Shown: in pieces, positions 1 through 8,513 of the stretch
How positions within the stretch are numbered: the first letter of the stretch is position 1
How the letters are laid out: every line of letters starts with the position of its first letter
IMG/VR virus record: IMGVR_UViG_2563366822_000013
Length of the DNA: 8,513 bases
Source of the DNA: a virus
Taxonomy: Duplodnaviria > Heunggongvirae > Uroviricota > Caudoviricetes
Direction: 5' to 3' (one strand)
The notes under the pieces: model-generated
Database searches by the model: none
The model's input: the letters and a program-made list of their open reading frames with translations, nothing else
Told to the model about the DNA's origin: nothing
Position numbers and translations under genes: made by a program

Positions 1-1053
1 ATGACGTTACCACTAAGAGATTACTATCCTATTGAGCGCGCGGCAAAGTTATTAGACTGCGATATTGATGATCTTATTCATTGGGCTGTGACAGGCTGCA
101 TTCGTATTTGTATAAAAATTGAATCTGCATATGGAATATTAAATATCCCAGATGAAAAAGATGTGGTTAATTTCGATTGTCTGCGTAAGTTTCTGGATTC
201 AGAACCATGTAAATCACGGTTATCTGACCTTGATGCCATTTCAGAAAGGGCGGCAGAACACCATGGTTTTAATTATATAAAAACCAAGTCGAGAATTATA
301 TTTGATTCAATGTGCGAATCTCTAAGTCATTCATATGTAGCGCCCAAATTTGGTGACATAGCAATTGATACTGCATTTGCTTTGTTAAATTATTATAACA
401 GGGGGTTATATTATGGGGAAAATTATCACATATATAGTGTATATCGAATAGCAACGGATGAAAGAGCTGTGGCAGTTGTACCACCAGTATTTAAAGGTAT
501 TCAAGAAAAATACCATAAGTATTTTGTTGAAATAGGCGGCATTTTCGCTTTGGGGGGAAGTTTTTTTGCCAACTATGATTTTAATAAGAAGTTTAAAGCC
601 AACCGAATAATTAATAGCAATATTATAATTGCTTCTGACGTTGATATACATATAGGAGTAATTGTTACTGAGGATGTTTCTTTTGATATTGGTGATTTAT
701 ATATCTTAAAGAGTGATTTTTTAAAAATACAAAATGCTACAAGCTCCAATAGCGAGTTAAGAAAAGATTATGTTAATCCATTGGCAGACACTTTATATTT
801 GTGTGCGGGTAACAATATATTAAGCTCTGAGGATGGAGAGAAAGATATATGCACCAATAAAAACAATATAGAACGATTATCTAAAACAATGAAGGATTTT
901 TTTCGTGCGATGCTTGTTATTCATTATAAAGAACTCGAAAACAATCCGGTAAAACTTGCTGATATATTGACCGCGGAAGCAAAAGAGGCAGGACTCAATA
1001 TGCGCTTTGATAAAAGTACTATATCAAGATGGATTAAGGCATCATCTCAGTAA
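1..1053 (+). CDS. Hypothetical protein, 350 aa, low-GC cargo gene; HTH-like segments at both termini, central domain unrecognised
   Basis: Uninterrupted ORF from ATG at position 1 to TAA at 1051-1053. Visibly AT-rich (roughly 35 percent GC by eye) against about 50 percent for the rest of the window. N-terminal segment IERAAKLLDCDIDDLIHWAVTG and C-terminal segment GLNMRFDKSTISRWIK both have a helix-turn-helix look. No catalytic motif recognised. Start coincides with the window edge, so upstream context is unseen. Confidence 0.6.
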   Translation: MTLPLRDYYPIERAAKLLDCDIDDLIHWAVTGCIRICIKIESAYGILNIPDEKDVVNFDCLRKFLDSEPCKSRLSDLDAISERAAEHHGFNYIKTKSRIIFDSMCESLSHSYVAPKFGDIAIDTAFALLNYYNRGLYYGENYHIYSVYRIATDERAVAVVPPVFKGIQEKYHKYFVEIGGIFALGGSFFANYDFNKKFKANRIINSNIIIASDVDIHIGVIVTEDVSFDIGDLYILKSDFLKIQNATSSNSELRKDYVNPLADTLYLCAGNNILSSEDGEKDICTNKNNIERLSKTMKDFFRAMLVIHYKELENNPVKLADILTAEAKEAGLNMRFDKSTISRWIKASSQ

Positions 1054-1148
1054 GACCAGCAAGCATCTTAATAAGACCTTTAATACTTGCTTTCAAAACT
1101 CCGTAAAACAAAAATCTCCCCCGAAAGTTCAGAAACATAGGGGGAAAT

Positions 1149-1469
1149 ATGACTCAATCCGCATTCATTCCACCAACTCCAGAACAGCGCCGCACCATAC
1201 TCGCCGAGTATGGTTTTGACTGCGAAGAACGCATCAGGGAAGAGAAGTGTAAAAAAATGACCACGCTTTCACGCTCCCGGCGCTGGGAACTGGAGAAGAT
1301 CGGTGCTTTTCCTCCCCGTCACTCTTTGGGGCGTTGCTCATGTACCTGGCTGTTAAGTGATGTTTTGTGGTGGCTACGTAATCCGCCAGTTATTGCCAAA
1401 GTGAATAACCCATACGAAAACGCCAAAAAGAAAAGGGAGAGGGAATCCGGTAGCGCCAGAGTTGAATAA
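1149..1469 (+). CDS. alpA: AlpA/Vis-family phage transcriptional regulator (excisionase-like HTH), 106 aa
   Basis: ORF with AGGGGG Shine-Dalgarno 4 nt upstream of ATG 1149. The segment MTTLSRSRRWELEKIGAFPPRHSLGRCSCTWLLSDVLWWL matches the AlpA-family pattern (TGLSRSTIYRL...G.FP.P..LG.R...W.E.DV..WL). An internal ATG at 1257 is an alternative start. Confidence 0.7.
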   Translation: MTQSAFIPPTPEQRRTILAEYGFDCEERIREEKCKKMTTLSRSRRWELEKIGAFPPRHSLGRCSCTWLLSDVLWWLRNPPVIAKVNNPYENAKKKRERESGSARVE

Positions 1470-1570
1470 GCCCGGGCGGCTTATTGCAGCCCATCGCTTG
1501 GCGGCAAAACTTACTGATGTGAACACGTTGCTACACGTGAGGGGGAGAGGTCGGGCGCTGACAGCAGAGC

Positions 1571-1602
1571 AAAAAAAAAGAAGCTCGCTAAAGCTAGCGA
1601 GC
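1571..1602 (-). terminator. Intrinsic terminator oriented for the minus strand (8-bp stem GCTCGCTA/TAGCGAGC, loop AAGC, then a 9-nt U-tract on the minus strand)
   Basis: Plus strand reads A9-GAA-GCTCGCTA-AAGC-TAGCGAGC (A-run 1571-1579, stem 1583-1590 and 1595-1602). The reverse complement is a perfect hairpin followed by TTCTTTTTTTTT. No T-tract follows on the plus strand. Confidence 0.45.
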
Positions 1603-1736
1603 CAACCAGTCAAGGATGTGCATTTAGTGCACCTGAAACCAACAATAAGAAATAATAGGCAGAAATGATTATGGCTTTTTTACTCTTAAAAATCAATCAC
1701 TCAGCGCAATCGCGCCAAAATAATTTGCAATATTGC

Positions 1737-1766
1737 TTGACTCGCTTTTTTGTCATGGCGTATCGT
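1737..1766 (+). promoter_or_regulatory. Putative sigma70 promoter for the downstream operon (-35 TTGACT, 18-bp spacer, -10 TATCGT), overlapped by palindrome GCAATATTGC
   Basis: TTGACT at 1737-1742 and TATCGT at 1761-1766; the perfect 10-bp palindrome GCAATATTGC lies immediately upstream of and overlapping the -35. Sequence-pattern call only. Confidence 0.3.
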
Positions 1767-1793
1767 TTGCCCGCACCTCATAAAACAGGTGCC

Positions 1794-1980
1794 GGGTTTG
1801 ACAGCCTGAATAAATTGGCGGGTAGCCGCTTGTATTCCGTAATGCGGTTTTTTTGTGCCCGTAATACCACCCTTTCCCGTATTATGGCGGGGCGTAATGG
1901 GGGAGCTTTATGCTCGCTGGTTTCCCAATTTGCCAGTCTGTCAACCCTGTTACGTCTCGCCACCACGTTTGACAGCGTTG
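1794..1980 (+). promoter_or_regulatory. Untranslated leader with three mutually complementary segments (A 1794-1818, B 1925-1947, C 1967-1977), analogous to P4 seqA/seqB/seqC immunity elements
   Basis: Segment A GGGTTTGACAGCCTGAATAAATTGG can pair with segment B CCAATTTGCCAGTCTGTCAACCC over 20 bp (one bulge, one mismatch, one small internal loop). Segment C repeats the 10-mer GTTTGACAGC of A and can pair 8 bp with B. A T7 run at 1848-1854 preceded by short GC stems follows A. The region sits between the putative promoter and the first small ORF. Confidence 0.3.
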
Positions 1981-2018
1981 TAGTGAGGCTTCTTAAACTT
2001 GAATTGGGAGCCTTTCAT

Positions 2019-2192
2019 ATGGCTATATCAACACGCCCTGATTTTATCTGGCGCTTTATGCAGTGCCACGGTAAAAATATCCGCCTTCATACCGTTACCG
2101 CTGCCAGTGAGCGCGAAGCGCGCGCCCTGCTTCCGGCATCTCGTCTGGTCTTTGTTGCCCGTATCCGTGTCCGGGAGGCGTGCCATGTTTAA
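2019..2192 (+). CDS. Small protein, 57 aa, possibly Icd-like host cell-division inhibitor (kil analogue); first gene of the coupled operon
   Basis: GGGAG Shine-Dalgarno at 2006-2010, 8 nt before ATG 2019. Sequence MAISTRPDFIWRF...TVTAASEREARALLPASRLVFVARIRV resembles, from memory only, small Icd-like proteins of P4-like prophages. The 175-aa ORF from 1665 in the track is rejected as read-through of the leader. Confidence 0.45.
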   Translation: MAISTRPDFIWRFMQCHGKNIRLHTVTAASEREARALLPASRLVFVARIRVREACHV

Positions 2193-2367
2193 GCTCCTTA
2201 TCACCCTGATTAACTACCAGAACGGCGACGTTCGCCAGATGATTCATTCCTGGGAATATCCGACTTATGACGATGCATGGCGTGATGCCTGTCGTATGGC
2301 ATATTCCCGCAATGACAAACAGGGGCGATTAACCCACAAATGCGCAGTAAAAATCATGGAGGGGTAA
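2185..2367 (+). CDS. Hypothetical small protein, 60 aa
   Basis: GGGAGG at 2172-2177 precedes ATG 2185; the start overlaps the stop of the previous ORF (ATGTTTAA), indicating translational coupling. Confidence 0.5.
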   Translation: MFKLLITLINYQNGDVRQMIHSWEYPTYDDAWRDACRMAYSRNDKQGRLTHKCAVKIMEG

Positions 2368-2369
2368 CG

Positions 2370-2558
2370 ATGTACGAGATTCATATTAAATTGCGTAACG
2401 TGGTAACAGGAGAGGAAGAAAACTTCTACACGATACGTAAATATAAATCAAAAGGAAAAGCGGCAAGGGACGCTATCAGGTATACGGAAGAAATTGCACC
2501 GAAATATCAATTGCCAGAAGAAGAACTCACAGCATCAGTGGTAAAGGTGAAGAAATGA
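2370..2558 (+). CDS. Hypothetical small protein, 62 aa
   Basis: GGAGGGG at 2358-2364, 5 nt before ATG 2370; starts 3 nt after the stop of the previous ORF. Confidence 0.5.
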   Translation: MYEIHIKLRNVVTGEEENFYTIRKYKSKGKAARDAIRYTEEIAPKYQLPEEELTASVVKVKK

Positions 2559-2773
2559 AAAGCCGTTCAATATCCCGTAAAAATAATGGCAGTGGTGAAA
2601 AACGTTTCTTTGTGTTGGGTTATGCCGTTAATAAGCGCGGGTTAACCAAACATGCACATGCAACGGTATACGGAACAGGGCCGGGCGAAGCCATACGCCG
2701 CGCAGCCGAAGGGCTGGAAGAACTGGGAATGACACATTTCAGGGCGTTGAAGGTGACGCAGCTTTCCGCCTGA
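2555..2773 (+). CDS. Hypothetical small protein, 72 aa
   Basis: ATGA start/stop overlap with the preceding ORF at 2555-2558; continuous ORF with protein-like composition. Confidence 0.5.
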   Translation: MKSRSISRKNNGSGEKRFFVLGYAVNKRGLTKHAHATVYGTGPGEAIRRAAEGLEELGMTHFRALKVTQLSA

Positions 2774-2840
2774 TTTCCGAATTATCCACTGATAACTGAA
2801 TTCAATTTATATTTCGACCTTAACGGGTCGGGGAGTTTTT

Positions 2841-3146
2841 ATGTCTGAAAATCAGAATGTCCGCAATATATACAAAAAAGAATACGCTGGCTTTTTCACA
2901 GAAGATTCCATTGGCAGTCTTGAGGATGTAATAAATGTTATTGCTCTTTTTTCAGCATTGACAGGTGAAATTAATACCAAAGAACGAATTACTGTACAAA
3001 GCGATGAAATGGAATCATTAACTAACATTCTTTATCGGGAATTACGAGCGATTAAATCAGGAATGCATCTTTCTGGCGGGATTTTTTCATGGCACAAAGC
3101 TGAAGCCGCAGGGATTGCTCGGAAACAAGAAGTAACGAGTAATTAA
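2841..3146 (+). CDS. Hypothetical protein, 101 aa, AT-rich
   Basis: GGGGAG Shine-Dalgarno at 2830-2835 and ATG at 2841. Composition (roughly 38 percent GC by eye) is lower than flanking genes. No recognisable motif. Confidence 0.55.
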   Translation: MSENQNVRNIYKKEYAGFFTEDSIGSLEDVINVIALFSALTGEINTKERITVQSDEMESLTNILYRELRAIKSGMHLSGGIFSWHKAEAAGIARKQEVTSN

Positions 3147-3152
3147 TAAAAA

Positions 3153-3177
3153 CCCCACTGCAAAAGGTGCAGTGGGG
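3153..3177 (-). terminator. Perfect 10-bp hairpin (CCCCACTGCA / TGCAGTGGGG, loop AAAGG) with terminator geometry for the minus strand, immediately upstream of the primase start
   Basis: On the plus strand the hairpin is preceded by an A-run and followed by a G-run, so it is not a plus-strand terminator. On the minus strand it is followed by TTTTTATTAATT. It contains the GTG at 3167 that the ORF track used as a start. Confidence 0.35.
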
Positions 3178-3190
3178 GGGGGATTTATAT

Positions 3191-5860
3191 ATGAAACACA
3201 ACACCAGAAAAGAGATTATTAACCGTCTCATCCGTGATTACAATTTTAAAGAAGAAAATAATTATCTTCGCTATGGTGTTTGTCCGCAATGTGGAAAGAA
3301 AGAGCTGTTTACCAGCCTTGAAAGGCCGTACATCGTACACTGTGGGCGCGAAAATAAATGCGGTACAGACCTGCTGACCAAAGAACTTTACCCGGATGTG
3401 TTTTCATCATGGTCAGATCGCTATATCAGCACGAAAGACGAGCCATATGCAGCGGCGGCAGCTTACCTTCAGGAGGCGCGCAATATTGCTGTGGAGCCAC
3501 TGAAGGGGGCATTTACTCAGGAGCGATACCAGGACAAGGAAAACGGCGAACAGGCCGCTACTGTGCGTTTTACGCTGGCTGACGGCGTGTGGTGGGAGCG
3601 CATCATAGACCGACCGGAACGCTTCGCTCGCAAGGCGAATTTTTCCGGCAGCTACAAGGGGTTGTGGTGGGCTTATCCGGGAGCGGATTTAAGCAAGGCC
3701 AAAGAAATCTGGATTTGTGAGGGTATCTTTGATGCCATCAGCCTTAACCAGAATGGCATTGCGGCCGTTTCTGTCATGTCTGCCGTAAACTACCCGGATA
3801 AGGCGCTGGAAGAACTGGCGAAGCTGTGCGGTGATACCCCCCGTCCGGTTATCGTGTGGGCGCTGGATAACGGGCGTGCGGGTGAGCGTTACGCGAAAAA
3901 ACATGCAGAACGCAGTGCCGAAGATGGCTGGAGAACGGCAGCGGCGTTACCGGGTGAAAACAACAATAAACGCGACTGGAATGATTTACACATCGCCGGA
4001 AAGCTGCGTGGCCATGATGTGAAAAGATACCGCTATTACGGTGATTTATTGCTGGCGAAATCTCCAAGAGATAAGGCGCTAATAATGTTTTCCTTTCGTG
4101 AGCGAAAGGAATTTCATTTTACTTTTGATAACCGTGTTTTCTGGTTCAAGCTGGATATTGAGCGCCATATGAAGGCTGTTGAGCGTGTCATTAATGAGCG
4201 AAATGTTGACGAAGATGAAGCGCGAAAAATTGCACTTAAGGAATCCGGTGCAGTAAAAGAAATCGCAAACTGTAACCCAGCGCCGCTTTATTACATTCGA
4301 AACAATGACACGGATGAAGCATGGTATTACTTCCGCGTTACGTTCCCGGATGGCGCTACGGTAAAAAACACCTTTACATCAGGACAATTAACATCCTCAT
4401 CTGAATTTAAAAAACGCCTGTTACATGTGGCAAAAGGCGGCATTTATACCGGAACGACTACGCAGCTTGACGCATTAATAAAAAATGACCTTCCCGCAAT
4501 AAAAGAGGTTATTGGTCAGGATTTTATCGGATACAACAAGGCCATTGGGGCATGGCTGTTTAATGATATTGCTGTTTACAGGGGTAAAACTTATGAAATC
4601 AATGACGAGGATTATTTTGAAATTGATGGCATAAACGCAAAACCATTAAGCGAAAAACCCACATTACAGATTAACTACAAAAAACCGGATGAATTTACAG
4701 AGTCCTGGGTGGAAGATCTCTGGCTGGCTTTTGGTGAAAAGGGAATTATTACCCTGGCTTTCTGGTTGGGCTCCCTGTTCAGCGAACAAATCCGGGATAA
4801 AGAAGAATCCTTCCCCTTCCTTGAAGTCACCGGGGAGCCCGGAACGGGTAAATCAACACTGATTGATTTTTGCTGGCGGCTGTGCGGTCGTGACAACTAT
4901 GAAGGCGTTGATCCAACCAAAGGATCAGAGGCGGGCTGGAAGCGCACCTTTGGACAGGTCGCCGGATTACCTGTTGTTCTGATTGAAGCGGACCGGGGAG
5001 ACAATGCGCAAAAAAGAGGTGCGTTTGACTTCGATAACCTGAAAAGTCTCTATAACGGCGGTGGTATCGGCGTTCGTGGTGTTAAGGCCAACAATAACAA
5101 CACCTATGATCCGGATTTTAAGGGCGCCATCGTGATTGCGCAGAATGCGCGGGTAAACGCCTCTCCGGCAATTATTGAGCGCCTGATACGCATATACACC
5201 GATAAAAAACGCCATTCACCTGATACCCGCCTGGCGGCGAGACGGCTGGAACTTTACCCCGTCGAGAAGGTATCTGGGTTTATTCACCGGGCGGTAAGTC
5301 AGGAACGGGCGATTATGCAAACGTTCCTGGAAGTATCTCCAGCTGAAACGGAACGCCTTTGCGGATGCGAAAATATTCGCCATCCCCGCATCGCCAAAAA
5401 TCACGCACAACTTATCGCGCTGGTCAGGGCGCTGAAATGCGTTATTGATATCCCGGATGAATGGCTTGATGCCACATGTCTGGAGCTGGAACAAATGGCA
5501 ACAGCACAGGTTAAAGCGGCGGCGGCTGACTTGCCGGAAGTGATGGAGTTCTGGGAGGCGTTCGACTTCCTGGACGGCATAACAAAATACGGCGTAAACC
5601 ACTACGGCAAGGGATGCCGCGAAGGGATTGCTATCAGTATTCCGCAGCTGGCACAGGCTGCCGCCATTCACCGCGTGGAGATCCGAACCGATCGCGAAAT
5701 GATTGAGTTGCTCGGAGCCGGACGTTCCCGACCTTTGACAGGCCGCAAAACCATTCGTAGTGAGGTGTCCAGACAGGCAAACGCCGGAAAAGGAGTAGCC
5801 GAAGCCAGAGAACCTGAAGTACTGAAATGCCGGATATTCAGTTACAAGGAGGGGGCTTAA
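3191..5860 (+). CDS. Bifunctional replication primase-helicase (P4 alpha-like): N-terminal zinc-binding motif, TOPRIM primase domain, P-loop NTPase helicase; 889 aa
   Basis: Cys cluster CPQCGKK...HCGRENKCG from nt 3281; TOPRIM glutamate in IWICEGIFDA (E codon 3719-3721) and acidic motif VWALDNGRAGE; Walker A GEPGTGKST (4832-4858), Walker B VVLIEAD, and a downstream IAQN motif. Start set at ATG 3191 rather than GTG 3167, which lies inside the upstream hairpin. Confidence 0.9.
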   Translation: MKHNTRKEIINRLIRDYNFKEENNYLRYGVCPQCGKKELFTSLERPYIVHCGRENKCGTDLLTKELYPDVFSSWSDRYISTKDEPYAAAAAYLQEARNIAVEPLKGAFTQERYQDKENGEQAATVRFTLADGVWWERIIDRPERFARKANFSGSYKGLWWAYPGADLSKAKEIWICEGIFDAISLNQNGIAAVSVMSAVNYPDKALEELAKLCGDTPRPVIVWALDNGRAGERYAKKHAERSAEDGWRTAAALPGENNNKRDWNDLHIAGKLRGHDVKRYRYYGDLLLAKSPRDKALIMFSFRERKEFHFTFDNRVFWFKLDIERHMKAVERVINERNVDEDEARKIALKESGAVKEIANCNPAPLYYIRNNDTDEAWYYFRVTFPDGATVKNTFTSGQLTSSSEFKKRLLHVAKGGIYTGTTTQLDALIKNDLPAIKEVIGQDFIGYNKAIGAWLFNDIAVYRGKTYEINDEDYFEIDGINAKPLSEKPTLQINYKKPDEFTESWVEDLWLAFGEKGIITLAFWLGSLFSEQIRDKEESFPFLEVTGEPGTGKSTLIDFCWRLCGRDNYEGVDPTKGSEAGWKRTFGQVAGLPVVLIEADRGDNAQKRGAFDFDNLKSLYNGGGIGVRGVKANNNNTYDPDFKGAIVIAQNARVNASPAIIERLIRIYTDKKRHSPDTRLAARRLELYPVEKVSGFIHRAVSQERAIMQTFLEVSPAETERLCGCENIRHPRIAKNHAQLIALVRALKCVIDIPDEWLDATCLELEQMATAQVKAAAADLPEVMEFWEAFDFLDGITKYGVNHYGKGCREGIAISIPQLAQAAAIHRVEIRTDREMIELLGAGRSRPLTGRKTIRSEVSRQANAGKGVAEAREPEVLKCRIFSYKEGA

Positions 5861-5862
5861 AC

Positions 5863-6867
5863 ATGCCGATCAGAAAGCTGGATGATGGGCGATGGTTGCT
5901 CGATATCAGGCCATGCGGACGTAAAGGAAAGCGCGTCAGAAGAATATTTGACAGAAAATCGATAGCTGTAGCAACTGAACGGTACATCATAGCGAACGCC
6001 GAAAAACGCGAGTTTATACAGGGCTACCGCGACCGGAGAACCCTCAGCGATTTACTGGAGTTGTGGTGGGTTTATCACGGTCAGCACAGGCGAAAGGCAG
6101 GCACAGATAAACAGCAGCTTGGCAAAATCATTAATGAGCTTGGAGCTGACATGTTTGCGGTAGAGCTCGACAAATTAAAAATCATTGCATGGCGATCGCA
6201 GAAAATTGCGGAAGGGCTAAAGCCGTCCTCAGCAAACAGATATATGAACAGATTATCAGGGATGTTTACAACCCTGAAAAAGATCGGTTTGTGGGATGCA
6301 GAACATCCTGTTCGCGGTATTCCTGTTCTTTACGTAAAGCAGCGAGAGATGGCCTTTTTATCAAAAAACGAGGTCACATTGTTGCTTGACAGACTGAATG
6401 GAGATCAACGAAGGGTTGCGCTCTTATGTCTTTGCACCGGAGCTCGCTGGAGTGAAGCCAGCAGATTACACGGAGAGCAAATAGTTCATAACAGAATCAC
6501 GTTTCTGGAAACCAAAAACGGCAGGAAAAGAACGGTGCCCGTGTCGCAGGAGATATGCAATATCGTAAAAACAAAAGAAACCGGGCGACTGTTTGATGTG
6601 AAGTACAGAGAGTTTTGCCGGGCATTAAAAAAAATAAAACCCGATTTACCGAGGGGGCAGGCTGCGCATGTATTGCGGCATACATTCGCCAGTCACTTTG
6701 TGATGAACGGTGGCAACATTCTTGCGCTACAAAAAATCCTTGGGCATGCGACAATTCAGCAGACTATGGCATACGCACATTTTGCACCGGATTATCTGGC
6801 AGATGCCATGAGATTTAACCCGGTAGCCAACATAGTGATCACCGAAGAAAAAGAGCCAGCAGAGTAA
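5863..6867 (+). CDS. int: Tyrosine recombinase / phage integrase, P2-type; 334 aa
   Basis: AAGGAGGGGG Shine-Dalgarno embedded in the primase 3-prime end; ATG 5863 lies 2 nt after the primase stop. N-terminus MPIRKLDDGRWLLDIRPCGRKGKR resembles P2-family integrases. Box I TGARWSEA and box II HVLRHTFASHF...LGHATIQQTMAYAHF with the catalytic Tyr codon at 6772-6774. Confidence 0.93.
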   Translation: MPIRKLDDGRWLLDIRPCGRKGKRVRRIFDRKSIAVATERYIIANAEKREFIQGYRDRRTLSDLLELWWVYHGQHRRKAGTDKQQLGKIINELGADMFAVELDKLKIIAWRSQKIAEGLKPSSANRYMNRLSGMFTTLKKIGLWDAEHPVRGIPVLYVKQREMAFLSKNEVTLLLDRLNGDQRRVALLCLCTGARWSEASRLHGEQIVHNRITFLETKNGRKRTVPVSQEICNIVKTKETGRLFDVKYREFCRALKKIKPDLPRGQAAHVLRHTFASHFVMNGGNILALQKILGHATIQQTMAYAHFAPDYLADAMRFNPVANIVITEEKEPAE

Positions 6868-6896
6868 CCCGCAGAACGCTACATTCACAGCAAAAG

Positions 6897-6922
6897 AGGT
6901 CAGTTTCCCGCTGACCTTTTTT
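6897..6922 (+). terminator. Rho-independent terminator ending the primase-integrase operon
   Basis: Stem AGGTCAG (6897-6903) / CTGACCT (6911-6917), loop TTTCCCG, followed by a T-run to 6922; begins 30 nt after the integrase stop. Confidence 0.65.
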
Positions 6923-7114
6923 GTTGGCCAGAACCAACGGTAACGGCAATGCAATGGTGGCCATATTGCAGTGGTGCCGCCATCAATTTTTTGCCCCCCT
7001 GAATATCAGAAAGAGTCAAATAATGACGAGATACATTTTAATCACAGAGAGTTAATGAGAATAATACAGAGTAAGTGAGTTTAATTAACATTTTAAAGGG
7101 TCGCGCTAAAGTTT

Positions 7115-7434
7115 GGGGGGGGATGCGCAAAGCGGTTACAACGGTTACAAATTTAGAATTACTTATTTTTGTATTATATATCAATATATTATAACTGGTC
7201 GGATGAGTTACAAAAGCGGTTACAACGCGGTTACATGTAACCGTTTTGTTAGGTTACAGGCGGTTACAGGTTAAGTTTTTAATTGATTGATAATAAAGTG
7301 CTTTTTGAAACCTGTAACCGTTGTAACCGCAGTGTAACCGCAAAGCGGTTACAAACAATATCCATTAAAATCATGTTGTTAAGTGGTGTTTTTGACTGTT
7401 GTAACCGTTGTAACCGCTTTGCGCACCCCCCACC
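7115..7434. repeat. Array of 13 copies of (GC)GGTTACA / TGTAACC(GC), 7 forward and 6 reverse, bounded by 36-bp imperfect inverted repeats; candidate replication iterons or integrase arm-type sites
   Basis: Forward copies start at 7134, 7143, 7218, 7229, 7252, 7262 and 7347; reverse copies at 7236, 7313, 7322, 7333, 7400 and 7409; a degenerate AGTTACA at 7206. Copies are mostly paired at 9-11 bp spacing. Perfect palindromes CGGTTACATGTAACCG (7228-7243) and TGTAACCGC-AAA-GCGGTTACA (7333-7353). Outer arms GGGGGGGGATGCGCAAAGCGGTTACAACGGTTACAA (7115-7150) and its near-exact inverted copy (7399-7434). An AT-rich tract lies at 7151-7200. Confidence 0.75.
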
Positions 7435-7658
7435 GGATTATGAGGCAGAGCCCCAAAACAACTGGCCTGACCTCTAACAAAAATGCAACATCAGTCATTG
7501 ATTTTTTGGGGGCTGTCAGTCACGGGGAGTTGCCCTGTTGTTTGGCAGAAAAATGAAGTATGTACATGCGCGGCGGGGATGGTAAAAAACGTAATACACG
7601 CGGCGCAGTTGCCATAAAAAATCGCTCAAAAGCACTCTTTTTGACGCTATTGTTCATC

Positions 7659-7685
7659 TGCACAAAAGTGCACAAATTTGCACAA
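7659..7685 (+). repeat. Three direct TGCACAA repeats at exactly 10-bp spacing, with a fourth copy at 7751-7757; candidate regulator binding sites
   Basis: TGCACAAAAG / TGCACAAATT / TGCACAATTT at 7659, 7669 and 7679, then GTGCGTGCACAAAAAAC with TGCACAA at 7751-7757, in a region without credible coding potential. Confidence 0.4.
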
Positions 7686-7983
7686 TTTTTTAGAGTAACT
7701 TTTTGCCCATCCGGCCCAGTACTGGCGCGCCCGGAGGGCGATTTCGTGCGTGCACAAAAAACGGTGAGTTTTTCGCGCGCAGGTGACGGGGGAACAGCAC
7801 GCGTTTCAGGGGGTAAATTACATTTTCGCTAAAGACTGCGGGAATGCCTGACCGGATTAGTTTTATCGCCAGCCAGAGCCGTTCTTATGGCAAGAGAGAA
7901 CTGATACGGGGAATGTGAGGAGTGAGCATGGAAACTGTGTGCCTGCGCGTAATACGCGGCGACCGTCGCGGATTTATTTGATA

Positions 7984-8012
7984 CAGCCAGAGGGGGCGGC
8001 AGAAGATATAAT
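7984..8012 (+). promoter_or_regulatory. Putative promoter of the ogr-like gene: consensus -10 TATAAT with no good -35
   Basis: TATAAT at 8007-8012, 35 nt upstream of the ATG, with Shine-Dalgarno AAGAGGAG at 8033-8040. The sequence at the expected -35 position is a poor match, suggesting possible activator dependence. Confidence 0.25.
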
Positions 8013-8046
8013 AGGTCAAATTTCACACCAGTAAGAGGAGCGTGAT

Positions 8047-8229
8047 ATGTCTTTCCCTTGCCCGGCCTGTGGCGCTTCAGCCCGCACCCGTGGTCGTTCG
8101 TTGGAAGAACACGAACAAAATATCTACAAAACGTATTACCAGTGCAATAATATTGAGTGTGGGGCCTGTTTTTGTACGCTTGAGTCGTTTGTACGCATTA
8201 CTAAGCGCAGGAAGTCGAAAACTTCATAG
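8047..8229 (+). CDS. ogr: Ogr/Delta-family zinc-finger late-gene transcriptional activator, 60 aa
   Basis: Strong Shine-Dalgarno and ATG 8047. Protein MSFPCPACGASARTRGR...YYQCNNIECGACFCTLESF carries the CxxC...CxxxxC zinc finger and the surrounding pattern of P2 Ogr (CPLC...YHQCQNVNCSATF.TYES). Confidence 0.8.
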   Translation: MSFPCPACGASARTRGRSLEEHEQNIYKTYYQCNNIECGACFCTLESFVRITKRRKSKTS

Positions 8230-8279
8230 TGATTTGTATAACACAGCCAGCGAGCGTGACCGGCTGCGTTATTTCTGTA

Positions 8280-8513
8280 TTACGTCGTGTGGTTCTGGTC
8301 ATTTGCCCAGGCCCACACATCCCCCGCTACATTGCGTCCGTTGCAGTCTTCTTCCTGCGTTTCCCCGGCCTTAATTCCCTGACTGATAAACATTCTGACG
8401 CACTGGGAGTAGTTCATCTCTCTGTCCTGACATATCTGATTTATTTTATGGTCGATTTCGTGCGGGATACGAATACAGCGTAATACGCATCGCATTTTCT
8501 TTTGTTTTTTCAT
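8280..8513 (-). CDS. Hypothetical small DNA-binding protein, ribbon-helix-helix-like, 77 aa; start at or beyond the window edge
   Basis: Minus-strand ORF MKKQKKMRCVLRCIRIPHEIDHKINQICQDREMNYSQCVRMFISQGIK has a beta-strand/helix/helix pattern compatible with CopG/Arc-type RHH folds. It is more protein-like than the overlapping plus-strand ORFs and is convergent with the ogr-like gene. The start codon is the last three bases of the window. Confidence 0.45.
   Translation of the reverse strand: MKKQKKMRCVLRCIRIPHEIDHKINQICQDREMNYSQCVRMFISQGIKAGETQEEDCNGRNVAGDVWAWANDQNHTT

Follow-up and report, generated by a model that had tools for sequence, protein, structure and literature searches.

The window (the whole 8513-nucleotide stretch analyzed here) opens with an ATG-initiated open reading frame, ORF X, which occupies positions 1 to 1053 on the + strand directly 5′ of alpA and encodes a 350-residue protein of an uncharacterized family in the slot between an integrase gene (int) and alpA. 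At the base composition of ORF X, 350 codons would stay open by chance with a probability of ≈1.4e-13, and the reading frame is intact in 30 E. coli genomes. A dN/dS of 0.28 to 0.46 between ORF X alleles (Nei–Gojobori) marks the ORF as coding and under purifying selection. The downstream neighbor, alpA (1149–1469, + strand), encodes 106 residues that match PF05930 (E 3.3e-07) and phrog_2790 (E 4.6e-30), and is the probable functional partner or target of X. An initial annotation of this DNA had described a low-GC 350-residue gene upstream of alpA, and this description is accurate: the GC content of ORF X is 0.337 (GC3 0.26) versus ≈0.49 in the neighboring genes (alpA, 0.50; primase, 0.49) and 0.455 in the whole window.

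The same DNA is found in 30 of 5426 complete E. coli genomes, and in strain JP538 the element (locus L001) lies between the chromosomal genes gcd and hpt. In JP538, a tyrosine integrase gene is followed, after a 16-nt gap, by X and alpA; then come an Icd-like ORF, four small ORFs, and a Toprim primase, and after these the genes for a second integrase, Ogr/Delta, a homolog of the P2-type capsid protein, and MazEF. The + strand carries int, X, and alpA as well as the genes downstream of them. The first of these integrases is P4-type and ends 16 bp before the X start codon. It is the sole gene upstream of X, beyond which lies chromosomal gcd, so that, for the partners (if any) that the initial annotation placed upstream of the window, the element's own integrase is the sole candidate. 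The window primase matches phrog_1139, and a Delta homolog is encoded ≈7 kb downstream of X, past the primase. The Icd-like ORF (window 1760–1967) holds a P4/P1-type RNA immunity system, in which an Rfam scan identifies a C4 antisense RNA at 1880 to 1967 (70.5 bits; gathering score 45), isrK at 1773 to 1854 (52.3 bits; gathering score 50), and a subthreshold a1/b1 target match at 1760 to 1812. These contents (AlpA, primase, Ogr/Delta, C4/isrK RNA, and an integrase upstream) are those of an int–alpA–primase phage satellite, and the element is a P4-like satellite with a gene order unlike that of P4 itself.

Several further features lie elsewhere in the element. The second tyrosine integrase (5827–6867; Int_N and Phage_integrase, 346 residues) has a 34-nt overlap with the primase gene at the latter's 3′ end and is also present in a Salmonella relative (L010); secondary integrases are reported to be rare in PICIs (PMC10111431). 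An ORF of 101 codons at 2841 to 3146, without a family match, is likewise low in GC (0.37; GC3 0.27) and is allelic among related elements (57–92% identity), independent of the X allele. The Ogr/Delta zinc-finger protein is encoded at 8047 to 8229 on the + strand (PF04606, E 2.4e-11), and a 77-residue ORF on the − strand (8280–8513), with a weak CopG-antitoxin match, runs to the last base of the window. A homolog of the P2-type major capsid protein (PF05125) is found in L003 (8885–10823), L005 (6894–8832), L010 (8501–10439), L028 (6636–8596), and L001 (23389–24660); it directly follows alpA in several satellites, beside an ORF of 273 to 291 residues that is a possible scaffold, and is located near the right end of the window's own element, outside the window. 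A MazF/MazE toxin–antitoxin pair (L001 24704–25296) adjoins hpt at the element's right end, which is likely a true cargo position.

We read the gene neighborhoods of 16 loci that carry members of the X family. In 15 of these, spanning more than 10 genera, the order is int (of the Arm-DNA-bind_3 type), an X family member, and AlpA, all on one strand. The slot loci derive from E. coli (five), Salmonella (two), Yersinia, Morganella, Kluyvera/Erwinia, Pectobacterium, an Aeromonas-type contig, Enterovibrio, a Salinivibrio-type contig, a K. variicola plasmid, and a GC-rich Rhodocyclales metagenome-assembled genome. They occupy several different integration sites and harbor three unrelated replication modules (Toprim_2; Zn_Ribbon_Prim/DUF927; and D5_N/Pox_D5 or VapE), and the int–X gap is 3 to 21 nt in most and ≈95 nt in four. 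The 16th locus (L017 4962–5783) is an orphan member of 273 residues in K. pneumoniae, without int or alpA and ≈1.1 kb from tRNA-Arg(CCT), which is found in several Klebsiella records and is probably the relic of a decayed island. The JP538-type integrase is carried by 43 E. coli genomes, and those without this X allele have another gene of ≈350 codons in its place. These alternative genes are homologous to X (26–29% identity; 65% for one allele), with conservation of the N and C termini and a few central motifs. In one E. coli PICI that has been studied, the int–alpA interval holds EcCIMP1_002, a tiny unrelated ORF. Pattern scans of viral contigs and of genome and metagenome collections added few new loci, and no phage record encodes a member of the family.

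The initial annotation had regarded the gene as variable cargo of a P4-type hotspot, separately acquired on the evidence of its composition. The comparison argues against the first of these claims: a single family fills the slot in 15 of 15 loci, and a homolog of 218 to 373 residues with the same GC dip is found in every related element examined, an outcome that the initial annotation had itself named as counting against its reading. The dip is seen in Yersinia (X, 0.34 versus int, 0.43 and alpA, 0.51), Morganella (X, 0.34 versus 0.52 for both int and alpA), and Rhodocyclales (X, 0.52 versus int, 0.60 and alpA, 0.56), with low GC in Salmonella as well. Since it recurs in every lineage, the low GC of X is not evidence of recent acquisition, and recent import can be ruled out as its cause. 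What survives of the second claim is that X has a history of its own relative to its flanks, as described below. Known cargo is found elsewhere in such islands, including a type I restriction–modification system after the primase in Enterovibrio (L032) and MazEF at the right end of L001. We conclude that X is the conserved third gene of a satellite integration zone (integrase–X–AlpA) and not swappable cargo, and thus represents a third gene family that is constant in this zone in many gammaproteobacterial and some betaproteobacterial islands.

A deep HMMER search retrieved 253 cluster representatives at E ≤ 1e-3, 49 at E ≤ 1e-10, and 22 at E ≤ 1e-30, giving a family of at least 253 clusters at 50% identity. 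Hosts include E. coli, Salmonella, Yersinia, Morganella, Pectobacterium, Providencia, Gilliamella/Frischella, Aeromonas, Enterovibrio, and Salinivibrio, and all named members are annotated “hypothetical protein.” Searches of Pfam, NCBIfam, PHROGs, and PADLOC with X, 24 to 39 family members, isolated N- and C-terminal modules, and alternative C termini gave no meaningful match. The best Pfam hit for X, 24 members, and isolated N-terminal modules was MerR_1 at a nonsignificant E of 0.2, and PADLOC, which had been put forward as a check on a defense function, matched neither X itself nor any of 39 family members. Searches of PDB sequences with whole-protein, N-module, and C-module profiles returned chance matches only, the AlphaFold model has no significant fold match, and no catalytic-looking motif or effector-like domain is found in X. 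The earlier judgment that no function can be assigned therefore still stands, with no family model, PDB sequence, or fold matching X.

An AlphaFold2 model calculated with a 39-sequence alignment (pLDDT 85, pTM 0.70; pLDDT 33 with four sequences) divides X into four parts. The N-terminal module (residues 1–48; window 1–144) defines the family and carries the motif M-x-LPLRxYYPxxRAAxLLxCxxDDLxHWAxxGxI, with residues 8 to 48 predicted to form a winged-helix-like strand–helix–helix–hairpin. Residues D24 (146 of 147 sequences), C20 (140 of 147), and H27 (139 of 147) are nearly invariant. The presumed recognition helix has a mean net charge of −2.7 and is never positive. As this helix is acidic in all 147 members, we read the conserved N-terminal module as probably a protein-contact surface built on a predicted winged-helix-like scaffold. 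AlpA proteins carry a net charge of +7 to +8. The central, allele-specific region (residues 49–261; window 145–783) is predicted to consist of a helical bundle (59–134) and an α/β domain (136–250), within which G180, L233, K237, D239, and F240 are kept in the family; the central domain that the initial annotation could not assign is thus divided in two, with no fold match. A linker (residues 262–289; window 784–867) that is predicted to be disordered (pLDDT <50) leads to a C-terminal three-helix module (residues 295–346; window 883–1038) with the motif ...NPxKLAxxLxAEA...FDKSTISRWIK. This module is basic (family mean net charge +3.5, pI 9.6), gives subthreshold matches to HTH_32, and is a possible helix–turn–helix (HTH) domain that may bind nucleic acid. 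HTH-like segments had been proposed at both ends; the model does place compact modules at 8 to 48 and 295 to 346, but no HTH profile is significant for either. The family is modular, with at least three unrelated C-terminal modules found behind the same N-terminal module, and selection is strong on the N-terminal module, with a variable center and C terminus.

The element of E. coli strain E9 illustrates the extent to which X is uncoupled from its neighbors: between JP538 and E9, Int is 97% and AlpA 100% identical, versus 28.7% for X, and across related elements the corresponding values are 91 to 97%, 98 to 100%, and 26 to 29%. JP538/E9 DNA identity falls from ≈100% to 40 to 50% within the last ≈200 nt of int and is back to 97% at window ≈1110 to 1125, ≈30 nt before the alpA start. 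Because identity returns only there, the first ≈56 nt of the X–alpA spacer belong to the swapped cassette. The allele of strain A36 is a mosaic, with ends that are at least 92 to 100% identical to the window and a center of 53 to 78%; in this pair, dS is 1.34 in the center and 0.08 to 0.30 in the ends. For the N-terminal module of X, dN/dS is 0.07 to 0.23, with 0.06 to 0.20 for int and 0.08 to 0.21 for alpA (Nei–Gojobori). With dN/dS below 1 throughout and high dS in the center, positive selection is ruled out as the source of the divergence; these values instead indicate that X alleles are old, held under purifying selection, and moved by recombination, rather than products of rapid local evolution. 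X behaves as an exchangeable allelic cassette, of a family with no annotation, Pfam domain, or known fold.

The allele-linked part of the X–alpA spacer (window 1054–1110, + strand) is swapped with the X allele, with its right recombination boundary at ≈1110 to 1125. It carries two copies of TAAGACC, the first reaching back into the end of X (1051–1057 and 1072–1078), and a weak hairpin at 1058 to 1091. Short repeats just past the X stop codon are lineage-specific, each lineage having its own, and in E9-type alleles the repeat forms a perfect 13-bp hairpin. TAAGACC was considered as an operator and rejected, as two copies in 29 kb is the chance expectation, and no motif recurs between the spacer and the int promoter or att region. 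Closer to alpA, a hairpin predicted at window 1117 to 1145 (+ strand) pairs UCUCCCCC with the alpA Shine–Dalgarno sequence GGGGGA. This Shine–Dalgarno is base-paired in four of four folded spacers with a partner sequence that differs by allele, for example, CUUCUCCUU/AGGAGGAA in E9, and analogous hairpins are found in L002 at ≈6516 to 6580 and in L008 at ≈8035 to 8085; the fold of the Morganella spacer has a z score of −5.6. On the basis of these folding predictions, the paired Shine–Dalgarno may block AlpA translation from read-through int–X transcripts. Scans for consensus promoters and terminators around int–X–alpA performed at chance level, and no terminator on the + strand separates these three genes.

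In published surveys of Gram-negative satellites, the integration zone is said to comprise int and AlpA (PMC10111431, PMC6092414), and EcCICFT073 and other well-studied E. coli PICIs are described with these two genes only (PMC6092414, PMC10111431), so that X is not universally required. The closest counterparts are the integrase-overlapping or integrase-contiguous genes (IOLG/ICG) of Vibrio PICMI, which fall into 13 sequence families (PMC10803314). Excision of PICMI115 depends on the gene that separates its int from alpA, which is reported to be expressed constitutively with int (PMC10803314), and this requirement in one Vibrio satellite is the sole experimental hint for a gene in this slot. 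Like an IOLG/ICG, X is very diverse in sequence and lies between int and alpA on the same strand, abutting int, in an int–alpA–primase satellite; moreover, X family members are found in islands of Enterovibrio and Salinivibrio that follow the PICMI gene order, a likeness of slot and layout. Unlike the PICMI115 IOLG, X is contiguous with int (16-nt gap) rather than overlapping, and its element is larger than a PICMI and P4-like, with C4-type RNA immunity, an Ogr/Delta protein, and a second integrase. Modular architecture and allelic-cassette behavior, as found here for X, have not been described for IOLG. By this comparison, X is best filed as closest to the IOLG/ICG kind, found in enterobacterial P4-like satellites. 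X differs from AlpA/Vis/excisionase proteins (PF05930, PF12728; MerR superfamily) in having no significant match to their profiles, in a would-be DNA-reading helix that is acidic (147 of 147) where AlpA is +7 to +8, and in being three to five times longer with two further domains.

We tentatively favor a model in which X is a factor that controls excision in conjunction with the integrase and AlpA and whose center is allele-specific. A shared int–X transcript, from which X would be made together with the integrase, is suggested by the short gap (8–21 nt), a Shine–Dalgarno of X's own, and the lack of a terminator. X would join Int and AlpA in governing how the element excises and integrates, its acidic N-terminal module contacting a partner common to all islands (basic AlpA and the P4-type integrase are candidates), its basic C-terminal three-helix module binding nucleic acid, and its diverged, recombination-swapped center conferring allele specificity, perhaps toward helper phages or competing satellites. 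This model draws on the constant int–X–alpA slot in 15 loci, the conserved N-terminal module, and the PICMI115 precedent, as well as on the lack of a catalytic-looking motif or family match and the location of known cargo elsewhere in the same islands. On the other hand, a pure Int/AlpA cofactor would be expected to coevolve with Int and AlpA, whereas X is only 29% identical between elements in which they are 97 to 100% identical; the K. pneumoniae orphan persists without int or alpA, and PICIs have been described without X. Since a plain cofactor role leaves the allele diversity unexplained, readings of X as a sensor or as a defense factor stay alive. The family is a candidate for the step that gives satellite induction or excision its specificity, and one that lends itself to testing in E. 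coli, where genetic work is easy.

Deep allele diversity uncoupled from conserved flanks is the pattern of immunity or specificity determinants, and the allele is swapped along with the first ≈56 nt of the alpA spacer, which carry lineage-specific repeats. Both are in keeping with a helper-phage sensor that gates alpA in the manner of Stl, holding alpA (or AlpA) inactive until a helper protein binds the center and releases it, each allele then defining which helpers induce the satellite. X shares with Stl/Rpr of Gram-positive PICIs (SaPIs) a position beside int, strong sequence divergence between related islands, and an HTH-like end module joined to a variable region that possibly binds helper proteins, and its acidic N-terminal module is a possible binding surface for AlpA, which is very basic. 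How helpers switch on alpA in Gram-negative satellites, and through what repressor if any, is stated to be open (PMC6092414, PMC10803314), and the initial suggestion of a regulator is still a live option. However, X has no sequence or fold similarity to Stl/Rpr and is codirectional with alpA and the genes downstream, while Stl is divergent; immunity of the RNA-based P4 type is, moreover, already encoded in this element 3′ of alpA (C4, 70.5 bits; isrK, 52.3 bits). The spacer repeats occur at chance frequency and partly fold as hairpins, linkage alone accounts for a spacer that varies with the allele, and PICIs without X still show helper-induced alpA (PMC6092414). We consider such a sensor unlikely, and a broader version more doubtful still, namely that the X family is the missing helper-sensing switch of Gram-negative P4/PICI-type satellites, with the N-terminal module restraining AlpA/Int and the center recognizing a helper protein. 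If true, the allele would decide which phages mobilize the satellite, and the persistence of old alleles would reflect an arms race with helpers.

The leading idea of the initial annotation, a one-gene factor directed against phages or satellites that acts in abortive infection, exclusion, or intersatellite competition and has become fixed beside int, is in our assessment improbable. In P4, the documented defense hotspot lies between int and psu–delta–sid, at the gop–beta–cII locus (PMC13586616), and X resembles this int–psu hotspot in adjoining the integrase, in its low GC, and in being swapped among elements with near-identical core genes, a behavior also reminiscent of P2 defense loci (PMC13586616). 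Of eight genes of unknown function that have been assayed from the int-proximal P4 hotspot, six gave protection, the orphan copy is kept in K. pneumoniae without int or alpA, and the coexistence of old alleles suggests balancing selection. True hotspots hold unrelated systems, however, whereas one family with one N-terminal module, always a single gene and always present, occupies the int–alpA junction in 15 of 15 loci from Gamma- and Betaproteobacteria. Furthermore, no defense model, effector-like domain, or catalytic motif is matched (PADLOC, 0 of 39), X is absent from phage records, and known defense and toxin–antitoxin cargo is found at other positions. A low-GC gene of unknown function beside a satellite integrase should not be counted automatically as defense cargo. 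A final alternative holds that the DNA matters more than the protein, X being a largely passive AT-rich spacer gene, e.g., one that is silenced by H-NS and insulates inducible alpA from constitutive int. The GC dip is present in every lineage, even on a 60% GC background, and sequestration of the alpA ribosome-binding site in all spacers examined suggests that insulation from upstream transcription matters; but purifying selection on X (dN/dS 0.28–0.46 overall and 0.07–0.23 in the N-terminal module) makes this very unlikely, as do several residues invariant in 147 sequences, a confident AlphaFold model, and a frame that is open in all 30 E. coli genomes.

Two additional features flank the coding sequences on the integrase side. 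A tandem 11-nt repeat, CGTGTATCAAT × 2 (L001 12750–12772), lies 13 nt 5′ of the integrase start codon and could be a regulatory or arm-type site. The four int–X gaps of ≈95 nt (L006 6904–7000, L008 6908–7000, L016 3884–3982, and L029 1496–1590) hold a conserved structured motif, CTAG...GAAAAGCGGG...CCCGCCTG, for which RNAalifold predicts 17 base pairs, seven of them with compensatory change among only four sequences.

Follow-up and report, generated by a model that had tools for sequence, protein, structure and literature searches.

Results

Organisation of the locus

The stretch of DNA analysed here (8,513 nt, hereafter the window) carries a leader in which a sigma-70-like promoter is followed by a short leader RNA with its own intrinsic terminator, a second structured RNA, two further sites complementary to that RNA, and a small ORF of the Icd/Kil type (Table 1). 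A Phage_AlpA gene lies upstream, and a series of small ORFs, a primase, and a second tyrosine recombinase lie downstream. The small ORFs following the icd-like gene match no family, and control of the downstream operon by the leader is presumed from the same-strand, closely packed order of these genes. The element also carries a P2-family capsid gene and an Ogr/Delta-type regulator. Its closest E. coli relative among the matches listed is flanked by gcd and hpt, and the RefSeq record of that relative annotates a single 175-aa "Icd-like" CDS only. A candidate Ogr/Delta-type late promoter (TGT-N12-ACA, 1518–1535) was discarded, the three matches to this pattern in the window against 1.8 expected not being significant.

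Table 1. Features of the leader region and its surroundings, in window coordinates
Feature	Position	Strand	Basis or description
Phage_AlpA gene	1149–1469		Upstream of the cassette
Long eta-like ORF, 175 aa ("Icd-like protein" in RefSeq)	1665–2192	+	ORF list, annotation
Leader promoter, sigma-70-like (predicted)	1737–1766	+	TTGACT (−35, 1737–1742)-18-TATCGT (−10, 1761–1766); promoter scan
IsrK-like/seqA-like short leader RNA	1773–1854	+	Rfam isrK RF01394
a1 target site TTGACAG	1798–1804	+	Complementary to a'; aligned with annotated P1 a1; covaries with a'
b1 target site AAATTGG	1812–1818	+	Complementary to b' (CCAATTT); aligned with annotated P1 b1
Intrinsic terminator, P4 t1 equivalent	1824–1854	+	Stem 1824–1829/1844–1849, U7 1848–1854; 3' end of isrK model
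C4/CI-type antisense RNA	1880–1967	+	Rfam C4 RF01695
b' specificity element UCCCAAUUU	1923–1931	+	Within the 10-nt loop 1922–1931 of the second hairpin
a' specificity element CUGUCAA	1938–1944	+	Exactly the 7 unpaired nt joining the b' hairpin to the closing stem
a2 target site TTGACAG	1969–1975	+	Equals part of P4 seqC; aligned with annotated P1 a2; direct repeat D4; covaries with a'
b2 target site AATTGGGA	2002–2009	+	Inverted repeat I6, 8/8 complementary to 1923–1930; covaries with b'
Icd/Kil-like ORF, 57 aa	2019–2192	+	NCBIfam phage_ICD_like NF033153, 55.7 bits (cut-off 25)
Downstream operon	2185–6867	+	Small ORFs; Toprim/DUF5906 primase 3167–5860; second tyrosine recombinase 5827–6867
Ogr/Delta-type zinc-finger regulator	8047–8229		

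Three Rfam models match the leader: C4 (70.5 bits against a gathering cut-off of 45, E = 1.4e-12, model positions 1–87 of 87), isrK (52.3 bits, marginally above its cut-off of 50, model positions 1–77 of 77 with the terminator included), and c4-a1b1 (RF03163 at 1760–1812, 36.9 bits, E = 1.5e-6, below its gathering cut-off of 46.7). The immunity region of P4 returns the identical triplet in the identical order, with scores of 74.9, 60.8, and 44.1 bits respectively, so that P4 also falls under the c4-a1b1 cut-off; in the window, a1 and b1 are present and covarying despite the sub-cut-off score. The P4-like succession of promoter, segment A, T7 run, segment B, segment C, Icd-like ORF, and replication operon, from which an RNA-based immunity switch had originally been predicted, hence reflects homology beyond analogy.

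In terms of the elements defined here, segment A of the original prediction (1794–1818) comprises a1 and b1, segment B (1925–1947) comprises b' and a' of the C4-like RNA, and segment C corresponds to a2, with the fourth element and functionally central target, b2, having been missed. The proposed complementarities are borne out by the sequence, with A and B able to form a 21-bp imperfect duplex (−23.6 kcal/mol, RNAduplex; core I1, 1795–1808/1934–1947), C repeating the 10-mer GTTTGACAGC of A (1796–1805 and 1967–1976), and C also able to pair with B through inverted repeat I3 (1938–1949/1964–1975).

Promoter and short leader RNA

The promoter-like site of the original prediction was recovered by the promoter scan, and in the alignment with P1 its −10 hexamer falls opposite TATAGT, the annotated −10 of promoter P1c4/P51b. 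Judging from this alignment, the site is a putative constitutive promoter, homologous in position to P1c4/P51b and analogous to P4 PLE; the long eta-like ORF encloses it. The short leader RNA comprises, in order, hairpin 1 (1773–1792), hairpin 2 (1793–1808) with a1 in its loop, b1, the terminator hairpin, and the U-run, with hairpins 1 and 2 backed by compensatory changes (RNAalifold). P1 carries a different b1 (GTTAGTG) and a compensating change in b'.

The T7 run noted at 1848–1854 does follow a hairpin, and of the two termination points predicted near 1850 and 1990, the first coincides with an intrinsic terminator, whilst no terminator-like structure was found near the second. The terminator at 1824–1854 was overlooked by the terminator scan because its loop exceeds 8 nt; the same scan returned no second terminator-like site on the + strand between 1400 and 2400. 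The terminator has a competitor in a small hairpin (1817–1821/1826–1830), which takes up bases of both b1 and the terminator 5' arm. In constrained folding of the window, the free leader adopts this competing hairpin and blocking of a1 and b1 leads to the terminator. A switch of this kind is predicted in the window and in homologous leader L004 only, with P1, P4, and L033 forming the terminator in both states; a general hairpin/terminator switch driven by C4 binding to b1 was therefore rejected, and the behaviour of the window is a local inference.

The C4-type antisense RNA and its targets

Alignment to the annotated ends of P1 c4 predicts a mature C4-like RNA of 79 nt (1886–1964). It folds with a minimum free energy (MFE) of −43.4 kcal/mol (z = −5.85), with identical MFE and centroid structures; the stable structure accounts for 59% of the ensemble of the RNA alone and is unchanged within the MFE structure of the whole 258-nt leader. 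A long closing stem surrounds two hairpins such that both antisense elements are exposed, and the stems show compensatory changes among homologous leaders. The original prediction treated segment B as a free part of the leader, which does not agree with this fold, in which B forms the b' loop and the a' joint of a separately folded RNA. Over the RNA core, identity is 78% with P1 c4 and just 54% with P4 CI.

The element b' is complementary to b1 over 7 of 7 nt and to b2 over 8 of 8 nt, with a' complementary to both a1 and a2 over 7 of 7 nt. The b2 site overlaps the Shine-Dalgarno sequence GGGAG (2006–2010) of the icd-like gene, whose ATG is at 2019, and aligns with the annotated b2 of P1, the record of which describes a2/b2 as "repression of icd ant translation". 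The assignment of the downstream gene as kil/icd-like also holds, as the model that recognises the 57-aa ORF likewise matches P1 Icd (52.6 bits) and P4 Kil (73.9 bits), and the ORF is 44% identical to P1 Icd.

Covariation among homologous leaders

Homologous loci were sought with the Icd-like protein and not with the RNA. A two-sequence alignment of the protein yielded 79 loci in viral contigs, which gave 55 distinct leaders ≥300 nt long, and one locus in genome contigs, where the 57-aa Icd-like query by itself gave nothing usable. All 55 leaders align on one layout, from the promoter to the icd start. For the covariation analysis, the elements were cut out by fixed anchors, independently of complementarity, and then counted; column-based counts on the full leader alignment were dropped for b because the loop of the window type is 1 nt longer and the register is shifted.

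Within the window alone, the segment 1918–1948 binds 1793–1822 at −26.5 kcal/mol (equalled by 7 of 2000 dinucleotide shuffles) and 1963–2014 at −23.2 kcal/mol (41 of 2000), with both loop-region pairings jointly matched by 1 of 2000. Covariation among homologues, which the original prediction had named as a check on the pairings, is three-way across the leaders, linking b' with b1 and b2, and a' with a1 and a2. Over 18 haplotypes, 100% of cells pair, 8 of 14 pairs are changed on both sides, and compensatory cells number 71 and 70; the covariation scores of 0.706 and 0.704 compare with 0.20 ± 0.03 for shuffled elements (0 of 500 reaching the observed score) and with ≤0.10 when the elements are slid. 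Cognate duplexes average −25.9 and −30.0 kcal/mol, compared with −16.7 and −20.5 kcal/mol for non-cognate combinations (0 of 20000 permutations). The signal is thus modest in the single sequence and overwhelming when homologues are considered.

Specificity alleles

Among the 39 P1-like and satellite leaders, 12 b' alleles are present, each fully complementary to its own b1 and b2. Two a alleles are found in the close clade, with more in distant clades, and the a and b alleles assort independently. Changes in the specificity of the RNA and of its targets are matched within each locus, with the exception of a1 in L049 and L052. The window combines the a allele of P1 with a rare b allele, which also occurs in L014 and L015, there together with another a allele; both of these loci carry tandem heterospecific cassettes. 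The L004 leader has CUUUGGU as its b' allele, and E. coli HCP5S3_I2 carries a leader 100% identical to that of the window. Compared with the closest E. coli relative among the matches listed, the window shows 53 differences within 1785–2018 (~235 nt) and 4 within 1–1700, the two elements being ~97% identical overall and 22% different exactly within the cassette. As every loop change of the RNA has its counterpart at two targets, this is direct evidence of diversifying selection on the specificity of RNA immunity in E. coli satellites.

Discussion

Relationship to known immunity systems

The region 1737–2192 of the window is an RNA immunity switch of an E. coli phage satellite, built around a C4/CI-type antisense RNA, and very probably represents the immunity cassette of a P4-like satellite (PICI) occupying the gcd-hpt site of E. 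coli, belonging to the same family as P1 immI and the immunity region of P4. The RNA immunity system itself is already well known, whilst the specificity allele carried by the window is rare.

The closest likeness is to immI of P1, where the order is a1/b1, c4, a2/b2, icd, and ant1/ant2 (P1/P7; RF01695, RF03163). DNA identity is ~75% at 1792–2001, from a1 to just before the icd start codon, and in a longer alignment the similarity extends from the promoter to within icd. All sites annotated in P1 (a1, b1, c4, a2, b2, and the icd start) have positional counterparts. P1 and the window share an identical a allele (TTGACAG/CUGUCAA), the position of b2 over the ribosome-binding site of an Icd-like ORF, and a C4 fold presenting b' in a loop and a' in a joint. 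They differ in the b allele, CACUAAC in P1 and CCAAUUU in the window, which b1 and b2 match in each case, and are therefore predicted to be heteroimmune. Furthermore, the C1-controlled P2c4 promoter of P1 and its operator have no upstream counterpart in the window by alignment, and the frame of the eta-like ORF, which spans the leader in the window, is closed in P1. The cargo also differs, with P1 encoding the antirepressor ant1/ant2 and the window encoding small ORFs, a Toprim primase, and a tyrosine recombinase, but no ant; and P1 is a plasmid prophage, in contrast to the chromosomal satellite that hosts the window.

In P4, the order is PLE, seqA, t1, CI RNA (seqB), seqC, kil/eta, and the replication operon with the alpha primase. 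The roles of CI, seqA, and seqC, and of premature termination, have been summarised previously (PMC4825925), with IsrK equated to seqA and C4 to CI (PMC3632133). The window resembles P4 in its Icd-like Kil, in a promoter enclosed by a long ORF whose 3' part is the small kil/icd ORF, and in having an alpA-family gene upstream, a primase operon downstream, and an Ogr/Delta-type regulator. The statement that the sequences are not recognisably those of P4 is correct as far as it goes, given the low identity of the RNA core and the lack of any P4 match by blastn, but overlooks that they are recognisably homologous to P1 immI. Both the a and b alleles differ from those of P4, the P4 alpha protein is only remotely similar to the window primase, and the window adds the second tyrosine recombinase and the P2-family capsid gene. 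The start of the eta-like ORF lies ~195 nt from the alpA-like stop in the window, whereas the two are reported to be directly coupled in P4 (PMC10111431). Of the P4 apparatus, which involves processing by RNase P and PNPase, and trans termination at t1, t4, and the Rho-dependent timm, only a t1-like terminator is visible in the window sequence.

Gifsy-1 IsrK/STnc1160 offers a third parallel, as the leader of the window matches isrK end to end. In Gifsy-1, a short terminated RNA and read-through transcripts share a promoter, and a processed RNA of ~80 nt from farther downstream is complementary to the short one (PMC4825925); the same is predicted for the window. Gifsy-1 differs in that the cargo is the antirepressor-like AnrP, the short RNA activates, and no Icd-like gene is described. 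C4 and isrK profiles have also detected relatives of CI and seqA in several GN-PICIs and HE-PICIs, in a survey that defined a PICI subfamily integrated at hpt (PMC10111431), consistent with the gcd-hpt position of the closest relative of the window among the matches listed; specificity alleles were not analysed in that survey.

Proposed mode of action

By analogy with P1 and P4, the leader would be transcribed from the constitutive promoter, with some transcripts ending at the intrinsic terminator (~1854) to give an IsrK/seqA-like RNA of ~80 nt bearing a1 and b1. From read-through transcripts, a stable C4/CI-like RNA of ~79 nt (~1886–1964) would be excised by processing, and its b' loop and a' joint would then act in trans, pairing with b2 and a2 of new transcripts and hiding the ribosome-binding site of the icd/kil-like gene. 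With this gene untranslated, transcription would end early, as in Rho-dependent termination in P4, leaving the primase operon silent. Such silencing would extend to both the resident element and incoming elements of equal specificity, with the specificity of immunity set by the a and b sequences. Binding of the C4-like RNA to a1/b1 may favour the leader terminator and in this way limit production of the RNA itself. Transcripts originating farther upstream could translate the eta-like ORF across the leader, and would thereby escape control.

Alternative readings of the leader

A positive switch of the IsrK type is a less likely, tentative reading. Here, the short RNA carrying a1 and b1 would serve as a decoy in trans; by capturing a'/b' in either the long transcript or the C4-like RNA, it would expose the icd-like ribosome-binding site and turn the operon on. 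Such a switch would add a layer to repression by C4 rather than replace it. The isrK match above its cut-off is in keeping with this, as are observations in Gifsy-1, where short IsrK supplied in trans raises translation of an orf45-anrP fusion >100-fold, the inactivating IsrK changes G28A and G31A have been tested against the complementary downstream changes C162U and C159U, and a processed RNA of ~80 nt likened to CI, STnc1160, arises from read-through transcripts (PMC4825925). Moreover, the conservation of a1 and b1 and their covariation with a' and b' imply selection for pairing. In P4, however, seqA has been reported to serve CI-dependent termination and the establishment of lysogeny, which corresponds to repression (PMC3632133). 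Additionally, a1 is mismatched to a' in L049 and L052 while a2 remains matched, suggesting a weaker constraint on the upstream site and leaving its role less certain. The t1 terminator of P4 was reportedly described by Briani et al. in 2000.

A purely cis-acting attenuator, in which termination is decided by whether A-B or B-C pairs in the same nascent transcript, each helix precluding the other, and no trans-acting RNA is processed, appears very improbable. Both pairings are possible, as the original prediction proposed, and the isrK-orf45 RNA of Gifsy-1 adopts two alternative conformers in vitro (PMC4825925). The suggested alternation between A-B and B-C folds is nevertheless difficult to reconcile with the persistence of the C4-like fold in the whole-leader MFE structure, where segment B is held in the loop and joint of an independent and stable fold. 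As B lies in a separate stable fold, and as the homologues P1 c4 (record annotation) and P4 CI (PMC4825925) are processed, trans-acting immunity factors, a choice between A-B and B-C helices in cis was not adopted as the main model. Furthermore, the diversification of alleles under strict matching at three sites is a signature of specificity and heteroimmunity, and would make little sense for a switch acting in cis.

The weakest alternative, in which conservation stems from the protein-coding ORF 1665–2192 alone and the complementarities are incidental, draws on the annotation of this open frame in RefSeq and on all 10 satellite-type leaders keeping it open across the 330 nt examined (in three indel configurations), but is effectively refuted as a sole explanation by the confinement of the Icd-like domain to residues 9–51 of the 57-aa ORF, by stop codons that close the frame 6–11 codons before the ATG in 32 of the 55 leaders (P1 included), which retain the RNA elements, by compensatory changes across sites up to ~190 nt apart, which coding constraint cannot yield, and by the high scores of the Rfam covariance models. 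The ORF itself may be translated, like P4 eta: it starts upstream of the promoter, spans both RNAs, and shares its end with the icd-like ORF, as in the nested eta/kil arrangement described for P4 (PMC10111431). The suggestion that the 175-aa ORF is an annotation artefact was dropped in view of this nesting and of the frame being kept in all satellite-type leaders.

Implications of a possible specificity code

Beyond repression by a C4-like RNA as the favoured reading of the cassette, a broader and decidedly speculative proposal, which we consider unlikely on present evidence, is that the a and b elements form a recognition code common to chromosomal satellites and P1-like phage-plasmids, with the hypervariable b element the product of an arms race. 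A two-module code common to both types of element would mean that their RNAs could cross-react, even between unrelated elements within one cell. Were the arms race to be real, selection would favour satellites and phages that evade the RNA immunity of their counterparts or impose their own, and the tandem heterospecific cassettes of L014 and L015 could be understood as answering two immunity types together.

The biology described here is nothing new in principle. Annotation of the region would best show three features: a leader RNA of the IsrK/seqA type, an antisense RNA of the C4/CI type, and, within an eta-like ORF, a 57-aa gene of the Icd/Kil type. The ~12 natural and apparently orthogonal antisense/target pairs could serve as regulators, and closely related elements that differ in the cassette constitute a clean natural experiment.

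Organisation and family membership of the cassette

An Rfam scan of the window returns three plus-strand matches, adjacent or overlapping, to the C4, isrK and c4-a1b1 profiles, and the P4 immunity region gives the identical triplet in the same order in the same scan, with scores of 74.9, 60.8 and 44.1 bits. By the curated thresholds the window's cassette is a member of the Rfam C4 and isrK families, with c4-a1b1 alone scoring below its cut-off, as it does in P4. P1 immI and the window DNA share about 75% identity, with pairwise alignment placing a window counterpart opposite the P1-annotated P1c4/P51b -10, a1, b1, c4 RNA, a2, b2, and icd start. The 57-aa ORF at 2019–2192 matches NCBIfam phage_ICD_like (55.7 bits), a match shared by P1 Icd and by the old P4 'cI' ORF in its C-terminal (Kil) part. 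Together, the Rfam triplet, the site-by-site alignment to P1, and the common Icd-like match make the window, P1, and P4 cassettes homologous; the original prediction of a P4-like immunity region is thus borne out by the triplet and its order, and by the Icd/Kil-like first gene. The equivalence of IsrK with seqA, and of C4 with CI RNA, has already been drawn in the literature (PMC3632133; PMC4825925), and gram-negative PICIs are matched by the C4 and isrK profiles (PMC10111431). P1 immI is the nearest relative by sequence and the P4 immunity region the nearest by genomic role. Unlike P1, the window has no ant gene as cargo; its sequence, alleles, and primase set it apart from P4, the primase showing only remote similarity to P4 alpha.

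Features of the C4-like immunity cassette (window coordinates)
Feature	Position	Strand	Remarks
C4 antisense RNA (Rfam)	1880–1967	+	70.5 bits, cut-off 45, full-length
isrK (Rfam)	1773–1854	+	52.3 bits, cut-off 50
c4-a1b1 (Rfam)	1760–1812	+	36.9 bits, below cut-off 46.7
Promoter	-35 1737–1742, -10 1761–1766	+	sigma-70-like
Leader hairpin 1	1773–1792	+	
Leader hairpin 2	1793–1808	+	loop holds a1
a1	1798–1804	+	TTGACAG
b1	1812–1818	+	AAATTGG
Terminator	stem 1824–1829 with 1844–1849	+	U7 1848–1854
C4-like RNA	1880–1967	+	predicted mature form 1886–1964, from alignment to annotated P1 c4 ends
b'	1923–1931	+	wholly within 10-nt hairpin loop
a'	1938–1944	+	CUGUCAA, exactly the 7-nt unpaired joint
a2	1969–1975	+	TTGACAG
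b2	2002–2009	+	AATTGGGA, overlaps Shine-Dalgarno GGGAG (2006–2010) of ORF with ATG at 2019

The C4-like RNA folds with a free energy of -43.4 kcal/mol (z = -5.85), exposing its antisense elements a' and b', which are complementary to an upstream target pair (a1/b1) and a downstream pair (a2/b2). The original prediction had described a promoter-like site, a T7 run, and three mutually complementary segments, A (1794–1818), B (1925–1947), and C (1967–1977). A sigma-70-like promoter is indeed found, the T7 run lies 3' of a hairpin, and A and B can form a 21-bp imperfect duplex with a computed energy of -23.6 kcal/mol. The 10-mer GTTTGACAGC occurs within A at 1796–1805 and again at 1967–1976, each copy being complementary to 1938–1947. 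Segment A corresponds to a1 and b1, B to b' and a', and C to a2, with the fourth element, b2, overlooked; it pairs perfectly with 1923–1930 and occludes the Shine-Dalgarno sequence of the first gene. Without homologues, the complementarity within the window stands out only moderately: when the B region was dinucleotide-shuffled 2000 times, 1 shuffle bound both flanks equally well.

Covariation of the antisense and target elements

Homologues were retrieved using the Icd-like protein as the probe, without use of the RNA, yielding 79 loci from viral contigs. These gave 55 distinct leaders 300 nt or longer, with one further, truncated leader left out. All 55 can be aligned over a shared layout that runs from the promoter to the icd start. 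The 39 P1-like and satellite leaders hold 12 b' heptamers between them, every one matched by a perfectly complementary b1 and b2 in its own locus, and two a alleles (TTGACAG and TTAGCAG), with additional a and b alleles present in distant clades. The two elements assort independently, the window's b allele being seen with the other a allele in the homologous loci L014 and L015.

Covariation across homologues, put forward in the original prediction as a check on the pairing, is evident for a'b' with both a1b1 and a2b2, counted separately over 18 distinct haplotypes with elements cut out by fixed anchors. All cells pair (100% for both targets), both sides vary in 8 of the 14 pairs, and 71 (a1b1) and 70 (a2b2) cells are compensatory. 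The covariation scores of 0.706 (a1b1) and 0.704 (a2b2) compare with 0.20 ± 0.03 for shuffled pairings, none of 500 shuffles reaching the observed values; slid controls do not exceed 0.10. An RNA paired with its cognate target forms a duplex ~9 kcal/mol more stable than with a non-cognate target (0 of 20000 permutations). RNAalifold analysis of the 55 leaders supports both hairpins of the leader as well as the stems of C4, 13 pairs being compensatory. In two loci, L049 and L052 (leader at about 2722–3021), a1 is complementary to its own a' at only 2 of 7 positions while a2 matches, suggesting that a1 is less constrained than a2; these loci look like recombinants.

Proposed mechanism of immunity

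By analogy with characterised homologues, the leader would be made from a constitutive promoter, with a fraction of transcripts stopping at the terminator 3' of a1/b1 to give an IsrK/seqA-like RNA, and read-through transcripts being processed to a C4/CI-like RNA. The latter would pair in trans with a2/b2 and block translation of the icd/kil-like gene, leading to premature termination upstream of the primase operon. Pairing with a1/b1 would be expected to boost termination at the leader terminator, making the RNA autoregulated; enhanced termination and autoregulation are reportedly known for P4 t1 from the work of Briani et al. in 2000. In the P1 record, the a2/b2 sites carry the annotation 'repression of icd ant translation', and the P4 immunity logic is summarised in PMC4825925 and PMC10111431.

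Constrained folding of the window and of homologous locus L004 shows that the free leader forms a small hairpin (1817–1821 with 1826–1830, window coordinates) that sequesters the 5' arm of the terminator, with the terminator forming instead when a1 and b1 are blocked. These folding models fit a termination boosted by a1/b1 pairing; however, the switch is not general, as P1, P4, and locus L033 form the terminator in both states. When placed on the Rfam isrK consensus, the IsrK-inactivating changes G28A and G31A lie in or beside the a1 loop. In Gifsy-1, orf45, downstream of IsrK, is conserved in nucleotide sequence yet variable in amino-acid sequence and gives rise, by processing, to the ~80-nt RNA STnc1160 (PMC4825925), which is how a C4-like RNA would look.

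A long ORF over the leader

RefSeq annotates 1665–2192 as a single 175-aa 'Icd-like protein', with neither ncRNA annotated. This ORF starts upstream of the promoter, spans both RNAs, and ends with the 57-aa ORF. It was at first viewed as an over-extension, a view dropped because the frame is open in all of the satellite-type leaders (10 of 10), despite three indel configurations involving compensating 1-nt indels. In 32 of the 55 leaders, that of P1 included, stop codons close the frame 6–11 codons before the ATG. The nested eta and kil genes of P4 show the same arrangement, and the putatively translated 175-aa ORF resembles eta with its nested kil. As cited in PMC10111431, translation of P4 eta from an upstream late promoter prevents termination, rendering such transcripts insensitive to immunity (Forti et al. 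1999).

An unannotated putative ORF at 1462–1668 (a mechanical call; 68 aa from a TTG start) opens 6 nt ahead of the stop of the alpA-like gene (1467–1469), with its TGA overlapping the ATG of the long ORF at 1665 (ATGA). It could link the alpA-like gene to the eta-like ORF in a chain of coupled translation. Between these two genes lies the dyad TGTGAACACGTTGCTACA (1518–1535), of the form TGT-N12-ACA, as in Ogr/Delta activator sites at P2/P4 late promoters. A late promoter corresponding to P4 PLL might lie at the dyad, though three matches in the window against 1.8 expected is not significant alone. Two minus-strand terminator-like hairpins with T-runs (1582–1603 and 1700–1719) lie just upstream of the leader promoter, with no obvious minus-strand feature needing them, and may insulate the leader or work in both directions.

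The element, its alleles, and their distribution

In the closest relative among the matches listed, the element lies between gcd and hpt and carries an integrase, an AlpA-family gene, the cassette, small ORFs, a Toprim/DUF5906 primase, a second tyrosine recombinase, an Ogr/Delta zinc-finger gene, a P2-family major capsid gene, and MazEF; it probably belongs to the 'hpt PICIs' described in PMC10111431. The element has two tyrosine recombinases (window 5827–6867, and L001 4785–5984). One sits beside gcd at the left end, beyond the window, and the second directly 3' of the primase in the replication-gene operon.

The cassette is a specificity hot spot. Among complete E. coli genomes, strain P13-6 gives the highest-scoring match to the whole window (96.7% identity over its length), yet it shows only 4 differences in 1–1700 against 53 in 1785–2018, located in a1, b1, the first C4 hairpin (where they are compensatory), b', a', a2, the a2-b2 spacer, and b2. 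A homologous leader is present in 538 of 5426 complete E. coli genomes, at 224 chromosomal and 410 plasmid places, the plasmid copies having for the most part about 75% identity and lying on records some 90–100 kb long; the window allele, at ≥95% identity, occurs in only three records. As the window C4 has the a allele of P1 but a different b allele, its sequence predicts heteroimmunity to P1. P1/P7 and P4/phiR73 are known examples of heteroimmunity that arises through matched changes. The cassette belongs to a known kind of system and carries a rare allele, which would not surprise a specialist. It is mildly interesting as a clean picture of diversifying selection on a two-module (a, b) RNA recognition code common to satellites and P1-like plasmids.

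Several immunity cassettes per replicon or cell are not rare, with two E. coli plasmid records of about 100 kb (H49 and H52) holding up to three leader-matching places each, one genome holding five, and locus L060 carrying two Icd-like/C4-like copies on opposite strands. L014 (2350–3010), and likewise L015, carries two complete C4-icd cassettes in tandem on one strand. The first in L014, of a distant clade, has b' CCTGTAAC, a' GTCCTAA, a2 TTAGGAC, b2 GTTACAGG over the Shine-Dalgarno sequence, and its own Icd-like ORF, and the second, directly after it, combines the b allele of the window with the alternative a allele.

Follow-up and report, generated by a model that had tools for sequence, protein, structure and literature searches.

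Phage satellites are known to hijack the capsids, packaging, late transcription and repression of their helpers. Coupling between the site-specific recombination machineries of a satellite and its helper is known from the PLE of Vibrio cholerae and ICP1, where a helper protein directs the integrase of the satellite. In the P2 family, prophage induction is poor, with Int as the limiting factor. The satellite P4 has a single int, which is located downstream of alpha on the same strand but past a terminator, crr and attP. De Sousa and Rocha found an integrase beside alpha in less than 1% of P4-like elements and ascribed these cases to neighbouring mobile elements (PMC8628076). In the searchable literature, no satellite was found described as having a helper-type integrase as its second one.

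The whole stretch of viral DNA analysed here, referred to as the window, is 8,513 nt long (Table 1). Its closest relatives, about 96.6% identical, have this sequence as the central part of a ~13-kb element in hpt. A P4-type integrase gene was found 16 nt 5' of the position of window base 1 in 4/4 hpt-inserted close relatives read across the border, and in one of them (L001) the counterpart of the first window gene begins 16 nt past the stop of this border integrase. The protein has Arm-DNA-bind_3, Phage_int_M and Phage_integrase domains, and it was invisible to the initial annotation since its gene lies outside the window. The att core TGTAGAAGTAATG is duplicated at both ends of the element, and paired GTGTATCAAT arm repeats were also observed at both ends. 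On the basis of these sequences, we assign the insertion at the 5' end of hpt in the close relatives to the border integrase. The argW-type elements likewise have a P4-type border integrase.

Table 1. Positions of the features in the 8,513-nt window.
Feature	Position	Strand	Evidence or detail
350-aa protein, first satellite gene after the off-window border integrase	1..1053	+	ORF
AlpA-family regulator/excisionase	1149..1469	+	Pfam Phage_AlpA E 3.3e-7; PHROG 2790 E 4.6e-30
Icd-like protein	1665..2192	+	NCBIfam phage_ICD_like E 3.3e-14; same annotation in relatives
Conserved 101-aa ORF directly 5' of primase gene	2841..3146	+	101-aa ORF at same place in L017, L019
Primase-helicase, 889 aa: zinc ribbon, Toprim, P-loop NTPase	3191..5860	+	PHROG 1139 'DNA primase' E 4e-298, full length
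AAGGAGG Shine-Dalgarno for int	5846..5852	+	Within primase coding sequence, 10 nt 5' of int ATG
Stop/start junction TAA-AC-ATG	5858..5865	+	AC = 5861-5862, gap 2 nt, int ATG 5863-5865
Internal P2/HP1-family tyrosine recombinase, 334 aa, allele A	5863..6867	+	Pfam Int_N + Phage_integrase
Intrinsic-terminator-like hairpin, A and T runs either side, bidirectional	6888..6926	+	-25.2 kcal/mol, z = -5.3 vs shuffles
Origin-like iteron array, 13 GGTTACA copies, both orientations, around AT-rich stretch	7134..7415	.	
Cos-region homology to P88-like phages	7658..7824	.	Megablast, 83% to Entero_P88, vB_EcoM-569R5/705R2, PhiR44_2
Ogr/Delta-type zinc-finger late-gene activator	8047..8229	+	Pfam Ogr_Delta E 2.4e-11

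The element resembles P4 in several respects. It is small and integrative, and it combines a P4-type border integrase with AlpA, Ogr/Delta, a primase-helicase with an adjacent iteron origin, a helper-like cos region, and toxin-antitoxin cargo at one end. The GGTTACA motif of the iteron array is present in 13 copies, compared with about 1 expected for the whole window. The cos-region homology is the only part of the window that matched phage records by megablast, and a candidate cohesive end, GGTGACGGGGGAACAGCAC, is located within it at 7783-7801, with 14/19 positions as in the P4/P2 cohesive end when compared by eye. A BLASTN comparison of the joined P4 ends with 7501-8046 returned only a chance-level match around ~7568-7579 (E 0.8). 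These features suggest that the window forms the central part of a ~13-kb satellite whose helpers are P2-family phages, with P88-like Xuanwuvirus the most likely. The satellite nature proposed in the initial annotation was supported, with AlpA and Ogr/Delta both confirmed by Pfam.

The element also differs from P4. Its primase keeps the Zn-ribbon, Toprim and P-loop order of P4 alpha, but it has no detectable homology to alpha. BLASTP aligned the two only at the Walker A and Toprim motifs, and neither Pox_D5 nor D5_N was matched, so that the protein earlier described as alpha-like is only analogous to alpha. Its ORF runs from the ATG at 3191 (MKHNTRKE...) to a TAA stop; it also matched Pfam Toprim_2 (E 9.5e-13) and, weakly, DUF5906, and its dN/dS was 0.05-0.16. 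The core gene set of SatelliteFinder for P4-like elements consists of int, psu, delta, sid and alpA, together with epsilon and alpha. Here delta (PF04606), alpA (PF05930) and an integrase are present, while alpha (PF03288 Pox_D5), psu (PF07455) and epsilon (PF10554) had no match in the window ORFs scanned, a set without two ~60-aa ORFs at about 2184-2557, or in the right-arm ORFs of L001. Some Salmonella relatives gave Pox_D5 and Derepression matches. Unlike P4, the relatives carry a P2-family major capsid homologue, which in L001 is preceded by a 236-aa ORF with no family match. The first gene of the window and the 101-aa ORF had no Pfam, PHROG or NCBIfam match. The last difference from P4 is the second, helper-type integrase, encoded directly behind the primase gene.

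This internal integrase matched Int_N (PF24624, E 3e-23) and the catalytic domain (PF00589, E 2e-19), and its top match among solved structures was the P2 integrase 5c6k (E 1e-79), with further matches to P2 Int 5dor and to HP1 Int 1aih (E 9e-48). It is 52% identical to Ints of P2-like phages and 82.6% identical to those of P88-like phages (tblastn); the latter match is the Int of phage Chuche, whose relatives at the DNA level include Xuanwuvirus P884B11. The internal Int and P2/HP1 integrases have the same length, the same two domains and the residues R, K, H-x-x-R, H and Y. In the alignment R195, K218, H269, R272, H295 and Y304 were invariant across satellite and phage Ints, suggesting a catalytically intact tyrosine recombinase of the helper's own P2/P88 type. 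BLASTP detected no significant similarity to P4 Int, and no Arm-DNA-bind_3 (DUF4102) N-terminal domain was matched by Pfam within the gene. The integrase is therefore P2-type, as first annotated, and did not group with P4-type integrases. The accompanying contrast with P4 also held, as P4 has an integrase of another type, split from alpha.

The setting of the gene is different from that of its phage homologues. These lie in the order Cox-C-int, whereas the satellite int is not in a phage, is not beside C/Cox, has no attP and appears from the layout to be expressed from the primase operon. In the phage and prophage genes compared (Chuche, 569R5, one E. coli and one Salmonella prophage), the 3' end of int encodes the tail of the protein and carries the arm repeats. 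In the satellites it encodes instead a satellite-specific tail, LADAM(R/K)FNP(V/I)A..., where the phages have LQDAVALNPL.GG..VH, and is followed by the terminator.

The junction of the two genes has the anatomy of translational coupling, with stop and start within a few nucleotides of each other and a Shine-Dalgarno sequence inside the upstream gene. It had been noted before that int starts 2 nt after the primase stop, with its ribosome binding site in the primase gene and a single terminator behind it, and all three were read directly in the sequence. Although a second in-frame ATG is present upstream at 5827, the start at 5863 fits better, because all P2-family Ints begin in alignment with its N-terminus, MPIRKLDDGR, and PGAP placed the same start in the relatives. 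The TAA-NN-ATG arrangement, with AAGGAG 5' of it, is kept in 88-97% identical E. coli relatives and in one Yersinia satellite, and PGAP gave identical primase-int spacing in L001, L006, L016 and L019. An element with a third int allele, allele C (L023), has an ATGA stop/start overlap, and the STEC388 relative has an 11-nt overlap resulting from a 1-nt deletion. AAGGAG before int was present in every relative, including those with other int alleles. The terminator hairpin is also kept in relatives. A consensus scan of the + strand from 1767 to 7084 found no sigma-70-like promoter, and RNA structure at the junction was not significant (z -1.3). We infer that primase and int are a translationally coupled pair, with int as the last gene of one operon.

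One explanation of an intact integrase within a mobile element is that it is the element's own integrase, co-expressed with replication, as proposed in the initial annotation. P4 int likewise lies downstream of alpha on the circular map, and the ileX element of Salmonella L012 has no integrase closer to the ileX tRNA than the P2-type int, which may have made the insertion there. However, the hpt and argW insertions are already explained by P4-type border integrases. The arm consensus of P2-type integrases is tgTGGaCa (PMC3448106). TGTCCAC had 0 occurrences in the window, and no tandem tgTGGaCa pair was found in hpt-type elements. The phage and prophage controls had a P-arm pair at the int 3' end, overlapping the gene, and Chuche also had a P' pair. 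No attP-core-like 24-mer in the element scored above shuffles, and no element boundary lies beside the P2-type int at any E. coli locus. Furthermore, hpt elements carry alleles A, B and C of the gene while the insertion site stays the same. This model is largely refuted for the lineage of the window, and we consider it highly improbable overall; with a separate border integrase that has its own att sites, co-expression of replication and integration is unlikely.

Other candidate sites for the internal Int were also rejected. A helper-type attP on the satellite was discarded, since arm repeats were absent and the core-like 24-mers did not outscore shuffles. The GGTTACA iterons do not behave as arm sites, since alleles A and B share this iteron with the Yersinia allele, and iteron sequences change with the type of replication protein (GGTGATACA, GGGGAACA, GGTAGATAA) and not with the Int allele. 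A tandem TGTGGACA pair is present in satellites with the argW-type border integrase, and in these lineages the P2-type Int may bind satellite DNA at this pair.

The Int alleles follow those of the phages. Each of the three alleles is closest to the Int of a different P88-like phage, at 82.6% identity for A, 87.5% for B and 77% for C, with next-best phage matches of 52-58%, and these P88-like phages include the only ones matching the cos region of the window. At the DNA level, allele B is 93-98% identical to the int of phage 569R5 over about nt 270-810 and 59-73% at both ends. In Salmonella, one satellite int shares 87-99% identity with the int of a prophage up to its final 100 nt, where the match ends. 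L023 and L001 are 96.1% and 99.1% identical in the sequences flanking an int body of ~790 nt that has no detectable similarity between them. Ints with the satellite tail are polyphyletic among phage Ints, with some eight or nine positions in the tree. Nothing else in the satellite changes with the allele. These comparisons show repeated replacement, as read from the sequences, of the DNA-recognition body by Int sequences of helper phages. Allele A is 62-81% identical to phage ints along its whole length, indicating no recent import, and its DNA is only 74% identical to known phage ints, so a specificity shared with them is conjectural.

Recent conversion tracts of 93-99% DNA identity and polyphyletic Int bodies could also be produced if int were a passenger, kept by conversion from helper ints or serving merely as homology for satellite-helper recombination. 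Gene conversion from phage copies could indeed mimic the helper tracking and part of the selection signal. Allele A, however, shows no recent import and is nevertheless under purifying selection, with dN/dS of about 0.1 and a dS equal to that of the linked primase. The dN/dS values obtained for int were 0.09-0.10, from 35-37 synonymous against 13-14 non-synonymous changes, and 0.075, from 90 against 32. All 6/6 full-length E. coli copies were intact when read codon by codon, as were 5 other satellite copies obtained by exact protein look-up; the sole damaged copy belongs to an element from which ori and cos are missing as well. The place of int after the replication gene is constant in three genera and with three types of replication protein, and in allele C the close coupling of the start has formed anew, as ATGA. 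A passenger role is thus unlikely.

Since P2-type packaging uses monomeric circles, Int could instead resolve satellite multimers, as in Cre/lox and Xer/dif, and its position beside ori, as the closing gene of the replication operon, would suit this housekeeping function. Against this, alleles that are only 54% identical, or that lack detectable DNA similarity, occur in 96-99% identical backbones with no co-varying site. The only downstream inverted repeat (6947-6973), also considered as a core site, is identical in A and B elements and hence not allele-specific. Heterobivalent P2-type Ints normally need arm sites, which are missing here. We regard multimer resolution as very unlikely.

The joining of a helper-type body to a satellite-specific tail, with alleles that track helper Int types, might also suggest a decoy. 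Such an altered Int would poison or compete with the helper Int. Helper lysogeny or excision would then be blocked and packaging left to satellite circles only, possibly with no need for catalysis. The invariance of all six catalytic residues argues for catalysis, and the tail can be explained mechanically: the codons of the phage tail are the arm sites, and a double crossover stops at the last conserved block. Interference of this kind seems quite unlikely.

The internal int is a conserved core gene of these satellites, which were found in E. coli, Salmonella and Yersinia with three unrelated kinds of replication protein. The primase scan of genome contigs gave one locus, and the wider synteny was obtained from exact-protein look-ups. 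All 9/9 Ints with the satellite-type C-terminal tail are downstream of a replication gene in elements with AlpA and Ogr/Delta, and 8/9 of these contexts, namely every one whose contig end was read, have a P4-type border integrase. The 3/3 Ints with a phage tail are in Cox-C-int-att prophages. The tail hence separated satellite from phage contexts in 12/12 cases checked.

The satellite with this primase type is present in 70 of 5,426 complete E. coli genomes. An A-type P88-like prophage was found in 17/70 of these, compared with 5.4% of the remaining genomes (Fisher p = 2e-7, uncorrected for clonality in a clonal sample), an overall enrichment of 4- to 5-fold. Co-residence was not allele-specific, as the A-type prophage is present in about one in four satellite genomes, whether these have allele A or another.

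Taken together, we read the internal Int as a second, helper-type recombinase in the replication operon, supplied in trans to helper att sites, and give this reading a probability of about 0.45. Being coupled to the primase at the end of the operon, with one terminator, Int would be made when the satellite replicates. Because its specificity is exchanged cassette-wise in an otherwise constant satellite, the substrates would be on the helper and not on the satellite. Candidates are the helper attL/attR or attP, which carry tgTGGaCa arms. The most plausible purpose would be to act with the helper Cox in exciting the helper prophage from the chromosome by driving its excision, and alternatively helper integration might be forced or blocked. 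This proposed action on helper att sites is drawn solely from the missing cis sites and the allele tracking. P4 needs no helper excision, and the benefit to the satellite is conjectural. In its wider form, the proposal is that a widespread group of satellites of Enterobacterales carry an att-stripped copy of the helper int in their replication operon, update it repeatedly through recombination with helper ints and use it to control helper excision or integration; we put this forward tentatively, as somewhat improbable. The PLE differs in that the helper protein directs the satellite's integrase, whereas the present satellite has, by sequence, its own copy of the helper integrase.

For the detection of these elements, the satellite-type C-terminal tail of Int provides a simple practical marker of satellite context. 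A sizeable set of satellites, including those in the 70 E. coli genomes and their Salmonella and Yersinia relatives, is likely missed or mis-delimited by the SatelliteFinder core genes. If true, takeover of helper site-specific recombination would be an added layer of hijacking, undescribed for any satellite, and it would matter for P2-family prophages because these are poorly inducible, with Int limiting.

The window was 96.7% identical to E. coli chromosomal islands, and its primase-int region was matched in 70 of 5,426 complete E. coli genomes, 58 of which hold at least 80% of the region. The initial annotation had placed the int start 2 nt past the primase stop, with the ribosome-binding site inside the primase gene and a terminator after int. 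The coordinates read from the sequence (listed in the table) confirmed this arrangement, and since a consensus scan also found no sigma-70-like promoter on the plus strand between 1767 and 7084, that description was accurate. An alternative in-frame ATG is present at 5827, but the start at 5863 is favored because every P2-family integrase begins in alignment with its N-terminus (MPIRKLDDGR), and because relatives 96.6% identical have the same start in their NCBI annotation. In one relative, STEC388, the G-run of the ribosome-binding site has lost 1 nt; the primase frame is shifted as a result, primase and int overlap by 11 nt, and Int is intact. A strong 10-bp hairpin (CCCCACTGCA...TGCAGTGGGG) was observed immediately ahead of the primase ATG, within the 44 nt that separate a 101-aa ORF from the primase. 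The scan scored it as a minus-strand terminator; alternatively, it could be a plus-strand regulator of primase and int expression.

The internal int encodes Int_N and Phage_integrase (Pfam) domains, and the closest solved structures are the P2 integrase 5c6k (E 1e-79) and the HP1 integrase 1aih (E 9e-48), while no significant similarity was found to the P4 integrase; the earlier assignment to the P2 family was thus borne out. The protein shares about 52% identity with P2-like phage integrases and 82.6% with that of phage Chuche (74.5% at the DNA level), and the int DNA is 74.2-74.5% identical to P884B11, PhiR44_2 and Shae_phiSM. Residues R195, K218, H269, R272, H295 and Y304 were invariant in the alignment with phage and satellite relatives. 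Judged by its sequence and catalytic residues, the internal Int is a member of the P2/HP1 family, although the usual context of that family, an attP with arm repeats and a C/Cox module, is missing around it. The match of the primase to PHROG 1139 (E 4e-298) spans the entire protein. Its Toprim domain and Walker A motif were the only parts that aligned with P4 alpha. The label "alpha-like" therefore holds for an analogue and not for a homologue, as no homology was detectable.

Insertion of the element can be assigned to another gene. In E. coli JP538, the island of about 13 kb lies between gcd and hpt. It starts with a 399-aa tyrosine recombinase, followed by the window genes (350-aa ORF, AlpA, Icd-like, small ORFs, primase, int, Ogr/Delta), and ends with a 236-aa ORF, a P2-family major capsid homologue and MazEF. 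This recombinase is of the P4 integrase type and comprises the domains Arm-DNA-bind_3, Phage_int_M and Phage_integrase. The element sits in the 5' end of hpt: one copy of the hpt start (core TGTAGAAGTAATG) lies at each element end, and paired GTGTATCAAT repeats adjoin both ends; hence the border integrase accounts for the insertion. This integrase is 98-100% identical across the four hpt-inserted relatives read across that border, and its stop lies 16 nt ahead of the position of window base 1; for the window's own element it is inferred from relatives 92.7-96.7% identical to the window. The first window gene, whose product had no match in Pfam, PHROGs or NCBIfam, corresponds to a product of 350-354 aa that PGAP annotates as hypothetical in the same place in hpt-type relatives. 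At the right end of the JP538 island hpt is intact, with MazEF directly upstream; since insertion duplicates the gene start, this hpt is fed by satellite sequence. The att-proximal right end is a variable cargo slot, in which toxin-antitoxin modules differ by lineage: MazEF in JP538, HicAB in the Salmonella ileX element, Hok in L016, L017 and the Yersinia satellite, and PemK with HigBA-like genes in L018, L021 and L022.

Coordinates of features in the window and in related satellite loci (L001, E. coli JP538; L005, K_EC180; L012, Salmonella ileX element; L015, STEC388; L019, Yersinia satellite; L006, L016 and L017, further related loci)
Feature	Position	Strand	Remark
First gene, 350 aa	1-1053
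Hairpin before primase	3153-3177
Primase-helicase ORF	ATG 3191 to TAA 5858-5860	+	sequence reading
Ribosome-binding AAGGAGG	5846-5852	+	within primase coding sequence; sequence reading
int start	ATG 5863	+	after two bases, AC, behind primase TAA; sequence reading
int end	6867	+	sequence reading
Hairpin with flanking A and T runs	6888-6926		downstream of int; fold -25.2 kcal/mol, z = -5.3
Poly-G tract	7108-7117		immediately ahead of first iteron
Origin-like iteron array	7134-7415		13 GGTTACA repeats
Probable cos region	7658-7824
hpt core copies	L001:10597-10626 and 23559-23582
Arm repeats	L001:10748-10775 and 23470-23497
Capsid homologue	L001:20679-22660		right arm, off window
Capsid homologue	L016:5472-7410
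Capsid homologue	L012:1999-3877
Capsid homologue	L017:2611-4515
Capsid homologue	L019:2880-4806
Tandem TGTGGACA pair	L006:6176-6200, L017:1750-1774, L019:2054-2080		just downstream of argW-type border integrase gene
1-nt deletion	L015:11690-11705		ribosome-binding G-run
Deletion from int to ogr/delta	L005:11695-12394

According to the initial annotation, the coupled internal Int would integrate the satellite itself, and a cognate site was sought on the element. The int 3' end of phages and prophages carries two direct arm repeats (4/4: Chuche, 569R5, an E. coli and a Salmonella prophage) of the form TGTCCAC, TGTCCAT or TGACCAC, which are complementary to the arm consensus tgTGGaCa from the literature (PMC3448106), and in Chuche another pair follows some 270 bp downstream. 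The window contains no copy of TGTCCAC, no tandem arm pairs were found in hpt-type elements even with mismatches allowed, and none of the Chuche attP 24-mers matched the element above the level of shuffled sequence. Two other candidates were rejected: the iterons vary with the replication protein and not with the Int allele, and the single inverted repeat beyond int does not differ between elements with alleles A and B. A tandem TGTGGACA pair, an exact P2-type Int arm consensus with 11-bp spacing in a hairpin plus T-run, was observed in satellites of both E. coli and Yersinia, and its stem shows compensatory changes between them; it travels with the border-integrase module and is absent from hpt-type elements, including the window. 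The internal Int is a functional-looking enzyme of helper type, conserved across genera, with no cognate site on the satellite.

Only one stretch of the window matched phage records, those of four P88-like phages at 83% identity; going by its location in the phage genomes, it is probably the cos region. Judged by sequence comparison, the element is a satellite dependent on P2-family phages, analogous to P4. It works like P4 yet falls outside the P4-like core-gene definition, and psu, epsilon and alpha gave no profile matches in the element. The poly-G tract ahead of the iterons varies from 8 to 11 G among otherwise similar elements (the window and its equivalents in L001, L006, L015 and L016). 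The satellites also have a major capsid homologue of the P2 family for themselves (Pfam Phage_cap_P2, E 2e-72), which in JP538 is extended by about 130 aa at the N-terminus. In every case an ORF of 236-291 aa without a family match lies in front of it. The P4 paradigm does not include a P2-helper satellite that supplies a capsid gene.

The internal int is a conserved core gene of these satellites. The primase-int pair is kept with another border integrase and site (argW, ETEC1748) and with the capsid module elsewhere (strain A36). In protein searches and exact look-ups, Ints with the C-terminal tail LADAM(R/K)FNP(V/I)A... were in satellite context in 9/9 cases, downstream of a replication gene in elements carrying AlpA and Ogr/Delta, and a P4-type border integrase was visible in the eight contigs read far enough; phage-tail Ints lay in a Cox-C-int-att prophage context (3/3). 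Satellite-tail Ints accompany three unrelated kinds of replication protein: Toprim_2, as in the window (E. coli and Yersinia, 2-nt gap in both), Zn_Ribbon_Prim/Toprim_3/DUF927 (9-nt gap in E. coli, iterons between gene and int in Salmonella) and D5_N/DUF5906/Pox_D5 (Salmonella). When the window was compared with L001, L004 and L015, int gave a dN/dS of 0.09-0.10 (35-37 synonymous and 13-14 non-synonymous changes); the pair L006 and L016 gave 0.075. As dS equalled that of the linked primase in these comparisons, int is under purifying selection within satellites. The sole damaged copy seen was in K_EC180, where a deletion from within int to within ogr/delta also removed the terminator, ori iterons and cos; this element is a decayed, immobile copy of an ETEC1748-type satellite.

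At least three int alleles occur in E. coli satellites of near-identical backbone. Allele B (L006, L016) shares 54% identity with allele A of the window and 87.5% with the Int of vB_EcoM-569R5, 705R2 and an Entero_P88 record, and allele C (L023) shares 77% with the Int of P88 itself (genus Xuanwuvirus, Peduoviridae). As the next-best phage matches of all three are only 52-58% identical, the closest known relative of each allele is a different member of the P88-like group, which is also the sole source of phages matching the satellite cos region. L023 and L001 are 96.1% identical until 8 nt ahead of the primase stop; identity resumes, at 99.1%, about 220 nt upstream of the int stop, and the 790 nt or so between show no detectable similarity. 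Primase stop and int start overlap as ATGA in L023, which means that close coupling was retained or re-made. Allele B and the 569R5 int are 93-98% identical in DNA over about nt 270-810 and 59-73% at both ends, and in Salmonella a satellite int matches a prophage int at 87-99% identity in all but the final 100 nt. In the tree of Int bodies, satellite-tail sequences are interleaved with phage sequences at about eight or nine places. Exchange with the int genes of helper phages has been recurrent, and recent in some lineages; the satellite-specific 3' end was retained each time.

De Sousa and Rocha reported an integrase beside alpha in <1% of P4-like elements and ascribed it to neighbouring mobile elements (PMC8628076), and we did not find a second, helper-type integrase in satellites described in later surveys or other searched literature. 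We tentatively propose, with a probability of about 0.45, that the satellite Int acts in trans on the att sites of the helper. These sites are its most likely substrates because the body that determines specificity is exchanged as a cassette in an otherwise unchanged satellite, and because this body follows the Int types found in the helper genus. An A-type P88-like prophage was present in 17 of the 70 satellite-bearing E. coli genomes compared with 5.4% of other genomes, an enrichment that is not allele-specific, is inflated through clonal isolates and lends weak support to helper targeting. Rivals to this reading are a passenger gene held intact by gene conversion from phage ints, a multimer resolvase serving the satellite replicon, interference with the helper Int by a decoy, and integration of the satellite itself as in the initial annotation. 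The int gene is the distal one in the satellite replication operon, coupled to the primase and presumably expressed with it; under the proposed action on helper att sites, a replicating satellite would supply a helper-type Int in trans. Its purpose may be to force or block integration of the helper or, as we judge most plausible, to excise the helper prophage jointly with the helper Cox.

Follow-up and report, generated by a model that had tools for sequence, protein, structure and literature searches.

The window analysed here (the whole 8,513-bp stretch of DNA) comes from the interior of a ~13 kb E. coli island whose gene set is P4-like, and the gene content of this island is that of a satellite of P2-type phages. 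In strain MIN10 (L001) the island sits between gcd and hpt. It starts with a left-end tyrosine integrase, which lies outside the window, followed by a hypothetical gene (window positions 1–1053) and an AlpA-type regulator. Next come an Icd-like gene with matches to the C4 and isrK RNAs, small ORFs, a Toprim primase-helicase, a second integrase (int2) and a dense array of short repeats; beyond the array lie an ogr/Delta-like zinc finger gene, a P2-family major capsid gene and MazEF. The Rfam matches in the window are confined to 1760–1967 (C4 and isrK), and a scan of the array region matched no Rfam family. Related islands occupy three chromosomal sites, namely gcd/hpt, tRNA-Arg and tRNA-Thr, each with its own left-end integrase, and the array is internal and intact at all three alike. 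Our survey of 5426 complete E. coli genomes recovered the array in 65–66 of them, always on the chromosome and never on a plasmid.

The repeat array, which we propose to be a replication origin, spans 7115–7434 and comprises 13 exact copies and one degenerate copy of the heptamer GGTTACA, together with two outer arms, A+T-rich spacers and two IHF-consensus sites. Of the 14 GGTTACA copies in the window, 13 fall within 282 bp (7134–7415): seven on the plus strand (7134, 7143, 7218, 7229, 7252, 7262 and 7347) and six on the minus strand (7236, 7313, 7322, 7333, 7400 and 7409). The degenerate copy, AGTTACA, with one mismatch, lies on the plus strand at 7206. Dinucleotide-preserving shuffles of the window yielded a mean of 0.98 copies and a maximum of 5, with none of 200 reaching 14. 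An earlier note on this DNA had counted thirteen copies and held them to be far from random and mostly paired; both statements are borne out, with about one copy expected in the whole window and adjacent copies within pairs spaced 9–11 bp apart. Across the 32.7 kb of L001, 13 of the 16 GGTTACA copies fall in the array, and we found no second repeat cluster elsewhere in the island.

Three A+T-rich spacers set apart four groups of repeats. The left outer arm (7115–7150, plus strand) is made up of a G8 run, ATGCGCAAAG and two direct repeats (7134 and 7143). It pairs with the right outer arm (7399–7434, minus strand), in which the repeats at 7400 and 7409 are followed by CTTTGCGCA and a C-run. These inverted arms, of 36 nt each, are 94% complementary, in agreement with their earlier description as near-identical. 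Spacer 1 (7151–7212), a candidate unwinding region, is 79% A+T (93% in its richest 30 bp) and carries the IHF consensus as TATCAATATATTA at 7179–7191 on the plus strand. It gives way to a central-left cluster (7206–7268) with repeats at 7206+ (the AGTTACA copy), 7218+, 7229+, 7236−, 7252+ and 7262+. A second stretch of 79% A+T (7270–7307) holds the central IHF-consensus site, which reads TATCAATCAATTA on the minus strand (7280–7292), and is followed by the central-right cluster (7313–7353; 7313−, 7322−, 7333− and 7347+) and A+T-rich spacer 2 (7355–7398, 70% A+T). The window as a whole is 55% A+T, and where one A+T-rich tract had been noted there are, by this count, three. The IHF consensus WATCAANNNNTTR is matched nowhere in the window except at 7179–7191 and 7280–7292. 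Two perfect palindromes had also been claimed: the one at 7228–7243, CGGTTACATGTAACCG, is indeed a perfect palindrome of 16 bp, but the one at 7333–7353 is a perfect 9-bp inverted repeat with a 3-bp centre (TGTAACCGC-AAA-GCGGTTACA) rather than a strict palindrome. The nearest candidate for a DnaA box in the array, sought by eye, departs from the consensus at three positions.

The proposed initiator is a Toprim primase/P-loop helicase encoded on the plus strand (3191–5860; 889 aa from its ATG, in an ORF that opens with a GTG at 3167). It matches the Pfam families Toprim_2/Toprim_3 and, weakly, DUF5906, and is assigned to phrog_1139, 'DNA primase', at 4e-298. The protein is 41–52% identical to the primases of phages phiCTX (41%) and ESSI2_ev239, while its alignment with the P4 alpha protein is limited to the Toprim and Walker-A regions (E 2e-4); a comparison with solved structures found no sequence homology. 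Its C-terminal 120 aa (5498–5857, plus strand) are predicted to form a winged-helix-like domain, the proposed reader of the repeats, and the best structural match of this C-terminus is the SaPI Rep protein. When this fragment served as the sole protein query, only 7 close fragments were recovered, and the alignment used for predicting the structure of the domain was therefore cut out of full-length primase homologs.

The neighbor of the array is int2 (5863–6867, plus strand), an intact P2-family tyrosine integrase that matches PDB entry 5c6k (molecule name 'Integrase') at 1e-79 and the HP1 integrase 1aih at 1e-47, and that is 52% identical to the integrase gene of Peduovirus P2. The catalytic R/K/HxxR/H/Y residues are retained in five alleles of int2, and P88-like phages carry integrase alleles that match those of int2 at 82% and 87.5%. 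The same allele pattern as in int2 is seen in a small ORF upstream of the primase (2841–3146), for which we found no detectable relation to the 'derepression protein' of a differently arranged E. coli island (L005, from Eco_24-2013) or to any family searched. The array had been placed right after the integrase, and it does begin 248 bp past the int2 stop; however, int2 is an internal second integrase and not the one at the island end.

On its other side the array faces a stretch (7658–7824, plus strand) that is common to P88-like probable helper phages. It is 83% identical to a segment of P88-like (Xuanwuvirus) phages that lies ~0.9 kb past the portal gene gpQ, and it contains at 7782 the 19-mer GGTGACGGGGGAACAGCAC, which departs at 5 positions from the P2 cos sequence. 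Given this portal-side match and the cos-like 19-mer, 7658–7824 is probably the cos site of the satellite. No terminase gene was found in the annotated satellite islands.

We then examined the loci of homologous primases, using a scan by primase alignment that admitted one genome per species and returned 80 loci. The same architecture is found again at a minimum of 12 further loci, beside genes for homologous Toprim primase-helicases: an outward-facing pair of repeats, a ~62-bp gap, a cluster, a central IHF site, a second cluster, a ~50-bp gap and another outward-facing pair. The repeats stand at offsets of approximately 0+, 9+, 73+, (84+), 101−, 118+, 157−, 178−, 192+, 245− and 254− in the E. 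coli islands and in Erwinia, Pectobacterium, Samsonia, Enterobacter and Arsenophonus, with slightly longer layouts in Thiothrix, Alkalilimnicola, Halomonas and the phages phiCTX and ESSI2_ev239. Under a strict pattern search, 10 of the 80 loci show the layout, as against 0 of 80 shuffled controls; four more loci have it in a looser form. The array lies within 6 kb of the primase in only ~14 of the 80 scanned loci, and those with no array nearby include prophages built like ESSI2_ev239. In ESSI2_ev239 itself the likely attP lies between primase and array, so that integration would shift the array to the opposite end of the prophage.

While the layout is retained, the repeat word varies by lineage, with GGTTACA, GGTCACA, CGTTACA, CATTACA, CCTTACA, CCTTACC, AGGTGA, AGGTAA, GGTAAT and TCACA all represented. 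The central WATCAANNNNTTR is kept at about the same place in most of 17 loci checked, with variation in its four N bases; the position of spacer 1 is conserved across all aligned islands; and a G-run followed by (T/G)CG(G/C)AAA and a repeat pair is found at both array ends in most of 11 loci, being weakest in phiCTX. In satellites with or without int2 the array lies 0.2–0.9 kb past the primase. Those of Pectobacterium and Samsonia lack an int2 homolog within 6 kb and have 10–11 copies of (C)GTTACA starting ~170 bp past the primase gene; in the Samsonia satellite (L010) a P4-type integrase is encoded 3 kb ahead of the primase, and a gene for a P4 beta protein follows the array. The Enterobacter island has 11 copies of CATTACA. 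A P2-like prophage of Arsenophonus (L016) bears 13 copies of CCTTACA, flanked by the primase on one side and the portal gene on the other, and its P2-type integrase lies on the opposite side of the primase. The Thiothrix locus uses CCTTACC, and the Alkalilimnicola and Halomonas prophages AGGTGA or AGGTAA. In phiCTX and ESSI2_ev239 the array is 4.4–4.6 kb away from the primase gene. Six of these loci (L008–L011, L074 and L078) have no int2 homolog within 6 kb, and in L005 the order is primase–array–int2. The earlier note had suggested looking for the motif in related genomes; there the array recurs with homologous primases, often with no integrase adjacent to it.

At a finer scale we ran a mosaic test, in which we measured sliding identity for the 6 pairs among four related islands, namely that of the window (W), L002, L003 and L004. 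The 5′ half of the primase gene is 93–100% identical in all pairs, and its 3′ half, including the C-terminal domain, is variable. Ordered by identity of the array, the pairs run L002–L003 > L002–L004 ~ L003–L004 > W–L002 > W–L003 > W–L004, and in the same order the part of the primase gene coding for the winged helix is 99, 77, 77, 71, 70 and 69% identical. The order for int2 is different, with L002–L004 at ~88–90% and the other pairs at ~50–58%; its sliding nucleotide identity drops to 41–63% between islands with near-identical primases, against 81–91% for L002–L004. The 247-bp gap from int2 to the array is 92% conserved. In L004 (STEC313) the repeats have changed in concert, nearly all copies reading GGTCACA at positions aligned with GGTTACA elsewhere. 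L002 and L004 have int2 genes that are 90% identical but different repeats, whereas L002 and L003 have the repeat in common and int2 genes that are 58% identical. By these sequence comparisons int2 is a swapped cassette, and the array keeps company with the primase and appears to diverge alongside it, not alongside the integrase. Since this co-divergence reaches across the swapped cassette and a conserved spacer, it points to a functional coupling of the C-terminal part of the primase with the array. We regard the co-divergence in these four islands as supportive but not decisive; L005, for example, retains GGTTACA with a winged-helix domain that shares only ~40% identity with the others.

Among previously described systems, the closest resemblance is to phage phiCTX (NC_003278), whose record describes 35100–35390 as 'region 3 containing R3 repeats' and marks two 'IHF binding site' features. 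This region has 12 copies of GGTAAT in the same layout, including a central IHF site (AATCAATAAGTTA), and it lies between int/attP and cos, matching the order int2–array–cos seen here. It differs in its repeat word, in its distance of 4.4 kb from the primase gene and in having a separately annotated attP alongside. The array belongs to the phiCTX repeat-region lineage and not to that of P4, and the phiCTX region is its true counterpart. The record gives the R3 repeats no function. Our literature searches located no paper testing these repeats, no experimentally defined origin for phiCTX-type primases, and no experiment on the present array or on the phiCTX-type primase family.

P4 offers a second point of comparison, being likewise a satellite of P2-type phages with short repeats in both orientations and pairs 9–10 bp apart. 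In its record, crr follows the alpha gene and a terminator and contains ten octamer repeats in 300 bp, some in pairs 9 bp apart; in its ori, three direct repeats and an inverted one are separated by 35 bp of A+T-rich sequence from a further two direct repeats. The right part of our array (7313–7415) has the count and order of the P4 ori type-1 repeats with a gap of 46 bp, albeit with the polarity relative to the gap mirrored. The P4 alpha protein, like the proposed initiator here, combines a zinc motif, a Toprim domain and a P-loop helicase, and its C-terminal DNA-binding domain reportedly reads the repeats. Against these likenesses, the primase encoded here is not a close relative of alpha, with only the Toprim and Walker-A regions alignable; ori and crr are separate in P4, 4.7 kb apart in the record, whereas here there is one compact, dyad-symmetric block; and the P4 repeat is TGTTCACC, versus TGTAACC here.

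The SaPI/PICI group provides a third parallel. The PICI origin directly follows the 3′ end of pri-rep and consists of an A+T-rich melting region with a set of repeats on either side, and for EcCICFT073 replication of the pri-rep-ori unit has been demonstrated (PMC6092414). These elements share with our island the status of phage satellite, the placement of the origin, here a proposed one, 3′ of the initiator gene, and repeats that flank an A+T-rich region. They differ in the initiator family and in repeat layout, the array here having four repeat groups, three spacers and conserved IHF sites. The island also differs from PICIs in being P4-like, with C4/isrK RNA, an Icd-like gene, an ogr/Delta-like gene and a P2-family capsid gene. 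By analogy, the array most likely works like P4 ori/crr or the SaPI/PICI origins.

Taken together, we consider it probable, with good confidence, that the array is the vegetative or plasmid-type replication origin of a P4-like satellite, served by the primase-helicase encoded at 3191–5860. One hypothesis of the earlier note was that the repeats are replication iterons to which the primase binds, as happens in P4, and the comparative evidence, in the form of recurrence with primases and co-divergence, favors it. Weighing against the origin reading are the limited alignment of the primase with P4 alpha, the 4.4–4.6 kb that part array and primase gene in phiCTX and ESSI2_ev239, and the presence of an array within 6 kb in only ~14 of the 80 scanned loci. 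As for mechanism, the winged-helix-like domain at the C-terminus of the primase-helicase would bind the 7-mer repeats. The outward-facing pairs and the two central clusters, with their opposite orientations, could place initiator assemblies head-to-head, and IHF, acting at the conserved central site and in spacer 1, would bend the DNA. An A+T-rich spacer would then melt, upon which the helicase part could load and the Toprim part might prime bidirectional theta replication.

Of the alternatives, the one that survives best is a role confined to regulation or copy control, in which the array would serve as a cis enhancer of the crr type, as a determinant of incompatibility or as operators for a regulator of the satellite. 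Coming straight after the primase gene, it does resemble P4 crr rather than P4 ori in position, and the array holds two weak promoter-like matches on the minus strand, though with no excess above chance. However, the island has no second repeat cluster that could act as the true ori, A+T-rich spacers and IHF sites are present as in complete origins, and the array is conserved between satellites and full phages whose annotated genes otherwise differ. We accordingly judge a purely regulatory role to be improbable.

The array could also be a packaging-recognition region akin to cosB, bound by the terminase small subunit and IHF, repeats and IHF sites being typical of cosB-type regions such as that of lambda. 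Its position taken alone is compatible with such a role. In the window it separates int2 from the cos-like stretch, with ~350 bp to the probable cos; in phiCTX it lies 170 bp before cosR; in the Arsenophonus prophage it stands between primase and portal gene; and several loci have it near cos or where cos would be expected. Yet the P88-like probable helper, which has a GpA-type replication system, shares the cos stretch at 83% and has no GTTACA in the surrounding 8 kb, and the array is unmatched in 50,697 phage records. Moreover, the array accompanies the primase family and not terminase, including in annotated islands with no terminase gene, and in ESSI2_ev239 it is ~8 kb from the end of the portal gene. 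These observations make a packaging role very unlikely.

A further alternative, and the other main hypothesis of the earlier note, is that the array is the attP of int2, with the 7-mers as arm-type sites, an inverted pair as the core and IHF bending the arms. The idea was reasonable, because P2-family phages do carry repeat pairs directly after int: in both ESSI2_ev239 and P88_4B11, 7-mer pairs spaced 9–11 bp apart directly follow a P2-type integrase gene, in opposite orientation in the former and in the same orientation in the latter. ESSI2_ev239 has six copies of GTCCACA in 224 bp, with opposite-facing pairs and a palindrome, a cluster that is likely its attP, and P88_4B11 has paired TGTCCAC. 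Intact catalytic residues in int2 and the IHF-consensus sites inside the array would also suit an attP, and the inverted repeat at 7333–7353 can be read as 7-bp arms, TGTAACC and GGTTACA, around a 7-bp spacer, GCAAAGC, a geometry like that of a core. The phage sites differ, however, in their motif (TGTCCAC/GTCCACA), in having 4–6 copies and in being split upon integration. The array, by contrast, is found unbroken within the islands at gcd/hpt, tRNA-Arg and tRNA-Thr alike, and the 5426 E. coli genomes yielded no half-arrays. The ends of the L001 island in MIN10 bear separate paired GTGTATCAAT repeats of their own, which are plausible arm sites of the left-end integrase. Additionally, the array accompanies homologous primases that lack a nearby integrase; the annotated attP of phiCTX and the GTCCACA cluster of ESSI2_ev239 are blocks distinct from the array; the repeat sequence is independent of the int2 allele in the L002/L004 and L002/L003 comparisons; and the window lacks TGTCCAC, which the closest phage integrase (82% aa identity) likely uses as its arm motif. 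Having failed five independent comparative tests, the attP reading is hard to credit. The accompanying suggestion that the element was sequenced in an excised or episomal form has no basis either, since it depends on the unsupported attP reading.

Finally, a MITE-like insertion bounded by the 36-bp terminal inverted repeats, which the earlier note had ranked as its weakest reading, has the 94% complementarity of the arms in its favor and is next to impossible on the remaining evidence: the flanks, TAAAGTTT and GGATTATG, show no target-site duplication, the arms consist mostly of the repeat pair itself and a motif conserved in distant lineages, and the array occurs once per island, on the chromosome in 66 of 66 array-bearing E. 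coli genomes and in the same island context in every locus examined, with no dispersed copies (the dyad symmetry of the array is the most likely source of the second 'place' counted per genome).

With the origin reading preferred, the role of int2 becomes a separate question, on which we venture a speculative proposal that is itself on the unlikely side. Here int2 would not be the satellite's own integration enzyme but a cassette swapped to match the integrase allele of a P88-like helper prophage, perhaps together with the ORF at 2841–3146, as the matches between int2 and P88-like integrase alleles suggest. As the satellite lacks cognate arm sites, int2 would act in trans on the attL/attR of the helper. 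If so, it could, for example, excise a P2-type prophage that excises poorly on its own, and the origin array would merely be the conserved neighbor of a variable helper-interface cassette. A literature search for satellites carrying two integrases returned nothing specific; this side observation could represent a new kind of satellite–helper interaction, and is offered as a hypothesis only.

Our analysis gives a probable function to a conspicuous non-coding block that is present in 66 of 5426 complete E. coli genomes and that several other Gammaproteobacteria carry in related satellites and P2-family phages, and links it to the 'R3 repeat' region of phiCTX. For annotation, this means that the block should not be called an attP, nor should an excised element be deduced from its presence. 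The lineage-specific repeat words (GGTTACA, GGTCACA, CGTTACA, CATTACA, CCTTACA and others) constitute a natural specificity series for studying how primase-helicases of this family may read their origins. Primase and array together are predicted to mark the minimal replicon of this type of satellite.

Outside each outer repeat pair of the GGTTACA array (7115-7434), the probable replication origin, we found a G-run followed by (T/G)CG(G/C)AAA, at 7115-7133 and 7416-7434 in the window. The same arrangement recurs at both array ends in three related E. coli islands (L002, L004 and L005), the further primase loci L007, L011 and L025, the Samsonia locus (L010), an Arsenophonus prophage (L016) and phage ESSI2_ev239 (L006). 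It is nearly constant between lineages, being weakest in phiCTX, whereas the repeats themselves differ; because of this constancy, the motif may be recognized by a host factor or by some conserved region of the initiator. The adjoining gap between the internal P2-family integrase int2 and the array (6868-7114) is 92% conserved in four islands regardless of the int2 allele and contains two hairpin-plus-T-run elements (~6897-6925 and ~6930-6993, the second ~65 nt long), which may act as terminators or encode a small RNA.

For the earlier proposal that the array is an integrase attachment site (attP), phage ESSI2_ev239 provides the comparison case. Six GTCCACA copies follow its integrase gene (L006 26742-26965): two form a palindrome, two are inverted with a 9-bp spacing and two are direct with an 11-bp spacing, and a CCCCCACATCATGTGGGGG hairpin separates the inverted from the direct pair; by its sequence layout this cluster looks like a textbook P2-type attP. 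In the MIN10 island (L001), paired GTGTATCAAT repeats lie at both island ends, one pair directly upstream of the left-end integrase (7885-7912) and the other directly ahead of hpt (20606-20629). The enzyme truly responsible for integrating the island likely uses these repeats as its arm-type sites.

The stretch 1760-1967, inside the annotated Icd-like gene region, is an RNA immunity region of the P1/P4 type, with Rfam matches to the C4 antisense RNA (1880-1967, 70.5 bits) and isrK (1773-1854, 52.3 bits), and one slightly under threshold to c4-a1b1 (1760-1812). Unlike P4, which lacks a capsid gene, these satellites code for a P2-family major capsid protein, with an unannotated gene ahead of it (L001 17812-19793, L004 3538-5476, L005 3952-5841); the location of the pair varies, as it follows ogr/Delta in L001-L003 but precedes the Icd-like gene in L004 and L005.

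Further, window positions 7658-7824 share 83% identity with a stretch of P88-like phages ~0.9 kb past where their portal gene, gpQ, ends. Three TGCACAA-type repeats (7660-7690) precede GGTGACGGGGGAACAGCAC (7782-7800), which differs at five positions from the P2 cos sequence. The stretch is probably the satellite cos site and as such points to P88-like helpers.

Judged from sequence comparison, int2 (5863-6867) is a swapped cassette, with only 41-63% nucleotide identity between islands that share 93-100% identity in the 5' half of the primase gene. The small ORF directly upstream of the primase (2841-3146), for which a family search returned no match, follows the same allele pattern (98% for L002-L004, 37-57% for other pairs). 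The window int2 shares 82% amino acid identity with its counterparts in the P88-like phages P88_4B11, PhiR44_2 and Chuche, and the L002 allele 87.5% identity with the integrases of 569R5, 705R2 and Entero_P88; for the L003 allele no close phage counterpart was found (57%). Together, int2 and the ORF may constitute a module matching the helper prophage.

Follow-up and report, generated by a model that had tools for sequence, protein, structure and literature searches.

The window (the whole 8,513-nucleotide stretch of DNA analysed here) is, judging from its sequence, most of a small integrated element. In order it carries genes for an orphan 350-aa protein and an AlpA-type regulator (PF05930, 30.5 bits against a cut-off of 21), a C4-type antisense RNA region, an Icd-like open reading frame (ORF), several small ORFs, genes for an 897-aa primase and a second tyrosine integrase, iterons, a cos-like region, an ogr-like gene, and a convergent gene for a 77-aa protein, at whose start codon the window ends. 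The main features are as follows.

5863–6867, plus strand: second tyrosine integrase, helper-type, with Int_N and Phage_integrase domains; 82% amino acid and 74% nucleotide identity to the PhiR44_2 integrase
7115–7434: cluster of about 16 CGGTTACA/TGTAACCG iterons, arranged as two inverted blocks flanking an AT-rich core
7658–7824: cos-like region of P88-like P2-type phages, 81–83% identity to P88, PhiR44_2 and vB_EcoM-569R5
7782–7800: candidate 19-nt cohesive-end sequence GGTGACGGGGGAACAGCAC, within the cos-like region
7591, 7949, 8133, 8277 and 8480 (start positions; 7591–8486 overall): five copies of the heptamer GTAATAC/GTATTAC, a candidate operator
7955–7970, plus strand: hairpin followed by GATTTATTTG, terminator-like, upstream of the putative ogr promoter
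8007–8012, plus strand: TATAAT, -10 hexamer of the putative ogr promoter
8035–8040, plus strand: Shine-Dalgarno sequence GAGGAG, six bases 5' of the ATG
8047–8229, plus strand: ogr-like gene, encoding a 60-aa single-domain C4 zinc finger
8238–8272: hairpin with a 14-bp stem, from folding, between the convergent ogr and 77-aa genes
8280–8513, minus strand: convergent 77-aa gene, conserved in position and divergent from the Sid-like/capsid operon described below

Copies that are 96–98% identical are found in 55–57 of 5426 complete E. coli genomes. In close relatives the island is about 12.5 kb long and sits between gcd and hpt; at this site in FDAARGOS_1299 its first gene is that of a 403-aa P4-type integrase, and a mazEF pair stands at its far end. 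The 403-aa integrase of L001, which belongs to the window's own lineage, has an Arm-DNA-bind domain. The slot that holds the second integrase in the window is occupied by a MazEF pair in other lineages, and behaves as a variable cargo slot.

The 897-aa protein is a Toprim primase with a P-loop NTPase region, and these motifs are all that it has in common with P4 alpha. The 101-aa ORF before it has no similarity to P4 epsilon. The two iteron blocks, whose 36-nt arms are 94% complementary, follow directly after the primase and the second integrase, and the cluster is probably the satellite origin, by analogy with P4 ori/crr.

Within 1760–2192 (plus strand), Rfam identifies three elements in a row: a c4-a1b1 target, which at 36.9 bits is under its cut-off, then isrK at 52.3 bits and C4 antisense RNA at 70.5 bits. 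This row overlaps or precedes a 175-aa ORF with an Icd-like C-terminus (NF033153, 52.7 bits). The region looks like an antisense-RNA immunity module of the P1/P7/P4 type, placed in the early region of the satellite. The 350-aa protein (1–1053, plus strand) has no Pfam, PHROG or NCBIfam match. Its place right after the integrase is conserved, and orphans of 313–336 aa are found there in other lineages.

The cos-like site lies 250 bp upstream of ogr. The matching stretch in P88, PhiR44_2 and vB_EcoM-569R5 is non-coding and adjoins the portal gene. In some genomes RefSeq annotates a 90-aa 'hypothetical protein' that overlaps this region (7560–7832, plus strand); it is probably not a gene, because in the phages the region either is non-coding or has its annotation on the other strand. 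The 19-mer agrees with P2 cos (GGCGAGGCGGGGAAAGCAC) in 14 of its 19 positions. When the cos-like region was aligned directly to the cos junctions of P2 and P4, nothing significant emerged, the similarity being to the P88-like subgroup only, for which GGTGACGGGGGAACAGC(A/C)C is a candidate form of the cos sequence.

The phage Ogr proteins closest to the 60-aa protein (51–54% identity) also come from the P88-like group, which comprises the named members P88, PhiR44_2, 500465-2 and Xuanwuvirus. The cos-like region, the closest phage Ogr and the second integrase are three independent features, and all three point to P88-like (Xuanwuvirus) P2-type phages as the helpers. The P88-like portal region is present in 1146 of the 5426 E. 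coli genomes, which is about a fifth and so would provide a large pool of helpers. A second cos-like locus, identified by sequence match, occurs in 39 of 56 satellite-bearing genomes compared with 21% of the remainder (p 8e-15). The carriers FDAARGOS_1299 and CFSAN027346 each have such a second locus. Among the best 60 of the 1146 portal-region carriers there is no listed satellite carrier.

The ogr-like gene and its protein

The ORF at 8047–8229 consists of 60 codons from ATG to TAG, and its translation is MSFPCPACGASARTRGRSLEEHEQNIYKTYYQCNNIECGACFCTLESFVRITKRRKSKTS. A preliminary description of the window, made from the sequence alone, had taken it for a single-domain Ogr/Delta-like protein, and this identification is well supported. 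Pfam PF04606 (Ogr_Delta) matches with an E value of 2.4e-11 and a score of 43.8 bits, against a gathering cut-off of 26.3, with residues 5–51 aligned to positions 2–46 of the 47-position model; phrog_603, which is the PHROG containing P2 Ogr and P4 Delta, matches with E 2.6e-10. RefSeq already annotates the gene, by homology, as 'ogr/Delta-like zinc finger family protein'.

The alignment with Ogr and Delta that had been suggested as a check places all four cysteines over those of P2 Ogr and of both P4 Delta halves. In a set of 12 sequences (the 60-aa protein with seven relatives encoded on other islands, P2 Ogr, a P88-like phage Ogr, and P4 Delta entered as its two halves), the zinc-binding residues C5, C8, C33 and C38 are invariant, as are R15 and F42. 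Family-specific features retained besides the cysteines are R15, F42 and the sequence YYQCNN-ECG. P2 Ogr (72 aa) is thus a single-domain C4 zinc finger like the 60-aa protein, with the four cysteines, R15 and F42 in common. The two are nevertheless only 30–34% identical. The cysteine pattern of P2 Ogr is CX2CX22CX4C (PMC3931495), while that of the 60-aa protein is CX2C-X24-CX4C, with CX24C in place of CX22C. The loop is therefore two residues longer, which could give a different DNA specificity. The 60-aa protein is the shortest of the family and has no counterpart of the P2 Ogr C-terminal tail. The P88-like Ogr, represented by the 86-aa protein of PhiR44_2, shares the CX2C-X24-CX4C spacing and the sequence YYQCNN(I/L)ECG, and its phage also has the cos-like region and the integrase in common with the element; it differs in a C-terminus that is 26 residues longer, and in that its gene follows gene D, as in P2.

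Against the NCBIfam Ogr equivalog NF007241 the 60-aa protein scores 30.1 bits, well under the cut-off of 116, and it is accordingly classed here by sequence as a member of the Ogr/Delta family and not as a P2 Ogr orthologue. A word-indexed protein search with it returned near-identical E. coli proteins only. The ORF is intact in 8/8 readable close copies, one of which has three synonymous changes in the gene and an identical protein. The integrity, family membership and genomic context of the gene are thereby established. On its own, it would appear to be a genuine but ordinary Ogr/Delta zinc-finger late-gene activator, one more member of a well-known family, and its value lies in the element that it marks.

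The signals around the gene are largely as first described. A strong -10 and a poor -35 had been noted; the -10 is indeed TATAAT, and the -35 position, 17 bp upstream of it, reads CAGCCA (7984–7989), which matches TTGACA at 3/6 positions. A consensus scan called no sigma-70 promoter here. The -10, the ribosome-binding site and their spacing are invariant in four relatives, and a good -10 is found at a comparable distance from ogr in three further lineages. Pairing in the upstream hairpin (7955–7970) is preserved in L001 and L005 by G-C/G-U swaps, and its fold is no more stable than that of shuffled sequence; if active as a terminator, it would insulate ogr against upstream transcription. For the hairpin at 8238–8272, which is likely to be a bidirectional terminator, the predicted folding energy is -20.9 kcal/mol (z -4.4) when read from the minus strand and -15.1 kcal/mol (z -1.0) from the plus strand.

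Given these two hairpins, the first of them with its run of T, ogr is probably a separate, monocistronic unit, as had been proposed, and the convergent gene reported downstream of it is conserved across lineages. The P2 ogr gene has a similar arrangement: the annotation of the P2 record shows it as monocistronic and separate, under a promoter of its own that has a weak -35, and followed by a terminator. They differ in location, since P2 ogr is encoded by the phage and follows gene D, whereas ogr here is encoded by a satellite and lies beside cos. No TGT-N12-ACA dyad, the canonical Ogr site, is found upstream of ogr, even when one mismatch is allowed, and autoregulation through such a site was dropped as an explanation for this reason.

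A 17-codon ORF (7929–7982, plus strand) with a GAGGAG ribosome-binding site extends into the hairpin that precedes the ogr promoter. In L001 and L005 this ribosome-binding site is weakened to GACGAG, so that the ORF may be there by chance.

Sid-like and capsid genes beyond the window, and their conservation

The preliminary description regarded ogr as having neither sid nor psu next to it, and held that absence of capsid-redirection genes from the full element would count against its reading. As regards sid, the first of these points does not survive, and the outcome of the second is the opposite. In all the close relatives (L001, L005, L019–L023) a gene for a 236-aa protein starts about 170 bp past the start of the convergent gene, and is immediately followed by a gene for a 423-aa protein; these are respectively a remote homologue of Sid and a capsid protein of the P2 family, as set out below. 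The 'missing sid' is thus an artefact of the window edge. As the window stops before the Sid-like gene, both genes are assigned to its own copy from relatives that are 96–98% identical. The absence of psu was correctly noted: none of nine island proteins, a set that takes in neither the toxin-antitoxin pair nor two small ORFs that follow the Icd-like gene, matched the Psu PHROG.

The 423-aa protein matches Pfam Phage_cap_P2 with E 3e-73, which makes it a major capsid protein of the P2 family. Its identity to P2 gpN is 34% across the whole of gpN, and it has about 85 additional N-terminal residues. Identity to the capsid protein of the likely helper group is 35%, and to any capsid protein in the phage collection at most 39%, and it is accordingly an old and separate lineage.

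The 236-aa protein proved harder to place. The L001 sequence has no direct Pfam or PHROG match, and its BLASTP matches to P4 Sid (E 0.51), P2 gpO (E 0.04) and also Psu are not significant. A word-indexed search with it returned only near-identical E. coli proteins, while an exhaustive search found homologues of around 240 aa with 24–40% identity. The link to Sid depended on aligning this family and not on any single sequence. The P4 Sid PHROG, phrog_6165, is matched colinearly by 5/12 family members (best E 8e-5), and hhalign of the family profile against P4 Sid gives E 4e-5 and a probability of 70%, the alignment spanning the common motif W...L..aGGV.tEE. Similarly, the AlphaFold model for the single sequence is poor (pLDDT 49.5), whereas the alignment-based model has a pLDDT of 92.8, and Sid (7jw1) is its best structural match. 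The same profile gives a probability of 0.3% against Psu. The predicted relationship to Sid is therefore a remote one, and the family alignment is too divergent to serve as the basis for scanning viral contigs. A gpO-like internal scaffold was also considered, both for the 236-aa protein and for the N-terminal extension of the capsid protein, and rejected.

Nine lineages were compared, namely the window's own and those obtained by looking up where seven distant Sid-like homologues lie in their genomes, with L014–L016 counted once. The arrangements found were:

L015, L016: Ogr 75 aa, convergent 76-aa gene, Sid-like 241 aa, capsid 393 aa
L017: Ogr 98 aa, convergent 107-aa gene, Sid-like 240 aa, capsid 497 aa; also at the gcd-hpt site
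L073: Ogr 64 aa, Sid-like 240 aa, capsid 420 aa
L074: Ogr 84 aa (other strand, with a 65-aa gene beside it), then Sid-like 239 aa and capsid 450 aa
L075: Sid-like 245 aa and capsid 345 aa come first, followed without change of strand by Ogr 77 aa
L012, L013: a pair of unfused single-domain Ogr genes, of 72 and 64 aa, directly 5' of Sid-like 276 aa; contigs end before any capsid gene
L018: Sid-like 253 aa, 78-aa gene, capsid 350 aa; in the 955 bases upstream, a Terminase_5 protein and a small regulator, no Ogr seen

In eight of the nine divergent lineages a single-domain Ogr gene is found no further than about 1 kb from the Sid-like/capsid pair; the contig of the ninth (L018) ends 955 bases upstream. 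The single-domain Ogr gene is thus a core part of the family, and its exact placement alone varies. The islands have a common plan. An integrase comes first, then an orphan of about 320 aa and a regulator of the HTH or AlpA type; small genes and a large primase follow, and after them a variable slot, with either a toxin-antitoxin pair or a helper-type integrase in it, and the morphogenesis module. Phage_ASH or Derepression domains are found in some of the lineages, and likewise in P4. This compact set of genes recurs at different integration sites, with Sid-like proteins that are only 24–40% identical, and the islands are a family of mobile elements and not prophage debris.

The pair of single-domain Ogr genes 5' of the Sid-like gene (L012 1291–1705, L013 393–807) looks like an unfused counterpart of the tandem double domain of P4 Delta. 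The satellite capsid proteins have variable N-terminal extensions (L001 18590–19861, L018 1731–3028, L075 955–1992), with total lengths of 393–497 aa compared with 357 aa for P2 gpN. L018 has a 350-aa capsid protein, and its Sid-like and capsid genes are parted by a distinct 78-aa gene, which suggests that the capsid N-terminus in other lineages is a fused small scaffold-like or adaptor domain.

Promoter regions of the Sid-like genes, which for L001 means 17715–17880, were compared in four lineages, three of which could be aligned with each other. All four have a T(G/C)T-N12-ACA dyad, centred 77–92 nt 5' of the Sid-like start codon:

L015: perfect dyad, 92 nt from centre to ATG
L018: perfect dyad, 84 nt
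L017: dyad with one mismatch, 77 or 80 nt
L001, from the lineage of the window: dyad with one mismatch (TGT-N12-AGA), 85 nt
P4 Psid, for comparison: perfect dyad, 81 nt

No exact TGT-N12-ACA is present close to either ogr or the Sid-like gene, whether in the window or in L001, and the L001 dyad becomes visible only when one mismatch is allowed and the lineages are compared. Dyads with a single mismatch are common by chance, with about 0.7 expected per 150 nt, so that the argument rests on the conserved position and on the two perfect cases. The sites in the P2 PO and PF promoters are imperfect too (TGT-N12-CCA). The P/O promoter region of PhiR44_2, at 14895–15048, aligns with the satellite promoters across the dyad, and has the right half-site ACAACAAAA in common with them.

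A second kind of repeat is found in the same region. In addition to the five heptamers GTAATAC/GTATTAC in the window, four further copies occur in the promoter region just past it. In L001 this makes nine copies in the 1.1 kb from cos to the Sid-like gene, compared with 0.13 expected; the island as a whole has 11, and 21 kb of flanking chromosome has one. One pair of heptamers flanks the Ogr-type dyad (repeats in L001 17771–17868). The L015 lineage has five copies, and the heptamer is the top 7-mer in two lineages. Other lineages have a corresponding repeat of different sequence (GTCAGAC in L017, GCCTGCC in L018). The repeats lie between dyad and start codon, and are also scattered from cos to the Sid-like gene. 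A lineage-specific operator of this kind fits a co-evolving DNA-binding protein, for which the 77-aa protein is the obvious candidate. Its N-terminal motif LRxIRIPHxLDxxI and the position of its gene are conserved in five lineages. Weak matches to CopG (E 0.04), RelB/DinJ (E 0.007) and the MatP RHH (E 0.27), taken with this motif, suggest a ribbon-helix-helix fold; a profile of the family had no significant match among PDB sequences. We therefore tentatively describe it as a probable ribbon-helix-helix regulator.

Proposed role, and relation to known satellites

The conserved module, the dyad and the repeats are present, and from them a scheme can be predicted that covers DNA binding, activation, packaging, capsid size, helper identity and a repressor role for the 77-aa protein. 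We consider it likely that the 60-aa protein is the Ogr/Delta activator of a satellite of about 12.5 kb that parasitises a P88-like helper, and that it switches on both the satellite's own late operon and those of the helper. It would be expressed from its own promoter, which has no Ogr-type site, and in the manner of P2 Ogr and P4 Delta would bind imperfect TGT-N12-ACA dyads near -55 and recruit sigma-70 RNA polymerase. This would activate the morphogenesis operon of the satellite, to give a Sid-like external scaffold and its own P2-type capsid protein, and most likely also the late operons of a resident or infecting helper, which would contribute portal, terminase, tail and lysis functions. 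Heads would be formed from the satellite capsid protein with the Sid-like scaffold and joined to the helper portal and tail, and satellite DNA would be packaged via the helper-type cos site. Repression of the morphogenesis operon, via the lineage-specific short repeats, would probably fall to the small conserved protein whose gene lies between ogr and the Sid-like gene.

The 60-aa protein might instead be an internal regulator only, acting on its own Sid-like/capsid operon, with the helper late genes driven by the helper's 86-aa Ogr. The helper group does have its own Ogr gene, to which the satellite Ogr is just 51% identical, and the sole conserved dyad mapped in the satellite is that of its own morphogenesis promoter. 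We regard such a restricted role as unlikely, because the alignment of the PhiR44_2 P/O promoter over the dyad, including the shared right half-site, makes cross-recognition likely, and because the known satellite counterpart, P4 Delta, acts on both sets of promoters (PMC8628076). It is less probable again, and indeed very unlikely, that ogr is a functionless leftover of a decayed P2-like prophage. The P2-type pieces (ogr, capsid, cos and the P2-type integrase) do occur here without tail, portal and terminase genes, as would be expected of such a remnant, but the recurrence of the compact gene set at different sites and at low Sid-like identity speaks against it, as do the intact ORF, ribosome-binding site and -10 in all close copies, the age of the capsid lineage, which does not resemble recent debris, and the element's own primase, iterons, AlpA and P4-type integrase. 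Least probable of all is a generic zinc ribbon, for example a Lar-like restriction alleviation protein or a factor that interferes with the helper by mistiming, and no productive activator: helper interference is frequent among satellites, and there is a weak match to Pfam Lar_restr_allev (E 0.071) besides other zinc-ribbon matches, but these fall far under their cut-offs where Ogr_Delta is well over its own, R15, F42 and YYQCNN-ECG are kept, and linkage to the Sid-like/capsid genes is tight in 8/9 lineages.

The reading that we prefer, of an activator serving both satellite and helper operons, puts the element close to P4 in its working. P4 Delta (166 aa) is likewise an Ogr homologue that a satellite encodes, in linkage with a scaffold gene of the Sid family and with a cos of helper type, and P4 has a TGT-N12-ACA dyad about 80 nt 5' of its sid-type gene. 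In contrast, P4 Delta is a tandem double domain inside the operon that it activates, whereas the activator here is a single domain in a unit of its own; a convergent regulator gene separates it from the Sid-like gene, a capsid gene follows the latter, and there is no psu. The delta of the P4-like retronphage phiR73 is a single-domain Delta within a cluster of the sid-delta-psu type, and is a possible satellite precedent. The earlier suggestions of a satellite-like element with its activator outside a sid-delta-psu operon, and of a different regulatory wiring, can now be qualified. The first stands, as ogr has its own transcription unit. The second stands in so far as no Ogr-type dyad precedes ogr, and a small, probable repressor gene lies between it and the morphogenesis genes; the single domain is no part of it, being the norm for the family (P2 Ogr, P88-like Ogr), to which the P4 double domain is the exception.

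P4-like satellites have been defined by a psu-delta-sid operon, and are reported to have very little homology to known phages (PMC8628076). Of the P4-like criteria, the element has integrase, AlpA and Delta homologues, and a Sid homologue that is remote only. With no psu, a remote Sid and no recognisable epsilon in this lineage, it appears to be P4-type in its working but outside the P4-like definition (PMC10085698).

Satellites that supply a homologue of the helper major capsid protein, as this element does, are known elsewhere. Ccm of SaPIbov5 is a satellite capsid-protein homologue tied to small capsids, and the same has been proposed for PmCI172 (PMC6092414), while cfPICIs build their own capsids (PMC10085698). 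Unlike the element, all of these have other helpers (siphoviruses, Mu-like phage), no Ogr-type activator and no Sid-type scaffold. Moreover, cfPICIs carry portal, protease, adaptor and small terminase genes, and here only the capsid and Sid-like genes are present, with no portal, protease, adaptor or terminase annotated in the island. Since that packaging and assembly set is missing, the element is by its gene content not a capsid-forming PICI.

Searches of open-access papers turned up no description of an element that combines Ogr, a Sid homologue and a P2-family capsid gene, and the survey papers on P4-like satellites make no mention of capsid genes in such elements. It is apparently an undescribed, capsid-carrying relative of P4. 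A broader proposal, which we make tentatively and hold to be about evenly balanced or slightly less, is that there is an undescribed family of satellites of P2-type phages, which use their own divergent capsid protein and a Sid-type scaffold in place of Psu, take only portal, terminase and tail from the helper, and are controlled by a switch consisting of a stand-alone Ogr and a small divergent repressor with lineage-specific operators. Satellite finders require components of psu-delta-sid, and elements of this kind have therefore probably been overlooked by them.

If correct, the combination of Ogr, a remote Sid and an own P2-type capsid protein would widen the known ways of exploiting P2-type phages. 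It would offer a natural system in which to ask whether a satellite capsid protein and an external scaffold set capsid size, and also a form that could plausibly be intermediate in the origin of Sid and Psu. The presence of a Sid homologue beside a P2-type capsid gene could, if true, show in what way the hijacking module of P4 originated from genes of P2-like phages.

It is worth adding that in one genome (L016, 12929–20726) a related satellite adjoins a P2/186-type prophage, with an Int_N integrase, CI repressor, CP76, Fil and GpA; this arrangement is a possible helper-satellite tandem.
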